Of a DNA stretch of 64,000 bases, positions 1 through 64,000 are shown in pieces. Position 1 is the stretch's first letter. Each line of letters opens with the position of its first letter. Source of the DNA: an uncultured Eudoraea sp. (GTDB taxonomy: Bacteria > Bacteroidota > Bacteroidia > Flavobacteriales > Flavobacteriaceae); NCBI RefSeq assembly GCF_947258925.1, contig NZ_CAMYKG010000013.1, forward strand, positions 44,313 through 108,312, in the 5' to 3' direction. A model generated the notes under the pieces. The model was given only the letters and a program-made list of their open reading frames with translations, had not been told where the DNA came from and made no database searches. The position numbers and the translations under genes were made by a program.

Positions 1-196
1 CATAGAAGTCTTCAAATGTTTTGGAAGTTTTATAGTTATCCGTCAGCACTTTATAGACCATATAAACTATCATTATTTGTCCCAGAACCGTTAGATAAAA
101 AACCCAACTAAAGGAGAAGTTCATAGTGGCCATTATAGTCACCATAATTAATAAAATGGTAGTTGCACCAACCCAGAACATAGCAGTAGATTTCAT
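1..196 (-). CDS. hypothetical small membrane protein (partial, runs off the window start)
   Basis: Reverse-strand ATG at 196 gives MKSTAMFWVGATTILLIMVTIMATM..., a hydrophobic ORF still open at position 1. No family recognised. Confidence 0.4.
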   Translation of the reverse strand, partial: MKSTAMFWVGATTILLIMVTIMATMNFSFSWVFYLTVLGQIMIVYMVYKVLTDNYKTSKTFEDFY

Positions 197-263
197 TTTT
201 TGTTTTAAAATTATTTAAAATTACTAAAGGACTGTGTTAATACAATTATAAATCCATACTATA

Positions 264-1451
264 TCATTGAAGCCAGAATCTATCTTCGGCAGGAATATTC
301 TTAAGTCTACCGAGATCCAAAGGATTATAGTTGAGCATATTAAACAAATACCAAATGCTTGAGGAAAGAGCCGGAGTGTTTGGAGCATCTTCCCACAATA
401 ACGAAGCACCATAACTGGTACCTGCATTAGTTACATAGGGGATACCAAGGGAGTTTAGCTCTGCTGAATTATTCATTTGAGCTTTCTGTAGTTCCTTAAG
501 AATACTATTTGCTTCATTTCCCAAGTTAGCTTCTTTAAATGCTAAGGCCATTTGTGCTGTGCCCTCCAACCAAATGACATCTTTATCCTCATCAAAACAA
601 TAACCAGAAATTTCTTGGCCACTAAAACTGGCGACCTGTGTGTTTATATATCTGTCTGCTTTAAAAAGTACTTCTTTTGGGAAGTTTTCAAAAATTAAAT
701 AACCAAGTGAATGCAGGTCCATCGCATAGTAATGAGCTTCATTTTCAGGCCATGCCACAAGTAGATTTTCATTGCTATCCCAGCGTTCCTGGCTAAGATA
801 ATTCAATATGCCCTTATGAAAATCATCATATCCCTCCACCGCATTATACGCCATTAAAATACCTTCCGTAACCTTGTGTATTTGTGTTCCATCTTCATTA
901 TACCCACCCCAAAGACCGCCATCTTCATCTTGTAAACTCCTGAACCAATTTTCCAATAATTCACTCATTTCGTTATACTTGGTATTTCCGGTTATATAGT
1001 GATAATTGTTAAGAGCTATTAAAAGCCAGGCGTTATCTCCCAGCCAGGTTCGCCTGCCATTGGAACCATCACTGTTTCTTAACTGGAAAAACCCTCCATT
1101 ATTCTGGGTAAATTCTGAATAGATTCGGTCATTAAAATAGTCAAAGACTGCTTCTGCCTTATCAATTTCTCCTTCCGCCATGAATGCCAAAGCCGCCAGG
1201 GAATTGTCATATAATGAGACGTAATCTGTTCTTTCGGAACTTGTCAGTAATCCATTGACAAGTTGCATATTCTCAATCCATTCAGCTATTAGAAAAGTTT
1301 CGTTTACTAATTCTCCATCTGAATTGTCCTCAGGCAAATCAACAATGCCATTTTCAATGAGTATCAGATCTTCGTATACTTCAGTAGTATCATTTGTACA
1401 AGAGAGCAGTAAAATTCCCAGGATTGTATAAAAAAGTAACTTGTTAAGCAT
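264..1451 (-). CDS. hypothetical lipoprotein, possibly an alpha/alpha-toroid (glycoside-hydrolase-like) fold
   Basis: 395-aa ORF with a lipoprotein-type N-terminus (LLLSCTND). Repeated W/Y/G-rich helical segments. No catalytic motif I can name. Confidence 0.6.
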   Translation of the reverse strand: MLNKLLFYTILGILLLSCTNDTTEVYEDLILIENGIVDLPEDNSDGELVNETFLIAEWIENMQLVNGLLTSSERTDYVSLYDNSLAALAFMAEGEIDKAEAVFDYFNDRIYSEFTQNNGGFFQLRNSDGSNGRRTWLGDNAWLLIALNNYHYITGNTKYNEMSELLENWFRSLQDEDGGLWGGYNEDGTQIHKVTEGILMAYNAVEGYDDFHKGILNYLSQERWDSNENLLVAWPENEAHYYAMDLHSLGYLIFENFPKEVLFKADRYINTQVASFSGQEISGYCFDEDKDVIWLEGTAQMALAFKEANLGNEANSILKELQKAQMNNSAELNSLGIPYVTNAGTSYGASLLWEDAPNTPALSSSIWYLFNMLNYNPLDLGRLKNIPAEDRFWLQ

Positions 1452-1676
1452 GTTGTCAGTGGTTTAGGGATTTGGGGAAATCCAATCATAAAATTAATAC
1501 GCATTTACCGGCCTTTAATTTATTTACGACCAATGAAAGGTTTGTCCGACAAGTACCTATGCTAAGCACCTTTAATCCTGTAAATGTGTTTTTTGACTTA
1601 AACCAGGTCTATTTATCAGGGTTAAAAAACATCGACGAACGGTAATAGATTACATATTTTTGTAATAAATCATTTT

Positions 1677-2026
1677 ATGAATCTTCCCGATTCTACAAAA
1701 AAAAGAGTTGTCATTATAGGCGCCGGTTTTACCGGGATTTCCCTGGCTAAGAAACTCAGAAACTGCCCCTTCAGGTTGTTGTTATTGATAAACACAACCA
1801 CCATACATTTCAACCCCTATTGTACCAGGTATCTACCGTAGGTTTAGAACCGGATTCCATAGCATATCCTATCAGGAAGATTTTAAAAAAACTTCGTAAT
1901 TTCTATTTCAGACTAGCTACAGTTGAGAAAAACGCGATGCCCATTAAGAGTGTTTCAGATGCCTTAAATATCAGAAGTCTAATGCTCCGGAATTTTGAAT
2001 TGGCCGATAATAGTCAGGCCCTTTAA
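1677..2026 (+). pseudogene. ndh: remnant of type-II NADH dehydrogenase (NDH-2, FAD-dependent pyridine nucleotide-disulfide oxidoreductase)
   Basis: ATG at 1677 gives MNLPDSTKKRVVIIGAGFTGISLAKKLRNCP, a Rossmann GxGxxG N-terminus. The homologous reading then continues in another frame, LQVVVIDKHNHHTFQPLLYQVSTVGLEPDSIAYPIRKILKK, with the shift near the C4 run at 1766-1769. It jumps to AMPIKSVSDALNIRSLMLRNFELA and stops at 2026. About 115 codons remain of a protein normally over 400 aa. Confidence 0.7.
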
Positions 2027-2076
2027 GTCAAAAACATAAAACCCCTAATAATAGCAACTATTTTAGAATCCTTTTA

Positions 2077-2084
2077 TATCTTTG
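2077..2084 (+). promoter_or_regulatory. candidate Bacteroidota -7 promoter box (TATCTTTG matches TAnnTTTG)
   Basis: Exact match to the TAnnTTTG consensus, 219 nt upstream of the hmgA ATG. It would imply a long leader or a small RNA. Confidence 0.3.
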
Positions 2085-2302
2085 TAGTGTTGTGTTGTGC
2101 ATCATTTAATAGGATGCATATGTGTAGATACCGATAGATTCGGTTCATGCCAATGAAAGGCTTTCCAATTTGGGAGGCTTTTTTTGTTTAGCTTATCCCC
2201 TTAATTAAGGCATCAGGAAATTACCGGATATTTATCGCCCTATATTTTACCAAACCTTCAATTTATCGTAATTTTAGGGTTGACTTTTAAAGAGATATCA
2301 TC

Positions 2303-3460
2303 ATGCCATTATATCACAAATTAGGAAACATACCGCATAAAAGACATACCGTTTTTAAAAAGAAAGATGGTAGTTTACACTATGAACAGTTATTTGGGAC
2401 TATTGGGTTTGACGGGATGTCCTCTTTAATGTATCATTTGTACAGACCAACTATGGTTAAAGAGGTTGGTAAGACATTGGATATTTCTCCCAAAGCCGCA
2501 GTTACTTATAACATAAAATCCAGGTTACTGAAAGGTTTTCAAGTAGTACCTGAGGATGATTTTCTGGAAAGCCGCAAAGTGGTACTGTTTAATAATGATG
2601 TTCACATCGCTCTGGCCGCTCCTAAAACATCTATGACAGATTACTTTTATAAAAATGCGGATGCAGATGAATTGCTCTTTATACATAAAGGAAAGGGAAT
2701 CCTGAAAACAATGCTGGGTGAAATTGCGTTCTCCAATGGGGACTATATTTTAATCCCTCGCGGAATGATCTATCAAATTACTTTTGAAGGTGCAGAGAAT
2801 AGATTATTTATTACGGAATCCTATCATCCTATTTATACCCCAAAGCGCTATAGAAATTGGTTTGGACAACATTTAGAACATTCACCTTTTTGTGAACGCG
2901 ATTTTAGACTTCCACAAAATTTAAAGACCCATGATGAGTTGGGAGATTTTTTAATAAAGGTAAAGAAGCAAGGTCAACTACACCATTTAGTTTATGCTTC
3001 TCATCCATTTGATATTGTGGGCTGGGATGGTTATAACTATCCGTATGCTTTTTCTATACATGATTTTGAACCTATTACCGGGCGGGTACATCAACCCCCG
3101 CCTGTCCATCAGACTTTTGAGACAAGTGCCTTCGTGGTATGTTCCTTCTGTCCGCGCCTTTACGACTATCATCCCCAGGCTATACCGGCACCCTACAATC
3201 ATTCAAATATTGATTCCGATGAGGTTCTTTATTATGTTGAAGGTGATTTTATGAGCCGCAAAAACATTGATCAGGGATATATTTCTCTTCATCCGGCAGG
3301 GATCCCTCATGGCCCGCATCCGGGCACTTATGAAGCCAGCATAGGTAAAAGCGGAACCGAGGAATATGCTGTAATGGTAGATACGTTTAAGCCGTTGCAA
3401 ATCACTCAGTTGGCTCTTGATATTGATGATGGAAATTACTATCAGTCCTGGTTAGAGTAA
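2303..3460 (+). CDS. hmgA: homogentisate 1,2-dioxygenase
   Basis: 385-aa ORF starting MPLYHKLGNIPHKRHTVF, with a cupin-type core and a HPAGIPHGPHPG segment typical of the short bacteroidetal HmgA family. Confidence 0.88.
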   Translation: MPLYHKLGNIPHKRHTVFKKKDGSLHYEQLFGTIGFDGMSSLMYHLYRPTMVKEVGKTLDISPKAAVTYNIKSRLLKGFQVVPEDDFLESRKVVLFNNDVHIALAAPKTSMTDYFYKNADADELLFIHKGKGILKTMLGEIAFSNGDYILIPRGMIYQITFEGAENRLFITESYHPIYTPKRYRNWFGQHLEHSPFCERDFRLPQNLKTHDELGDFLIKVKKQGQLHHLVYASHPFDIVGWDGYNYPYAFSIHDFEPITGRVHQPPPVHQTFETSAFVVCSFCPRLYDYHPQAIPAPYNHSNIDSDEVLYYVEGDFMSRKNIDQGYISLHPAGIPHGPHPGTYEASIGKSGTEEYAVMVDTFKPLQITQLALDIDDGNYYQSWLE

Positions 3461-4444
3461 GGCAACTTTGTGTATAATAAAATGAAGCAGGCTTGCAGCC
3501 AGTTTGGCCGTTTGATCATCCTTATCATAGGTTGGATTGAGCTCTGCCACATCCGCACTTATTAATTTATTTGTTGTGATTAGTGTATCCAATACCACAA
3601 GAGCAATATCTATCGAAAAACCCATAGGGGAAGCAGCGCTAACACCAGGTGCAAAAGCCGAAGAAAACCCGTCTAAATCAATGGTCAGGTAAACAAAATC
3701 TACTTCCTTACAGAACTCATTAATTTTATTAATTACATAAGATGTATTCTGCTTATGAAAAAGTTCGGCCTCAATATATTTTACGTCCCATTCACGCGCC
3801 CTTTGGAATAACAGCCTGTCATTGGCATCATTTCTTATTCCCAGGCATAAGTATGATAAGTCCAAATTACCATCCTTAAAAGAGTCCATTCCAATTTGAT
3901 AAAATGGGGTGCCGGAATTATTGCCGTTTTCATTAGATCGCAGATCAAAATGGGCGTCCAGGTTTACAATCCCTATTTTTTGATCATTTCCGACAAATTC
4001 CCTGATCCCGTTGAAATGGCCATAAGCCATATCATGACCTCCACCTAACAATAATGGCGTGCCTTTATTACTTAAAATCTGAGCTACTTTATTAGCTAAT
4101 ATGCTTTGGGCATTCTCCATATCATCTCCTATGCATATTACATTGCCGGCATCAAAAACGGCAATGCTTTCACTTAAATGGTGCGGCAGTTTGGCCAACT
4201 GTCTTCGGGCAGCGCGCGGACCCTCTTTTGTCCCCAGTCTTCCCTTGTTTCTCTTTACACCTTCATCGCATTCATAACCCAGGAACACAAAACTTTTTTC
4301 TTCTGAGACCGGTACATTCTGAAGCTCCAGATCAATTTGAGTTACTTTTTGGTAAACATATAAATCCTGATCGGTCTTTCGACCTGTCCAAATATTCTCA
4401 TCTGTTGGTTTGTACAAATTCATTCGATCATTCAAATAAGCCAT
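3452..4444 (-). CDS. hutG: formimidoylglutamase (arginase/ureohydrolase family)
   Basis: 330-aa ORF with arginase-family metal motifs (GGGHDMAYG, NLDAHFDLR, DLDGF). It is the last gene of the hut operon and overlaps the hutU stop. Confidence 0.85.
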   Translation of the reverse strand: MAYLNDRMNLYKPTDENIWTGRKTDQDLYVYQKVTQIDLELQNVPVSEEKSFVFLGYECDEGVKRNKGRLGTKEGPRAARRQLAKLPHHLSESIAVFDAGNVICIGDDMENAQSILANKVAQILSNKGTPLLLGGGHDMAYGHFNGIREFVGNDQKIGIVNLDAHFDLRSNENGNNSGTPFYQIGMDSFKDGNLDLSYLCLGIRNDANDRLLFQRAREWDVKYIEAELFHKQNTSYVINKINEFCKEVDFVYLTIDLDGFSSAFAPGVSAASPMGFSIDIALVVLDTLITTNKLISADVAELNPTYDKDDQTAKLAASLLHFIIHKVALL

Positions 4445-6452
4445 CCAATATTTTCTCAGCTACGAGATTTGGCAATGTTACTTTCAAATTAGGACTTCGT
4501 TTCATTTCTCTTTTAATAGCGAATAGTGCTTCCTTATTTCTGGCCCAGCCTCGGCGTGATATTCCGTTATTTACATCGTAAAAAAGCATATTTTTTAATC
4601 GTTTATCGGCTTCTTCCGAACCATCGAGAACCATCCCGAATCCGCCATTGATTACTTCACCCCAACCAACACCACCGCCATTGTGAATTGAAACCCAGCT
4701 TGCTCCCCTGAAACTATCCCCAATTACATTGTGGATTGCCATATCTGCCGTAAACTGGCTTCCATCATAGATATTGCTGGTTTCCCTGAAAGGGGAATCT
4801 GTGCCGCTGACATCATGATGATCCCTTCCCAGGACTACCGGGGCAGAAATTTTCCCGGAACCTATAGCGGCATTAAAAGCCTCAGCTATTTTGATCCTTC
4901 CTTCTGCATCAGCATACAGGATGCGAGCCTTTGAACCTACTACCAGATTATTAGAATCTGCTTCACGAATCCACTTGATATTATCCTGCATTTGTTGTTG
5001 AATCTCTTTGGGTGCCGAGCTACTGATTTCTTCCATCACCCTTAGAGCTATTTCGTCTGTTTTATGCAGATCTTCATCCTTCCCGGAAGTGCACACCCAT
5101 CTGAACGGGCCAAATCCAAAGTCGAAACACATCGGACCCAAAATATCCTGAACATAAGAGGGGTATCTGAAATCGATCTTATTTTCAGACATTACATCGG
5201 CTCCTGCACGGGAAGCTTCCAGTAGAAAGGCATTTCCATAGTCAAAGAAATAGGTTCCTTTTGCCGCATGTTTATTTATTGCCAGTACCTGTCGGCGTAG
5301 TGATTCCTGCACCTTCTCCTTAAACTTTTCCGGATTTTCAGTCATCATGATATTCGATTCCTCAAAGGACAATCCGGCCGGATAATACCCTCCTGCCCAC
5401 GGGTTATGCAATGAGGTTTGATCGGAACCGAGATGAATAAATAACTTTTCTTCATAAAAACGTTCCCAGACATCAACTACATTTCCCACATACGCAAGGG
5501 ATAAAATTTCGTTATTCTTTTTTGCTTCCCGGGCCCTGGCAATAAGGGTATCCAGACTGGTATGGAGTTCATCCACCCAACCCTGAACATGTCTCTTAGA
5601 TGCTGCAGCCTCATTTACTTCTGCACAAACCGTTATACAACCTGCAATATTTCCTGCTTTGGGCTGAGCACCACTCATGCCACCCAAACCTGCTGTCAGG
5701 AAAATTTTGCCCGTAGGCGATTCAGACTTTGCCAAAACTTTTCGGAAAGCATTCATTATGGTAATGGCCGTCCCATGGACGATACCCTGGGGACCAATAT
5801 ACATATACGAGCCCGCGGTCATTTGACCGTATTGCGTTACTCCAAGGGCATTAAATTTTTCCCAATCATCCTGACTGGAATAGTTGGGAATCATCATACC
5901 ATTGGTGATCACAACCCGAGGTGCTTCCTTTGAAGAAGGGAATAGTCCCATTGGATGCCCGGAATACATATGCAGCGTTTGTTCATCCGTCATAACAGCC
6001 AAATATTGCATGGTGAGCAGGTATTGCGCCCAATTCTGAAAAACGGCTCCATTGCCTCCGTAAGTAATTAATTCTTCGGGATGTTGTGCTACTTCAGGAT
6101 CCAAATTGTTTTGGATCATTAGCATTATAGCGGCAGCTTCCGGGATTTTAGCCGGATATACTGTAATTGGCCTCGCGTACATTTTGTAATCGGGTTTAAA
6201 TCGATACATATATATCCGTCCGTATATTTCCAATTCCCTGGCGAATTCCCGGGACAACTCTGCATGCCATCCCGGTGGAAAATAGCGAAGCGCATTTTGT
6301 ACGGCCAATTTTTTTTCTGCCGGACTTAATATTTCCTTTCTCTTAGGGGCATGGTTTAATTCAGGAATTCGTTGTCTTGGTGCAGGCAAATCTTTGGGAA
6401 TACCTTGTAAGATAGCATCATTGAAACTTAGATGTGTTTTGGTGCTTTTCAT
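4428..6452 (-). CDS. hutU: urocanate hydratase
   Basis: 674-aa ORF with strong urocanase-like sequence throughout (GGMSGAQPKA, YPSYVQDI, GLGGMSGAQ). Confidence 0.95.
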   Translation of the reverse strand: MKSTKTHLSFNDAILQGIPKDLPAPRQRIPELNHAPKRKEILSPAEKKLAVQNALRYFPPGWHAELSREFARELEIYGRIYMYRFKPDYKMYARPITVYPAKIPEAAAIMLMIQNNLDPEVAQHPEELITYGGNGAVFQNWAQYLLTMQYLAVMTDEQTLHMYSGHPMGLFPSSKEAPRVVITNGMMIPNYSSQDDWEKFNALGVTQYGQMTAGSYMYIGPQGIVHGTAITIMNAFRKVLAKSESPTGKIFLTAGLGGMSGAQPKAGNIAGCITVCAEVNEAAASKRHVQGWVDELHTSLDTLIARAREAKKNNEILSLAYVGNVVDVWERFYEEKLFIHLGSDQTSLHNPWAGGYYPAGLSFEESNIMMTENPEKFKEKVQESLRRQVLAINKHAAKGTYFFDYGNAFLLEASRAGADVMSENKIDFRYPSYVQDILGPMCFDFGFGPFRWVCTSGKDEDLHKTDEIALRVMEEISSSAPKEIQQQMQDNIKWIREADSNNLVVGSKARILYADAEGRIKIAEAFNAAIGSGKISAPVVLGRDHHDVSGTDSPFRETSNIYDGSQFTADMAIHNVIGDSFRGASWVSIHNGGGVGWGEVINGGFGMVLDGSEEADKRLKNMLFYDVNNGISRRGWARNKEALFAIKREMKRSPNLKVTLPNLVAEKILDGLFE

Positions 6453-7720
6453 CTTTCCTGTGAGTTATGTTTGTCATAAATCAATTTTCCATCCTTAAAA
6501 ACCATACAAGGTTTAAAAGCCCCCTGATTATAGAGCACTTCATTATAGTTAGTGGTATGAAATAAACTAAAATCAGCAAGAAAACCCGCTTTTAATTGAC
6601 CCCTGTCGCTTAATTTCAGTGCCGCTGCTGCGCGGTAGGTAATTCCTGCCAATACTTCCGCATTTGTCAATTTTTCCATCGTACCCAGGACAGCCGACTG
6701 CGTAAGCAGGTCGCCCATGGGTGCAGAACCAGGATTGTGATCACTGGCGATAGCCAAAGCACAACCGGCATCCAGAATTTTCCTGGCAGGAGTAAAATCA
6801 CAACCTAAACCCAATGAAGCCCCCGGTAGGGCTGTGGCTATCACATTACTTTTACCCAACAATTCTATTTCATGGGCAGAGCTGGCCTCCAAATGATCGG
6901 CGCTTACAGCCTTAAATTTAACGGCAACCTCACTACCCCCAACTGAGAACTGATCTGCATGTATGGTGATGTCAAAACCCATTTCAACTGCCCTGGAAAG
7001 GTACGGTGAGATTTCTGTTGGACTAAATGCCCCGGATTCAATAAAAGCATCAATCCGGTTTGTCAATTTCTCTTTAACCAGAATTGGAAAAAGCTGTTCA
7101 CTAATTTCAGTCAGATATGCTGTCTTATCCCCTGTAAAATCCTTTGGGTGCATATGAGCTGCCAAACAGGTGGAAACAAAATTCAATGGAAATTGTTCAC
7201 CGGCTTCCTTAATGGCCCGTAACATTTTAAGTTCTTCTTCTACAGTTAGGCCGTAACCACTTTTTACTTCTATGGTGGTAACCCCATTTTTAAGATGCTG
7301 TTTAGCCCTTTTGAGAATGCCTTTAATGAGTTCTTTTTGGGAAGCTTTTCTGGTCTGAATTACCGTATCCCATATACCGCCGCCTTCTGCTGCAATTTGT
7401 AAATAGGTTTTACCGGCATTTCTCATAGCATAATCCCTGGCCCTGGATCCGCCAAAACATATATGCGTATGAGAATCCACAAATCCGGGCATGCAAATAT
7501 GATTACCTTCTAACCGAATCATATGAACATTCAGATTTTCTACCTCGGATAGGAGTTTCTTATAAACATCAACTTTTTTGACAAGTCCATCAGCATAAAG
7601 AATTCCACCATTTTCAATGATATGAAGCTTATCATCAGAGAGGGGACCTTTTAACGACATTCCTGTCATGGGGATTATCTGGCTTAGTGGTCCTATAAGA
7701 GTTAGCTGTTCCATATTCAT
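6449..7720 (-). CDS. hutI: imidazolonepropionase
   Basis: 423-aa amidohydrolase with DSHTHICFGG and HADQF motifs. Overlaps the hutU start by 4 nt. Confidence 0.92.
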   Translation of the reverse strand: MNMEQLTLIGPLSQIIPMTGMSLKGPLSDDKLHIIENGGILYADGLVKKVDVYKKLLSEVENLNVHMIRLEGNHICMPGFVDSHTHICFGGSRARDYAMRNAGKTYLQIAAEGGGIWDTVIQTRKASQKELIKGILKRAKQHLKNGVTTIEVKSGYGLTVEEELKMLRAIKEAGEQFPLNFVSTCLAAHMHPKDFTGDKTAYLTEISEQLFPILVKEKLTNRIDAFIESGAFSPTEISPYLSRAVEMGFDITIHADQFSVGGSEVAVKFKAVSADHLEASSAHEIELLGKSNVIATALPGASLGLGCDFTPARKILDAGCALAIASDHNPGSAPMGDLLTQSAVLGTMEKLTNAEVLAGITYRAAAALKLSDRGQLKAGFLADFSLFHTTNYNEVLYNQGAFKPCMVFKDGKLIYDKHNSQER

Positions 7721-9300
7721 TAAAAGTTTTCAAACTCTTCTGAAAAAGTTGTTTGTAAGGAAAGGTTTTTTCGTTCACAAACCTGGTTTATACAATCTAT
7801 TATGGTTTGGTTTCTTACCATTGCTATCCCTTGCTCAATATCATCTGCAAAAACCCTGTCCTTTTTGGCGAACGCCACTTTTTCACGAACTTTCTTATGA
7901 ACTTCATCAAGGAGTATTCCGGATTTCAGGGGTTTTCTATATTCAAATGCCTGGGTGGCGGTTAGCAATTCAATAGCTAATATTTTTTCCAGATTGTCCA
8001 GGACCTTTAAAGCTTTTCTTGCTCCGATAGACCCCATACTTACATGGTCTTCCTGACCCATTGAAGTAGGAATACTGTCTGCACTGGAAGGGAAACAAAG
8101 CCCCTTGTTTTCACTTGCCAAAGCCGCTGTGGTATATTGGAGGATCATGTACCCCGAGTTTATCCCTGTATCTTCCATGAGCAACTCAGGCACCCCGGGA
8201 CTATTGCCTTCCAGTGCCAGGTAAATACGCCTGTCTGAAATATTGCCAAGCTCTGAAGCGGCCAAACATGCATAGTCCAAAGCCATTGCAAGAGGTTGCC
8301 CATGAAAATTACCCCCACTAATGGTTAGCTCTTCATCAATTATAATGGGATTATCTGTTACGGCATTGAGCTCTATCAGCAGCAATTCCTTGAGGTGTAG
8401 CCAAGAATTTCTTGAAGCACCGTGTACCTGCGGAATACAACGGAGGGAATAAGGATCCTGCACTCGTTCACAATCAATATGATTTTCCATTATTTCAGAA
8501 CCTTTAAGGAGTAACTTTACCCTTTCGGCTACATGAATATTTCCTTTAAACGGCCTCAGATTGTGTAATTCCTTGTAAAATGGTTTGATTGAACCTTGCA
8601 AGCCTTCAATCATCATGGCCCCAATAATATCTGCATGTGAAAGGCAATTGTGTAATTTTTCCAAGACCTTAATGGCATGTGCAGTTATAAATTGTGTGCC
8701 ATTGATTAGGGCTAATCCCTCTTTGGGACCAAGTTCCAGTGGTTTCAGTCCGGTTATTTTAAATAATTCTTTGGTGTCAATTTTTTTATTTTCAAACAGC
8801 ACTTTGCCATAACCAATGAGCGGTAAAAAAAGATGAGCGAGGGGAGCTAAGTCACCTGAGGCGCCAACCGAACCTTGTGAGGGCACAACAGGGATAGCAT
8901 CATTTTCTATATGCCAAATTATTCTTTCCAAAGTTTCTTCTGCAATACCAGAAAACCCTTTGGCCAGAGAATGGATTTTCAAGATCAGCATCAGTTTTGC
9001 TATTTCAGCTGCTATTGGCTTTCCAACACCTACACTATGACTCTTCAGGATGTTCGTTTGTAGTATTTTTGTTTCTTCTTTGGAAATATTTGTGGTACAT
9101 AAAGGGCCAAATCCGGTATTGATCCCATAAACGGCTTCTCCATTTTCAACGATTTTTTCAACGGTAAGCTTGCTTTTACGAACCCTTTTTCGGGCAGTAT
9201 CTGATAGTTTTCCATGAATTGCCCCTTTTGCAATAGCCAGAGCGATACTGCTACTTAGTTCTTCTTCGCCATACAGAAATGTATGAGTTGATGAAACCAT
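7720..9300 (-). CDS. hutH: histidine ammonia-lyase
   Basis: 526-aa ORF containing GSVGASGDLAPLAHL, the Ala-Ser-Gly MIO cofactor-forming triad. First gene of the hut operon. Confidence 0.95.
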   Translation of the reverse strand: MVSSTHTFLYGEEELSSSIALAIAKGAIHGKLSDTARKRVRKSKLTVEKIVENGEAVYGINTGFGPLCTTNISKEETKILQTNILKSHSVGVGKPIAAEIAKLMLILKIHSLAKGFSGIAEETLERIIWHIENDAIPVVPSQGSVGASGDLAPLAHLFLPLIGYGKVLFENKKIDTKELFKITGLKPLELGPKEGLALINGTQFITAHAIKVLEKLHNCLSHADIIGAMMIEGLQGSIKPFYKELHNLRPFKGNIHVAERVKLLLKGSEIMENHIDCERVQDPYSLRCIPQVHGASRNSWLHLKELLLIELNAVTDNPIIIDEELTISGGNFHGQPLAMALDYACLAASELGNISDRRIYLALEGNSPGVPELLMEDTGINSGYMILQYTTAALASENKGLCFPSSADSIPTSMGQEDHVSMGSIGARKALKVLDNLEKILAIELLTATQAFEYRKPLKSGILLDEVHKKVREKVAFAKKDRVFADDIEQGIAMVRNQTIIDCINQVCERKNLSLQTTFSEEFENF

Positions 9301-9426
9301 TATCTAGTATTTTAGTACTATAAATGTATTCATTAAGTTTTAGAAAACAGGAATTGAACCGCTACTTTAATTATAATACCAAATCGTAAATATAAATTTT
9401 AACTTTGCCCGACTAAAATGTTTTGA

Positions 9427-9981
9427 ATGGTATTAGATTTAATTAAAAAAAGGCGATCTATTTTTCCGGCCCAATATACAGACCGGGAGATAGCAAAATC
9501 AGATATTGAAAAAATCCTGGAAGCTGCAAATTGGGCGCCTACTCATAAAAAAACAGAACCCTGGAGGTTCAGGGTTTTTAGAGGAAATGCTAAAGTTGAA
9601 CTGGGGGATTTCCTTGCAGGGAAGTATAAGCAAACGGAAACAAACCCAAAGGCATTTAAGGTTAAAAAACTCAGGGAAAATCCGGCGAAGTCTGCTGCTG
9701 TTATAGCTATTTTTATGCAAAGAGATCCAAATGAAAGCCTTCCGGAATGGGAGGAAATAGCAGCAACTTCAATGGCTGTACAGAATATGTGGCTTTGTTG
9801 TACCGAAATGGGAATTGGATGTTACTGGAGTTCTCCCGGGTTGATAAAATATATGAATGAATTCGTAGATCTTGCAGACGGGGAAAGTTGCCTCGGGTTT
9901 TTATATATGGGCTATTACAGCGGAGAAATACCTGCAGGAACAAGAAACCCCTATCAGGATAAAGTGGCCTGGTATGATTGA
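9427..9981 (+). CDS. nitroreductase family protein
   Basis: 184-aa ORF with a typical N-terminus (IKKRRSIFPAQYT...ILEAANWAPTHKKTEPWRF). Confidence 0.8.
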   Translation: MVLDLIKKRRSIFPAQYTDREIAKSDIEKILEAANWAPTHKKTEPWRFRVFRGNAKVELGDFLAGKYKQTETNPKAFKVKKLRENPAKSAAVIAIFMQRDPNESLPEWEEIAATSMAVQNMWLCCTEMGIGCYWSSPGLIKYMNEFVDLADGESCLGFLYMGYYSGEIPAGTRNPYQDKVAWYD

Positions 9982-9984
9982 ATC

Positions 9985-10500
9985 CTAAAATAAAAACGGA
10001 AATAGCCCCTCTTTATACTCCCAGGTTTTAGCTATAAAAAGACCCATATAAATAATGGTCACCACGAATTTTAAAAAAGTTCCTGAGAGAAATCCAATAA
10101 AAGAACCAAAAGCTGCTTTAAGTGCAGTTTTATTATCGGCCTTGTTAATAAACTCTCCGATTAGCGCCCCCATAAAAGGCCAAAAAATGATGCCAAAGAT
10201 CCCAAGGATTGGGAAAAAAATTGCCACCAGTAGCCCTACCACGGTGCCGATCATTCCGGCTTTACTTCCACCAAACTTCCTGGTACCAATTGCCGGGATG
10301 ATATAATCTAAAGCAAAAACAATTGCTGCAATTGCAAATGTGATCCCCAAAAACCACCAATCATTCGGTACCGCCCTGGTAAGCACCAATAAAAGCAGGC
10401 CTATCCAACTTAAGGGGGGTCCGGGTAATACCGGTAAAAAACTCCCCAATATTCCGGTTAGCATAAAGATAAATCCCAGTAAGAATAAAGCTATGTCCAT
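9985..10500 (-). CDS. DUF456-family membrane protein
   Basis: 171-aa polytopic ORF with an LPVLPGPPLSW motif near the N-terminus. Confidence 0.65.
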   Translation of the reverse strand: MDIALFLLGFIFMLTGILGSFLPVLPGPPLSWIGLLLLVLTRAVPNDWWFLGITFAIAAIVFALDYIIPAIGTRKFGGSKAGMIGTVVGLLVAIFFPILGIFGIIFWPFMGALIGEFINKADNKTALKAAFGSFIGFLSGTFLKFVVTIIYMGLFIAKTWEYKEGLFPFLF

Positions 10501-10649
10501 AAAAACTATTTCCTATAAGGCGAAGATAATGGCTATTTGTTACAGTAAATTAGCAATAAAGGGATTTTTTGTTTTTAAAATCATAAATATTAAACTAAAT
10601 TCTGCAGAATTAAAGAAACAAATTATTCAGGCCTGTTATTCAAACCTTT

Positions 10650-11789
10650 ATGAGAATTTCTGTCACTCTTCTACTTTTCTTTTCGATCCAATTTGGCAGT
10701 GCACAGAATTCCTTTATGAAAAAAGCAGACAGTCTCTATACCATTGGCTTTTATTCAGAGGCCATTAATCTGTATGCAAAAGTTAATTCACAAAGCGCAA
10801 GTATTCAAATAGCAAGATCATACAATGCTATCGGAAGTTATAATAAAGCAATATTACAATACTCGGATATAATATCTAAAAATGATGCTTCACAGATCGC
10901 TAAATTCGAACTAGCCAAACTATTTCTTAAACTCAAAAAATTTTCGAATGCCGTTGTCCTATTTTCAGATCTGACTCTGGATCAAGCATCTAATCCTGAA
11001 TACAATTTTTATTTGGGAATGGCCCAGCTAGGACTAGATGATAGCAAAAAGGGGATTCGATCTTTTAAAACCGCTTTTTTAAAGGATAGCACTCATTTGC
11101 GTAGTATTTTCCAGCTAAGCAAATACTATTTGGCTCAAAATTTTCCTGATTCTGTATTGTTTTATGTTTCAAAAGGACTCCGGTATTATCCGGATGATGT
11201 AAGCCTTATCAACCTAAACGCATTAGCTTTATATAATGATAATGATTTTGAAAATGCCATTCCACTATTTGAAAGACTGATCGATATGGGAGAAAGTCAG
11301 CCATATATAATTGAGAAGCTCGCATTCAGTTATTTTAAGACGTGGAAATTACCTGAAGCAAAACAAAATTATTTTCTACTTCTGAATTATGATCAGGCCA
11401 TCAGGGAAGCACTTAATGGTTTGGGAAATACCTATTGGCGTGAAAAAAAACTAGATAGTGCTGCTTACTATTTTAAAAAGTCTATTACCGAACAAAAACC
11501 AAATCTGTTAAATGAATATACTGCCTTGGCACAATTAGCCAGGGAGCAGGACAAATTAGAATTGGCGATGAACTATTATAAAAAAGCATATTTGGAGGAT
11601 GCTGGTAATTCACACGTTTATTATCAGATATGTGTTCTTGCCGATCAACTCTATAAGAATCCTAAAATTAAACTGGAGTACTATCAAAACTTTTTAGAAA
11701 AGTTTGGTATGCAAAGAACCTATTATTCAGAATTTGCAAGAAAACGTGTAGCAGAGTTAAAAGAAGAAATTCATTTTGCGGTGGATTGA
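10650..11789 (+). CDS. tetratricopeptide-repeat protein with signal peptide
   Basis: 379-aa ORF with a signal peptide (LLLFFSIQFGSAQ) and repeated 34-aa A/Y/L-patterned TPR-like units. Confidence 0.72.
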   Translation: MRISVTLLLFFSIQFGSAQNSFMKKADSLYTIGFYSEAINLYAKVNSQSASIQIARSYNAIGSYNKAILQYSDIISKNDASQIAKFELAKLFLKLKKFSNAVVLFSDLTLDQASNPEYNFYLGMAQLGLDDSKKGIRSFKTAFLKDSTHLRSIFQLSKYYLAQNFPDSVLFYVSKGLRYYPDDVSLINLNALALYNDNDFENAIPLFERLIDMGESQPYIIEKLAFSYFKTWKLPEAKQNYFLLLNYDQAIREALNGLGNTYWREKKLDSAAYYFKKSITEQKPNLLNEYTALAQLAREQDKLELAMNYYKKAYLEDAGNSHVYYQICVLADQLYKNPKIKLEYYQNFLEKFGMQRTYYSEFARKRVAELKEEIHFAVD

Positions 11790-11833
11790 ATTGCCCGAAA
11801 AAGTCGTAATTTTCCGCTAAGAATACAGCTTAT

Positions 11834-12227
11834 ATGAGGAAGTTGCTAATTTTGATTTGTCTTTGTCTGCTATCTTCTTGTGATTTGTTTTTTTGATGAT
11901 TGTGATGAGACAGCATCTAAATATGAACAGAGAGCATGCTTTGAGAATACATTTCTGTTACATTTTTCGGAGATTTTACAGGAATTCGAATTTATTCTGG
12001 ATACCACTGTTGATGAAAAGGTATATGTAGATTTCCTTGTTGATAAAGAAGGAAAAATCACTGTTTTAAATATTGAAAAAAACAGTATCATACAGGAACA
12101 GATCCCGGAGTTTGACGGGATTATAAGTCGCTGTTTAAAAAGTTTACCCGGGTTACAGCCAGCTTTAAAAAGGGGAATCCCTGTAAATACGAAATTCAGA
12201 ATCCCCATTAATTTAAATTCAGCCTAA
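11834..12227 (+). pseudogene. TonB C-terminal-domain-like lipoprotein, split by a frameshift in a T7 run
   Basis: ATG at 11834 encodes a lipoprotein signal peptide, MRKLLILICLCLLSSC, followed by DLFF and a stop. The 115-aa ORF at 11880-12227, ending ...LPGLQPALKRGIPVNTKFRIPINL (TonB_C-like), is in another frame. Removing one T from the T7 run at 11888-11894 joins the two. Confidence 0.6.
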
Positions 12228-12237
12228 ACCAAGTATT

Positions 12238-12754
12238 TTGCAAAACGAGAAAATAATATTGGGGATTGATCCCGGAACGACCATCATGGGCTTTGGGATT
12301 ATCAAAGTGACAGGGAAGAAAATGACGTTTATTCAAATGAACGAATTAATGCTTAAAAAGTATAGCGACCCTTTTACTAAACTCAAACTTATTTTTGAAC
12401 GGACTATAGAACTTATAGACACTTTTCATCCGGATGAAATTGCCATTGAAGCCCCTTTTTATGGTAAAAATGTACAGTCCATGTTAAAACTTGGACGGGC
12501 AAATCCCTATCACGGAATATATGCCCAAGAAAATTAAAATGGCTATTACCGGTAATGGTAATGCCAGTAAAGAGCAGGTAGCGAAAATGCTTCAAACTAC
12601 CCTGGGATTAAAATCACTCCCTAAAAACCTGGACAGCACAGATGGTCTGGCGGCAGCAGTTTGCCATTTCTATAATGAAGGAAAAGTGGATGCAGGTAAA
12701 AGTTATACCGGATGGTCTGCATTTGTAAAACAAAATGAAGATCGGTTAAAGTAA
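12238..12754 (+). pseudogene. ruvC: crossover junction endodeoxyribonuclease RuvC, disrupted by an out-of-frame internal deletion
   Basis: ORF 12238-12537 carries the RuvC N-terminus (ILGIDPGTTIMGFG...EIAIEAPFYGKNVQSMLKLGRA). ORF 12491-12754, in another frame, carries the C-terminus (QIPITEYMPKKIKMAITGNGNASKEQVAKML...DGLAAAVCHF). The roughly 11-residue helix that normally links them (QGVAMAA..LSR) is missing. Confidence 0.85.
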
Positions 12755-12760
12755 ACAGTA

Positions 12761-13504
12761 TTGACTTCTGAATCAAAATATTGCAGAAATTGCGGAACCC
12801 CGGTTACAAAAAAATATTGTGAAAATTGTGGACAACGCACTTCTGTATATAAAGTTAGCTTTAAAGAGACTATCCACGATTTTATTGATGCTGCTTTCTC
12901 ATTAAATGGCCCACTTTTTATTACATTAAAACAGCTTGTCGTAAATCCGGGGATTATACTAAGAGAGTATCTTGAGGGTAAACGAAGGAAATATTATAAG
13001 CCTGTTGCCTTTTTTATAATTACAACGGTAGTATATCTGGTTATTCGTTCGGCAATTGGTTTTGATCCTTTTAAGGATACTGTATTTGAAGTTGAAAGCA
13101 CTCAGGATGGGCAGCTTTTAACCAAGGCACGTGATTTTATGTTGTTCAACATCAATAATCTCCTCTTTATTTTGGTATTTACACTGGCCTTATTTTCGAA
13201 ATTATTCTTCTATAAGAGATATTCCCTGGCGGAATATTTAGCCATTTCTTTTTATTTAACAGGGATGAATACTTTAATTATTACTCTGAATTTATTTCTG
13301 GTGATAGGAGTGGGTAAGGAAATGAAACTTTTAGAAATACTTCTAATGTTAGTTTATTTTATTTATGCTATGTGTTCTTTTCTAAGAACAAATAAATCAG
13401 TGATTATCATAAAGTCATTTATAGTATTCATACTTTCCTATATTGCCTATGTAAACTTAAGTTTTGGTGTGTCTTACCTTATTGTTCTATTTCAAAACAG
13501 CTAA
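12761..13504 (+). CDS. DUF3667-like membrane protein with N-terminal zinc ribbon
   Basis: 247-aa ORF with CRNCG...CENCG, then several TM helices. TTG start as given in the ORF track. Confidence 0.68.
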   Translation: MTSESKYCRNCGTPVTKKYCENCGQRTSVYKVSFKETIHDFIDAAFSLNGPLFITLKQLVVNPGIILREYLEGKRRKYYKPVAFFIITTVVYLVIRSAIGFDPFKDTVFEVESTQDGQLLTKARDFMLFNINNLLFILVFTLALFSKLFFYKRYSLAEYLAISFYLTGMNTLIITLNLFLVIGVGKEMKLLEILLMLVYFIYAMCSFLRTNKSVIIIKSFIVFILSYIAYVNLSFGVSYLIVLFQNS

Positions 13505-14637
13505 TGGCAGGTATTTACATCCATATTCCATTTTGCAAACAGGCCTGCTATTACTGTGACTTTCACTTTTCTACGAGTCTGTCTAAAAAAGGGCCAATGC
13601 TCCTGGCTTTGGAGCAGGAATTATTACTGCGAAAAGAGGAATTCAAAAACGAGAAAATCGAGACTATCTATTTTGGTGGTGGAACACCATCGGTGCTGGA
13701 GATTTCGGAAATTGAGCAGCTATTGGCTTCAATAAAAAATAATTATAAAGTGATAGCATCTCCGGAAATTACATTAGAGGCCAATCCGGATGATTTATCA
13801 TCACTTAAAATCAAGGCACTTGGTGATTCTTCTATAAATAGACTGAGTATAGGGATACAATCCTTTTTTGATCAGGATTTAAAATTGATGAACAGGGCAC
13901 ATGATGCCCATGAAGCGCATACAAGTATTACGGAAGCCAAAAAGTATTTTAATAATATTACTATTGATCTCATTTATGGAATACCGGGAATGACAAACGC
14001 GCGTTGGGAAGATAATATTGCCAAAGCATTGGCCTATGAATTACCTCATATTTCTAGCTATGCTTTAACAGTTGAACCCAAAACCGCTTTAAAGTCCTTT
14101 ATAGAAAAAGGAGTGATTCCGGATGTGAATGATGATATTACACAGCAGCAGTTTGAGCTGCTTTTAGATCAATTAGAAGCAAAAGGCTATATCAACTATG
14201 AAATTTCCAATTTTGGAAAAAAAGGGTATTTCTCAAATAATAACACGGCCTACTGGCAAGGCAAAAAGTATATGGGTATAGGTCCGTCCGCACATTCATA
14301 TGATGGTGTTAGAAGGGCTTGGAATATCAACAATAATTCAAAGTACATAAGATCAATTCAGCAAAACATACTCCCCTATGAAGAAGAAAAACTTACAAAA
14401 AAAGATCGGTATAATGAATATATTATGACCTCCCTTAGAACAATTTGGGGAATATCTGTAGACAGGGTTAGAACGGAATTTGGGAATTCGTATAGTGATT
14501 ATCTTTTGCAACGATCTGATAAATATATCACTGAAGATTTGCTCGCTATGAAGGGAAATACCATATTGGTGACCAAAAAAGGAAAGTTTTTATGTGATGG
14601 GATTGCAAGTGACTTATTTATGATTAAATTGAATTAA
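13504..14637 (+). CDS. hemW: radical SAM heme chaperone HemW (HemN-like, oxygen-independent coproporphyrinogen oxidase family)
   Basis: 377-aa ORF with HIPFCKQACYYCDF (the CxxxCxxC radical-SAM motif) and a HemN C-terminal domain. Confidence 0.88.
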   Translation: MAGIYIHIPFCKQACYYCDFHFSTSLSKKGPMLLALEQELLLRKEEFKNEKIETIYFGGGTPSVLEISEIEQLLASIKNNYKVIASPEITLEANPDDLSSLKIKALGDSSINRLSIGIQSFFDQDLKLMNRAHDAHEAHTSITEAKKYFNNITIDLIYGIPGMTNARWEDNIAKALAYELPHISSYALTVEPKTALKSFIEKGVIPDVNDDITQQQFELLLDQLEAKGYINYEISNFGKKGYFSNNNTAYWQGKKYMGIGPSAHSYDGVRRAWNINNNSKYIRSIQQNILPYEEEKLTKKDRYNEYIMTSLRTIWGISVDRVRTEFGNSYSDYLLQRSDKYITEDLLAMKGNTILVTKKGKFLCDGIASDLFMIKLN

Positions 14638-14655
14638 GATTTTGGATAAGATATC

Positions 14656-15408
14656 ATGCTTGCACGGATAAAACACAATAACAAGGAATACAGGATAGAT
14701 TTTTCCAAACCTCTGGATATTTCTATTCCGTTGCGTGGTAATGAATCTAATGTCTGTGCCTGGCTTCTGGATCCACCTAAGATTGAACCACACCAAGAAG
14801 AGGGATTTATTGGAAAAGTAACTGAAGGTGCTTCTGTAAATTTTAACGATATTAGTTTTAATCCGCATGCTCACGGAACACATACAGAATGTATCGGGCA
14901 TATTACAAAAGAAAGCTATTCTATAAATCAGCAATTATCGGATTATTTTTTCCTTGCCGAAGTGGTCACTATTGCTCCTGAGAAATATCAGGATGATTTT
15001 GTGGTTTCCAGGAAACAAATTCAATATGCCATTGGAAAAAGTAAGTGTGAGGCTATCATCATCAGAACTCTGCCTAACCTAAAGGAAAAGTTATCAAAAA
15101 AGTATTCGGATACAAATCCACCTTATTTATTGGAAGAAGCAGCCCAATTTTTAGTGGATCGCGGAATTGAACATTTGCTCATTGACCTTCCTTCCATAGA
15201 CAAGGAAAAGGATAATGGAGCGCTTCTGGCCCACAGGGCTTTCTGGCAAATTGAAGGTAACCTGAGAAGCAGGGCTACTATCACCGAATTTATTTATGTA
15301 AATAATGCTATTAAGGACGGAACGTATATTCTAAATTTACAACTGGCACCGTTTGAGAATGATGCTGCACCGAGCAGGCCTGTATTATTCAAACCCATAG
15401 AAGCATGA
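14656..15408 (+). CDS. cyclase family protein (kynurenine-formamidase-like)
   Basis: 250-aa ORF with a HAHGTHTECIGH metal-binding motif. Confidence 0.72.
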   Translation: MLARIKHNNKEYRIDFSKPLDISIPLRGNESNVCAWLLDPPKIEPHQEEGFIGKVTEGASVNFNDISFNPHAHGTHTECIGHITKESYSINQQLSDYFFLAEVVTIAPEKYQDDFVVSRKQIQYAIGKSKCEAIIIRTLPNLKEKLSKKYSDTNPPYLLEEAAQFLVDRGIEHLLIDLPSIDKEKDNGALLAHRAFWQIEGNLRSRATITEFIYVNNAIKDGTYILNLQLAPFENDAAPSRPVLFKPIEA

Positions 15409-15580
15409 AAACCCAAATCAAATCAGAGTAATGGGCTATGTTCGGAATTATCCTTTCCTTTGTTGGAAGGAACAGGATTAACTATATTTTCACATACAGC
15501 TATGGACAGTGCTTTCGGTTATGGATTGAAATATGAGAAAGGATTTAAATATACGGACCTAAGCGAATTAGTAAAAAGTA

Positions 15581-16204
15581 ATGGATAGTATCTTAGAACT
15601 CTTTTTAGGATTAATTTTAGGGGCAATCCTAATGTACTGGATGTACTCTTTATTTCGTATAAAGAGGAGTAAAGAGCTTACAGAACATCAATCCACAATA
15701 ATATTGGAAAAAATTAAAAGTGTCTGTAAACTGATATCTGTGGAAGGTGATTTTGCTGAGATATATAAATATGAAAATACCCGACACCATTTATTGAGTA
15801 TGTTGAGTAGCAAGAAAAAAGCCCTGATAGTCATTAATGCAAAAGCCCAAATTGGTTATGACCTCAAAAAGGTTCTTATGCACGCTGACACAGACAAAAA
15901 AAAGATAATCCTGACTAACTTTCCCCAGCCGGAAGTACTGTCCATACAACCCGAACTTGAATTTTATGACATAAAAAATGGTCTTTTCAACTCATTTACT
16001 CCCAAGGACCTGACTGCACTCAACCAGGAAGCCAAAAAACATGTGATGGAGAAAATTCCTGAAAGCGGTCTTATGGATACCGCTCGTAGAGAAGCCTTAG
16101 AAGCAGTTTTGTTGATTGAGAAGATTGTGGAAACAATCGGATGGACATTAGACTATTCGACCTTGGAATTAGGCGATTATAAAAAACCTTTCTTAGAAAA
16201 ATAA
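15581..16204 (+). CDS. DUF4230 domain protein
   Basis: 207-aa ORF with an N-terminal TM helix and the typical KLISVEGDFAEIYKYEN segment. Confidence 0.65.
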   Translation: MDSILELFLGLILGAILMYWMYSLFRIKRSKELTEHQSTIILEKIKSVCKLISVEGDFAEIYKYENTRHHLLSMLSSKKKALIVINAKAQIGYDLKKVLMHADTDKKKIILTNFPQPEVLSIQPELEFYDIKNGLFNSFTPKDLTALNQEAKKHVMEKIPESGLMDTARREALEAVLLIEKIVETIGWTLDYSTLELGDYKKPFLEK

Positions 16205-16228
16205 CGTTTTAATTAAAACCTTTATAAG

Positions 16229-16630
16229 ATGAATAAAACAGTTTGTATTTTAACCCTTTTACTGATTACAATATCAGCATACAGTCAAGAAGATAAAACA
16301 ATGAGAAATTTAGATTCACATTTTGTACATACCGTATATTTTTGGCTTAACAATCCTGACAACAAGGATGACCAAAAGCAATTTGAAAAGGCGATGAAGA
16401 AATTCATGAAGAAGTCAAAACATGCAAATACCCATTTTGTTGGGAAGCCACCAAAAGCAACGCGCGATGTGGTCGACGATTCATTTACCTATGCTTTGAT
16501 AGTTAGCTTTAAATCTGCCAAACAACAGGAGAAGTACCAAAATGAAAAAGCACATCTGGCATTTATTAAAGAAGCAGAAAGCCTCTGGAACAAGGTAATT
16601 GTTTACGATTCTCAGGGTATTAAACTGTGA
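16229..16630 (+). CDS. Dabb (stress-responsive alpha/beta barrel) family protein with signal peptide
   Basis: 133-aa ORF with an HFVHTVYFWL... pattern. Confidence 0.68.
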   Translation: MNKTVCILTLLLITISAYSQEDKTMRNLDSHFVHTVYFWLNNPDNKDDQKQFEKAMKKFMKKSKHANTHFVGKPPKATRDVVDDSFTYALIVSFKSAKQQEKYQNEKAHLAFIKEAESLWNKVIVYDSQGIKL

Positions 16631-16700
16631 TCTTTCCAGCAGCCCGCTGTCCCATTAATCTGTATATTTAAGCTAAGTCCATCGTCAAAGGGTTTACAGC

Positions 16701-17060
16701 ATGAACATTGAAGAATTCAGGGAACTTTGTTTGCAAAAAAAAGGTGTAACCGAAGAATTTCCTTTTGATGAGGATACACTGGTCTTTAAAGTGCTAGGCA
16801 AAATATTTACCATTGCCCCGCTGGAACGAATACCATCACAGGTGAATTTGAAATGCGATCCTGACAGGGCCATTGAGTTGCGGGAAACCTATGCCGGGAT
16901 TATTACCCCGGGCTATCATATGAGTAAAGTACATTGGAACACATTATTGTTGGAGCATTTACCGGCTGGACTGATAGTGGAACTGGTGGACCATTCCTAC
17001 GAACTGGTGGTTTCTAAGCTCACAAAAAAACAAAAAACAGCACTCGAGGGCATGATTTAA
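16701..17060 (+). CDS. MmcQ/YjbR family DNA-binding protein
   Basis: 119-aa ORF with the family-typical N-terminus CLQKKGVTEEFPFDEDTLVFKVLGKIF. Confidence 0.75.
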   Translation: MNIEEFRELCLQKKGVTEEFPFDEDTLVFKVLGKIFTIAPLERIPSQVNLKCDPDRAIELRETYAGIITPGYHMSKVHWNTLLLEHLPAGLIVELVDHSYELVVSKLTKKQKTALEGMI

Positions 17061-17121
17061 ACTTTAAACCCCTCAAAGAATACTATATCTTTACAACCTC
17101 AATTCAAAGAGCAACTTATAA

Positions 17122-18894
17122 ATGCTTAACCCTACTAAGTTCTACAAAGAAAGAATAGAAAAATTAAATTCACGGCTTGTTCAGGTAAAGCGGCAATTGT
17201 TTTTCACCAGTATGCTTAGGTTAACAGTTTTTGCCCTTGCGGTTTTGGGAATATACCTGTTTTATGAGAATTCCAATTCCATTCTTTTTGTATTACTTAT
17301 TGCGGCAATAGCATTCCTGATTTTGGTTTCAAGGCATACCGACCTGAATCATCGAAAAAGAAAGTTACTGGCCTTGATCTCTATTAATGAGACAGAATTG
17401 CTGGTATTGGATCGTAAATTTTATCAGCTCCCTGAAGGCAATGAATTTTCAGACCGTGCACATTATTATTGTCAGGATATCGATCTTTTCGGGAAGGGAT
17501 CATTTTACCAATACTGTAATCGGACAGCTTTAGGTGAAGGTAGTGCAATGTTGGCCGGCCTGTTTAAAGAAAATAACATTGATAATGTAACTGAAAAGCA
17601 GATTGCTATAAAAGAATTAGGAGCCCTGGCAGAATGGAGACAGGAATTTTCAGCAATTGCTCAATTGATTAGAACAGAAATTTCTTCTGATAAACTGGTG
17701 AATTGGCTCAAGGGATATCAGCCTTTTGTTCCAAAAATATTTAAAACTATACCCAATATTTTTTCACTTTGCTCATTGGGCGTAATAGGCCTTTTTTACT
17801 TTGACTTTATTTCTGGTTGGGGATTGTTACTTTGGGTTGTTCTTGGCCTGGGGATTACCGGAAAGTATTTGAAAAGGATTAATGAACTCTCTCAGAAAAC
17901 TTCTCAGGCACAGCGCAATTTTGAACAGTACCAAAAGTTGATTATGCTTTTGGAAGAAATAAATTTTAAAGCCCGGCTATTGGAAAATGCCAAAGAGGAC
18001 ATCTTAGTAAAAGGTGTAAAGGTATCTCAGGTTCTGAAACAATTTTCTGGGATGCTGAACGCTTTTGACCAAAGGAATAATATTCTTTTTGGAGTTCTGG
18101 CAAATGGTTTTCTTTTATGGGACCTGAGGTACGGCCTTGCCATTGAAAAATGGATTAGGGTCCACGGTAGTAGCGTAGAATCCTGGCTTAATACGATTGC
18201 TTTTTTTGACGCTTTCAATAGCCTGGGAAATTTCAGTTTTAATCACCCCGGGTATTCCTTTCCGGAAATAACAAAAAATGAACTTATCATTGAGGCCCAT
18301 AATTTGTCCCATCCTATGTTGGATCCGTCTGAGGGGGTAAGGAATAATTTTAAAATACACAGAGAAGAATTCTTTGTAATTACCGGAGCAAATATGGCTG
18401 GTAAAAGCACATTTTTGCGCACTATTTCCCTACAGATCATAATGGCCAATATAGGTTTGCCGGTATGTGCCAGTTCGTTAAGATACCGGCCAATTAAATT
18501 AATTACCAGTATGCGTACTGCGGATTCTTTGACGGAGCATGAATCCTACTTTTTTTCGGAACTAAAGCGTTTAAAGTTTATAATTGATAAGATAAAGGAA
18601 GATCAATATTTTATTGTGTTGGATGAAATCCTAAAGGGAACTAATAGTACAGATAAAGCTATTGGCTCCAGAAAGTTTGTTGAGAAGTTGGTGAAGTCTA
18701 ATTCAACCGGCCTGATAGCGACGCACGATCTAAGTCTTTGCGAGGTAGCTGATTCCCTGGAAAAGGTTGATAACTACTATTTTGATGCGGCTATTGTAAA
18801 TGACGAATTACATTTTGATTATAAAATTAAAAAGGGTATCTGTCAAAATATGAACGCTTCATTTTTATTAAAAAAAATGGATATAGTTGAATAA
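17122..18894 (+). CDS. MutS-family ATPase (domain V only) with N-terminal transmembrane segments
   Basis: 590-aa ORF. Two hydrophobic helices near residues 35-75 and more near 215-250. C-terminal Walker A (ITGANMAGKSTFLR), the STF motif and DEILKGTNS (Walker B). Confidence 0.85.
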   Translation: MLNPTKFYKERIEKLNSRLVQVKRQLFFTSMLRLTVFALAVLGIYLFYENSNSILFVLLIAAIAFLILVSRHTDLNHRKRKLLALISINETELLVLDRKFYQLPEGNEFSDRAHYYCQDIDLFGKGSFYQYCNRTALGEGSAMLAGLFKENNIDNVTEKQIAIKELGALAEWRQEFSAIAQLIRTEISSDKLVNWLKGYQPFVPKIFKTIPNIFSLCSLGVIGLFYFDFISGWGLLLWVVLGLGITGKYLKRINELSQKTSQAQRNFEQYQKLIMLLEEINFKARLLENAKEDILVKGVKVSQVLKQFSGMLNAFDQRNNILFGVLANGFLLWDLRYGLAIEKWIRVHGSSVESWLNTIAFFDAFNSLGNFSFNHPGYSFPEITKNELIIEAHNLSHPMLDPSEGVRNNFKIHREEFFVITGANMAGKSTFLRTISLQIIMANIGLPVCASSLRYRPIKLITSMRTADSLTEHESYFFSELKRLKFIIDKIKEDQYFIVLDEILKGTNSTDKAIGSRKFVEKLVKSNSTGLIATHDLSLCEVADSLEKVDNYYFDAAIVNDELHFDYKIKKGICQNMNASFLLKKMDIVE

Positions 18895-18897
18895 GCT

Positions 18898-19899
18898 ATG
18901 GATTCACTAACCCAAATAGTTTTAGGCGCTTCAGTTGGTGAGGTAGTGCTGGGCAAAAAGGTAGGTAATAAGGCGATGCTTTATGGTGCCATTGCCGGCA
19001 CAATACCGGATCTTGATGTCTTAAGTCGTTATTTTGTGGACACGGTCACCTATACCGAATGGCATAGGGGTTTTAGCCATTCTATTTTATTTAGTCTTCT
19101 TTTTGCACCTGTTTTTGGCTGGATAATTTCTAAAATCGAGAAAAATTCCGGGGTAAATTGGCGGGAATGGTCCAAACTTATGTTTTGGGGTTTGTTCACG
19201 CATCCTATTTTGGATTCTTTTACCACCTGGGGAACTCAACTTTTTTGGCCTTTTGATCTGCGGTTGGCATTCCAGAATATTTTTGTAATAGATCCTTTGT
19301 ATACCTTGCCATTTTTATTTTTCCTGATTTTGACTATGAGACAGCACAGGTTGTCCCCAGCCCGTAGAAAATATAATAAAATAGGCCTTATAGTGAGTAC
19401 ATCATATCTGGCATTAACGATACTTTTGAAGGGAATTACCTTTAAGAAATTTACAGATAATTTAGAGACCCAACAGATAGTTTATAAGCAGATCCAAACC
19501 AGGCCAACGCCTTTTAATACAATACTATGGACTGCAAATATAGATACGGGTAAAGAATATTTAATTGGAGAATATTCTTTGTTTGACACCAAACCCATTA
19601 AGTTCAGGGGTTACCAAAAAAACCACTTATTATTAGGGGAATTGGCAGGTGAAAATAAAATTCATCGTCTTATTAAAATAGCCGAAGGCTGGTATACCAT
19701 TTCACGGAAAGGACAAACCCTGCTGTTTAATGATCTCCGTTTTGGGTTGATAAACCTGAACCCTGTTGACCCCAAATTTGCTTTTAGTTATAAACTCCTT
19801 AAAACAAACAATGAGGTCATTGTTGAGGAAACCCCAAAATTCAAGGAAGACGCTCAAAACGTTTTATTAGAGCTATGGGCAAGAATTTGGGGAAATTAA
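18898..19899 (+). CDS. membrane-bound metal-dependent hydrolase (YdjM/DUF457-like)
   Basis: 333-aa ORF starting MDSLTQIVLGASVGE..., with HRGFSHS and polytopic character. Starts 4 nt after the MutS-like gene. Confidence 0.7.
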   Translation: MDSLTQIVLGASVGEVVLGKKVGNKAMLYGAIAGTIPDLDVLSRYFVDTVTYTEWHRGFSHSILFSLLFAPVFGWIISKIEKNSGVNWREWSKLMFWGLFTHPILDSFTTWGTQLFWPFDLRLAFQNIFVIDPLYTLPFLFFLILTMRQHRLSPARRKYNKIGLIVSTSYLALTILLKGITFKKFTDNLETQQIVYKQIQTRPTPFNTILWTANIDTGKEYLIGEYSLFDTKPIKFRGYQKNHLLLGELAGENKIHRLIKIAEGWYTISRKGQTLLFNDLRFGLINLNPVDPKFAFSYKLLKTNNEVIVEETPKFKEDAQNVLLELWARIWGN

Positions 19900-19941
19900 T
19901 AAGCGTCTAATTCTTTTAGCATTTACATTCAGGATAGAAAT

Positions 19942-21042
19942 TTACAGACTCTTTATCTGCAAGTCATGAAAAGTATCTGCCTGTAGACGCAGCAATTCTT
20001 CTGCTTTCTGTTTTTTGTAGGCATAAACAGCTTGTTCTTCTGCTATTTCCCCATATATTTTCTCATTCAGTGAAGTATCTGTGGAGAGGATTTGTTGACG
20101 TTGTTGCACTTTTTGCATCACCCAGGTCTCGACGGCACTTTCTTCGTCTTCCAATTTAAGGTCATAGGGCCCTTTTGGAGCAAGTAGTTTAACTATTATT
20201 GGTGAGGTTTCTATGGCCAGGAATAATAAGAAAATAAAGAAAGAAGGAAACCATGGCAATTCACCAAGGGCATTGATGCGGGCCATAAGCCCGTCAAAAC
20301 CATCAATAATAGGTTGAGAATCGTCTACGGCTTGTGAATATTCCGAATTTAAGTTTGCAATTTGGGATTCAATGTTGGCAATTTTATTAGAATTGGCTTC
20401 CTTTAATTGTCGTAATTCCAATAAGGCAGCATCATGCTTTTCACGCTTTTCTTTATACACCGGCCCCTTGCCTAAAAGCATAGTTCCTGCCCTGCCTTCG
20501 GCCTCAGAAATATAGGTATCGTAAAGGGCGTTGGTCTCATCTTCTTTTAACTTTATTTCATTCTTGAGCGATGCAATATCTTCATTCAGGCTGGCAACCA
20601 CAGGTGTGTATTGCTGTGCTATTTGAGCTTTGTTCGCCAGGGTAAGTTCATTCTTTTGTTCCAATAAAACCTGGTTGATTTCCTTTTCAAAAATTTTCAT
20701 TTCCAAAGGTTTGGAGATCACCACGGCAATAATAACTGCTAAAATTATCCTTGGTGTTGCCTGTAAAAATTCACTTTTCAGACTGTCTCTTTTTTTAATA
20801 GTTGAGACAATAAACCTGTCCAGGTTAAAGATTAACAGCCCCCAGATAAGGCCAAAAAATATTGCAGCATAAACGTTGTCAAATACTGTATACAGGGCAT
20901 AACTACCGGCAATAAATGCCATTACAGCAGTAAAAAAAACAGTGGCTCCTATGCCTGCGTATTTGGTTTTTTCTCCAGAGGAACAGGATTCAAGAATAGT
21001 TGTGTCCGCTCCGGAACAGAGGATAAAAAAGCGTCGTATCAT
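19942..21042 (-). CDS. DUF4407 domain membrane/coiled-coil protein
   Basis: 366-aa ORF with TM helices flanking a long coiled-coil segment, and the family-typical start IRRFFILCSGAD. Confidence 0.6.
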   Translation of the reverse strand: MIRRFFILCSGADTTILESCSSGEKTKYAGIGATVFFTAVMAFIAGSYALYTVFDNVYAAIFFGLIWGLLIFNLDRFIVSTIKKRDSLKSEFLQATPRIILAVIIAVVISKPLEMKIFEKEINQVLLEQKNELTLANKAQIAQQYTPVVASLNEDIASLKNEIKLKEDETNALYDTYISEAEGRAGTMLLGKGPVYKEKREKHDAALLELRQLKEANSNKIANIESQIANLNSEYSQAVDDSQPIIDGFDGLMARINALGELPWFPSFFIFLLFLAIETSPIIVKLLAPKGPYDLKLEDEESAVETWVMQKVQQRQQILSTDTSLNEKIYGEIAEEQAVYAYKKQKAEELLRLQADTFHDLQIKSL

Positions 21043-21202
21043 TATAGTGTTCGTTTTTGATTCTACTGGTTAGAACGCAATTTGTGGTTATTTGTTACAC
21101 TAAAATGAAATAAAAATACCTCAATAAGAAGGGTTTGTATATTTCAGGAATATTCCTTCAAGATTTATAAAGTATTCACAAGGTATTTCAAATCTAAATT
21201 CC

Positions 21203-22591
21203 CTAACCAAGAAGTTCGGTGTAGTATTTATAGAAATAAGGTATCGTTTCTATTCCTTTTAAAAAGTTCCATACCCCAAAATGCTCGTTTGGAGAATGAA
21301 TGGCATTACTGTCCAGTCCAAAGCCCATTAAGATCGACTTAGTCCCTAACTCTTTTTCAAATAATGGAACTATGGGGATACTACCCCCATTTCTTTTAGG
21401 TACAGGGACTTTTCCAAAAGTTGTCTCATAAGCTTTACTTGCCGCCTGGTAACCTACACTGTCTATTGGGGTTACATAACTTTCTCCACCGTGGTGTGGT
21501 GTTACCTTCACCTTTACCCCAGCTGGAGCAATTTTTTCAAAGTGGGTTATAAAAAGTTCAGTGATCTCTTTCCAGTCCTGGTGAGGTACTAGGCGCATGG
21601 AAATTTTTGCACATGCTTTACTTGCGATAACCGTTTTGGCTCCTTCGCCAGTATAACCTCCCCATATACCATTCACATCAAGGGTAGGTCTAATGGAATT
21701 CCGCTCATTTGTGGAATAAGAAGCTTCGCCATAGACATCATCAATGTCCAAAGCAGATTTATATGCATCCAGCTCAAAGGGTGCTTTTTCCATAGCTTCG
21801 CGCTCTTCCCGGGTAAGTTCTTCTACCTTATCATAAAATCCTGGAATTGTAATATGGTTATTTTCATCATGTAAAGAGGCAATCATTTTTGCAAGGATGT
21901 TTATAGGATTTGCTACGGCCCCACCATACAAGCCGGAATGCAAGTCCCGGTTTGGTCCGGTAACTTCCACTTCTACATAACTTAAGCCCCTCAGGCCGGT
22001 AGTAATGGAAGGGATATCGTTTGCGATCATTCCGGTATCTGAAATTAAAATAATATCATTTTTCAATTTTGAATGATTCTCTTTTACAAAGGCTGATAAG
22101 CTTTCGCTTCCCACTTCTTCCTCCCCTTCGATCATAAATTTCACGTTACAGGGGAGTACATTGTTTGCGACCATAAATTCAAGTGCTTTCACATGCATAT
22201 AAACTTGTCCTTTATCATCTGAGGCTCCACGGGCATAGATGGCACCATCCGGGTGTAATTCTGTTTTTTTTATGACAGGGTCAAAAGGCGGGGAATGCCA
22301 TAGGTCTATTGGATCTGGTGGCTGTACATCATAATGACCATAAACCAGGACTGTTGGTAAATCCTTATCAATTATTTTTTCGCCATATACTATTGGATAT
22401 CCCTGAGTTTCACAAATCTCAACAAGATCACAACCTGCCTCTTTTAGGGAAGTCGCAAAAGCCTCGGCAGTGTTTAGTACGTCCTGTGCATAAGCTGAAT
22501 CTGCACTTACAGAAGGCATTTTAAGAAGTTGAATGAGTTCATTGATAAATCGTTCTTTGTGTTGATCGAGGTAAGACTTTATGTTTTGCAT
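21203..22591 (-). CDS. M20 family dipeptidase (ArgE/DapE/PepV-like)
   Basis: 462-aa ORF with YGHYDVQPP, GASDDKG and MIEGEEEVGS metal and catalytic motifs. Confidence 0.88.
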   Translation of the reverse strand: MQNIKSYLDQHKERFINELIQLLKMPSVSADSAYAQDVLNTAEAFATSLKEAGCDLVEICETQGYPIVYGEKIIDKDLPTVLVYGHYDVQPPDPIDLWHSPPFDPVIKKTELHPDGAIYARGASDDKGQVYMHVKALEFMVANNVLPCNVKFMIEGEEEVGSESLSAFVKENHSKLKNDIILISDTGMIANDIPSITTGLRGLSYVEVEVTGPNRDLHSGLYGGAVANPINILAKMIASLHDENNHITIPGFYDKVEELTREEREAMEKAPFELDAYKSALDIDDVYGEASYSTNERNSIRPTLDVNGIWGGYTGEGAKTVIASKACAKISMRLVPHQDWKEITELFITHFEKIAPAGVKVKVTPHHGGESYVTPIDSVGYQAASKAYETTFGKVPVPKRNGGSIPIVPLFEKELGTKSILMGFGLDSNAIHSPNEHFGVWNFLKGIETIPYFYKYYTELLG

Positions 22592-22677
22592 TCTAATGAG
22601 TTTGAAGAATCCTTAAATTTACGAAAAGAAGGCAGATATTTTTAAACTTCCTTTATTTTTAAATTGAAATTTTGCTT

Positions 22678-22685
22678 TATATTTG
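22678..22685 (+). promoter_or_regulatory. candidate -7 promoter box (TATATTTG) for the tRNA-Leu locus
   Basis: Exact TAnnTTTG match about 40 nt upstream of the first tRNA-like segment. Confidence 0.35.
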
Positions 22686-22723
22686 CAACCCCAGAATAAC
22701 AATAAGTTATTGACACGGGATTT

Positions 22724-22803
22724 GCAGGCGTGGTGGTCCCGTCCCGATAACTATCGGGAGTTATCGGGAGGTAGACACGATAGACTTAAGGTCTGGTTCT
22801 GCA
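22724..22803 (+). pseudogene. tRNA-Leu-like 5' fragment (acceptor 5' strand, D arm with 34-nt palindromic insert, anticodon arm reading TAA; no variable or T arm)
   Basis: GCAGGCGTGGTGG and GTAGACACGaTAGACTTA are near-identical to the 5' half of the tRNA-Leu at 22822. The D-loop AATTG is replaced by TCCCGTCCCGATAACTATCGGGAGTTATCGGGAG (22737-22770). The copy ends ...GGTCTGGTTCTGC with no T arm. Confidence 0.55.
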
Positions 22804-22821
22804 TTTTGAAAAATAGTTTTT

Positions 22822-22925
22822 GCAGGCGTGGTGGAATTGGTAGACACGCTAGACTTAGGATCTAGTGCCGAAAGGTGTGAGAGTTCGAGTCTCTCCGCCT
22901 GAGAGTTCGAGTCTCTCCGCCTGTA
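22822..22925 (+). tRNA. tRNA-Leu (anticodon TAG) carrying an internal 22-nt tandem duplication of the T arm and 3' acceptor strand
   Basis: Manual fold: GCAGGCG / D arm GTG-GAATTGGTAGA-CAC / anticodon stem CTAGA-CTTAGGA-TCTAG / variable arm TGCCGAAAGGTGT / T arm GAGAG-TTCGAGT-CTCTC / CGCCTGT-A. The segment GAGAGTTCGAGTCTCTCCGCCT occurs twice in tandem, so the gene is 104 nt rather than about 82 nt. Confidence 0.75.
22879..22922 (+). repeat. perfect 22-bp tandem direct repeat (2 copies) of GAGAGTTCGAGTCTCTCCGCCT
   Basis: Copy 1 is 22879-22900 and copy 2 is 22901-22922. They are identical on direct reading. Confidence 0.95.
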
Positions 22926-22933
22926 CGATTATA

Positions 22934-22961
22934 AAAAACCTCCGATCTTCGGAGGTTTTTT
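22934..22961 (+). terminator. rho-independent terminator after tRNA-Leu
   Basis: Hairpin CCTCCGATCTTCGGAGG followed by T6. An A-run lies upstream. Confidence 0.7.
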
Positions 22962-22984
22962 CTTTTCAGGAAAGTTGATATTGC

Positions 22985-23035
22985 GGTGAGACGAGAAGTC
23001 TATCCCGCAATGGGCGGGAAGTCTCTCCGCCTGTA
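22985..23035 (+). repeat. tRNA-Leu 3'-end copy B (degenerate T-arm-like stem, inserted hairpin, and the 16-nt core AGTCTCTCCGCCTGTA)
   Basis: GGTGAGACGAGAAGTCTATCCCGCAATGGGCGGGAAGTCTCTCCGCCTGTA. The last 16 nt (19 nt counting the following CGA) match the tRNA 3' end and flank. Confidence 0.7.
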
Positions 23036-23044
23036 CGAAGTAAA

Positions 23045-23073
23045 GGCCCATTCATTATTGGATGGGCTTTTTT
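23045..23073 (+). terminator. rho-independent terminator after copy B
   Basis: Hairpin GCCCATTCATTATTGGATGGGC followed by T6. Confidence 0.7.
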
Positions 23074-23079
23074 ATTAAA

Positions 23080-23132
23080 GTGGAGAGGGGAGAAGTTTAT
23101 CCCGCCCACAGCGGGAAGTCTCTCCGCCTGTA
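23080..23132 (+). repeat. tRNA-Leu 3'-end copy C (same architecture as copy B)
   Basis: GTGGAGAGGGGAGAAGTTTATCCCGCCCACAGCGGGAAGTCTCTCCGCCTGTA. It is homologous to copy B over about 50 nt. The hairpin stem is conserved and the loop differs. Confidence 0.7.
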
Positions 23133-23139
23133 CAATTGG

Positions 23140-23169
23140 AAAGCCGACTTTTAGGAGTCGGCTTTTTTA
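23140..23169 (+). terminator. rho-independent terminator after copy C
   Basis: Hairpin AGCCGACTTTTAGGAGTCGGCT followed by T6. Confidence 0.75.
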
Positions 23170-23332
23170 TTTTGGGTAAACCGAAGGTAAAAAGATCTCT
23201 TTTTTAAGGATTATTGGAACGACCGCTTCCAGAGCTTTCGGGTTCTTAAGAAAGGCAATTTGGATTTAATACCCTCTTCCTATTCTTTAATAGTTGATTA
23301 AAACCATGCCTTTTTTTACTATAAAGGATATG

Positions 23333-24628
23333 CTACAAATCAAATAAACCAGGGAGCCAAAGGCTTATTTGTGGGAAATAGGTAATGAGGAAAAGGGCCA
23401 TTATCATCACTACAAATAAAGGTAAAAGGGGTTTGATCACCTTTTCAATCGTAGTATTGGCTATACCAACACCGACAAACAATACGGATCCCACCGGTGG
23501 CGTACATAAACCAATACACAGGTTTAAAATCATAATAATTCCAAAATGTACCGGATCTAATCCCAGTTTCATTACAACAGGTAAAAATATTGGAGTAAAT
23601 ATTAATACTGCGGGAGTCATATCCATAAAGATGCCCACAAACAGTAGCAAAAGGTTGATAATGAGTAATATTACGATCTTATTGTCACTAAAACTCAACA
23701 GGCCGGTACTTATATCCTGGGGAATATTCTCAAATGACAATGCCCATGACATGCTCATGGATGCACCTATCAATAACATTACAATTGCTGTAGTTGTAGA
23801 CGAATCCAATAAAATTTGGGGAAGTTTCTCAAAAGTAATTTCCTTATAGATAAATCCGAGAATAAGACTATAGAGTACCGCAATGGCAGAAGCTTCTGTA
23901 GCAGTAAAAATACCGGTTACAATACCTCCTATGACCACAATCAGCATTAATAAACTAGGCACAGCATCAATAAAAGTCTTTAGAATACTTTTAAAAGTAC
24001 TGCGCTTTCCTACTTTATATCCTTTTTTTCTGGCCCATAAAGATGCCACTAACATCAGCAGTAATCCCGTTAGTATTCCGGGAAGGTAGCCGGCTAAAAA
24101 TAAAGCAGCAATAGATGCTCCGCCACTGGCCAGAGAATACACAATAAGAATATTGCTAGGAGGGATAAGGAGTCCGGTAGTTGCGGAAGTAATATTTACG
24201 GCCGCACCAAATTCTTTGGAATACCCTTCTTTTTCCATTTCAGGTCCCAGAATACTCCCCATAGCGGAAGCCGATGCCATAGCAGAACCCGCAATAGCAC
24301 CCATAAGCATTGCCGAAACTATATTTATTAGAGCCAGGCCACCGGGCAATGCTCCAACCAATGTTTTTGCAAAGGCAATCAGCCTATGCGCAATACCACC
24401 TTTGTTCATTAGCTCTCCGGAAAGAATAAAAAAAGGTATTGCCAGGAGCGCAAAACTGTCGAGTCCAGTGCCAATACGCTGCGACACGGTTGTAAATGCA
24501 GGTAATGCAGGGATACTTACCAGCATGGTAAGCAGGGCGGAAATGGTTATACTCCATGCAACCGGGGTGCCTATTGCCAGCAGGCCTAAAAAACTAATTA
24601 TTAAAACAAGTATCGGTATATATTCCAT
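23333..24628 (-). CDS. dctM: TRAP transporter large permease subunit
   Basis: 431-aa polytopic ORF, DctM-like throughout. Follows dctQ by 5 nt. Confidence 0.92.
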   Translation of the reverse strand: MEYIPILVLIISFLGLLAIGTPVAWSITISALLTMLVSIPALPAFTTVSQRIGTGLDSFALLAIPFFILSGELMNKGGIAHRLIAFAKTLVGALPGGLALINIVSAMLMGAIAGSAMASASAMGSILGPEMEKEGYSKEFGAAVNITSATTGLLIPPSNILIVYSLASGGASIAALFLAGYLPGILTGLLLMLVASLWARKKGYKVGKRSTFKSILKTFIDAVPSLLMLIVVIGGIVTGIFTATEASAIAVLYSLILGFIYKEITFEKLPQILLDSSTTTAIVMLLIGASMSMSWALSFENIPQDISTGLLSFSDNKIVILLIINLLLLFVGIFMDMTPAVLIFTPIFLPVVMKLGLDPVHFGIIMILNLCIGLCTPPVGSVLFVGVGIANTTIEKVIKPLLPLFVVMIMALFLITYFPQISLWLPGLFDL

Positions 24629-24633
24629 TTTCC

Positions 24634-25092
24634 CTATCGGTTTAATATGTCGGAAATCTTATAGTAAATGATCAGTGTTCCACTAATTGGAATGATAATG
24701 TAAACTGCAGCCAGGGGTACCTGCAATGCAGGGGAATATTGATCCAGAATATAGGTGATATAAACCAATCTTGTACCCCCTATAACCAAGGCGAAAAGAC
24801 AGAATAGAATGATTAAAATACGTACAATAAGTTTTAACTTTCTCTGAGTTTTAGTGCTTAACCGGGATGGAAGTACAATAATAGCTACATGCTTATTACG
24901 TCCCGAAACATAGGCTGCGCCAAGTATCCCGATCCATATCATCAGGTATCTTGCCAATTCATCTGTAAAGGAACTGGGAGCCCCTAAAAAGTACCGGCTA
25001 AAGACCTGCCATAATACATTGATTACCATGATACTCATTATGATGATCAATATATGGGCCAGGACCTTGTCGATTTTTTTTCTTAATTCCAT
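24634..25092 (-). CDS. dctQ: TRAP transporter small permease subunit
   Basis: 152-aa 4-TM ORF between dctP and dctM. Confidence 0.85.
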   Translation of the reverse strand: MELRKKIDKVLAHILIIIMSIMVINVLWQVFSRYFLGAPSSFTDELARYLMIWIGILGAAYVSGRNKHVAIIVLPSRLSTKTQRKLKLIVRILIILFCLFALVIGGTRLVYITYILDQYSPALQVPLAAVYIIIPISGTLIIYYKISDILNR

Positions 25093-26070
25093 TTATTGGG
25101 TTTCTTGAATCTCTTTTATTAGCTTATTAAGCGCTTCATTTTCTCGGAATTGTTCATAATTATTTTCAATCCTTTTTGTGAAAAGGGCCTTATCCGGCCT
25201 AATAATTTCAACCCCAGCCTGCTGCACTGCATTTAAGGCTTCTTCTTCAGATTCCAACCACAAAATGCGCTGGTAAGCAATAGATTTTTCTACAGCCTTT
25301 TTAAGCCACTCGCGCTCTTCCATAGAGAGCCTGTTCCATAAATGTGTGCCAACGAGAAGTACGTCGGGTAGCATAGTATGTTCATCCAGTGAATAGTATT
25401 TGCAAACTTCATAATGACGCGATAAATAGAAACTCGGAGGATTATTTTCGGCACCATCAACAACCCCTTGCTGCAAGGACGTATATAATTCTCCCCATGA
25501 TATTGGGGTAGGTGAACCTCCCAGGCTTGTTACCATTTCTATTGCCGTAACACTTTCCATAACCCTTATTTTCAAACCGTTAAGGTCATCCGGGGAATTT
25601 ATAGGCTTGTCCTTTGTATAAAAACTTCTGCTACCCGCATCATAATATCCCAAGCCTTTAAGCCAGTATTTTTCTCCATCTGCCAACAGCTTTTGTCCGA
25701 TAGGTCCGTCCAAAACTTTGAATGCATGCTGTCTGTCTCTAAATAGAAACGGAAGTCCCAATACCTTCATTTTAGGGGCAAAATTTTCCAGAACGCCAAC
25801 AGAAACTTTGGTCATGTCAAGACTTCCTATTTGTAAAAGTTCCAAACATTGACGCTCTGTTCCCAATTGCTGACTTGGATATATTTCAAGCCGTAATTTG
25901 CCATCTGATAGTTCTTCCAAATCCATCCCCATTTTCACCATGGCCATATGAACAGAATGGTTGACATCAAGACCATGTGCTAATTTAATAGTTCGGACTT
26001 TCTCAACATTTTTACATCCAAAATGGACCGTAATAATCAAAAGAAAATAACCAAGGGTCTTTAATTGCAT
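25093..26070 (-). CDS. dctP: TRAP transporter substrate-binding protein
   Basis: 325-aa ORF with a signal or lipoprotein N-terminus and a DctP-family sequence. Directly abuts dctQ. Confidence 0.9.
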   Translation of the reverse strand: MQLKTLGYFLLIITVHFGCKNVEKVRTIKLAHGLDVNHSVHMAMVKMGMDLEELSDGKLRLEIYPSQQLGTERQCLELLQIGSLDMTKVSVGVLENFAPKMKVLGLPFLFRDRQHAFKVLDGPIGQKLLADGEKYWLKGLGYYDAGSRSFYTKDKPINSPDDLNGLKIRVMESVTAIEMVTSLGGSPTPISWGELYTSLQQGVVDGAENNPPSFYLSRHYEVCKYYSLDEHTMLPDVLLVGTHLWNRLSMEEREWLKKAVEKSIAYQRILWLESEEEALNAVQQAGVEIIRPDKALFTKRIENNYEQFRENEALNKLIKEIQETQ

Positions 26071-26349
26071 AAATTCCTTTCTAAGGTTTCTCTATGCAAT
26101 ATACTTAAGTAGAGTGTAAAAATTCGGAATAATTAATTAAGGCAATGAATAATCAGTAAGATATAGGGTGTTTTTGTAAATCAATAGGCTAAATAGTATT
26201 GCGTAACACGGGATATTAAACGAACATTAAGCTAAAGCCTTCAGGAGAACTAAAAGAGCTGAAGTTAAAGCCTGATCAAGTCCGGAATCTAAATCAAAGT
26301 ATGAAAATGTAACAAGGTAAGATTAGGGAATTTTGGAATTTCATCCTGT

Positions 26350-26478
26350 CTAAAAGAAGCCCAGACCTGCTAAAATGAGACAAATCACAACTGCTGCCAG
26401 GATTAAGACCAAAACTACTACCATTATGCTAAGAAACCCATTAAGGAGTTTTGTACCAAAAGATAATTGATCTTCCAT
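26350..26478 (-). CDS. possible 42-aa single-TM peptide
   Basis: MEDQLSFGTKLLNGFLSIMVVVLVLILAAVVICLILAGLGFF in an otherwise empty 545-bp intergenic region. No homology evidence. Confidence 0.25.
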   Translation of the reverse strand: MEDQLSFGTKLLNGFLSIMVVVLVLILAAVVICLILAGLGFF

Positions 26479-26615
26479 AATTCATATAATTTCCTACAAT
26501 GTACATATTTATGACAATAAATTACATTTGGATGACTATAATTCGACTAAAAGTTAGACAGGATAGGCCTTTTTGAGATGTACTACCTGAATTTTCGGTA
26601 AACTGTAATATCCCT

Positions 26616-27968
26616 TTAGGAACTTTTATCCGGGCTTAACTTTTTACCTAAGTCTTCAAGTGAAATACCTTTGGTCTCGGGCATCATGAATAGCACAAAT
26701 AGCAATTGTAAGACCATCATAAATGAAAAGAATATAAATATGGGCCATGGATTATCCTTAAATATGCCATTATCGGCATCCAGGAATATTGGTGTAAGCA
26801 GGGTTATTAAAGCGGCAAATATCCAATGTGTACCTGTACCCCATGACTGGCCAAAAGCCCTGACTTTATTTGGAAAGATCTCAGAAATAAACACCCAAAT
26901 CACAGCCCCTTGACCAATGGCATGTGAAGCAATAAATATGAGAATGAAGATAAGTAGTAAGGTGGAACTTGCTCCACTATAAAAACACCATCCGACCATT
27001 GCAAGACTTACTATATAACCCACAGAACCAATTTTCATCAATTCTCTTCTACCCATCTTATCAATTAACCGTATTCCTATAAGGGTAAAAACCAAATTCA
27101 CAATACCTATCGAAATAGAACTGAATAGGGATTCTTTTGCTGCTAAACCGGCTCTTTCTAAAATTTCCGGGGCGTAGTAAAGAATAAAATTGATACCTGA
27201 CAACTGATTAAAGAAAGCAATTAAAAACGCAAGAACCAGGGGTTTTTTGTATTTGCTTGTAAAAAGGCGCTCTTTGTCATCATCGGGATTATAAGAATTT
27301 TTAATTTCCTCGAACTTCACTTTCGCATGCTCTTTGTTTGACAGGTATTCCAAGGTTTCCAGGGCCGCTTTATCATCGTGTTTGTTAATAACCAACCAGC
27401 GAGGGCTGTTAGGTATTTTCAGGACCAGTAGACAATAAATTAATGCTGGAATAGCTTCCACACCCAGCATCCAACGCCAATCATTGGCTCCATCAAAACC
27501 TTTGAGTAAATAATTGGAAATAAAGGCGATAAAAATCCCAAAGACTATATTAAACTGGTATAGGGCAACCAACTGTCCCCGGTTTTTGGAAGATGAAATT
27601 TCCGATACATATATTGGCGCCGCAACAGAAGAAGCACCTACGCCGAGACCGCCAATAAATCTGAAGAAAGAAAACATATAGGGGTCTACGGCCATGGCCG
27701 ATCCCATAGCAGAGGTAAAATATAAGACACCAATCCAGAATAAGGTTTTCTTTCTACCAAAAAGATCACATGGGATACCTCCAAAAAGAGAACCTATTAC
27801 TGTGCCCCATAAGGCCATGGACATAATAAAAGTACCATGAAACCATGGTGAAGTGTCCCACAATTCCTTAATAGGTAAGTTGGCACCACTTATGACTACC
27901 GTATCAAACCCAAACAAAAAACCTGCAAGCGCAGCAGTTATTGAAATTCTAAAAATTCTTCTGTCCAT
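26616..27968 (-). CDS. MFS sugar porter (sugar:H+ symporter family)
   Basis: 450-aa 12-TM ORF with sugar-transporter signatures (GRKKTL, PESPRW-like NSPRWL, PETKG). Confidence 0.9.
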   Translation of the reverse strand: MDRRIFRISITAALAGFLFGFDTVVISGANLPIKELWDTSPWFHGTFIMSMALWGTVIGSLFGGIPCDLFGRKKTLFWIGVLYFTSAMGSAMAVDPYMFSFFRFIGGLGVGASSVAAPIYVSEISSSKNRGQLVALYQFNIVFGIFIAFISNYLLKGFDGANDWRWMLGVEAIPALIYCLLVLKIPNSPRWLVINKHDDKAALETLEYLSNKEHAKVKFEEIKNSYNPDDDKERLFTSKYKKPLVLAFLIAFFNQLSGINFILYYAPEILERAGLAAKESLFSSISIGIVNLVFTLIGIRLIDKMGRRELMKIGSVGYIVSLAMVGWCFYSGASSTLLLIFILIFIASHAIGQGAVIWVFISEIFPNKVRAFGQSWGTGTHWIFAALITLLTPIFLDADNGIFKDNPWPIFIFFSFMMVLQLLFVLFMMPETKGISLEDLGKKLSPDKSS

Positions 27969-28030
27969 GTTCTGCAGATTTTGGTAAATCTAACAAAAAA
28001 AAGTAAGAGAAAATGAAATAGAGATTTAAG

Positions 28031-28294
28031 TCAGGCTGTCCTCGGTTTCAAAGAGTCCAAAAAGCTGGTTTTTTTCTTTTTTTCTATTGCTCGATCAAAC
28101 GGCTCGTTGGGTCGTTTTATGGAGTCCGATTTTGGTTTTAAACCCCTTTCTTTCTTAGTATGCTTATGGGGTATGGTATCTGTAATAGTATTCTTTTTTG
28201 TCTTTGGCTCATTAAGGTCATTTGAGCGCTGCTTGCAGGAAATAATACATATGAACAAGCATAAAAGCAAGATATGAAAAGGGGCAAATTTCAT
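28031..28294 (-). CDS. hypothetical basic lipoprotein
   Basis: 87-aa ORF with a lipobox-like ...CIISCKQ and a Lys-rich mature part. Confidence 0.4.
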   Translation of the reverse strand: MKFAPFHILLLCLFICIISCKQRSNDLNEPKTKKNTITDTIPHKHTKKERGLKPKSDSIKRPNEPFDRAIEKKKKTSFLDSLKPRTA

Positions 28295-28414
28295 TTGTCT
28301 TTTTTGAAATTAATTATTAAATAAAAATTGGTTTATTGGCCGGGTATTTATTGAATATCAGCTTCGTTAGCCGGATTTTTATATAGTGGTTATAATCCGA
28401 TGAGCAACAGATAG

Positions 28415-29734
28415 CTATAGTAATGTACGTATATGGTTCATCACTTGGATGCTGGCCCCCTTGTTTTCAGAAATGTAGGTTGCATTTATATTCCCCGCCT
28501 TAAATCTGAAATTGGAATCTAACCGCAGTTTGTCTGCTATTTGCCCAAATTCAGTTGTATCTTTAACAGGAAAGATACCCCTTAGATTTACTAATTCCTG
28601 AGCTTCTTTAAATCCTTCATATTCAGGACCTGTGATTACCGGGATGCCAAACACGGCAGGTTCCAGGGTGTTATGCAACCCTCCTCTTGTGAATCCCCCT
28701 CCCACATAAGCCATATCTGCATAGCTATATATTTTGGTCAATAGCCCAATGGTATCTATAATGAGAACTTCAGGGTCTCCCGAAACAACTTCAGTATTTT
28801 CCGAAAATAAAGCCGTTCTTTTGGTTATTTTTTGTTTAAGTCGCTCTATATCTTTTGCAACAATATTATGAGGGGCAATAACATATTTTATTTCATGTGA
28901 AGTTGAATTGATATATTCCACCAATATTGCCTCATCCTCGGGCCATGTACTGCCCAAAACAAAGCAAAGTGAAGATTTTTTAAAACTATCCATAAAGTCG
29001 AGCTTATTATCCTGGACCAGGATTTCAGAAACCCTGTCAAATCTTGTATCTCCACTTATTGTGGTATTGTATAAATTAATAGTATTCAATAATTTTTTTG
29101 ATTCAATATCCTGAATAAAAAAATGGGAAAATGTATTCAAGGCTTTTCTCATAAATCCCCCATACCATTTGAAATAGATTTGATTACTTTTAAAAATTCC
29201 GGAAATCAGTATTGTGGGGACTCCATTATTACGAAGTTCCCGGAGTAAATTAGGCCAAATCTCATATTTTATGAAAATAGCCAACTTAGGATCCAACAGC
29301 TTAATGAATTTCTTCATATTGCCGGGAGTATCCATTGGAAGATAGGTTACAAAATCTGCCTTTGACGTATGCTTCTTCACTTCAAATCCGGAAGGAGAAA
29401 AAAAAGAGACTACAATTTTATTTTCGGGATATTCGGCTTTTAATTTATCTATTACCGGCAGGCCTTGTTCAAATTCGCCTAGCGAAGCGGCATGTATCCA
29501 AATAGTACGATCATTTTCCGAAATATGATTTTTTAATTCCGTAAAAACGTTTTTTCTTCCATTAATGAATAGCCTGATTTTGGAATTGAAAAGAGCAATA
29601 ATATGAAGAAAAAAGAAGGCAACATAAATTGCGAAATTATAGAAGATATTCACGTACCAGGATTTTACTGCTAAAATACGCTTCTTTGTTAAATTACATT
29701 GGCTGCGGTTCCTTATTTTTGTATTATTGTTCAC
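28415..29734 (-). CDS. waaA: 3-deoxy-D-manno-octulosonic acid (Kdo) transferase
   Basis: 439-aa ORF with IWIHAASLGEFEQGLPV and a glycosyltransferase C-terminal domain. The true start may be the GTG at 29653 (VNIFYNFAIY...), since the ATG at 29734 leaves only 13 bp before the divergent gene. Confidence 0.86.
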   Translation of the reverse strand: MNNNTKIRNRSQCNLTKKRILAVKSWYVNIFYNFAIYVAFFFLHIIALFNSKIRLFINGRKNVFTELKNHISENDRTIWIHAASLGEFEQGLPVIDKLKAEYPENKIVVSFFSPSGFEVKKHTSKADFVTYLPMDTPGNMKKFIKLLDPKLAIFIKYEIWPNLLRELRNNGVPTILISGIFKSNQIYFKWYGGFMRKALNTFSHFFIQDIESKKLLNTINLYNTTISGDTRFDRVSEILVQDNKLDFMDSFKKSSLCFVLGSTWPEDEAILVEYINSTSHEIKYVIAPHNIVAKDIERLKQKITKRTALFSENTEVVSGDPEVLIIDTIGLLTKIYSYADMAYVGGGFTRGGLHNTLEPAVFGIPVITGPEYEGFKEAQELVNLRGIFPVKDTTEFGQIADKLRLDSNFRFKAGNINATYISENKGASIQVMNHIRTLL

Positions 29735-29747
29735 TTAACAAGCACTT

Positions 29748-30902
29748 ATGAAAAAGCTACAAATGGTAGACCTGATAGGTCAATACCAGGGGATTAAAAA
29801 ACAAGTAGATGAGTCCATATCACACATATTGAATTCTGCTGCTTTTATAAATGGGCCGGAGGTGCATGCTTTTCAAAAAGAACTGGAAGAATATTTACAG
29901 GTGAAGCATGTAATTCCATGCGCCAATGGCACAGATGCCCTTCAAATCGCCATGATGGGTCTTGGGCTTCAGCCAGGTGATGAAATTATAACGGCCGATT
30001 TTACCTTTGCCGCCACGGTTGAAGTTATAGCCTTATTAAGATTAACACCGGTATTAGTTGATGTTGAACCTGACACCTTCAATATTGACCCTCTGGCAAT
30101 AGAAAAGGCCATCACCCCTAAAACGAAGGCTATCGTGCCCGTCCATCTTTTTGGGCAGTGTGCAAATATGGAAGCCATAATGGAAATAGCTGAAAAACAT
30201 GATCTTTTTGTAATTGAAGATAACGCCCAGGCAATTGGGGCGGATTATACCTTTAAAGATGGAACAAAGAAAAAAGCCGGTGGCATTGCACATGTGGCTT
30301 CCACATCATTTTTTCCATCCAAAAATCTTGGTTGTTATGGCGATGGCGGAGCTATATTTACAAATGATGATGACCTGGCACATACTATTCGGGGAATCGT
30401 AAATCACGGCATGTATACCCGCTACCATCATGATGTTGTTGGTGTAAATTCAAGGTTGGATACAATTCAGGCAGCCGTATTAAGGGCAAAACTTCCCCGA
30501 CTCAACTCCTATTGTAATAAGCGCAGGGAAGCCGCGCGTAAATACATGAAGGCTTTTCAGGGACAAGAGCATATTGTCCTGCCTAAAACAGGAATCAGCT
30601 GCAACGGATTTTGTGAAAACTGTGATTGTCATGTTTTTCATCAATTTACCATACGAATTATGAATGGCAAAAGGGATTTGTTAGCCGATCATCTAGCCCA
30701 AAAGAATATCCCATTCGGAATTTATTATCCAATTCCTTTACATAAACAAAAGGCTTACGCAGATTCGCGGTATAATGAATCAGATTTTACGGTAACCAAT
30801 GAACTTGTTAAAGAGGTAATATCACTACCGATGCACACAGAACTGGAGGATGATCAGATCTCATTTATTACACAAACGGTAATTAAATTCTTAAAAGATT
30901 GA
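29748..30902 (+). CDS. DegT/DnrJ/EryC1/StrS family sugar aminotransferase
   Basis: 384-aa PLP-aminotransferase-like ORF (NGTDALQIA..., SFFPSKNLG with the PLP lysine). Confidence 0.9.
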   Translation: MKKLQMVDLIGQYQGIKKQVDESISHILNSAAFINGPEVHAFQKELEEYLQVKHVIPCANGTDALQIAMMGLGLQPGDEIITADFTFAATVEVIALLRLTPVLVDVEPDTFNIDPLAIEKAITPKTKAIVPVHLFGQCANMEAIMEIAEKHDLFVIEDNAQAIGADYTFKDGTKKKAGGIAHVASTSFFPSKNLGCYGDGGAIFTNDDDLAHTIRGIVNHGMYTRYHHDVVGVNSRLDTIQAAVLRAKLPRLNSYCNKRREAARKYMKAFQGQEHIVLPKTGISCNGFCENCDCHVFHQFTIRIMNGKRDLLADHLAQKNIPFGIYYPIPLHKQKAYADSRYNESDFTVTNELVKEVISLPMHTELEDDQISFITQTVIKFLKD

Positions 30903-30957
30903 TCCTGGCATTCAATTGAAAGCAAGTGTACCATCTATTTAAACTAATACTAGCTAT

Positions 30958-31974
30958 ATGAAAATACTGGTAACCGGCGGACTCGGATTTATTGGTTCAC
31001 ATACCGTTGTTGAGTTACAAAATTCCGGATATGAAGTTGTAATTATCGACAATTGTTCTAATTCATCTGAAAATGTATTAGATGGCATTGCTGCCATTAC
31101 AGGGAGGAGACCGGTCTTTGAGAAAATTGATCTTCGTGAAAAAGAAAAGGTTCAGGATTTTTTCAAAAGACATTCAGATGTACAAGGAACCATACATTTT
31201 GCAGCTTCCAAAGCTGTGGGTGAAAGTGTTGAAAAACCCTTGTTGTATTATGAAAATAATCTTAGTACACTTATTTACATCCTTCAGGAATTGACTGCTA
31301 AAAAAGCGCAGAGTTTTATTTTTAGTTCCTCGTGCACCGTTTATGGTCAGGCAAGTAAAATGCCTATTACGGAGGATGCCCCTGTGCAAAAAGCGGAATC
31401 GCCTTACGGTAATACAAAACAGATAGGAGAAGAGATCATAATTGACACCTGTAAAGTAAATCAAGAATTACAGGCCATTTCTTTAAGGTATTTTAATCCA
31501 ATGGGCGCACATCCCAGTTCAGAGATTGGTGAACTTCCCATAGGTGTTCCTCAAAATCTGGTTCCTTTTATTACTCAAACCGGGGTTGGATTAAGGGATC
31601 AACTTTCTGTATTTGGCGGTGACTACCCAACACCTGATGGAACCTGTATAAGGGATTATATTCACGTAGTGGATTTGGCAAAGGCACATGTGGTAGCCCT
31701 GGAACGCTTGTTGGAAGGAAAGAATACTGAGAATTACGAGGTGTATAATGTGGGTACAGGCGAGGGCAGTTCCGTTCTTGAAGTAATCTCCAGTTTTGAG
31801 CGGGTGTCTGGCCTGAAGCTCAACTATTCCATTGTTGACAGAAGGGCGGGTGATATAATCAGCGCATTTGCAGATACCAAAAAAGCCAATAAAATTTTAG
31901 GCTGGGAGGCAAAATCAAGTTTGGACCAGGCTATGAAATCTGCATGGGATTGGGAACAAAAAATCAGGAATTAA
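30958..31974 (+). CDS. galE: UDP-glucose 4-epimerase
   Basis: 338-aa SDR with GGLGFIGSH, YGNTK (YxxxK) and GalE-like sequence throughout. Confidence 0.92.
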   Translation: MKILVTGGLGFIGSHTVVELQNSGYEVVIIDNCSNSSENVLDGIAAITGRRPVFEKIDLREKEKVQDFFKRHSDVQGTIHFAASKAVGESVEKPLLYYENNLSTLIYILQELTAKKAQSFIFSSSCTVYGQASKMPITEDAPVQKAESPYGNTKQIGEEIIIDTCKVNQELQAISLRYFNPMGAHPSSEIGELPIGVPQNLVPFITQTGVGLRDQLSVFGGDYPTPDGTCIRDYIHVVDLAKAHVVALERLLEGKNTENYEVYNVGTGEGSSVLEVISSFERVSGLKLNYSIVDRRAGDIISAFADTKKANKILGWEAKSSLDQAMKSAWDWEQKIRN

Positions 31975-31994
31975 ATACATAAAAACTTTTTAGG

Positions 31995-33269
31995 ATGAAA
32001 AAATTTATAGTTTTAATGACCCTCATGCTTACAGCAAGTATTTATGGGCAAAAAAAGTATATACAATGTGGTAGTTTGTTAGATGTTCTAACGGGCAAAG
32101 TATTGGAAGAGAAAACCATAATTGTCTCGGGAAATAGAATAATGGAGATTCAGGATGGTTTTGTATTAGGTACTTCCGGCGATGAGGTTATAGATTTAAA
32201 GAATAAAGTGGTATTGCCTGGTTTTATTGATATGCATGTGCATATTGAATTCGAATCCGACCCTAAAACATATATTGATAGATTTACCTTAAATGATGCT
32301 GATGTAGCCTTTAGGGCCTCAGTTTATGCCAAAAAAACACTTATGGCTGGTTTTACAACGGTTAGGGATTTAGGTGGAACCGGAGTCAATATAGCCTTAA
32401 GAAATGCAATTAACAAGGAATTGGTTATTGGACCGCGAATATATACGGCGGGTAAAGCAATTGCAACAACCGGGGGACATGCAGATCCAACTAATGGAAG
32501 CAGAAAAGAATTGGCCGGAGACCCGGGTCCTAAAGAGGGGGTGATAAATTCTCCCGAAGATGGAAAAAAAGCAGTACGCCAGCGTTATAAAGAAGGTTCA
32601 GACGTAATTAAAATTACAGCAACTGGTGGTGTACTGAGCGTAGCCAATAGCGGTAAAAACCCCCAATTTACGATTGAAGAAATAAAAGCCGTTACCCAAA
32701 TTGCAAATGATTATGGCATGCTTACGGCGGCACATGCCCATGGCGATGAAGGAATGCAAAGAGCCATAAAAGGAGGCATAAAAACAATAGAACACGGGAG
32801 TTACATGAGTGAAGAAACCATGGAACTAATGAAAGAATACGATGCCTATCTGGTTCCAACAATCACAGCAGGAAAACAAGTAGTTGAAAAGGCAAAAATA
32901 CCGGGGTTTTTTCCAGCTGTTGTTGCTGAGAAAGCCCTTGAAATTGGGCCATTGATCCAAAATACCTTTGCCAAAGCCTATAAAAAAGGAGTAAAAATTG
33001 CATTTGGTACCGATGCAGGGGTTTTCCCCCACGGTATGAATGCAAAAGAATTTGGTTATATGGTTGAGGCTGGGATGCCTGCCGCAGAGGCCCTGCGTTC
33101 TGCCACAATTACCAATGCAGAATTATTGGGCATGAGCAATGAACTTGGACAATTAAAAGCAGGTTTTTTAGCGGATATCATAGCTGTCAATGAAAATCCG
33201 GTTAAGAAAGTTACAACATTGGAAAATGTTGTATTTGTAATGAAAAATGGGATAATCTATTCTAAGTAA
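31995..33269 (+). CDS. secreted amidohydrolase family protein
   Basis: 424-aa ORF with a signal peptide, DMHVHI (HxH), AHAHG and GTDAG motifs. Confidence 0.85.
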   Translation: MKKFIVLMTLMLTASIYGQKKYIQCGSLLDVLTGKVLEEKTIIVSGNRIMEIQDGFVLGTSGDEVIDLKNKVVLPGFIDMHVHIEFESDPKTYIDRFTLNDADVAFRASVYAKKTLMAGFTTVRDLGGTGVNIALRNAINKELVIGPRIYTAGKAIATTGGHADPTNGSRKELAGDPGPKEGVINSPEDGKKAVRQRYKEGSDVIKITATGGVLSVANSGKNPQFTIEEIKAVTQIANDYGMLTAAHAHGDEGMQRAIKGGIKTIEHGSYMSEETMELMKEYDAYLVPTITAGKQVVEKAKIPGFFPAVVAEKALEIGPLIQNTFAKAYKKGVKIAFGTDAGVFPHGMNAKEFGYMVEAGMPAAEALRSATITNAELLGMSNELGQLKAGFLADIIAVNENPVKKVTTLENVVFVMKNGIIYSK

Positions 33270-33298
33270 GTAAGCAAGACTAAGGAGCTAATTATTAT

Positions 33299-33661
33299 AT
33301 GATACCTGAGTTTAATGAAAGTGAAGAGCTAATAAAGTATGCTGATTCTAATAATCTGTATTTAGATCTTGTTTTACAATTAAAAAAGGATTTTGCCCTT
33401 GCTAATTTAACTTTGGATTTACCTGAGGATTGTAATCCAAACGAACTGAAATATCTGCTTCAAAAGAACATTCAGTTCCTTATTGAAGAAAAGTATTCAG
33501 ATTTTATGAATCTCTTATATATAGTGGATTTACCTGAAGATACAACCAGGCAAAATTTAGACGTCGATATAGTAAATGTCAGTGATTTTTATACTTTCCT
33601 TATTTTAAAAAGGCTATGGCAAAAAATATGGTTTAGGCGTCAGTATAATGAGAAAAATTGA
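33299..33661 (+). CDS. hypothetical protein
   Basis: 120-aa ORF. No motif recognised. Confidence 0.45.
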   Translation: MIPEFNESEELIKYADSNNLYLDLVLQLKKDFALANLTLDLPEDCNPNELKYLLQKNIQFLIEEKYSDFMNLLYIVDLPEDTTRQNLDVDIVNVSDFYTFLILKRLWQKIWFRRQYNEKN

Positions 33662-33670
33662 AAATACTTT

Positions 33671-34216
33671 TTAGAAATACATTCTTATAAAGGGCACCCA
33701 GGGATTGGCATAAAGACTTCTGTCATCATGCAATACGTCATATTGTATGCCAAAAGTAACATTCCTTGTACTGTATCCTACACCCAGAAATAGCGATGTT
33801 GTCCAGTAATTTTCATCTAATAGCATGGAAGCGGAGCTATAATTTGTATTCACTCTTAAGGGTTGAAGGATGGCCGATAATTGTATGGGCGGGATTGGAT
33901 TAAAAAAACTCAGGATACTCCCACCGTAAGCCGTAAATTCCGAGTCTCCAAATACAGGGTCTCCAATTTTGGAATACTCAAAATTCAGGGATAAGCCTGT
34001 CGCAAACTTTTCACTTACTTGATAAATGGCACTTGGGGCAAGTGCTATACTAAAGCTTTGATTTCCAAAACCAAGGCCTACAGCACCTCCATATCGGACA
34101 TTGCTCCAAAATTCATTTCGTGGTTTTACGCGTTGTGCGGAACAAATAAAGCCTAACGATAGAACTGCCACTAACAAAATAGTATATTTATGATTCGATA
34201 GAATTTTCAATAACAT
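33671..34216 (-). CDS. hypothetical outer-membrane beta-barrel-like protein
   Basis: 181-aa ORF with a signal peptide, an alternating aromatic and glycine pattern and a C-terminal F. Confidence 0.5.
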   Translation of the reverse strand: MLLKILSNHKYTILLVAVLSLGFICSAQRVKPRNEFWSNVRYGGAVGLGFGNQSFSIALAPSAIYQVSEKFATGLSLNFEYSKIGDPVFGDSEFTAYGGSILSFFNPIPPIQLSAILQPLRVNTNYSSASMLLDENYWTTSLFLGVGYSTRNVTFGIQYDVLHDDRSLYANPWVPFIRMYF

Positions 34217-34314
34217 AGACTATGATTTTTTATTAATACACTCCTATATAATCTCATAAACTATTAATTATTGTATTTTTGACCTTATTTTTTATATCAT
34301 ATTGCTAAGCGTTC

Positions 34315-37134
34315 ATGGATAAATATTCCTTTTTAAATACGGCTCACACCTCTTTTTTTTCAGAGCTATATGACAGGTACCTAACAAATCCTGATAGCAT
34401 AGAACCTAGTTGGCGTGCTTTTTTCCAGGGATTTGATTTTGGAATGGAGAGCGCGTTGGATGAAGTAGGGATTGAAGGAAGTGATGAATTATCTGTTCTT
34501 GTTGACGGGCAATCTGTAACCATACCCGATTCTTTATTAAAAGAATTTAAGGTTGTTAAACTTATTGATGGCTATAGAAGCAGAGGACATTTGTTTACGA
34601 AGACAAATCCTGTCAGGGAAAGAAGAAAATATACACCTACGCTCGATATTGAAAATTTTGGCTTAACCCGGGACGATTTGACAACCGTATTTAATGCGGG
34701 CGAGGTAATTGGGTTAGGACCGAAGGAACTGCGAGAAATTATCAGCCATTTACAGCGTATTTATTGTGATGCAATAGGTGTTGAGTATATGTATATAAGG
34801 AAGCCTGAACGCGTTCAATGGATACAGGATTGGGTAAATATAAACGATAACCACCCGAAATTTGACCGGGACCGAAAAATAGACATCCTCAGAAAACTAA
34901 ATCAGGCGGTGTCATTTGAGGCATTCTTGCATACAAAATATGTGGGTCAAAAAAGATTTTCGCTGGAGGGGAATGAATCACTTATTCCGGCAATAGATGC
35001 AGTTGTGGAAAGAGCTGCCGAAATGGGCGTGAAACAATTTGTAATGGGCATGGCCCACAGGGGAAGGCTTAATGTTTTAACCAACATTTTTGGTAAATCT
35101 CCTAAAGATATATTTAGTGAATTTGACGGAAAAGACTATGCTGAAGAAATTTTTGACGGGGATGTAAAATATCATTTGGGATGGACTTCTCAGCGTATGT
35201 CCGATAATGGGAACAAAATCAATATGAATATTGCACCTAACCCTTCACATTTAGAAACGGTCGGTGCAGTGGTTGAGGGCATTACCAGGGCCAAGCAGGA
35301 TGCTCATTATCCAGGGGATTTTGCCAAAGTTTTGCCTATCGTGGTTCATGGAGATGCTGCTATTGCAGGTCAGGGGATTGCTTATGAACTGGTTCAGATG
35401 GCCCAATTAGACGGATACAGGACCAATGGAACCATTCATATTGTGGTCAATAACCAAATTGGTTTTACCACGAATTACCTGGACGGGAGATCTTCTACAT
35501 ATTGTACTGATGTTGGAAAAGTAACTTTAAGTCCCGTTTTACATGTAAACGCTGATGATGTAGAGGCAGTAGTGCACGCCTCTCTTTTTGCCCTTGAATA
35601 TCGAATGCGATTTGAGGGTGATGTTTTTCTGGATCTGTTGGGATACAGAAAATATGGACATAACGAAGGAGATGAGCCCCGATTTACACAGCCAAAATTG
35701 TATAAAGCGATAGCGAAACATAAGAATCCGAGAGAGATATATGAAGAAAAATTAATTAGTGAGGGAATAATTGATTCAAACTTTGTGAAGGAGCTGGAAT
35801 TGGATTACAAGGCCAGTTTAGAAGAAGAATTAGAGGATTCAAGAAAAGAAACCAAGACCATAATTACTCCTTTTATGGCTGATGAATGGAGCGGTTTTCA
35901 AAATGTTCGTGAATGGGAAATGCTAGACTTTATAGATACTTCATATGATAAGGATAAATTAACAGAAATTGCAAAGGTCATTACCCAGCTTCCTGCAGAT
36001 AAAAAGTTTTTGCGTAAAGTTGAGAGATTGGTTCAGGATCGTAAGAAAATGTTTTTTGAAACGGATAGGCTAGATTGGGCGATGGGTGAATTACTGGCCT
36101 ATGGAACACTTTTAGAAGAGGGTTTCGATGTCAGGATATCGGGTCAGGATGTGGAAAGAGGAACATTTTCTCATCGTCATGCCGTAATGAAAGTAGAGGA
36201 AAGCGAGGAGGAAGTAATGCTGTTGAACAACCTGAATGATAATCAGGGAAGATTTCAGATTTATAATTCACTTTTATCCGAATATGGAGTGGTAGGTTTT
36301 GACTATGGATATGCCATGGCCAGTCCAAATACTTTAACCATTTGGGAAGCCCAGTTTGGAGATTTTAGCAATGGGGCTCAGATTATGATAGATCAATACA
36401 TATCTGCAGCCGAGGATAAATGGAAATTGCAAAACGGTTTGGTCATGCTCCTGCCTCATGGATATGAGGGACAGGGTGCCGAGCATTCCTCAGCAAGAAT
36501 GGAAAGGTATCTTCAACTTTGTGCAAGAGACAATATGTATGTAGCGGACTGCAGCACCCCAGCCAATTTGTTTCATTTGTTCAGAAGACAAATGAAGGCT
36601 AATTTCCGAAAACCTTTGATCGTTTTCACCCCTAAAAGCCTATTGAGACACCCAAAAGCTGTTTCAAGGGTGGAAGATTTTTCCAATGGTAGTTTTCAAG
36701 AGGTAATTGATGACGAAGGTGCAGAAATTAAGAAAGTTAAAAGCCTGGTTTTCTGTACCGGAAAATTTTATTATGACTTGCTTGCCTATAAAGAGGAGCA
36801 CAATCGCAAGGATGTAGCCTTGGTAAGAATAGAGCAATTATTCCCGGTTCCCGAGCAAAAGATAACTGCAGTCATAAGAAAATATGATCAGGCCGATGAA
36901 GTAGTATGGGCACAGGAAGAGCCCAGAAATATGGGTGCGTGGAGTCATATTTTTACACATTACCAGGAGGCACAAAAATTTCGTGTGGCATCAAGACGTT
37001 TTTACGCATCACCGGCTGCCGGGAGTGCCATTAGATCCAGAATGCGCCAACAACAGGTGATTGATTATGTATTTGACAAAACGAAGGATAATATGACCAG
37101 GCGGGTTACCAAAAAAGAGTACAAGAAAAAATGA
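34315..37134 (+). CDS. sucA: 2-oxoglutarate dehydrogenase E1 component
   Basis: 939-aa ORF with the N-terminus SFLNTAHTSFFSELYDRY and SucA-like sequence throughout. Confidence 0.95.
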   Translation: MDKYSFLNTAHTSFFSELYDRYLTNPDSIEPSWRAFFQGFDFGMESALDEVGIEGSDELSVLVDGQSVTIPDSLLKEFKVVKLIDGYRSRGHLFTKTNPVRERRKYTPTLDIENFGLTRDDLTTVFNAGEVIGLGPKELREIISHLQRIYCDAIGVEYMYIRKPERVQWIQDWVNINDNHPKFDRDRKIDILRKLNQAVSFEAFLHTKYVGQKRFSLEGNESLIPAIDAVVERAAEMGVKQFVMGMAHRGRLNVLTNIFGKSPKDIFSEFDGKDYAEEIFDGDVKYHLGWTSQRMSDNGNKINMNIAPNPSHLETVGAVVEGITRAKQDAHYPGDFAKVLPIVVHGDAAIAGQGIAYELVQMAQLDGYRTNGTIHIVVNNQIGFTTNYLDGRSSTYCTDVGKVTLSPVLHVNADDVEAVVHASLFALEYRMRFEGDVFLDLLGYRKYGHNEGDEPRFTQPKLYKAIAKHKNPREIYEEKLISEGIIDSNFVKELELDYKASLEEELEDSRKETKTIITPFMADEWSGFQNVREWEMLDFIDTSYDKDKLTEIAKVITQLPADKKFLRKVERLVQDRKKMFFETDRLDWAMGELLAYGTLLEEGFDVRISGQDVERGTFSHRHAVMKVEESEEEVMLLNNLNDNQGRFQIYNSLLSEYGVVGFDYGYAMASPNTLTIWEAQFGDFSNGAQIMIDQYISAAEDKWKLQNGLVMLLPHGYEGQGAEHSSARMERYLQLCARDNMYVADCSTPANLFHLFRRQMKANFRKPLIVFTPKSLLRHPKAVSRVEDFSNGSFQEVIDDEGAEIKKVKSLVFCTGKFYYDLLAYKEEHNRKDVALVRIEQLFPVPEQKITAVIRKYDQADEVVWAQEEPRNMGAWSHIFTHYQEAQKFRVASRRFYASPAAGSAIRSRMRQQQVIDYVFDKTKDNMTRRVTKKEYKKK

Positions 37135-38096
37135 GGATAACTATTATCTTATTGCTATTTTTTTCTTTTAACAATTCCTTCTGTCAGGGAGAACAATCTT
37201 CTTATGCCCGACTTGTTACAATATTTACAGAACGGTTTAACGGTGGTGATTATGACGGCATCTATGAATTGTATGACAGCGGCATGAAAAACGCTTTCAC
37301 ACGTATCCAAACCAGGAATTTTTTTGAGAACAATGTGAATAGGATAATGGGCAATATCAGGTCCATGGATTTTTTTACCATCAGGGAAGGAGCACACGTT
37401 TACAGGGTTATTTTTGATAGATCTATAGCAGATTTAACAATTTCATTAAACGCTCAGAGCAAAATAAGCGGCTTGTCAATCGCTCCTCCACAACCTTTGC
37501 AAAACCAAATCCTTGAAAGGAATATCACCCCAATGAGTTTGCCCTTCAATGGAGAATGGTTTGTATTTTGGGGAGGATTAACAGAGGCCCAGAATGTACA
37601 TATCAAAGAAGTCAGTCAACAGTTTGCTTATGATATGTTGAAAGTAAAGGATGGGGCTTCTTATGAAGGAGATCCTTCCAAAAATGAAAATTATTTTGCC
37701 TTTGGCGAAGAAGTTATAGCTCCATGTGACGCCCGGGTGGTGTTGGTTTTAGATGGCATAAAAGACAATGTTCCAGGAGTAGTAAATCCTGATCAGCTTG
37801 CAGGGAATCATATCGTATTGCAGACAACGAATGAAGAGTATGTTGTCTTAGCGCATTTAAAAGAGGGTTCTATAGTTGTGGAAGAAGGACAAGACGTGCT
37901 GCAGGGAGAGTTGTTGGCATTCTGTGGTAATTCGGGCAACTCTACAGAACCGCATCTGCATCTGAGTTTACAGAATACCCTGGTTGAGGAAGATGGTGTT
38001 GGCGCAAAATTATTTTTCGACCGCATATTCGTCAATGGAGAAATTAGAGTAGATTACCTTCCGGTAAAGGAGGATTTTGTTAGGAATAGTATTTAA
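37131..38096 (+). CDS. secreted M23 family metallopeptidase
   Basis: 321-aa ORF with a signal peptide and the C-terminal motifs HIVLQT...LAHL and GNSGNSTEPHLHLSLQ (HxH). Its ATG overlaps the sucA stop (ATGA). Confidence 0.85.
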   Translation: MRITIILLLFFSFNNSFCQGEQSSYARLVTIFTERFNGGDYDGIYELYDSGMKNAFTRIQTRNFFENNVNRIMGNIRSMDFFTIREGAHVYRVIFDRSIADLTISLNAQSKISGLSIAPPQPLQNQILERNITPMSLPFNGEWFVFWGGLTEAQNVHIKEVSQQFAYDMLKVKDGASYEGDPSKNENYFAFGEEVIAPCDARVVLVLDGIKDNVPGVVNPDQLAGNHIVLQTTNEEYVVLAHLKEGSIVVEEGQDVLQGELLAFCGNSGNSTEPHLHLSLQNTLVEEDGVGAKLFFDRIFVNGEIRVDYLPVKEDFVRNSI

Positions 38097-38120
38097 AGAA
38101 ACCATTATAAAATTTAAGGC

Positions 38121-39344
38121 ATGATTTTAGAAATGAAGGTCCCTTCCCCGGGAGAGTCCATAACCGAAGTGGAAATTGCAGAATGGCTGGTTAGCGATGG
38201 CGATTATGTAGAAAAAGACCAGGCCATAGCCGAGGTAGATTCGGATAAAGCTACTCTGGAATTACCGGCAGAAGAAAGTGGAACTATCACGTTGAAAGCC
38301 GAAGAAGGAGATGCAGTGGCTGTTGGTGAAGTAGTATGCCTTATAGATACCAGTGCAGAAAAACCTACAGAAAGCGCATCCAAAGCTGAAGCAAAGAATG
38401 TGGAAGAACCTGCAGTTCGTGATACCCCTGAAAAAGAGGTCAAGAAAGAAGAATTAAAAGAGACTTATGCCAAAGGAGTGCCTTCACCTGCTGCTCGAAA
38501 AATTCTTGATGAGAAAGGAATAGATCCTGGTAGTTTAATCGGCTCCGGGAAAGACGGTAGAATTACCAAGGAAGATGCAGTAAAGTCTGTTCCTTCCATG
38601 GGCAGTCCTACAGGTGGTAAAAGGGGAGAACACAGAACTAAACTTTCCATGCTTCGACGCAAAGTTGCTGAACGATTGGTAGCTGCTAAGAATGAGACGG
38701 CGATGCTGACTACTTTTAATGAAGTAGATATGTCTGCTATTTTTTCATTGAGAAAGGAATACAAAGAAATTTTTAAAGACAAACATGACGTAAGTCTTGG
38801 ATTCATGTCATTTTTTACAAAGGCTGTAATAAGGGCTTTACAGATGTTTCCTTCAGTGAATTCCATGATAGATGGAAAGGAAATGCTCTCTTTTGATTTT
38901 TGCGATATTAGTATAGCAGTTTCCGGCCCCAAAGGTCTTATGGTTCCTGTGATCAGAAATGCTGAAAATCTTACTTTCAGAGGTATAGAAGCTGAAGTGA
39001 AACGACTTGCATTAAGAGCGCGGGATGGTCAGATAACAGTAGACGAAATGACCGGAGGTACTTTCACCATATCCAATGGTGGTGTTTTTGGTTCGATGTT
39101 ATCAACCCCGATTATTAATCCGCCCCAAAGTGGAATCCTCGGGATGCATAATATTGTAGAGAGACCTGTGGTAAAAGAAGGATCAATAGTCATTGCTCCG
39201 ATCATGTATGTCGCTCTTTCCTATGACCATCGAATTATTGATGGAAAAGAGTCGGTCGGGTTTCTGGTGGCTGTAAAAGAAGCTTTGGAAAATCCTGTGG
39301 AATTATTAATGGAGGGATCCCCGAAAAAATCACTTGAGTTGTAG
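38121..39344 (+). CDS. sucB: dihydrolipoyllysine-residue succinyltransferase (2-oxoglutarate dehydrogenase E2)
   Basis: 407-aa ORF with a lipoyl domain (EVDSDKATLELPA), a PSBD and a catalytic DHRIIDG motif. Confidence 0.95.
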   Translation: MILEMKVPSPGESITEVEIAEWLVSDGDYVEKDQAIAEVDSDKATLELPAEESGTITLKAEEGDAVAVGEVVCLIDTSAEKPTESASKAEAKNVEEPAVRDTPEKEVKKEELKETYAKGVPSPAARKILDEKGIDPGSLIGSGKDGRITKEDAVKSVPSMGSPTGGKRGEHRTKLSMLRRKVAERLVAAKNETAMLTTFNEVDMSAIFSLRKEYKEIFKDKHDVSLGFMSFFTKAVIRALQMFPSVNSMIDGKEMLSFDFCDISIAVSGPKGLMVPVIRNAENLTFRGIEAEVKRLALRARDGQITVDEMTGGTFTISNGGVFGSMLSTPIINPPQSGILGMHNIVERPVVKEGSIVIAPIMYVALSYDHRIIDGKESVGFLVAVKEALENPVELLMEGSPKKSLEL

Positions 39345-39371
39345 CGGATTTTTTTAAAAAAGAGACAAAGG

Positions 39372-39818
39372 TTATTTTTTCTTTTTCATAAATAAATTTC
39401 CGGAGGCGTAATCAATTACCGCCTTTGATTTAATAAGAATATCTGCCCCTATTATACCATCTACGGGAAGGGATTTGTGGGCTTGCAGCGCTTCATTAAC
39501 GTGAACTAAATCAAAAACCACAATCTTCTGTTTCTTTTTTTTCCAACCACCAACTACAATTTTATTTTTAGTAGAAACCAGCGTATCCATATCTGTGGCA
39601 CCGGCACCGGCTGCTTTAATTTTAGAGTCCTTTGATACAAGCTTAAAATAATCGGCCTTATCTATACCAACACAGGTGTTAGATGCGCCTGTGTCTAAAA
39701 TAAAACGTCCGGTTATTCCATTAATCTTGGCCGAAACCTCCAAATGATTGGTGCCATTGAGAACCATGGGGACTTTAGTATATCCTTTACTTTTTAAAAC
39801 TTTCTTCAGATCGCCCAT
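39372..39818 (-). CDS. retropepsin-like (clan AA) aspartic protease
   Basis: 148-aa ORF with FILDTGAS (DTG active-site motif) and GIIGADIL. Confidence 0.75.
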   Translation of the reverse strand: MGDLKKVLKSKGYTKVPMVLNGTNHLEVSAKINGITGRFILDTGASNTCVGIDKADYFKLVSKDSKIKAAGAGATDMDTLVSTKNKIVVGGWKKKKQKIVVFDLVHVNEALQAHKSLPVDGIIGADILIKSKAVIDYASGNLFMKKKK

Positions 39819-39858
39819 CTAATATGTTTTTTGACAAAGATAATTCTATTTTTGCTCT

Positions 39859-40626
39859 ATGACCATTACAGACACACATACACATTTATATAGTGACGCC
39901 TTCGATGAGGACAGGGATGAAATTATCGAAAAAGCAATTGCCCGGGGTATTAAGCGTTTTTTTATACCCTCTATAGATTCTACATATACCAAGGCAATGT
40001 TGGATCTTGAAAGAAAATACCCTAAGAATATGTTTTTGATGATGGGCCTTCACCCCACCCATGTGAAAGACAATTTCAGGAACGAGCTCATACATGTTGA
40101 AAAAATGTTATCTGAGAGGAAGTTCTATGCCGTTGGAGAAATTGGAATTGACCTTTATTGGGATAAGACACACTTATTTGAGCAGCAAGAGGCTTTTAGA
40201 TACCAAATACATTTGGCAAAAGAATATGACTTACCCATTGTGATTCATTGCAGAGATTCTTTTGATGAGATTTTTGAAATATTGGAGGATGAAAAAGGGG
40301 AAGACCTTTATGGAATATTTCACTGCTTTACAGGAACTGAAGAACAAGCCACAAGGGCCATAAATTATAATATGAAATTAGGAATAGGGGGAGTAGTAAC
40401 TTTTAAGAATGGCAAAATTGACACTTTTTTGAACAAAATAGATCTAAAACATATCGTATTGGAAACGGATTCTCCGTACCTCTCTCCTGTACCCTATAGG
40501 GGTAAGAGGAATGAAAGTGTATATTTACTTGAGGTACTTAAAAAGCTTTCAGCGCTTTATGGAGTCGACGAGGAATTAATTGCCAAGATTACAACTCAGA
40601 ATTCTATGGATGTATTTGGGGTATAA
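39859..40626 (+). CDS. tatD: TatD family hydrolase
   Basis: 255-aa ORF with the N-terminus DTHTHLY and TatD metal motifs (HCR, HCF, ETDSPYL). Confidence 0.9.
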   Translation: MTITDTHTHLYSDAFDEDRDEIIEKAIARGIKRFFIPSIDSTYTKAMLDLERKYPKNMFLMMGLHPTHVKDNFRNELIHVEKMLSERKFYAVGEIGIDLYWDKTHLFEQQEAFRYQIHLAKEYDLPIVIHCRDSFDEIFEILEDEKGEDLYGIFHCFTGTEEQATRAINYNMKLGIGGVVTFKNGKIDTFLNKIDLKHIVLETDSPYLSPVPYRGKRNESVYLLEVLKKLSALYGVDEELIAKITTQNSMDVFGV

Positions 40627-40682
40627 ATTATTTAATGGGGGCATTTATTTTAATTTGAAAAATTATAAGAACTTAGAATTCA

Positions 40683-41717
40683 ATGGGTAAAAAAGCTAAC
40701 ATATTACTCATCTATACAGGCGGTACAATAGGCATGGTTAAAGACTATTCTTCAGGGGCTCTGAGGGCTTTTAATTTTAAAAAGCTGGTAAGCAACATAC
40801 CTGAATTAAGTCAGCTTGCATGTAAAATTGAAAGTATTTCATTTAAAACTCCAATAGATTCGTCAAACATGAATCCATCGCATTGGGCCTCAATAGCAGA
40901 GATAATTGAAAAACATTATGATCGTTATGACGGCTTTGTAGTGTTGCAGGGAAGCGACACTATGAGCTATTCTTCCTCCGCTCTTAGTTTTATGCTGGAA
41001 AATCTTACTAAACCTGTAATTTTTACGGGTTCGCAACTGCCTATAGGAGATCTTCGGACAGACGCAAAGGAAAATTTAATTACCTCTATTCAGATCGCGG
41101 CCTTGCAAGAAAACAACCAGGCAGTTATACAGGAGGTATGCCTTTATTTCGAATACAAATTATATCGCGCTAACAGAACTACCAAAATAAATGCAGAGCA
41201 TTTCCAGGCTTTTACATCCATAAACTTTCCTGCACTTGCAGAATCCGGTGTTCATTTAAAAATTAATCGAAATAGTCTTAGAAAAAATTTAAAACACAAC
41301 AAGTTTATTGTCCATAAAATTATGGATACCAATGTGGCAATTTTTAAACTTTTTCCCGGTTTTAACAGGGCATTATTGAGAGGGGTATTAGGCATACCAA
41401 ACTTAAAAGCTTTGGTTTTAGAGACCTATGGCGCGGGAAATGCGCCTACCGATGATTGGTTGATATCAGATCTTAAGGAAGCCATAGGCAAAGGTTTGCA
41501 TATTGTAAATGTAACCCAATGTTCAGGTGGTTCCGTTATGATGGGGAGATATAGTACTAGTGAGAAGCTCAAAAAGTTACAACTTATAAACGGGGGTGAT
41601 ATAACAACGGAGGCTGCAATAACTAAACTTATGTACCTTTTAGGAAGCGGTGTTTCACATAAATCTTTCAGAACAATTTTTGAAACTTCCTTACGTGGAG
41701 AGTTGACTCAAAATTAA
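40683..41717 (+). CDS. ansA: type I L-asparaginase
   Basis: 344-aa ORF with LLIYTGGTIGM (catalytic Thr motif) and GSDTMSYS. Confidence 0.9.
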   Translation: MGKKANILLIYTGGTIGMVKDYSSGALRAFNFKKLVSNIPELSQLACKIESISFKTPIDSSNMNPSHWASIAEIIEKHYDRYDGFVVLQGSDTMSYSSSALSFMLENLTKPVIFTGSQLPIGDLRTDAKENLITSIQIAALQENNQAVIQEVCLYFEYKLYRANRTTKINAEHFQAFTSINFPALAESGVHLKINRNSLRKNLKHNKFIVHKIMDTNVAIFKLFPGFNRALLRGVLGIPNLKALVLETYGAGNAPTDDWLISDLKEAIGKGLHIVNVTQCSGGSVMMGRYSTSEKLKKLQLINGGDITTEAAITKLMYLLGSGVSHKSFRTIFETSLRGELTQN

Positions 41718-41780
41718 ATGGGTAAAGTTTTTTAAACTAGTTTTTTTTTTGTTAATTGCTCGCCCTGTAATCTACAGTAT

Positions 41781-41868
41781 AGAGAGGTGGCCGAGTGGTC
41801 GAAGGCGCACGCCTGGAAAGTGTGTATACACCAAAAGTGTATCGAGGGTTCGAATCCCTTCCTCTCTG
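41781..41868 (+). tRNA. tRNA-Ser (anticodon GGA)
   Basis: Manual cloverleaf: acceptor AGAGAGG/CCTCTCT, anticodon loop CTGGAAA, long variable arm TATACACCAAAAGTGTATC, T arm GAGGG-TTCGAAT-CCCTT. Confidence 0.9.
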
Positions 41869-42089
41869 CAATTGACGAATATTAAGTAGTCCGCTTGAGA
41901 TTAGAAGGAAGGTTTTTTTGCTACTGTTTATACGGAAATGTAAAATACATGAAAGCCCGCCTTCTATTAGTGCAAAGTTTTAATTTTTTAATTGTATTTT
42001 TTTTTTATCTTTAACCCTATTAACTAACTAAATTTAAGTTTGAAAGAAATGAAAAGATTATTCTCGATCCTGGGGGTTTCACCCAGGTT

Positions 42090-42701
42090 TTGAAAGAGCA
42101 GTTTATTCAAGGAGGAGCTGGTTTTATGGGGATTGTTCTACTATGTTTGATTTTAGGTTTGGCTGTTGCTATTGAAAGAATTATTTATTTGAATATGGCA
42201 AGCACCAATACTTCAAAACTAAAACAACAAGTGGAAGACGCTCTTTCATCAGGAGGTGTCGAAGCGGCAAAAGAGGTGTGTAGAAATACAAAAGGTCCGG
42301 TTGCATCAATTTATTACCAGGGATTGGATAGAGCAGGAGAGAGCATTGAATCTGCAGAAAAAGCAGTTATTGCTTATGGTGGTGTTCAAATGGGACAATT
42401 GGAAAAGAATGTTTCATGGTTATCTCTATTTATAGCTATTGCACCGATGCTGGGATTCATGGGAACGGTTATTGGTATGATCCAGGCCTTCCAGAAGATT
42501 AGTGCTGTTGGTAACCTTAGTGCATCGTTAATTGCCGGTGATATCCAGGTGGCGTTATTAACAACGGTATTTGGTTTGATTACGGCCATTATTCTTCAAA
42601 TTTTCTATAACTACATTATTGCTAAAATTGACGGAATAGTTAATGACATGGAAGATTCATCCATCTCATTGATCGATATGTTGGTAGACCATAAAAAATA
42701 A
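42090..42701 (+). CDS. exbB: MotA/TolQ/ExbB proton-channel protein (N-terminal signal-peptide region detached, see findings)
   Basis: 203-aa ORF from a TTG start, with GGAGFMGIVLLCLILGLAVAIERIIYLN and a C-terminal MotA_ExbB core. Confidence 0.85.
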   Translation: MKEQFIQGGAGFMGIVLLCLILGLAVAIERIIYLNMASTNTSKLKQQVEDALSSGGVEAAKEVCRNTKGPVASIYYQGLDRAGESIESAEKAVIAYGGVQMGQLEKNVSWLSLFIAIAPMLGFMGTVIGMIQAFQKISAVGNLSASLIAGDIQVALLTTVFGLITAIILQIFYNYIIAKIDGIVNDMEDSSISLIDMLVDHKK

Positions 42702-42725
42702 GTCGCACACTAAATAATAAACAGT

Positions 42726-43169
42726 ATGAACAAAATAGTTAAAATAGTATTGGTTGTTTTAGGAGCGCTAGCGGCTATCTTATGGTATCAACTGCCGGGA
42801 AGAGATGTTCCGGCCTCTGAAGCCGTGGAGAGTGGGGCGATGAACACTATGTTCATTATCACATATATACTGCTGGGTTTGGCGGTTGTAATAAGTCTTG
42901 TATTTACACTTAAGAACCTATTTTCAAATCCAGAAAGCCTGAAAAAGACCTTAATGGTAATTGGAGGCTTTATAGTTGTTGTAATCATATCGTATGCGCT
43001 GGCAACTGGTACCGATGTTAGTATTGAAGAAATGGCTAACAGGGGTATAGCCACCTCAGAAAGTACGATAAGAAGAATTGGGACTGGTCTCAATATGTTT
43101 TTCATCCTGGTTTTAATAGCTATTGTAGCTATGGCACTGGGTGCATTTAAGAATATGTCTAACAAATAA
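42726..43169 (+). CDS. hypothetical 4-TM membrane protein within the exbBD cluster
   Basis: 147-aa hydrophobic ORF between exbB and exbD. Confidence 0.55.
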   Translation: MNKIVKIVLVVLGALAAILWYQLPGRDVPASEAVESGAMNTMFIITYILLGLAVVISLVFTLKNLFSNPESLKKTLMVIGGFIVVVIISYALATGTDVSIEEMANRGIATSESTIRRIGTGLNMFFILVLIAIVAMALGAFKNMSNK

Positions 43170-43180
43170 AAGTTTTAGTT

Positions 43181-43789
43181 ATGCCTAGAAGAGGAGGACC
43201 ACCAGAAGTTAATGCAGGATCTATGGCAGACATTGCGTTCTTACTGCTTATTTTTTTCTTAGTTACCACAACTATAGAAACAGATGCAGGATTAGACAGA
43301 ATGCTTCCGCCCATGGAGCCGCCAGATACAGATGTTGTTATTAAGCAAAAAAATATTTTTACGGTCAACATCAATAAAAGCGGTCAGTTGCTGGTTGAAG
43401 AGGAACTGCTCGATCTTAAACAGCTCAGGCAAAGAGCTATAGCCTTTCTTGATAATGGTGGCGACGGAAGCTGCAAGTACTGTAAAGGTAAAAGAGATGC
43501 GAGTTCTTCGGATAATCCCGCAAAGGCTATTATCTCTCTCAAGAATGATCGGGAAACGAGGTATGGGACTTATATTACCGTTCAAAACGAATTGGTAGGG
43601 GCCTATAACGATCTCAGAAACAGGGAAGCACAACGGTTGTTTGGCCGGGATTTTACGGAAATGGAAGCTGAATTTCTTAATCCGGAAACACCTTCCAGCA
43701 TTAGAGATGATCTAAAGGAAAAGGTTCAGAAAGTTCAGGGACTATTTCCACAGAAATTATCAGAAGCAGAAACATCAACCAGTAATTAA
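43181..43789 (+). CDS. exbD: ExbD/TolR family biopolymer transport protein
   Basis: 202-aa ORF with the ExbD N-terminal signature EVNAGSMADIAFLLLIFFLVTTT. Confidence 0.85.
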   Translation: MPRRGGPPEVNAGSMADIAFLLLIFFLVTTTIETDAGLDRMLPPMEPPDTDVVIKQKNIFTVNINKSGQLLVEEELLDLKQLRQRAIAFLDNGGDGSCKYCKGKRDASSSDNPAKAIISLKNDRETRYGTYITVQNELVGAYNDLRNREAQRLFGRDFTEMEAEFLNPETPSSIRDDLKEKVQKVQGLFPQKLSEAETSTSN

Positions 43790-43803
43790 GTTAACTTCTA
43801 ATT

Positions 43804-44286
43804 ATGGCAAAATTTAATAAGAAAAAAGATGGGGATTTACCCGCAGTATCTACAGCTTCATTGCCGGATATTGTTTTTATGCTATTGTTCTTTTTTATGA
43901 CAGTAACAACAATGAAGGATAGCTCGTTGATGGTTCAGAATACCTTGCCAAATGCCAGCGAGGTAAAGAAGTTGGAGAAAAAGGATAGAGTGTTGTACAT
44001 CTATGTGGGTAAACCCACGCGAGAATATCAAAAGGTGTTTGGTACAGAACCAAAAATACAACTGAATGATAAATTTGCAAATGTTTCTGAAGTAGGAGAT
44101 TTTATTTTGCAGGAAAGAGCTAAAAAACCGCAAGAACTGCAGAACGTTCTGACTACTGCTATGAAAGTAGATAAAGACGCAAATATGGGTCTTATATCTG
44201 ATATTAAGCAGGAGCTAAGAAAGGTGAATGCTCTTAAGGTTAATTATACCACCTACGAAGGTGATGCTTTTAGAAATTTGCAGTAG
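43804..44286 (+). CDS. exbD: ExbD/TolR family biopolymer transport protein (second paralog)
   Basis: 160-aa ORF with ASLPDIVFMLLFFFMTVT. Confidence 0.85.
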   Translation: MAKFNKKKDGDLPAVSTASLPDIVFMLLFFFMTVTTMKDSSLMVQNTLPNASEVKKLEKKDRVLYIYVGKPTREYQKVFGTEPKIQLNDKFANVSEVGDFILQERAKKPQELQNVLTTAMKVDKDANMGLISDIKQELRKVNALKVNYTTYEGDAFRNLQ

Positions 44287-44317
44287 CAGAATTAACTTTC
44301 ATTCTTAAATAAGTATT

Positions 44318-44355
44318 AAAAACGCCTCAAAATACATTTTGAGGCGTTTTTTTTT
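44318..44355 (+). terminator. rho-independent terminator of the exbBD cluster
   Basis: Hairpin ACGCCTCAAAATACATTTTGAGGCGT followed by T9. Confidence 0.8.
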
Positions 44356-44392
44356 ACTTGCGGTTTCGTAACTTATTTAAAATTATCTTTCC

Positions 44393-45076
44393 ATGAGACG
44401 CAATTGGCTATTTTTGATTTTAGGATTCACATTTAATCTTTGTGCTCAAGAGAATAATTTATCTGAGGACCTTAAGTACCTTGAGGATCAATTTTATCTC
44501 GGGATTACATATAACATACTACTCAATAAACCTAATGGCGTATCGCAAGGAAACTTTTCCTATGGGTTACAGGGCGGCTTTATCAAGGATATACCTTTAA
44601 ACAAAAGGAGGAATGTTGGAATTGGTGTAGGTCTTGGTTATGCTTATTATAACTACTATTCAAATTTATTTGTCAATGAAACCCCTAATGGCCTTGAGTA
44701 TATTGTTCTTGACTCCGATGTGTCCTACAAAAGAAATAAAATAGATTCACATGTGATAGAAATGCCGATTGAGTTCAGATGGCGAACATCAACGCCAAGC
44801 GAATATAAATTTTGGAGGATATATGCCGGTATGAGATTAGGATATGTTGTCGGGAGCAGATCTAAATTTGTATCCAATACAGAAAAAATTTCTTTTTTTA
44901 ACTCTGACACACGAAAGTTCAGATATGGGCTAATGCTCAATTTTGGATACAGTACAGTAAATGTGCATATATATTATGCGCTAAGTAATCTGTTTAATGA
45001 CGGAGTTGCTACTGTTGATGGGGAAGCCATAGAATTCCGGCCCTTAAGAATAGGAATTATCTTCTATATCCTATAA
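44393..45076 (+). CDS. outer-membrane beta-barrel (porin family) protein
   Basis: 227-aa ORF with a signal peptide, an alternating beta-strand pattern and a C-terminal ...IGIIFYIL. Confidence 0.62.
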   Translation: MRRNWLFLILGFTFNLCAQENNLSEDLKYLEDQFYLGITYNILLNKPNGVSQGNFSYGLQGGFIKDIPLNKRRNVGIGVGLGYAYYNYYSNLFVNETPNGLEYIVLDSDVSYKRNKIDSHVIEMPIEFRWRTSTPSEYKFWRIYAGMRLGYVVGSRSKFVSNTEKISFFNSDTRKFRYGLMLNFGYSTVNVHIYYALSNLFNDGVATVDGEAIEFRPLRIGIIFYIL

Positions 45077-45078
45077 AG

Positions 45079-45684
45079 TTACAACCAAAACTTAATGGTC
45101 AATAATTGGGACCCAAAGCCAATTATAAACCCAATTAGAACCTCAGCTCTGCTATTTGCGTTTAGAAAGAGCCTGGCAGTTGCCAATATTCCGGTTAATA
45201 ATGTAAAAAGGCTGATTGCAATGATTATATTAATTTCAAAATGAATGCTTAAAGAAATTAAATACATTAGATAACTCCCCATACTCACCATATGTAAACT
45301 GGTTCTGAATTTAAAAAAATTTAATAGCAGGCAGGCTATTGTAGCAGCAAGCAGACCTACAAAGAAAAAATATACCTCAATGGTATAATTATTAGGAATC
45401 ACCTTTATCAAAATCATCAGGAATAAGGCTATTTGGATTATCAATGGGAAGGTTCGTTCACTAGTTTTTGTCAGGAATATTGAACTTACAACACCTAAGT
45501 TTTTTAGAATCAGAAAACTAATTATGGGAATAATTACAGTAAGTATAAAAATGGGTAATATGTTCCCACTTTGAAGTTCAAGCGGACTGTATTTGGGAGT
45601 AATTACAAAATAGGTAATAGTGCCTGCTATGGGCAAAAAAATAGGATGTAATAAAATGGAAAGTATTTTTAGAAACAGTTTCAT
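45079..45684 (-). CDS. hypothetical polytopic membrane protein
   Basis: 201-aa ORF with about 6 TM helices. Its start overlaps the rpoN stop. Confidence 0.5.
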   Translation of the reverse strand: MKLFLKILSILLHPIFLPIAGTITYFVITPKYSPLELQSGNILPIFILTVIIPIISFLILKNLGVVSSIFLTKTSERTFPLIIQIALFLMILIKVIPNNYTIEVYFFFVGLLAATIACLLLNFFKFRTSLHMVSMGSYLMYLISLSIHFEINIIIAISLFTLLTGILATARLFLNANSRAEVLIGFIIGFGSQLLTIKFWL

Positions 45685-47141
45685 CAGATCTGTTTTCTAA
45701 GACGCGCTACGGGAATACCTAGTTGTTCCCGATATTTGGCTACAGTTCGCCTGGCAATTGGATATCCCTTCTCTTTTAGCAAAGCAGCCAGTTTATCATC
45801 TGTAAGCGGTTTTTTCTTCTCCTCATTACGTATTACAGTTTCTAATATGTTTTTTATTTCTTTGGTTGAAACATCTTCCCCTTCCTCATTTTTCATTGAT
45901 TCTGAAAAATATTCTTTAATTAATTTGGTGCCATATGGAGTGTCAACATATTTACTGTTAGCGACTCTTGATACCGTAGATACATCCATATGAATAGTGT
46001 CGGCAATATCTTTTAAGATCATTGGCCGCAATTTTCGTTCATCACCACTAAGGAAGTATTCTCTCTGATATTGCATGATAGCATTCATCGTAATATAGAG
46101 TGTTTGCTGCCTTTGTTTAATTGCGTCGATAAACCACTTTGCAGAATCTAACTTCTGTTTGATGAACATTACAGCGTCTTTCTGTGATTTAGACTTGTCT
46201 TTGGCACTCTTATAACCTGCCAACATATTGCTATATTCATTGGAAATATGAAGTTCAGGAGCATTTCTTCCATTTAAAGTTAATTCAAGTTCGCCTTCAA
46301 CTATCCTTATTGAAAAATCAGGCACAATATGTTCAATCACTTTATTGCTACCAGCATAAGAACCTCCGGGTTTTGGATTTAATTTCTCTATTTCAGAGAT
46401 GGCGCCCTTAAGTTCCTCTTCATTGATATCATACTTCTGAAGCAGTTTCTTATAGTGCTTTTTGGTAAACTGTTCGAAAGATTTGTCGAGAATATTGATT
46501 GCCAGTTCAATATTTGGGGTTGGCTCCTTACGCTTAAGCTGAAGCATCAGGCATTCATCTAATGTCCTGGCGGCAACACCTGGAGGATCCAGCCCCTGGA
46601 CAATTTTTAAAATTCTTTTAATATCCGCTTCCTCGCAATAGATGTTTTGCGTAAAGGCGAGGTCGTCTGCAATATCTGATACAGGCCTTCTGATGTAACC
46701 ACTTTCATCAACACTTCCCACTAAGAATTCTGCAATGGCCCATTCCTGGTCATTTAAGTATACTGTGTTTAATTGATTAAGAAGGTATTGATTAAAGGAA
46801 ATACCTGCTGCATATGGGATGCTCTTTTCATCATCATCAGGGCTATAGTTGCTGGCTTTTGTACGATAATCAGGAATTTCATCATCGCTTAAATAATCAT
46901 CAATATTAATGTCCTCTGAATTGATGCTTTCACTGTCAGAATCCACTTCATAATCCTCACTAAATTCATCATCTAATGAATCTTTTTCTTCTTTACCCCT
47001 TTCTAATGCCGGATTTTCTTCCAGTTCTTGATTAATTCGCTGTTCAAATGCCTGAGTGGGGAGTTGAATTAATTTCATCAACTGGATTTGCTGAGGCGAT
47101 AGCTTTTGTGATAATTTGAACTGTAAGTGTTGTTTGAGCAT
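45684..47141 (-). CDS. rpoN: RNA polymerase sigma-54 factor
   Basis: 485-aa ORF with the N-terminus LKQHLQFKLSQKLSPQQIQLMKL and a C-terminal RpoN box (ARRTVAKYRE). Confidence 0.95.
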   Translation of the reverse strand: MLKQHLQFKLSQKLSPQQIQLMKLIQLPTQAFEQRINQELEENPALERGKEEKDSLDDEFSEDYEVDSDSESINSEDINIDDYLSDDEIPDYRTKASNYSPDDDEKSIPYAAGISFNQYLLNQLNTVYLNDQEWAIAEFLVGSVDESGYIRRPVSDIADDLAFTQNIYCEEADIKRILKIVQGLDPPGVAARTLDECLMLQLKRKEPTPNIELAINILDKSFEQFTKKHYKKLLQKYDINEEELKGAISEIEKLNPKPGGSYAGSNKVIEHIVPDFSIRIVEGELELTLNGRNAPELHISNEYSNMLAGYKSAKDKSKSQKDAVMFIKQKLDSAKWFIDAIKQRQQTLYITMNAIMQYQREYFLSGDERKLRPMILKDIADTIHMDVSTVSRVANSKYVDTPYGTKLIKEYFSESMKNEEGEDVSTKEIKNILETVIRNEEKKKPLTDDKLAALLKEKGYPIARRTVAKYREQLGIPVARLRKQI

Positions 47142-47203
47142 GAATGCGTATTCTTTTCCTATCTATAAAATTAAAGAATAAATATCAAGTGACGAAGTAA
47201 CCC

Positions 47204-48637
47204 TTAAAACTCAGCGTTTTGAGGTGTTCTCGGAAAAGGTATCACATCTCTGATATTGCCCATTCCGGTAGCAAATTGAACCATTCGTTCAAAACCCATC
47301 CCAAAACCACTGTGAATGGCAGTGCCAAATTTCCTGAGGTCCAGGTACCACCATAGTTCTTCTTCATCAATTCCTAAAGTATCTATTTTTTCCTTGAGTA
47401 CGTCCAATCGTTCTTCACGCTGTGATCCCCCAACAATCTCACCAATCCCCGGAAAAAGAATATCCATGGCTCTAACTGTTTTACCATCTTCATTTAATCG
47501 CATATAAAATGCTTTAATTTTCGCGGGATAATCAAATAATATAACCGGGCACTTGAAGTGTTTTTCCACCAAAAATCGCTCGTGTTCACTTTGCAAATCA
47601 GCGCCCCATTCATTAATCGGGAACTGAAATTTTTTCTTTTTGTTAGGTTTGCTGTTCTTTAAAATTTCAATGGCTTCTGTATAGGTAATTCTGATAAATT
47701 TATTTTCTACGATAAATTTCAACCTTTCTATAAGAGACATTTCACTTCGTTCAGCCATGGGTTTGGTCTTTTCTTCATCAAGCAACCTTTTTTCCAGAAA
47801 TATCAAATCCCGTTCACAATTTTCTAGCAGGTAAGAGATAATATTCTTTATAAAATCTTCGGCCAGATCCATATTGTCCTTTAGGTCATAAAAGGCCATT
47901 TCAGGTTCTATCATCCAAAACTCTGCAAGATGCCTTGAAGTATTGGAATTTTCTGCTCTAAAAGTAGGACCAAAAGTGTAAACTTTACCCAATGCCATGG
48001 CATATGCCTCTGCCTCGAGCTGTCCTGATACAGTTAAATTTGTCTCCTTACCAAAGAAATCTTCTTTATAATTTACTTCCCCCTTATCTGTCAAAGGAGG
48101 CTTTATGGGATCTAAAGTGGATACTCTAAACATTTCACCTGCACCCTCTGCGTCCGAACCCGTAATAATGGGGGCATGAAAATAATAAAATCCATTTTTC
48201 TGAAAATATGCATGAATAGCATATGCCAATGCAGATCGCACACGCATCACAGCTGCGAAGGTATTTGTTCTAATTCTTAGATGTGCCTGTTCCCTTAAAA
48301 ATTCCATGGAATGTTTCTTGGGTTGAATAGGATATTCGTCAGGATCGGCACCACCGTGAACAAAGATATCTTTGACCTGAATTTCAACGCTTTGGCCTCT
48401 TCCCTGGCTTTCTACTAAGATTCCGTTTATTTGTAAAGCAGCTCCTGTAGCAATTTTTTTTAATAAATCTTCTTCCAATTCTTCAAAATCAACCACACAT
48501 TGAATATTGTCTATGGTAGAGCCATCATTTAGTGCAATGAATCTATTGCTTCTGAATGTCCGTACCCACCCATTTACTTCTACCTCCTGGTTTAAAAGAG
48601 GAGTTTGAAGAAGCTCTTTTATGCTATGCGATTTCAT
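47204..48637 (-). CDS. asnS: asparagine--tRNA ligase
   Basis: 477-aa class-II aaRS with an OB-fold N-terminus, FRAENSNTSRHLAEFWMIEPE and GFGMGFERM. Confidence 0.95.
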   Translation of the reverse strand: MKSHSIKELLQTPLLNQEVEVNGWVRTFRSNRFIALNDGSTIDNIQCVVDFEELEEDLLKKIATGAALQINGILVESQGRGQSVEIQVKDIFVHGGADPDEYPIQPKKHSMEFLREQAHLRIRTNTFAAVMRVRSALAYAIHAYFQKNGFYYFHAPIITGSDAEGAGEMFRVSTLDPIKPPLTDKGEVNYKEDFFGKETNLTVSGQLEAEAYAMALGKVYTFGPTFRAENSNTSRHLAEFWMIEPEMAFYDLKDNMDLAEDFIKNIISYLLENCERDLIFLEKRLLDEEKTKPMAERSEMSLIERLKFIVENKFIRITYTEAIEILKNSKPNKKKKFQFPINEWGADLQSEHERFLVEKHFKCPVILFDYPAKIKAFYMRLNEDGKTVRAMDILFPGIGEIVGGSQREERLDVLKEKIDTLGIDEEELWWYLDLRKFGTAIHSGFGMGFERMVQFATGMGNIRDVIPFPRTPQNAEF

Positions 48638-48742
48638 ATGAGATCATTTCTGAATTTGAACGTCAAAGATAACTTTTTGGCAAAAATATATACCGATAAA
48701 CCGTTGATAAAATACCATCCAGGCTAGTCTGGCTAAAAAATG

Positions 48743-51136
48743 CTATCTGCTTCCTGGCAATTCTTCTTTTGGAAGTATATCTATTTGAGGTTTTTTCAAG
48801 ACTTGTTTGTTGGCAATGCTTCGTTCTAACGAGAGAAGCAGTGAAGGGAGTAAAATCAAATTTGCCAGCATGGCAAAGAGTAAAGTTGCAGATACCAACG
48901 CTCCCAGTGCTACCGTTCCTCCAAAACTCGATATTGTAAATACTGAAAAACCAAAGAAAAGTACGATGGATGTATAAAACATACTTACCCCAGTCTCGCG
49001 TAAAGCTGCATAAACTGATTTTTGAATACGCCAATGGTTGGCAGACAGTTCTTGCCTGTATTTTGCCAGAAAATGAATGGTATCGTCTACCGAAATACCA
49101 AATGCAATGCTAAAAACCAATATTGTTGAAGGTTTAATGGGTACACCAACAAATCCCATAACTCCGGCCGTAACCGCCAAAGGCAAAAGATTTGGAATCA
49201 AAGAAATAACAATCATTCTAAACGAACGGAATAAATAAGCGATGAATAGGGCTATTAAAACTATGGCAAGGGATAAGGACATCACCAAATTCTTTACCAG
49301 ATACTTGGTGCCTTTTAGAAAAAGTAGTGCTTTTCCGGTGACATAGACATTGAAACGATCTGCAGGGAAAATCTTTGTGATTTCATCAAGAATGGATTTT
49401 TCAATTTCCTCCATACGTTCCGTTGGAACATCTTTGATGAATGTAGTAATCCTGGCTATCTGACCCGTACTGTCAACAAAATTACCGATTAAGCTTTCAT
49501 TGCCCTGCGACTTCCTGGCTACATCCATAATAAAATTATATTCCTGTGAAGTAGGTAATTGATAGTATTTAGGAATGCCACTATAAAAGGCCTGCTTGGA
49601 ATATTTCACTAAATTAACAACGGATATGGGTTTTGATAATTCCGGGGTGCGATCAATATGTTCCCCCAGTTGATTCATTTTATTCAGCGAAACTGGTTTT
49701 AAGACACCTTTTTTTCTTTCGGTATCAACAACAATCTCAATAGGCATAATACCGTTAAACTCTTCGTCAAAAAAGCGTATGTCTTTATAAAACTCCGTAT
49801 TTCTAGGCATATCTTCCACAAGGTTACCGGAAATCTTGATTTGATAAATCCCGATTATACTAATTATTAAAGCTATTAGGGAGATCGAATAAATAGTTAT
49901 TCTTTTTTCCCGTACCAGATACTCCATCCAATTCACAAAAGCATCTATCCACTTTTTGTTAAGATGTTTCAGGTGCTTTGTTTTAGGCGGATACATAAAA
50001 CTATATACGATGGGTATAATCAGTATAGAAAGGATAAAAATGCATAGGATGTTTATGGACGCTACTATCCCAAACTCCGTCAAAAGTTTACTGTCTGTTA
50101 TTATAAAAGTTGCAAAACCACAGGCCGTAGTAACATTTGTCATGAGCGTGGCATTACCAATTTTTGCAATTACTCTTTTTAAGGATAAAGCCTGATTTCC
50201 ATGTTTTTTTACTTCTTGCTGGTATTTATTAATAAGAAAAATACAATTAGGTATCCCAATTACAATAATGAGTGGGGGAATCAATGCAGTTAAAACGGTA
50301 ATTTCATATCTTAAAAGTCCCAGTATTCCAAAGGCCCACATAACCCCTATTAGGACGACACTCATAGAAATAAATGTTGCGCGAAAACTGCGGAAAAAGA
50401 AAAAGAAAATCAGGGAGGTAACAATAAGTGCCGCTGCAATAAAAACTCCTATTTCATCAATGATATGTTGTGTATTCATGGTTCGCACATAGGGCATACC
50501 TGATACACGAACATCCATTTTTGTTTCTTCTTCAAAATCGGATATCACCGTATGAAGGTCTTTTAATATAAAATCTTTTCGAACAGGAGTATTTACGATG
50601 TCCTTATCTAGATAGACCAGTGTCCTTATCGTTCCGGTCTCCTTATTATACAAGAGATTATCATAGAAAGGTAAATTGTCGAACATGTATCGGGTAAGAC
50701 TGTCGACCTGCTTTTCATTCACCGGAGCCTTTACAATTAAAGGTCGCAGTTCAAATTCTTGTTTTTGCTTACTCTTTATTAGCTCTTGAAGGTTTTCAGT
50801 AGACACTACATAGTCTACTTCAGGAAAGGCAGCCAGTTGTTTACTTAATCTATTCCAACGATTAAAGTTTTCAACCTTATAAAATGCGCTGTCTTTAATA
50901 GCGAACGCAATGGTATTACCTTCTTCACCAAACTTTGCAAGAAAAGCTTCGTATTCAATATTTAAGGGGTGGTCATCCGGCAGTAAATTTGCTTCGGAGG
51001 TAGCAAACTGCATATTCTTCCATTGAAACGCCAAAAAAATAGTAACCCCTGTTATTAAAAATAGGATCAGAATTCTGTTTCTAAGAATAATTGTTGCAAC
51101 CTTTCCCCAAAATCCTCTTGTAATCTTTGCAACCAT
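48743..51136 (-). CDS. MMPL/RND-superfamily exporter (two sterol-sensing-like 6-TM bundles)
   Basis: 797-aa ORF with duplicated architecture: a periplasmic domain plus a TM bundle, twice. Confidence 0.85.
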   Translation of the reverse strand: MVAKITRGFWGKVATIILRNRILILFLITGVTIFLAFQWKNMQFATSEANLLPDDHPLNIEYEAFLAKFGEEGNTIAFAIKDSAFYKVENFNRWNRLSKQLAAFPEVDYVVSTENLQELIKSKQKQEFELRPLIVKAPVNEKQVDSLTRYMFDNLPFYDNLLYNKETGTIRTLVYLDKDIVNTPVRKDFILKDLHTVISDFEEETKMDVRVSGMPYVRTMNTQHIIDEIGVFIAAALIVTSLIFFFFFRSFRATFISMSVVLIGVMWAFGILGLLRYEITVLTALIPPLIIVIGIPNCIFLINKYQQEVKKHGNQALSLKRVIAKIGNATLMTNVTTACGFATFIITDSKLLTEFGIVASINILCIFILSILIIPIVYSFMYPPKTKHLKHLNKKWIDAFVNWMEYLVREKRITIYSISLIALIISIIGIYQIKISGNLVEDMPRNTEFYKDIRFFDEEFNGIMPIEIVVDTERKKGVLKPVSLNKMNQLGEHIDRTPELSKPISVVNLVKYSKQAFYSGIPKYYQLPTSQEYNFIMDVARKSQGNESLIGNFVDSTGQIARITTFIKDVPTERMEEIEKSILDEITKIFPADRFNVYVTGKALLFLKGTKYLVKNLVMSLSLAIVLIALFIAYLFRSFRMIVISLIPNLLPLAVTAGVMGFVGVPIKPSTILVFSIAFGISVDDTIHFLAKYRQELSANHWRIQKSVYAALRETGVSMFYTSIVLFFGFSVFTISSFGGTVALGALVSATLLFAMLANLILLPSLLLSLERSIANKQVLKKPQIDILPKEELPGSR

Positions 51137-51438
51137 ACTTCTAATATGAATCCATACTTTTAATAACCGCCCGAATACTTTTTTGCATTAAATACGCGTA
51201 CTCTGTATATCTTGGTACCAATAGCAGTTTTATTAAAGATAATCTTAGTTAAAGTTAATAATAGCGGCAAAGGTAGAAAAGAACATGGACTGTACCTAGA
51301 AACCCTTAATAAATTAGAAGATCAGTAAATTAATCCGTATCATCTTTAAACAGCTAAAAAATGTACATAAATTAAATTGGTCTATAATTTAGAATGATTA
51401 AACTTCGTATTCATAAATGTCTTTAAAGGAATGATGAA

Positions 51439-51552
51439 ATGTCTGATGAAAAGAACTATAGTAGAATTGCAATTATACTTTACAGAGCATTAATAGTAAT
51501 TTGTGCTATAATTGTAATTGTGGCGATAATTGCAATTTATTTCAAGGGATAG
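51439..51552 (+). CDS. possible 37-aa single-TM peptide
   Basis: MSDEKNYSRIAIILYRALIVICAIIVIVAIIAIYFKG in a 540-bp intergenic region. No other support. Confidence 0.2.
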   Translation: MSDEKNYSRIAIILYRALIVICAIIVIVAIIAIYFKG

Positions 51553-51624
51553 CATGCACTGGATTTAGGGAATTAAGTTACCAAATACAACTTTAAATTC
51601 TATTTCAGCCCTATTTTCAATGGA

Positions 51625-51655
51625 ATAAAAAAAGCAACTTATAAAAGTCGCTTTT
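51625..51655 (-). terminator. rho-independent terminator downstream of frr
   Basis: On the minus strand, hairpin AAGCGACTTTTATAAGTTGCTT followed by a T-run. Confidence 0.6.
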
Positions 51656-51679
51656 ATAATTATGAGTTATAAGTTGAAA

Positions 51680-52234
51680 TCAGACTTTCATAATTTCAGC
51701 CTCTTTAACATCCAGGATATTGTCTATTTTTTCGGTGTAAGAATTGGTCATTTCCTGGATATCGATTTCAGCATTTTTTTCCAGATCTTCCGAAATCCCC
51801 ATGTTTTTTATTTCTTTGTTGGCTTCTTGTCTTGCACTTCGAACGCTTATTTTAGCTTCCTCTGCTTCAGCCTTAGCTTGTTTCACCAGTTGTATTCTCC
51901 TTTCTTCTGTAAGCGGAGGAACATTAATAATGACCATCTCACCATTATTCATAGGATTAAATCCAAGGTTTGCATTCATAATGGCTGTTTCTATTTCAGA
52001 CAACATGCTTTTCTCCCATGGCTGTACCGATAGTGTTCGGGCATCAGGAGTATTTATATTTGAAACCTGAGACAATGGAGTTTGTGAGCCATAATATTCT
52101 ACCATAACCGTTGAAAGCATTGATGGATTAGCCTTCCCGGCCCTGATTTTTATCAACGCTTTCTCTAAATGTAATATGGCTGCATCCATACTATCTTTAG
52201 TAGCCTCTAAAATAAATTTAACATCTTCGTTCAT
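51680..52234 (-). CDS. frr: ribosome recycling factor
   Basis: 184-aa ORF, RRF-like throughout (IRAGKANPSML..., PPLTEERR). Confidence 0.95.
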   Translation of the reverse strand: MNEDVKFILEATKDSMDAAILHLEKALIKIRAGKANPSMLSTVMVEYYGSQTPLSQVSNINTPDARTLSVQPWEKSMLSEIETAIMNANLGFNPMNNGEMVIINVPPLTEERRIQLVKQAKAEAEEAKISVRSARQEANKEIKNMGISEDLEKNAEIDIQEMTNSYTEKIDNILDVKEAEIMKV

Positions 52235-52273
52235 AATTAAATTTTATAACATATTAACACAAAGTATACCGTT

Positions 52274-52981
52274 CTACAAATCGACAACCGTACCAATATT
52301 TTCTCCCGATACTATTTTAAGAAGATTGCCTTTTTTATTCATGTCAAATACTACGATTGGGAGATTGTTTTCCTGACTTAATGTAAAAGCCGTCGTATCC
52401 ATAACCTTTAAACCCTTGGTAAGGACATCTTCAAATGTAATAGTTTCGAATTTAGTGGCACTTTTATCCTTTTCAGGATCACTGGTGTATATACCATCAA
52501 CTCTTGTGCCTTTTAAAATAACATTGGCTTCAATTTCAATAGCCCTTAAGACAGCAGCTGAATCCGTGGTGAAATAAGGGTTTCCTGTACCTCCACCAAA
52601 AATGACTACTCGTCCTTTTTCCAGATGGCGCATTGCCCTTCTTCTAATAAAAGGTTCTGCAACTTCATTGATCTTTATCGCAGATTGTAACCTTGTTTGA
52701 ACTCCTTTGTCTTCCAAAGCACTTTGTAAAGCCAGTCCATTTATAACGGTCGCCAACATGCCCATGTGATCCCCTTGAACCCTGTCCATTCCATTGCTTG
52801 CTCCTGCCAGCCCTCTAAAGATATTTCCACCTCCAATTACAATTGCCACTTCCACACCTAAGTCCACCACTTCCTTTATTTCTTCAGCATAGGCCGATAG
52901 TCTGCTGGCATCAATACCATATTGCTTATTGCCCATTAGTGCTTCACCGCTGAGTTTGAGAAGTATTCTTTTATATAACAT
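52274..52981 (-). CDS. pyrH: UMP kinase
   Basis: The ORF extends to 53017, but the conserved start is [15 protein letters not shown] at 52981. The 235-aa product is PyrH-like throughout. Confidence 0.92.
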
Positions 52982-53136
52982 ATTGTCTCTGCCTGATTTG
53001 CAAACAAAAATAGTCAAAAATATTTACGGGAACTCTTCGTTAATAAGTTTAATACCTTCCTAATTATTTCATAACAACATGGATGATATGGAATAATTTT
53101 AATAATCTTGTTTTAGTATTTAGTACATAAATAGGC

Positions 53137-55008
53137 ATGAATAAACTAATTATACTAGCTGTTCTCCTCGTTACATTGTATGGATGTGGTAGTTCAAAAT
53201 CTGTATTATCAGCAGATAAAGAAGTTATTAAGACAACTATAGACTTAGTAAATGTAAATAATGACAGGGTAAAGGTTACCGTGGACCCCGGGCTATTCAG
53301 TAAAAAAAGCATAAGTTTTTTTATACCAAAAACTGTCCCGGGAACCTATAGTGAAGACAATTATGGAAAGTATATTGAAGACTTTAAGGCTTATGATTAT
53401 AATGGCCGGGAGCTTAAATTTACAACAGTTGGAGTCAATGAATGGAACATATCCGATGCTTCTGAATTAGATAAGGTTGTTTACTATGTTACAGATACCT
53501 ATGATTCGGAATACGAACAAAATGATCCGGTATTTTCTCCGGCAGGAACAAATATTTTAAAGGGAAAGAATTTTCTGTTGAACCTTCATGGTTTTGTGGG
53601 ATATTTTGAGGAATTAAAACAAGTTCCTTATGAGTTAAGTGTCAGCTCTCCGGTGGATTTGGTACCTGCCACTTCGCTGGTAAAAAAACAAAGTGAAGCC
53701 AATGATACGACTGATATTTTCCTGGCCTCGAGATATTTTGAGGTTGTAGATAATCCCATTCTTTATGCAAAGGCAAATACAGCTTCTTTTGCCGTCAATG
53801 ATATCACCATTAACTTGAGCATATACTCACCTAATAGTCTATATGATGCTGCTGATTTAAAGCCGAGCATGGAAAGTATGATGAGGGCTCAGAAGGCTTT
53901 TCTGGGAGATATTGACGGCACCAAAGAATATAATATTTTGTTGTACCTATCAACACTAGATGAAAACGATGCGTCAGGATTTGGCGCTTTGGAGCACCAT
54001 ACTTCTACCGTAGTTGTGATGCCGGAACAAATGCCAAAATCAGTTTTGGAAAAGGCTATGATTGATGTCGTTTCACATGAATTTTTTCATATAGTTACAC
54101 CCTTGAATGTACATTCTAAGGAGATACAATATTTTGACTATAATGATCCCAAAATGTCGGAGCACCTATGGATGTATGAAGGGACTACGGAATATTTTGC
54201 CCACCTGTTTCAAATTCAGCAAGGTCTTATAAATGAACCCGAATTTTATAAGCGCATTGTAGATAAGATAAATAACTCCAAGTCATTTGATGATGTTATG
54301 TCGTTTACAACTATGAGCAAAAATGTTTTGGATGATCCTTACAAAGCAAATTATGGTAATGTATATGAGAAGGGGGCTTTACTTAATATGACTTTGGATA
54401 TTAGGCTCAGGGAATTAAGTGATGGTGAAAAGGGAGTATTGTGGTTGATGAAGGAGCTTTCAAAAAAATATGATAATGATACGCCATTCGATGACACGGA
54501 AATTATTGACGAAATTGTTGATATGACCTATCCGGAAATAAAGTCCTTTTTTGATACTTATGTCATTGGAACTACCGCCCTGGATTATGATGAAATTTTA
54601 GCCTCAGTTGGATTAAAAACCGCTGATATTCAGGAACCCAGCGGATATTTTATAAATGGCGAAATACCCTTTATTGATATTGATCAAGCTAATGAAGATG
54701 CTATTATTATTAGAAAAGGGATAGAATTAAATACATTCTTTACGAATCTTGGTGCACAAGGGGGTGATACCATTAAGAGTATTGATGGTATACCTATTTC
54801 ATTAGAGTCTATCAGGACAATTATTGGACAAAGTTTATGGTGGTCAGCCGATAGAGAAATTACTATGGTGGTGCAAAGGGGAGAGGAGGAATTGGTGCTC
54901 GAGGGTAAAGTCGGAAACCCAACCCTGAAGGTAACCACGATAGTACCTATAGATGAGATGGAAAATACACCTCAATCTCAACTACGAAAGTACTGGTTAA
55001 AAAGCTAG
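53137..55008 (+). CDS. M61-type metallopeptidase with C-terminal PDZ domain (lipoprotein)
   Basis: 623-aa ORF with a lipobox LYGCGS, a HEFFH zinc motif with a downstream E (WMYEGTTEY), and a PDZ-like C-terminus. Confidence 0.82.
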   Translation: MNKLIILAVLLVTLYGCGSSKSVLSADKEVIKTTIDLVNVNNDRVKVTVDPGLFSKKSISFFIPKTVPGTYSEDNYGKYIEDFKAYDYNGRELKFTTVGVNEWNISDASELDKVVYYVTDTYDSEYEQNDPVFSPAGTNILKGKNFLLNLHGFVGYFEELKQVPYELSVSSPVDLVPATSLVKKQSEANDTTDIFLASRYFEVVDNPILYAKANTASFAVNDITINLSIYSPNSLYDAADLKPSMESMMRAQKAFLGDIDGTKEYNILLYLSTLDENDASGFGALEHHTSTVVVMPEQMPKSVLEKAMIDVVSHEFFHIVTPLNVHSKEIQYFDYNDPKMSEHLWMYEGTTEYFAHLFQIQQGLINEPEFYKRIVDKINNSKSFDDVMSFTTMSKNVLDDPYKANYGNVYEKGALLNMTLDIRLRELSDGEKGVLWLMKELSKKYDNDTPFDDTEIIDEIVDMTYPEIKSFFDTYVIGTTALDYDEILASVGLKTADIQEPSGYFINGEIPFIDIDQANEDAIIIRKGIELNTFFTNLGAQGGDTIKSIDGIPISLESIRTIIGQSLWWSADREITMVVQRGEEELVLEGKVGNPTLKVTTIVPIDEMENTPQSQLRKYWLKS

Positions 55009-55181
55009 GAATAAAAAAAGATTTTATCTTTGAATTCCGTCTCAAAATAATGCTTAGTTATACACAGGTCGGACAGCTACAATATTGAAAAATAAGGTGT
55101 CTGCATAGAATTCAGAACTTTTGAAAAAACCAGAATCAAACTCTGGGTATTATAAGGGTGGATTAGGAAAAATAGTTGAAA

Positions 55182-55212
55182 CAAAAAACCACTTTTCATA
55201 CTGAAAAGTGGT
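55182..55212 (-). terminator. rho-independent terminator downstream of tsf
   Basis: On the minus strand, hairpin ACCACTTTTCAGTATGAAAAGTGGT followed by T6. Confidence 0.7.
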
Positions 55213-55238
55213 CTTTACCTTCTGATAATTTTGTGAAT

Positions 55239-56063
55239 TTACCCTAAAGCTACTCTTTCAAACCCTGTGATTTCCAACTTTGGATCTACAGATTTGACAT
55301 ACTGAGATACACTTTGCTTATTATCTTTAATAAAAGCCTGATTAACCAGTGTATTGTCCTTAAAGAAACGTTTTAATTTTCCCTTGGCTATGTTATCCAG
55401 CATAGCTTCAGGTTTACCTTCTTGCCTTAATTGTTCTTTGGCAATTTCTATTTCTTTATCAATAACCGACTGATCTACGGCAGCTTCATCGAGTCCAACA
55501 GGATTCATAGCCGCAGCCTGCATGGCTACATCTTTTGCGGCAACTTCAGCACCTTCAACCGCACTTGACAGTCCAACTAAGGTTGCTATTTTGTTTCCTG
55601 CATGAATATATGATCCTACAAAAGGGGCGTTAAGCTTTCTAAAACCACCAATTTCAATTTTTTCTCCAATAACACCAGTCTGTTCTGTAAGTTTTTCCTG
55701 AACTGTTAGTCCATTAAAGCTGGCATTAAGAAATTCATCTTTGTTGTCAAAATCTAGTGCAAGTTCTGCCAAATTATTGGCAAGGGTAACAAAACTATCA
55801 TTCTTAGCAACAAAATCTGTTTCACAATTAAGTGAAATAATAACGCCACTTGTTTTCTCAGAATTAACCCGTGCAATTGTAGCTCCCTCAGAAGAATCTC
55901 TGTCAGCCCTCTTTGCGGCCACTTTCTGTCCTTTTTTTCTAAGGATTTCAATTGCTTTTTCAAAATCTCCTTCTGCCTCAACCAACGCCTTTTTGCAGTC
56001 CATCATTCCTGCGCCTGTAGTTTTTCGTAAATTGTTAACTTCTGCAGCGGTAACTTTAACCAT
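55239..56063 (-). CDS. tsf: translation elongation factor Ts
   Basis: 274-aa ORF with the N-terminal UBA-like segment VNNLRKTTGAGMMDCKKALVEAEGD. Confidence 0.95.
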   Translation of the reverse strand: MVKVTAAEVNNLRKTTGAGMMDCKKALVEAEGDFEKAIEILRKKGQKVAAKRADRDSSEGATIARVNSEKTSGVIISLNCETDFVAKNDSFVTLANNLAELALDFDNKDEFLNASFNGLTVQEKLTEQTGVIGEKIEIGGFRKLNAPFVGSYIHAGNKIATLVGLSSAVEGAEVAAKDVAMQAAAMNPVGLDEAAVDQSVIDKEIEIAKEQLRQEGKPEAMLDNIAKGKLKRFFKDNTLVNQAFIKDNKQSVSQYVKSVDPKLEITGFERVALG

Positions 56064-56126
56064 TTTATTTAGTTTTTAGTGAACACGTCAGCACGTATTC
56101 AGTTCTCAATTTTTTATAAATACTTG

Positions 56127-57296
56127 TTATTCAACTCCACCTTTCACCTTATCCTGCCAGGCTTTCAATTCATCCCAGTGTCCTTCTGCAGCCATTTCGG
56201 ATTGTTTTGGCCAGGAAGAAGGATCAAGATGCGCCATTCTTGAGCTTGCCTCAGTCAGGATTTCCTTAATCTTTTCAGGATCTGTTTTTGCTAAACTCGC
56301 ATAGGAACCAATTCCAGCCTTAGTAAGTGCTTCAGCTGCCTTCGGTCCAATACCTTCAATCTTGGTTAGGTTGTCAGAGGCTGTTTTTTCAGATTTTTTT
56401 ACTGCCACTTTCTCAACTTTCTCCTCAGTTGCTTTTGCTTCTTCCGGCTTTTTCTTAGGAGTATCTTTTTCCTTTACTGCTTCTGACTTCTCAGTCTTGG
56501 CGGGTTCGGCCGGGGCTGCAACTTTTTCCTCCGTTTTTTTAGTCGCTTTCGTTTCTTTAGGAGTCGGTTGCTCAGATGCACCTTCCTTAGCAGCTTGTTT
56601 TTCTGATTTGCGCTCTTCCAGCCCAACTGCGATTGCATTAGTAACCTCTGTCAAAATCACATTAATGGATTTAGAGGCATCGTCGTTAGATGGTATCACA
56701 TAGTTAATTGGCCTGGGATCTGAGTTTGTATCCACCATGGCAAAAATTGGAATGTTCAATTTTTGTGCTTCTTTTACCGCAATGTGCTCACGCATAGTAT
56801 CGACAATGAACAATGCGCCCGGTAAACGTGTCATATCAGAAATAGAACCAAGGTTTTTTTCCAGTTTAGCACGAAGACGATCTACCTGTAAACGCTCTTT
56901 TTTAGAAAGTGTATTAAATGTTCCATCTTTCTTCATCCTATCAATAGAGGCCATTTTCTTAACCGCCTTTCTGATCGTAACAAAGTTTGTCAACATCCCA
57001 CCCGGCCATCTTTCTGTGATGTAGGGCATGTTTACATTGGACACTTTTTCAGCAACGATATCCTTTGCCTGTTTCTTTGTCGCAACAAATAGTATTTTTC
57101 TTCCGGATGCGGCAATTTTAGATAAGGCCTCACTAGCCTCTTCTAATTTAGCAACCGTTTTATATAAATTGATTACGTGAATTCCATTCCGCTCCATGTA
57201 GATGTAAGGAGCCATATTCGGATTCCATTTTCTTGTAAGGTGTCCAAAGTGTACACCTGCTTCTAATAATTCTTTAACTTCAGCTTTTTTTGCCAT
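56127..57296 (-). CDS. rpsB: 30S ribosomal protein S2 with a ~160-aa C-terminal extension (K/E/A/P-rich linker plus helix-hairpin-helix-like domain)
   Basis: Residues 1-228 are a canonical S2 (GVHFGHLTRKWNP...). Residues 229-306 are low complexity. Residues 307-389 contain LTKIEGIGPKAAEALTKAGI, a HhH GIG motif. Confidence 0.93.
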   Translation of the reverse strand: MAKKAEVKELLEAGVHFGHLTRKWNPNMAPYIYMERNGIHVINLYKTVAKLEEASEALSKIAASGRKILFVATKKQAKDIVAEKVSNVNMPYITERWPGGMLTNFVTIRKAVKKMASIDRMKKDGTFNTLSKKERLQVDRLRAKLEKNLGSISDMTRLPGALFIVDTMREHIAVKEAQKLNIPIFAMVDTNSDPRPINYVIPSNDDASKSINVILTEVTNAIAVGLEERKSEKQAAKEGASEQPTPKETKATKKTEEKVAAPAEPAKTEKSEAVKEKDTPKKKPEEAKATEEKVEKVAVKKSEKTASDNLTKIEGIGPKAAEALTKAGIGSYASLAKTDPEKIKEILTEASSRMAHLDPSSWPKQSEMAAEGHWDELKAWQDKVKGGVE

Positions 57297-57523
57297 TTTA
57301 ATACTTAGTTTACGTTCTTTTGAATTAGCAATGATGAAGTGGTATTCCTGTTAAGGGAAAGCCTCCAACATTTAGATGCTAAACTAAATTTAACCTTTAC
57401 CTGATTTTGACACATCGCAATCACGATGTTTACAGGTTCGGGTTTTTAATTGTCCCTATGACAAGAGACTTTCAATGAACTTGGGTTAATATCCTGAAAT
57501 CTTTTCAGGACTAAATAATAATT

Positions 57524-57910
57524 TTATCGTTTAGAGAATTGGAATTTCTTCCTTGCCTTCTTCTGACCAAACTTTTTGCGTTCAACCATTCTTGGATCTC
57601 TTGTAAGTAATCCTTCAGGTTTTAGTACTTCCCTGTTTTCAGCCTCTATCTCACATAATCCCCTGGATAATGCCAAACGTACGGCTTCTGCCTGACCTGT
57701 TATTCCGCCACCATATACATTAACAATTACATCATAATTGTCTACTGTATTGGTTAAAGCAAAAGGTTGTTTTACTTTATACTGCAATGTAGCCGTTGAG
57801 AAATAGTCTTCTAATTTCCTTTTATTGACCGTAATGTTACCCTTTCCTTCAGTAATATATACCCGGGCAACAGCTGTTTTTCTTCTACCTATTTTATGAA
57901 TTGTGTCCAT
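57524..57910 (-). CDS. rpsI: 30S ribosomal protein S9
   Basis: 128-aa ORF with GRRKTAVARV... and a C-terminal ...KKARKKFQFSKR. Confidence 0.95.
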   Translation of the reverse strand: MDTIHKIGRRKTAVARVYITEGKGNITVNKRKLEDYFSTATLQYKVKQPFALTNTVDNYDVIVNVYGGGITGQAEAVRLALSRGLCEIEAENREVLKPEGLLTRDPRMVERKKFGQKKARKKFQFSKR

Positions 57911-58366
57911 TTAATTAAGGTCATTTATGTTAATAGCCTTCGGTTTCTGAGCCTCCTGATCATGGTCCGTGCCTACATAGACTCTCAGATTTCTAAATAA
58001 CTCAGCGCCCAATTTATTCTTAGGAAGCATGCCTTTTACTGCCTTTTCAATAATAGCTGCAGGATTTTTATCCAACAGCTCCCTGGCCGTTGTAGATCTT
58101 TGACCACCGGGATATCCAGTATATCTCTTGTATGTCTTGTCTTCCCATTTATTGCCGCTAAGTTGAATTTTTTCAGCGTTAACAATGACAACATTGTCTC
58201 CGCAGTCAACATGTGGTGTAAAATTTGGCTTGTATTTACCTCTTAAGATTTTAGCCACTTTAGAAGCAAGTCGCCCTAAGGTTTGGCCTTCTGCATCAAC
58301 CAATAACCACTGTTTATCAACAGTACTTTTATTGGCAGATTTAGTCTTGTAGCTTAATGTATCCAC
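57911..58366 (-). CDS. rplM: 50S ribosomal protein L13
   Basis: 151-aa ORF with WLLVDAEGQTLGRLAS... Directly abuts rpsI. Confidence 0.95.
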   Translation of the reverse strand: MDTLSYKTKSANKSTVDKQWLLVDAEGQTLGRLASKVAKILRGKYKPNFTPHVDCGDNVVIVNAEKIQLSGNKWEDKTYKRYTGYPGGQRSTTARELLDKNPAAIIEKAVKGMLPKNKLGAELFRNLRVYVGTDHDQEAQKPKAININDLN

Positions 58367-58633
58367 TACTATTTGTTTTATTAATTAAACTCTTCCATCC
58401 CGAATAACGGGCTGCAAATGTACAACTATTAAGTTTAAATGCAAACCGTTACTTCTCAATTTTTTGAAAATATTTTGTTCGTTTTAATATGAGATTTTAG
58501 GCAATAATTTGAGATCCAAATTTAAGTGCGGCTTAATGGTATTTGATTATTGCACGGAAATGTAGCGTTATTCATATACTATAAGACTGGTTTTTACGTT
58601 TTTCAACAAATAATCATTTATAAACCCGTAAAA

Positions 58634-59134
58634 ATGAAACGTAACCTATTACTGCTTTTTATAGCAGCTTCTTTGTTATTTTCCTGTTCATCAGATAAAG
58701 ATGATATAATTCAGGATGAAAATAGTATAATTGGGTCATGGGCACTAACCGCACTCGAAATTGATGACAGTACGGCAAGTGATGACGAAAAAAATGCCAG
58801 AGATATTTTAAATTTTTTGTCTGCGATAGATTGTTCTATTATGACGCTTACTTTTAATGAAGACTTAAGCGTTATAACCGAAAACTCAGGAAATTACCTG
58901 GAAATAAATGTAAACCCCGGAGGTACGGGCCTTGATGTTCCATGTCCTACGCAAAAAGATACGTATGTGGACAGTTATACTTTTGAAGCAGGAGTATTAA
59001 CCTATGTCGATGAAGACCAGGTTGAAACTACCGTGAATGTAGAGTTTTCAGGAAATACCATGAGAGTAAACGCTACGGAATTCGATTTTACAAATTTTGA
59101 TGACGGTGGTGTACTGATTTTTACCAGACAGTAA
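58634..59134 (+). CDS. hypothetical lipoprotein (lipocalin-like)
   Basis: The ORF is open from 58550, but MKRNLLLLFIAASLLFSCSS (lipobox) starts at 58634. Confidence 0.55.
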   Translation: MKRNLLLLFIAASLLFSCSSDKDDIIQDENSIIGSWALTALEIDDSTASDDEKNARDILNFLSAIDCSIMTLTFNEDLSVITENSGNYLEINVNPGGTGLDVPCPTQKDTYVDSYTFEAGVLTYVDEDQVETTVNVEFSGNTMRVNATEFDFTNFDDGGVLIFTRQ

Positions 59135-59157
59135 AAAAGCCTTTAAACAATACAAAT

Positions 59158-59189
59158 AAAAACCCTTCGGATTTACGAAGGGTTTTTTT
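59158..59189. terminator. bidirectional rho-independent terminator (lipoprotein gene / polA)
   Basis: An A-run, then hairpin CCCTTCGGATTTACGAAGGG, then T7. Confidence 0.8.
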
Positions 59190-59209
59190 ATTTGACATCC
59201 CGATTCCTA

Positions 59210-62047
59210 TTAATGGGCTTCAAGCCAATTTTCCCCTAAACCAATTTCCACGTCCAGCGGCACAAGTAATTCATAAGCATTTTCCATCTCGGTTTTTATC
59301 ATAACCTGAAGAACTTGCAACTCTGGTTTAAAAACATCAAAGACCAGTTCATCATGAACCTGCAGAAGCATCTTGGTTTTATAATTTCCTTCAGAAAGCT
59401 TTTGGTGAATATTGATCATCGCGATTTTTATGATATCCGCCGCACTACCCTGTATTGGGGCATTAACCGCATTTCGCTCGGCAGCACCGCGCACAACAGC
59501 GTTACGTCCGTTAATATCCTTTAAATAGCGCCTTCTTCCCAATACGGTTTGCACATAACCATTTTCTCTGGCAAAATCTATTTGCTCACTAATGTAGTTT
59601 CGCAGTTTAGGATAGGTCTTATAATAGGTATCGATTAACTCTTTTGCCTCGGTTCGGCTAAGATCTGTCTGATTGCTCAATCCAAAAGCAGAAACCCCGT
59701 AAATTATTCCAAAATTGACGGTTTTGGCATTACTTCTCTGATCTCTTGTAACTTCTTCAAGGGGTACGTTAAAGACTTTGGAAGCTGTTGAAGCATGAAT
59801 ATCCTCTCCATTTTTAAATGCTTCAATCATTGTAGTCTCTTCACTTAATGATGCAATTATTCTAAGTTCTATTTGCGAATAGTCGGCTGCCAGTAGGAGA
59901 TAATTAGCATCTCTTGGAATAAAAGCCTTACGCACCTGTCTGCCCCGCTCGGTTCTGATCGGAATATTTTGAAGATTCGGATTATTGCTGCTTAACCTTC
60001 CTGTGGCCGCTACGGTTTGCATATAATCTGTATGAACTCTACCTGTATTTTCTTCAACTTGCTCAGGTAAAGCGTCCACATATGTGCTTTTTAGCTTAGC
60101 CAGGCCTCTGTAGTCTAATACATCTCTAATAATTTGATGCTCCTTGGCCAGATATGAAAGGACATCTTCAGCAGTGGAATACTGTCCTGTTTTTGTTTTT
60201 TTTGGCTTATCAACCAGTTTAAGTTTATTAAATAATATTTCACCTAACTGTTTTGGTGATGCAATATTAAATTCTTCGCCAGCCTCCTGGTAAATCTTTT
60301 CTTCTAAGTTCTTTATATCATCATTCAGATCTTTTGAAAGGGAATTCAAAAATTCTATGTTTAGATTTATTCCTTCCAATTCCATATCCGCCAGCACCTT
60401 TACCAACGGAATTTCAATATTTCTGAAAAGATTTTCGGTACCGGCTTCTTTCAGTTCAACTGCAAACTTATTTGCCAACTGCAGGGTTATGTCAGTATCT
60501 TCAACGGCATACTCCGTTTGTCTCTCTAAACTAACCTCGCGCATGCTCAATTGGTTTTTGCCTTTTTTACCGATAAGCTCGGTAATAGATATAGGAGTAT
60601 AATTCAGGTAAGTTTCAGACAACACATCCATATTATGGCGCATATCCGGATTTATAAGGTAGTGTGCAATCATAGTATCAAATAGACTTCCTTTAACAGA
60701 AACCCTATATTTATGAAGCACTTTGATATCATATTTTAAATTCTGTCCAATTTTTTCAATGCTTTCGGTCTCGAAAAAGGGCCGAAGTTCTTCAATTAGT
60801 TCCTGTGCATTATCACGATCTTCCGGAAAGGGAACATAGAATCCTTTCCCTGTTTCCCAGGAGAAGGCTATTCCAACGAGTTCTGCTACTAAAGGGTTTA
60901 AAGAGGTCGTTTCCGTATCAAAACATACCCGGGTTTGCTGCATTAAATTTTTAAGAAACAATTTCATAGCCATCCCCGGGGAAACACTTTGATAAAGATG
61001 AGCAGTATCCTCAATAGTTTTTCTGCTGGAATATTCCTTTAAGGTAGCAGATTTATCCCCATCGGATCCGAATAAAGAAAATTGACCGCTTCCGGCAGTT
61101 TTAGGGATACTTTTCTTTTCAGGCTCTTCGGTGGGGGCTTTATCATCTTTAACCTCGGATTCATTAATGAATAGCCTTAAAAACTGATCTTTAAGCCTTC
61201 TGAATTCTAAATCCTCAAATATTTTCTGCACTTCTTCACTATCGGGTTCGGAGAGTTCATAGTCCTTGGCATCAAAAACGACATCACAGGTTACGCATAT
61301 AGTTGCCAGTTTCTTTGAGAGTCTGCCTAATTCGGCATTTTCTTCAACCTTCTCTTTCATTTTCCCTTTGAGCTTATCGGTATTTGCAAGAAGTCCCTCG
61401 AGAGACCCAAACTCGGCGATAAATTTTTTAGCTGTTTTATCACCAACACCCGGAAGGCCGGGGATATTGTCACTGGCGTCCCCCATCATTCCAAGATAGT
61501 CGATGACCTGTTCAGGGCGTTCTACGCCAAAGCGGGTTTGTATTTCAGGGATTCCCCAGATTTCTATTCCATTTCCCATTCGGGATGGGCGGTACATAAA
61601 AATATTCTCGGATACCAGTTGTCCAAAATCTTTATCGGGAGTAACCATATAAGTTTTGTATCCTTCTTTCTCAGCTTGTTTCGCTAATGTTCCGATAATG
61701 TCATCGGCTTCCAAACCAGAAACTTCGATCACAGGAATATGCATAGCTTTCAGGATATCCTGTATAATAGGGACAGCCACCCGTATGGCATCCGGAGTTT
61801 CATCCCGGTTTGCCTTGTAATCTGCATATAGTTCTGTTCTTTCAGTACTGCCATCCTTGTCAAAACAGACCGCCAAATGGTCTGGTTTTTCCCTTTTTAT
61901 AACGTCAAATAAAGAATTTACAAACCCCATGATAGCAGAAGTATCCATTCCTTTGGAATTTATCCTGGGATTTTTTATCAGGGCGTAATACCCCCTGAAA
62001 ATCAATGCGTATGCATCCAATAAAAAAAGTCGCTTTTGCTCTGCCAT
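59210..62047 (-). CDS. polA: DNA polymerase I
   Basis: 945-aa ORF with a 5'-nuclease N-terminus (LFLLDAYALIFRGYYA), a 3'-5' exonuclease domain and polymerase motifs (DYSQIELR, QVHDELVF). Confidence 0.96.
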   Translation of the reverse strand: MAEQKRLFLLDAYALIFRGYYALIKNPRINSKGMDTSAIMGFVNSLFDVIKREKPDHLAVCFDKDGSTERTELYADYKANRDETPDAIRVAVPIIQDILKAMHIPVIEVSGLEADDIIGTLAKQAEKEGYKTYMVTPDKDFGQLVSENIFMYRPSRMGNGIEIWGIPEIQTRFGVERPEQVIDYLGMMGDASDNIPGLPGVGDKTAKKFIAEFGSLEGLLANTDKLKGKMKEKVEENAELGRLSKKLATICVTCDVVFDAKDYELSEPDSEEVQKIFEDLEFRRLKDQFLRLFINESEVKDDKAPTEEPEKKSIPKTAGSGQFSLFGSDGDKSATLKEYSSRKTIEDTAHLYQSVSPGMAMKLFLKNLMQQTRVCFDTETTSLNPLVAELVGIAFSWETGKGFYVPFPEDRDNAQELIEELRPFFETESIEKIGQNLKYDIKVLHKYRVSVKGSLFDTMIAHYLINPDMRHNMDVLSETYLNYTPISITELIGKKGKNQLSMREVSLERQTEYAVEDTDITLQLANKFAVELKEAGTENLFRNIEIPLVKVLADMELEGINLNIEFLNSLSKDLNDDIKNLEEKIYQEAGEEFNIASPKQLGEILFNKLKLVDKPKKTKTGQYSTAEDVLSYLAKEHQIIRDVLDYRGLAKLKSTYVDALPEQVEENTGRVHTDYMQTVAATGRLSSNNPNLQNIPIRTERGRQVRKAFIPRDANYLLLAADYSQIELRIIASLSEETTMIEAFKNGEDIHASTASKVFNVPLEEVTRDQRSNAKTVNFGIIYGVSAFGLSNQTDLSRTEAKELIDTYYKTYPKLRNYISEQIDFARENGYVQTVLGRRRYLKDINGRNAVVRGAAERNAVNAPIQGSAADIIKIAMINIHQKLSEGNYKTKMLLQVHDELVFDVFKPELQVLQVMIKTEMENAYELLVPLDVEIGLGENWLEAH

Positions 62048-62104
62048 ATTAAGTGTTCTATTCCAATTCCAAAACTACAAAGTTTAAATACTAATCTAAA
62101 GTAA

Positions 62105-63088
62105 TTAAGTGCTTATATAGCTGCCTGAAGTATTATTAAGATGTCCTTCCTCAGAATATACCCTGTAAGAAAATCCAGGATGTATACAATACCCGCCGGT
62201 TTCTCCTTTTTTGTTGATTGCTATGAATCCAATTTGAAAATCAAGTTTGTCCTTATTTTTAGATATAATGCGGTTGACTCCTTCCTCGCAAGCCTCCTGA
62301 GGTGTTTTTCCCTGCCTCATTAATTCCACAATAAGAAAGCTTCCTACAGTGCGAACAACTTCTTCTCCTACGCCTGTAGCAGTGGCTCCGCCAATCTCAT
62401 TATCTATAAATAACCCCGCTCCAATAATTGGGGAATCGCCTACCCGACCACCAATCTTATAGGCCATTCCACTTGTCGTGCATGCACCTGCAATATCCCC
62501 TTTGGAATCAATGGCTAACATGCCAATGGTATCATGATTCTCTATGTTGATAATCGGTTGATATTGGGATGTTTTTTTCCATTCCAGCCATTCCAATTTT
62601 GATTTCTCAGTAAGTAAGTTTTCTTTTTCAAACCCTTTTTCATAGGCAAATTGTTCGGCCCCTTTTCCCGCAAGCATTACATGGGGGGTATCCTCCATTA
62701 CCTTTCTGGCAACTGAAATTGGATGTACTATATTCTGGAGGTAGACCACTGCTCCACAATTGCTGTCTTTATCCATTATACAGGCATCAAGAGTAACATT
62801 GCCATCCCGGTCCGGTCTGCCACCTTTACCGACCGATTGATTATTTGTATCTGCTTCCTCAATCATTACCCCTTGTTCAACGGCATCCAGGGCTGTTCCG
62901 GAATTAGTAAGAACCTGCCATGCTTTATTTGTAGCATTGGGTACATCCCATGTTGCGATGACAATGGGTTTAATGGTTTTAGTAACAGGCAATTGTTCCT
63001 TTTTTGTTTCACAAGCTGTTAGCAGTGATGTGGATAAGATCCCGGCAGTACTTAAGGAAGAGCTTTTTAAAAATTTTCTACGTTTCAT
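62105..63088 (-). CDS. N4-(beta-N-acetylglucosaminyl)-L-asparaginase / isoaspartyl peptidase (Ntn hydrolase)
   Basis: 327-aa ORF with a Tat-like signal (MKRRKFLKSSSL) and an autoprocessing site HDTIGMLAID. Confidence 0.85.
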   Translation of the reverse strand: MKRRKFLKSSSLSTAGILSTSLLTACETKKEQLPVTKTIKPIVIATWDVPNATNKAWQVLTNSGTALDAVEQGVMIEEADTNNQSVGKGGRPDRDGNVTLDACIMDKDSNCGAVVYLQNIVHPISVARKVMEDTPHVMLAGKGAEQFAYEKGFEKENLLTEKSKLEWLEWKKTSQYQPIINIENHDTIGMLAIDSKGDIAGACTTSGMAYKIGGRVGDSPIIGAGLFIDNEIGGATATGVGEEVVRTVGSFLIVELMRQGKTPQEACEEGVNRIISKNKDKLDFQIGFIAINKKGETGGYCIHPGFSYRVYSEEGHLNNTSGSYIST

Positions 63089-63128
63089 CAGCTTAGGTTG
63101 CTTATTTTTATAAGCCTAAATATATGAA

Positions 63129-63851
63129 ATGATCGTAGAAGTATGCGCCAACTCTTTCCAATCTGCCATTAATGCTGAGAATTCCGGGGCAGACAGAATT
63201 GAATTATGTGCAGAATTAGCTGTGGGAGGAATAACACCATCCTTTGGACTGATCAAAAAAACGATTGAAAATTTAAACATTCCTGTGCATGTGTTGATTA
63301 GGCCGCGTAGTGGGGATTTTACTTATTCTGATGATGAATTTGAGATCATGAAAGAGAATATTAGGCTTTGTAGGCAGCTTGGCGTTTCAGGAATAGTTTC
63401 AGGAGTTTTATTTGCTGATGGTACACTGGATAAAACCAGGACCGGAGAGCTTAGAACTACAGCAGGGGATTTATATTTTACATTTCACCGGGCATTCGAC
63501 TGGGTTACGGAGCCTGTCAATACACTTTTTGAACTTGAGGGATTAGGGGTGGATTGCGTTCTTACTTCAGGGGGTAAAAATTCAGCAGAAGAAGCATTGC
63601 CAAAACTAATTTCATGGAAAAAGATGACAAGTAAAATTGCGATTATGCCGGGTGGTGGAATACGTGAAAACAACGCACCCCTTTTTAAGGAAAATGACTT
63701 TAAAGTCATTCATCTATCTGGCGTCAGCTTTAGAAAAACACTATTGAAAACACCTCAAATATCAATGAATAATGCCTCACATCTCAAAGATGATGAATTA
63801 GCTATAACGGAACCTGAAATTATCCGCGCTGTAATTAGAAGCGTTAAATAA
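63129..63851 (+). CDS. cutC: copper homeostasis protein CutC
   Basis: 240-aa ORF with the N-terminus EVCANSFQSAINAENSGADRIELC, typical of CutC. Confidence 0.9.
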   Translation: MIVEVCANSFQSAINAENSGADRIELCAELAVGGITPSFGLIKKTIENLNIPVHVLIRPRSGDFTYSDDEFEIMKENIRLCRQLGVSGIVSGVLFADGTLDKTRTGELRTTAGDLYFTFHRAFDWVTEPVNTLFELEGLGVDCVLTSGGKNSAEEALPKLISWKKMTSKIAIMPGGGIRENNAPLFKENDFKVIHLSGVSFRKTLLKTPQISMNNASHLKDDELAITEPEIIRAVIRSVK

Positions 63852-63907
63852 TGGTGAAGTTGTAAATTGAAAATCTATTAAAGAAATATATTTGTAAAAA
63901 ATAACAT

Positions 63908-64000
63908 ATGTTACGCCTGATTGTTTTTATTATCATTTATCTTATCCTGGGTTTCTATGCCCTACAAGCTTTGAAGACAGTTACGCGCTTTCCCTGGGTA
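63908..64000 (+). CDS. hypothetical membrane protein (partial, N-terminus only)
   Basis: ATG at 63908 gives MLRLIVFIIIYLILGFYALQALKTVTRFPWV..., still open at the window end. Confidence 0.35.
   Translation, partial: MLRLIVFIIIYLILGFYALQALKTVTRFPWV

Follow-up and report, generated by a model that had tools for sequence, protein, structure and literature searches.

The window, by which the whole analysed stretch of 64,000 nucleotides is meant, contains a tRNA-Leu(TAG) gene embedded in an array of partial copies of itself, with every feature on the + strand. A 5' pseudo-copy (unit A) precedes the gene, which is followed in turn by terminator 1, unit B, terminator 2, unit C and terminator 3. An earlier note had listed the pseudo-copy, the gene, a duplication inside it, units B and C, the repeated cores and the terminators from the letters alone, and all of them are found where it had placed them. 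As assembled in the window, the gene occupies 22822..22925, as judged from ARAGORN, Rfam and an alignment to the loci L001, L002 and L003. ARAGORN calls tRNA-Leu(TAG) at 22821-22904, and the Rfam tRNA model matches 22822-22903 with 49.4 bits; the units match no Rfam family. In other assemblies, tRNA-Leu(TAG) is an 82-nt gene with the 3' end ...CGCCTGTA, and the CCA is not encoded.

Repeat analysis of the gene reveals a 22-nt perfect tandem duplication, the first copy of which lies at 22878-22899 and the second, comprising the T arm and the acceptor 3' strand, at 22900..22921. The extra T-arm/acceptor copy noticed earlier is therefore present in the window, but it is missing in three independent assemblies (L001, L002 and L003), in all of which the flanking dipeptidase is identical. 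Because of this absence, the duplication is either strain-specific or an assembly error; it is a separate event, private to the assembly of the window. Exact copies of the 16-nt core AGTCTCTCCGCCTGTA start at 22910, 23020 and 23117, and a copy with two mismatches starts at 22888, while 0 cores are expected in shuffled sequence.

Unit B (22983..23036) is delineated by repeat analysis, by covariance model R1 (71.1 bits, E = 9e-16) and by an alignment with its consensus fold. The 5' strand of its outer helix P1, GAGAC, lies at 22988-22992 and is extendable to 22983; it is followed by the junction GAGAAGTCTAT (22993-23003), the P2 hairpin (23004-23018), the bases AA, and a repeat of tRNA positions 59-73 with one further base (23021-23036). 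Unit C (23082..23133), delineated by repeat analysis and covariance model R1 (73.2 bits, E = 2.5e-16), is composed of a P1 5' strand (23082-23089), the junction GAGAAGTTTAT (23090-23100), a P2 hairpin (23101-23115) followed by AA, and a tRNA 3' copy (23118-23133). A comparison of B (22985-23036) with C (23082-23133) reveals 83% identity. The description of both as tRNA-Leu-derived segments is correct for the last 16-17 nt only, whereas the remainder is a conserved, structured module that does not stem from the tRNA. In the 64-kb window, this module occurs nowhere besides B and C, apart from one near-match in a coding region.

Each of the three terminators consists of a hairpin followed by a T run, and inverted repeats, a terminator scan and the fold together bear them out. 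Terminator 1 (22933..22967) contains a 13-nt perfect inverted repeat (22933-22961) and is also present 3' of the tRNA and of unit B in Eudoraea adriatica (L128). Terminator 2 (23042..23075) forms a 13-bp hairpin (AAAGGCCCATTCA...TGGATGGGCTTT) in the fold, and this hairpin recurs in cassettes behind tRNA-Leu(TAG) in one other Eudoraea locus (L112) and behind tRNA-Leu(CAG) in a second (L079). Terminator 3 (23138..23171), which is found by the terminator scan, has a 13-pair stem and coincides with a perfect inverted repeat at 23140-23165.

Unit A (22724..22803), identified from direct repeats, an inverted repeat and the fold, begins with tRNA positions 1-13 in identical form (22724-22736), and a 16-nt identity to the start of the tRNA spans 22721-22736. 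A 33-nt hairpin (22737-22769) stands in place of the D-loop AATT, after which 22770-22797 exhibit 86% identity to tRNA positions 18-45, covering the D arm and a diverged anticodon arm with TAA at the anticodon position; a T arm is absent. Of 98 species loci, 8 have this architecture at a distance of 59-122 nt before tRNA-Leu(TAG), and tRNAs for Pro, Gly, Trp and Arg are likewise preceded by 5' copies. The 5' and 3' units co-occur (odds ratio 15, Fisher p = 0.0013), and unit A may be a related 5'-side counterpart of the 3' units. Upstream of it, a promoter-like -7 box, TATATTTG (22679..22686), can be read from the sequence; it fits TAnnTTTG, which we take to be the Bacteroidota-type -7 consensus, and related loci also have the block TTGCTTTATATTTGCA ahead of the tRNA or ahead of its 5' copy. 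A sigma-70 promoter scan of the locus gave no match. If the -7 box is used, unit A lies within the pre-tRNA leader.

Units B and C are members of a widespread family of small structured elements that is apparently undescribed. Each member combines, in this order, 5 nt that are the complement of tRNA positions 59-63, a conserved module, usually 31 nt long (31 nt in 46 of 70 non-redundant units), made up of GAGAAGTTTAT, a hairpin and (G)A, and a repeat of the neighbouring tRNA gene that extends from position 59 to the 3' end and sometimes includes the terminator. The copied tRNA tail corresponds to the last 15-18 bases of the adjacent tRNA, and in 54 of the 70 non-redundant units the identity sets in 17-18 nt short of the 3' terminus of the tRNA; the CCA is included where the tRNA gene encodes it. 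The cores in the window are such copies of the tRNA 3' end that start in the T loop, in agreement with the tRNA-specific reading of the earlier note. Since the metagenome sample was chosen by a pattern within the module, the conservation of the module is inflated in that sample; GAGAAG is also invariant in an alignment assembled without selection for it. The apex of the hairpin is a C-GNA-G triloop, a motif noted for its stability in DNA.

Both helices of the unit covary. The 5 nt that precede GAGAAG pair with tRNA positions 59-63 in 61, 64, 56, 58 and 49 of 64 units, respectively. With the pairing register of the outer helix fixed by the T loop, 90% of the positions are paired, compared with 36-53% in a control in which the partner is slid by 1-3 nt, and pairs 6 and 7, beyond position 63, are near the slid-control level. 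The outer helix is not inherited from the T arm, because its two innermost pairs use T-loop bases that are unpaired in the tRNA; among 65 units, no more than 5 have a 5' strand that repeats the T-stem strand of their tRNA. At these two innermost pairs, G.T occurs 11 times on the sense strand and A.C 0 times (p = 0.001). In the hairpin, one pair is T-A in 47 units and C-G in 17, with 0 mismatches in the 64 units where it is readable, and the partner base of this pair lies outside the search pattern.

The units are strictly associated with tRNA genes. A tRNA-independent pattern scan of metagenomes yielded at least 120 loci, with units 3' of 26 or more tRNA species at distances of mostly 12-90 nt, and the G+C of the unit-bearing metagenome loci ranges from 0.29 to 0.67. 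Among the matches listed, 94 units have a co-oriented tRNA within 250 nt upstream and 1 has a tRNA in the opposite orientation, and the tRNAs upstream of the 94 comprise 26 anticodon species. Within this tRNA-independent sample, all units with enough upstream sequence are located within a few hundred nt of their tRNA. For units with a 5-bp outer helix, a tRNA is found within 800 nt upstream in 44 of 57; most of the remaining 13 are situated at the end of a contig, in several cases beside a recognisable part of a tRNA, and none is found across an island. At the tRNA-Leu(TAG) loci, the ~620 nt downstream of the tRNA contain the module motif 25 times, compared with 23 occurrences, in unrelated-looking contexts, in the remaining ~1.9 Mb on both strands. 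The family is present in hundreds of unrelated contigs, often in tandem, with arrays of up to 3-6 units, and degenerate copies are also found. Its distribution is patchy: a unit or the module motif is present at tRNA-Leu(TAG) in 14 of 98 species-level Flavobacteriaceae loci (~14%), and 2 of about 12 Maribacter genomes carry units.

In 41 of 70 units (59%), no terminator separates the tRNA from the unit, so these units must be transcribed together with the tRNA; in the other 29 (41%), including B and C, a strong terminator intervenes. Each of the 13 units at tRNA-Trp is followed, after 9-147 nt without a T run, by an ORF of 62-64 aa, and Pfam identifies two of these ORFs as SecE.

The array is variable among close relatives. 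It is kept in three other assemblies of the organism of the window, with a different number and order of units, and these also vary among assemblies with an identical flanking protein, which amounts to reshuffling between near-identical strains. The locus of Maribacter sp. R86514 (L130) equals that of M. huludaoensis (L024) plus 120 nt, of which 63 nt are novel and 57 nt are an exact duplicate extending from position 59 through the terminator; some duplications are therefore recent, because they are exact. In Zobellia (L062), the cassette comes with a terminator that differs from the old one, which is located 3' of the unit. Filled and empty sites are both observed.

Database and literature searches did not reveal a described counterpart. 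In a scan of the window with Rfam 15, only the tRNA exceeded the gathering threshold and the units were covered by nothing better than E = 0.03; in 10 metagenome loci, Rfam returned only tRNAs and chance leader matches. Searches of phage and plasmid collections by blastn, with the whole locus and the consensus module, returned only the tRNA or hairpin-like fragments in unrelated contexts. Such units were not described in the literature consulted on tRNA gene fragments, tRNA-Leu integrases in Flavobacteria and motifs downstream of tRNA, nor in that on NBU1 attN1, Bacteroidota RNA motifs, REP/RAYT, Bacteroides trailer sRNAs and the module sequence. Fragments of tRNA left by integration are documented as a general issue (PMC9897764).

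Several familiar identities were rejected. A genome-wide dispersed palindromic repeat (REP) does not fit, as the module is concentrated just downstream of the tRNA and only the hairpin part recurs elsewhere; the concern that B and C might belong to a dispersed repeat without a link to tRNA genes is thereby removed. A tRNA pseudogene formed by tandem duplication is rejected for B and C on the rarity of the tRNA's own T-stem strand and the lack of a pairing signal beyond position 63, whereas the tRNA-body homology of such a pseudogene is present in unit A (positions 1-13 and 18-45). A duplicated T arm with a T-loop insertion is likewise rejected, since the 5' strand of the unit is not the tRNA's own. 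For a self-cleaving ribozyme, the hammerhead core does not fit, and the Rfam scans, in which known ribozyme families should be represented, gave no ribozyme match. A coding peptide is disfavoured by the compensatory changes, which point to structure, and cas and tnpB are absent from the neighbourhood, which argues against a CRISPR-like repeat-spacer array or the guide RNA of a nearby nuclease.

We tentatively interpret B and C as gene-less insertion cassettes that split the T loop between positions 58 and 59 and regenerate the tRNA, with arrays reshuffled by recombination between cores, a reading to which slightly less than an even chance is given. The cassette would comprise an optional terminator with a linker, the 5-nt complement, the junction GAGAAGTTTAT and a stable hairpin with (G)A. 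In the chromosome it is flanked on both sides by the 3' part of the tRNA gene, in direct orientation and from T-loop position 59 onwards, as expected if it had entered at 58/59 and an intact gene had then been restored. The copy that restores the gene may be a target duplication or may be carried by the cassette. The 5-nt complement may partner the target sequence, either like a guide or as a structural element, in which case folding of the sense strand, as RNA or single-stranded DNA, would matter, and insertion would presumably be performed in trans by an enzyme encoded elsewhere. Arrays of the order tRNA/term1/B/term2/C/term3 may have arisen by repeated insertion and subsequent recombination between identical 16-nt cores. 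The earlier note had regarded each unit as a self-contained end of a transcription unit; the terminators are there, but cassettes that duplicate or bring terminators would explain them. Some points speak against the cassette reading, among them the necessary co-transcription of 59% of the units with their tRNA. No one simple mechanism fits both the duplicated and the cassette-borne terminators, and the reading gives no account of how the right 5-nt complement and tRNA copy arise at a new tRNA species.

Cassettes of this kind would resemble known gene-less elements in part. Like IS200/IS605 ends, PATEs and REP-RAYT elements, the units are small, gene-less and strand-specific, occur in tandem copies, and seem to combine a stable hairpin with flank pairing that involves 4-5 nt at the junction. 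The 5-nt complement and the hairpin are present and covarying, but their spacing is unlike that of IS608; furthermore, elements of the IS200/IS605 type are inserted genome-wide without target duplication, whereas the units are always behind a tRNA and have direct repeats of 16 to about 80 nt. Integron attC arrays share with the units short cassettes between imperfect folded sites, an outer helix, an asymmetric unpaired stretch, a variable hairpin and an exchange point at the start of the 3' strand of the outer helix. In contrast to integrons, the units have no GTTRRRY core (their junctions are GA/GTC, GA/GCC and similar) and no intI or attI, the cassettes hold only a terminator, and the anchor is the tRNA T loop.

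The conserved sequence, the covarying helices, the sense-strand G.T pairs and the strict co-orientation are expected equally of a functional RNA. The units may thus be cis-acting RNA domains of tRNA 3' trailers in which two helices display a copy of the acceptor 3' strand, an explanation that is considered rather unlikely but is the main rival. Such a domain could assist processing or stability, could act as a decoy that draws off enzymes or toxins specific for tRNA 3' ends, or could pair with unit A in the leader to give a bipartite tRNA-like helix; arrays would then be by-products of unequal recombination. The small, tRNA-fragment-like RNAs suggested in the earlier note, with 3' units that pair with the 5' half, may also exist: the sense-strand G.T pairs, the units in the tRNA-Trp/secE interval and the co-occurrence of 5' and 3' units speak for them, and the 41% of units behind a terminator against them. 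The invariance of GAGAAG, the absence of a terminator after the tRNA in more than half of the units, the presence of units within the tRNA-Trp/secE interval and the co-occurrence of 5' and 3' units all agree with this explanation. Additionally, the junction AAG/UUUAU fits the preference of E. coli RNase E, which is RN/WUU. On the other hand, 29 of 70 units lie behind a strong terminator without a promoter of their own, the family is patchy and differs in copy number among near-identical strains, exact and hence recent duplications coexist with degenerate copies, the C-GNA-G apex is a DNA-stability motif, and no Rfam family is matched. In their position in tRNA 3' trailers the units resemble the 3'ETS-leuZ sponge, mascRNA and RNase P external guide sequences, and like three-quarter external guide sequences they present a helix and an acceptor 3' strand; unlike these RNAs, they have an unrelated module in place of the T loop, and many are behind a terminator.

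A bacterial analogue of a SINE, or a guide-directed insertion, is improbable in our estimation. According to this explanation, a tiny non-autonomous element, made single-stranded by transcription or unwinding, would anneal at a tRNA gene nicked at 58/59 and be copied in, and the tRNA would be regenerated. The 3' end of the element (positions 59-63, which are in the 5-bp helix with the complement) would anneal to the T-loop region, and a target duplication of variable length would regenerate the tRNA automatically. If true, this would explain the targeting of any tRNA, the exact 5-bp helix, the start at position 59 and the varying right-hand end, and it predicts a trans-acting nickase with a polymerase or reverse transcriptase, encoded elsewhere. 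Target-primed insertion of SINEs and LINEs is similar in having a fixed first break, a target duplication of variable length and non-autonomous, tRNA-related elements, and the retroviral 18-nt primer-binding site (tRNA positions 59-76) is similar in that the tRNA segment copied in the units starts exactly at 59. Both differ from the units, however, in that no reverse transcriptase is linked to the latter. Some unit copies include trailer or terminator sequence, which indicates that the source of the copy is the gene or its precursor and not the mature tRNA. We know of no SINE-like, tRNA-related element in bacteria.

It is more doubtful still that the units are stacked att scars, that is, attR remnants or CIME-like accretions of tyrosine-integrase islands that have been deleted nearly completely. 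As at classical tRNA att sites, the repeat begins in the T loop and stops shortly after the 3' end of the tRNA, and the intact tRNA and tandem stacking are likewise shared with Islander-type att sites and CIME arrays. Cassette-borne terminators resemble the tRNA ends supplied by islands, and scans of IMG/VR with the core and the module retrieved one provirus (L008) in which a tyrosine integrase lies directly 3' of a near-identical tRNA-Leu(TAG); the other matches were tRNA-less and apparently due to chance. However, the L008 integrase has no homologue within 6 kb downstream of the tRNA at the other loci (tblastn, E < 1e-3), none of the 10 genes neighbouring the locus, which are housekeeping genes, encodes an integrase, and Phage_integrase does not appear among the 25 families that were listed for the ORF nearest downstream at 87 related loci, which upholds the doubt about classical att scars voiced in the earlier note. 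The module itself was not found in IMG/VR, apart from one chance match, or in phage or plasmid collections. The distance from the tRNA to the unit is mostly 12-90 nt with no kilobase-scale foreign DNA between, and unit repeats are 12-120 nt apart instead of kilobases and enclose neither integrase nor cargo. Unlike islands, the units carry the 31-nt module and the 5-nt target complement at every repeat, at any tRNA species; with one module behind 26 tRNA species, att scars would need many integrase specificities that share one arm. The absence of the 22-nt duplication from three other assemblies and a break within the array in one short-read assembly might suggest that the locus is a single tRNA-Leu gene, wrongly assembled or sequenced. 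This is highly improbable, and for the array itself refuted: independent assemblies from ENA and JGI contain A, B, C and the terminators, as do Eudoraea adriatica DSM 19308 and a second Eudoraea genome, and the unit family recurs in hundreds of unrelated contigs. These relatives thus do not have the single clean tRNA-Leu that, according to the earlier note, would have indicated an artefact.

Genes for tRNA are classic landing sites of mobile DNA, and to our knowledge only elements with their own integrase have been described at them. If the units are mobile cassettes, they would represent a new way to colonise essential genes safely, in which a gene-less cassette of 50-120 nt regenerates the tRNA that it splits, and they might be a compact, reprogrammable insertion system. 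If they are functional RNAs instead, the tRNA operons of Bacteroidota, including the tRNA-Trp/secE-nusG junction, would contain a widespread component that has so far gone unrecognised. A covariance model for the units is needed so that annotation pipelines stop labelling them as tRNA fragments or island scars. The units explain the recurrent partial tRNA matches, assembly breaks and copy-number variation beside tRNA genes of the Flavobacteriaceae.

The tRNA-Leu(TAG) gene is called on the plus strand by both ARAGORN and Rfam (22821/22822-22903/22904), and the 16-nt tRNA 3' end AGTCTCTCCGCCTGTA, termed the core, starts on the same strand at 22910, 23020 and 23117, with 0 occurrences expected from shuffles. 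The two downstream 3' copies, unit B (22983-23036) and unit C (23082-23133), are 83% identical in a repeat alignment of the window. Upstream, the 5' pseudo-copy (unit A, 22724-22803) has 16 nt in common with the tRNA start, a 33-nt hairpin in place of the D-loop AATT and, past this hairpin, 28 nt that are 86% identical to the tRNA. A repeat search also reveals a perfect 22-nt tandem duplication inside the gene (22878-22921, plus strand). Inverted repeats, a terminator scan and folding place a plus-strand hairpin and T run after each of the tRNA, B and C (terminators 1, 2 and 3). All of the tRNA-Leu-derived segments proposed in an earlier note (the 5' copy, the gene, an internal T-arm copy, B and C) were found, as were the three separate terminators. 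The array is flanked on one side by an M20 dipeptidase, DUF4407, YdjM and a MutS-like protein and on the other by DctM/Q/P, an MFS transporter, KdtA and an aminotransferase; none of these is a mobile-element gene, consistent with the note's statement that no integrase adjoins the locus. The sole other tRNA of the window, tRNA-Ser(GGA) (41781-41869), has neither a downstream unit nor an upstream partial copy.

Scanning sequenced genomes for the tRNA's initial 44 nt gave at least 120 species-level loci, nearly all from Flavobacteriaceae; among the matches listed, the closest arrays are those of Eudoraea adriatica DSM 19308 (L128) and an uncultured Eudoraea (L112), which makes Eudoraea the probable origin of the window. 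Among the 98 listed loci with sufficient flanking sequence, one or more downstream units or module motifs are present in 14, an upstream 5' copy in 8 and both in 5; the 5' copy and the downstream unit co-occur (odds ratio 15, Fisher p = 0.0013). The common unit pattern, GGAGAGAC-GAGAAG-TTTAT-hairpin-(G)A-GTCTCTCCGCCTGTAC, spans Olleya, Maribacter, Zobellia, Leeuwenhoekiella, Zeaxanthinibacter and Eudoraea. A covariance model of 16 units scores B at 71 bits and C at 73 bits and recovers additional copies, some of them degenerate. Behind tRNA-Leu(CAG) of a Eudoraea MAG, the unit bears the 3' end of that tRNA, not that of tRNA-Leu(TAG).

In 54 of 70 non-redundant units, identity to the tRNA begins 17-18 nt before its 3' end, at T-loop position 58/59; CCA is included in the copy wherever it is encoded, and 46 of the 70 have a conserved module of 31 nt. 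With the T loop of the tRNA itself setting the register, the 5 nt preceding GAGAAG pair with tRNA positions 59-63 in 61, 64, 56, 58 and 49 of 64 units, respectively, and pairs 6 and 7 of this outer helix are at about the level of the slid control. In register, 90% of these positions pair; sliding the partner by 1-3 nt lowers the figure to 36-53%. The two innermost pairs use T-loop bases 59 and 60, and both covary (C-G 49, G-C 4 and T-A 3 at the first pair; A-T 38 and G-C 20 at the second pair), with 11 G.T and 0 A.C combined. One hairpin pair is T-A in 47 and C-G in 17 of 64 readable units, without mismatches, and the hairpin is capped by C-GNA-G, in which N is found as each of the four bases. 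The fold of the sense strand is clearly important, be it as RNA or as single-stranded DNA. A duplicated T arm was rejected as the identity of the unit because its 5' strand is identical to the T-stem strand of the tRNA in just 5 of 65 cases.

The hairpin sequence CCTGAGCGAAGTCGAAGG also occurs alone inside longer palindromes, with no tRNA nearby, in a Pseudanabaena galeata plasmid (L254, 301-320) and an unannotated faecal contig (L253, 330-430), and may be a widely reused stable stem-loop separate from the tRNA-linked module. In four loci (L039, L056, L057 and L167), a second hairpin, CCTGCC(G/T)GCAGGCAGG, is nested in some units downstream of a tRNA, within the GAGAA/GTTTAT junction or else in the main-hairpin loop; small palindromes appear to insert into units.

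A metagenome scan with a pattern entirely within the module (GAGAAGTTTATCCYGAGCG) returned at least 120 contigs, a sample skewed by this pattern to one hairpin type. Among the matches listed, ARAGORN calls a tRNA in the preceding 250 nt that is co-oriented for 94 units and in the opposite orientation for 1. For 57 listed units with a 5-bp outer helix, a tRNA lies within 800 nt upstream in 44, and the other 13 are mostly at contig ends, several showing a partial tRNA. At least 26 anticodon species are represented in the metagenomes, most commonly Trp, Thr, Leu, Asn, Met and Gln, and in every listed case the adjacent tRNA's 3' end follows the hairpin. Two loci run contrary to the otherwise uniform orientation, L195 and L169 (~2140-2330). 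The latter, a high-G+C contig, has the module inverted relative to the tRNA fragment interrupted by it, and its tRNA, on the opposite strand, has an encoded CCA.

Each of the 13 tRNA-Trp units is followed, after 9-147 nt that contain no T run, by a 62-64-aa ORF, and two of these ORFs are SecE by Pfam. Units between tRNA-Trp and the secE start codon are seen in L135, L204, L221, L223 and other metagenome loci, in several contigs 9-27 nt upstream of the secE ATG and without a terminator; such units therefore belong to the tRNA-Trp/secE interval preceding nusG. Counterparts of unit A, comprising 13-21 nt of the acceptor/D region followed by a TC...GA hairpin and in some cases tandem, are found upstream of Pro, Leu, Trp, Gly and Arg tRNAs (L140, L147, L149, L174, L188 and L242) and of tRNA-Leu(CAG) in a Eudoraea locus (L079).

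The gene-less stretch between two copies of a tRNA 3' segment may well be an insertion cassette. It would have entered the gene at T-loop position 58/59 while the tRNA was rebuilt, and recombination between cores would later have remodelled the arrays. Maribacter sp. R86514 has 120 nt more than M. huludaoensis at the corresponding locus, consisting of 63 novel nt and an exact 57-nt duplicate from position 59 through the terminator. In Zobellia uliginosa the terminator within the cassette is a different one, and the unit is followed by the old one. One terminator hairpin, also that of terminator 2 of the window, is common to the tRNA-Leu(TAG) and tRNA-Leu(CAG) cassettes of Eudoraea. Units commonly form arrays of 2-6, some copies have decayed and are missing their core or hairpin, and a terminator is present upstream of the unit in 29 of 70 and absent in 41. 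Behind the tRNA terminator of Sediminicola luteus (L036, ~130-480 nt downstream of the tRNA) lies an array of ~90-nt repeats (…CATTGCGAGG…GAGATTGCCGCGCT…CGCTCGCAATGAC…) unrelated to the module family.

A functional RNA in the tRNA trailer is a possible, less favored reading and is not mutually exclusive with an insertion cassette. The units of the window and of 10 metagenome loci have no Rfam match, and the literature searched contains no description of such tRNA-linked units. Target-primed or guide-directed insertion of the cassette, which is unlikely, would account for a copy that begins exactly at position 59, for the 5-bp helix and for the placement behind any tRNA. That the units are scars of integrase islands is distinctly improbable, as three of four defining features are missing (integrase, island and element-specific arm); none of the 57 listed metagenome units with a 5-bp outer helix is found on the far side of an island. 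In a 45-kb predicted provirus (L008, 7327-8687 of IMGVR_UViG_2675903128_000002), a 416-aa tyrosine integrase with Phage_integrase and SAM-like domains directly follows a nearly identical tRNA-Leu(TAG) that has no module-type unit beside it, which indicates that the same tRNA end also serves a conventional integrating element. A generic dispersed repeat without tRNA linkage, which the earlier note had allowed for, is excluded by the module-motif counts in the window and related loci.

An assembly artefact, also raised in that note, is scarcely credible for the array but may apply to the 22-nt duplication. In contigs of the same organism, picked from ENA, Logan and JGI data sets for an identical dipeptidase or DctM, the array is present with differing composition: one assembly has a unit B bearing the loop of C, five units occur in the JGI contig, where the term1-B and term2-C cassettes recur in a changed order, and the Logan assembly breaks within the array. 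The array is real and unstable. The 22-nt duplication is absent from all three contigs spanning the tRNA, which have a clean 82-nt tRNA ending in CGCCTGTA; it is thus private to the window assembly, where it may reflect either a true slip or an error. Its first copy has a G1-A72 mismatch and a G rather than an A discriminator, and if the duplication is real, the tRNA-Leu(TAG) gene of the window strain may be impaired at this locus.
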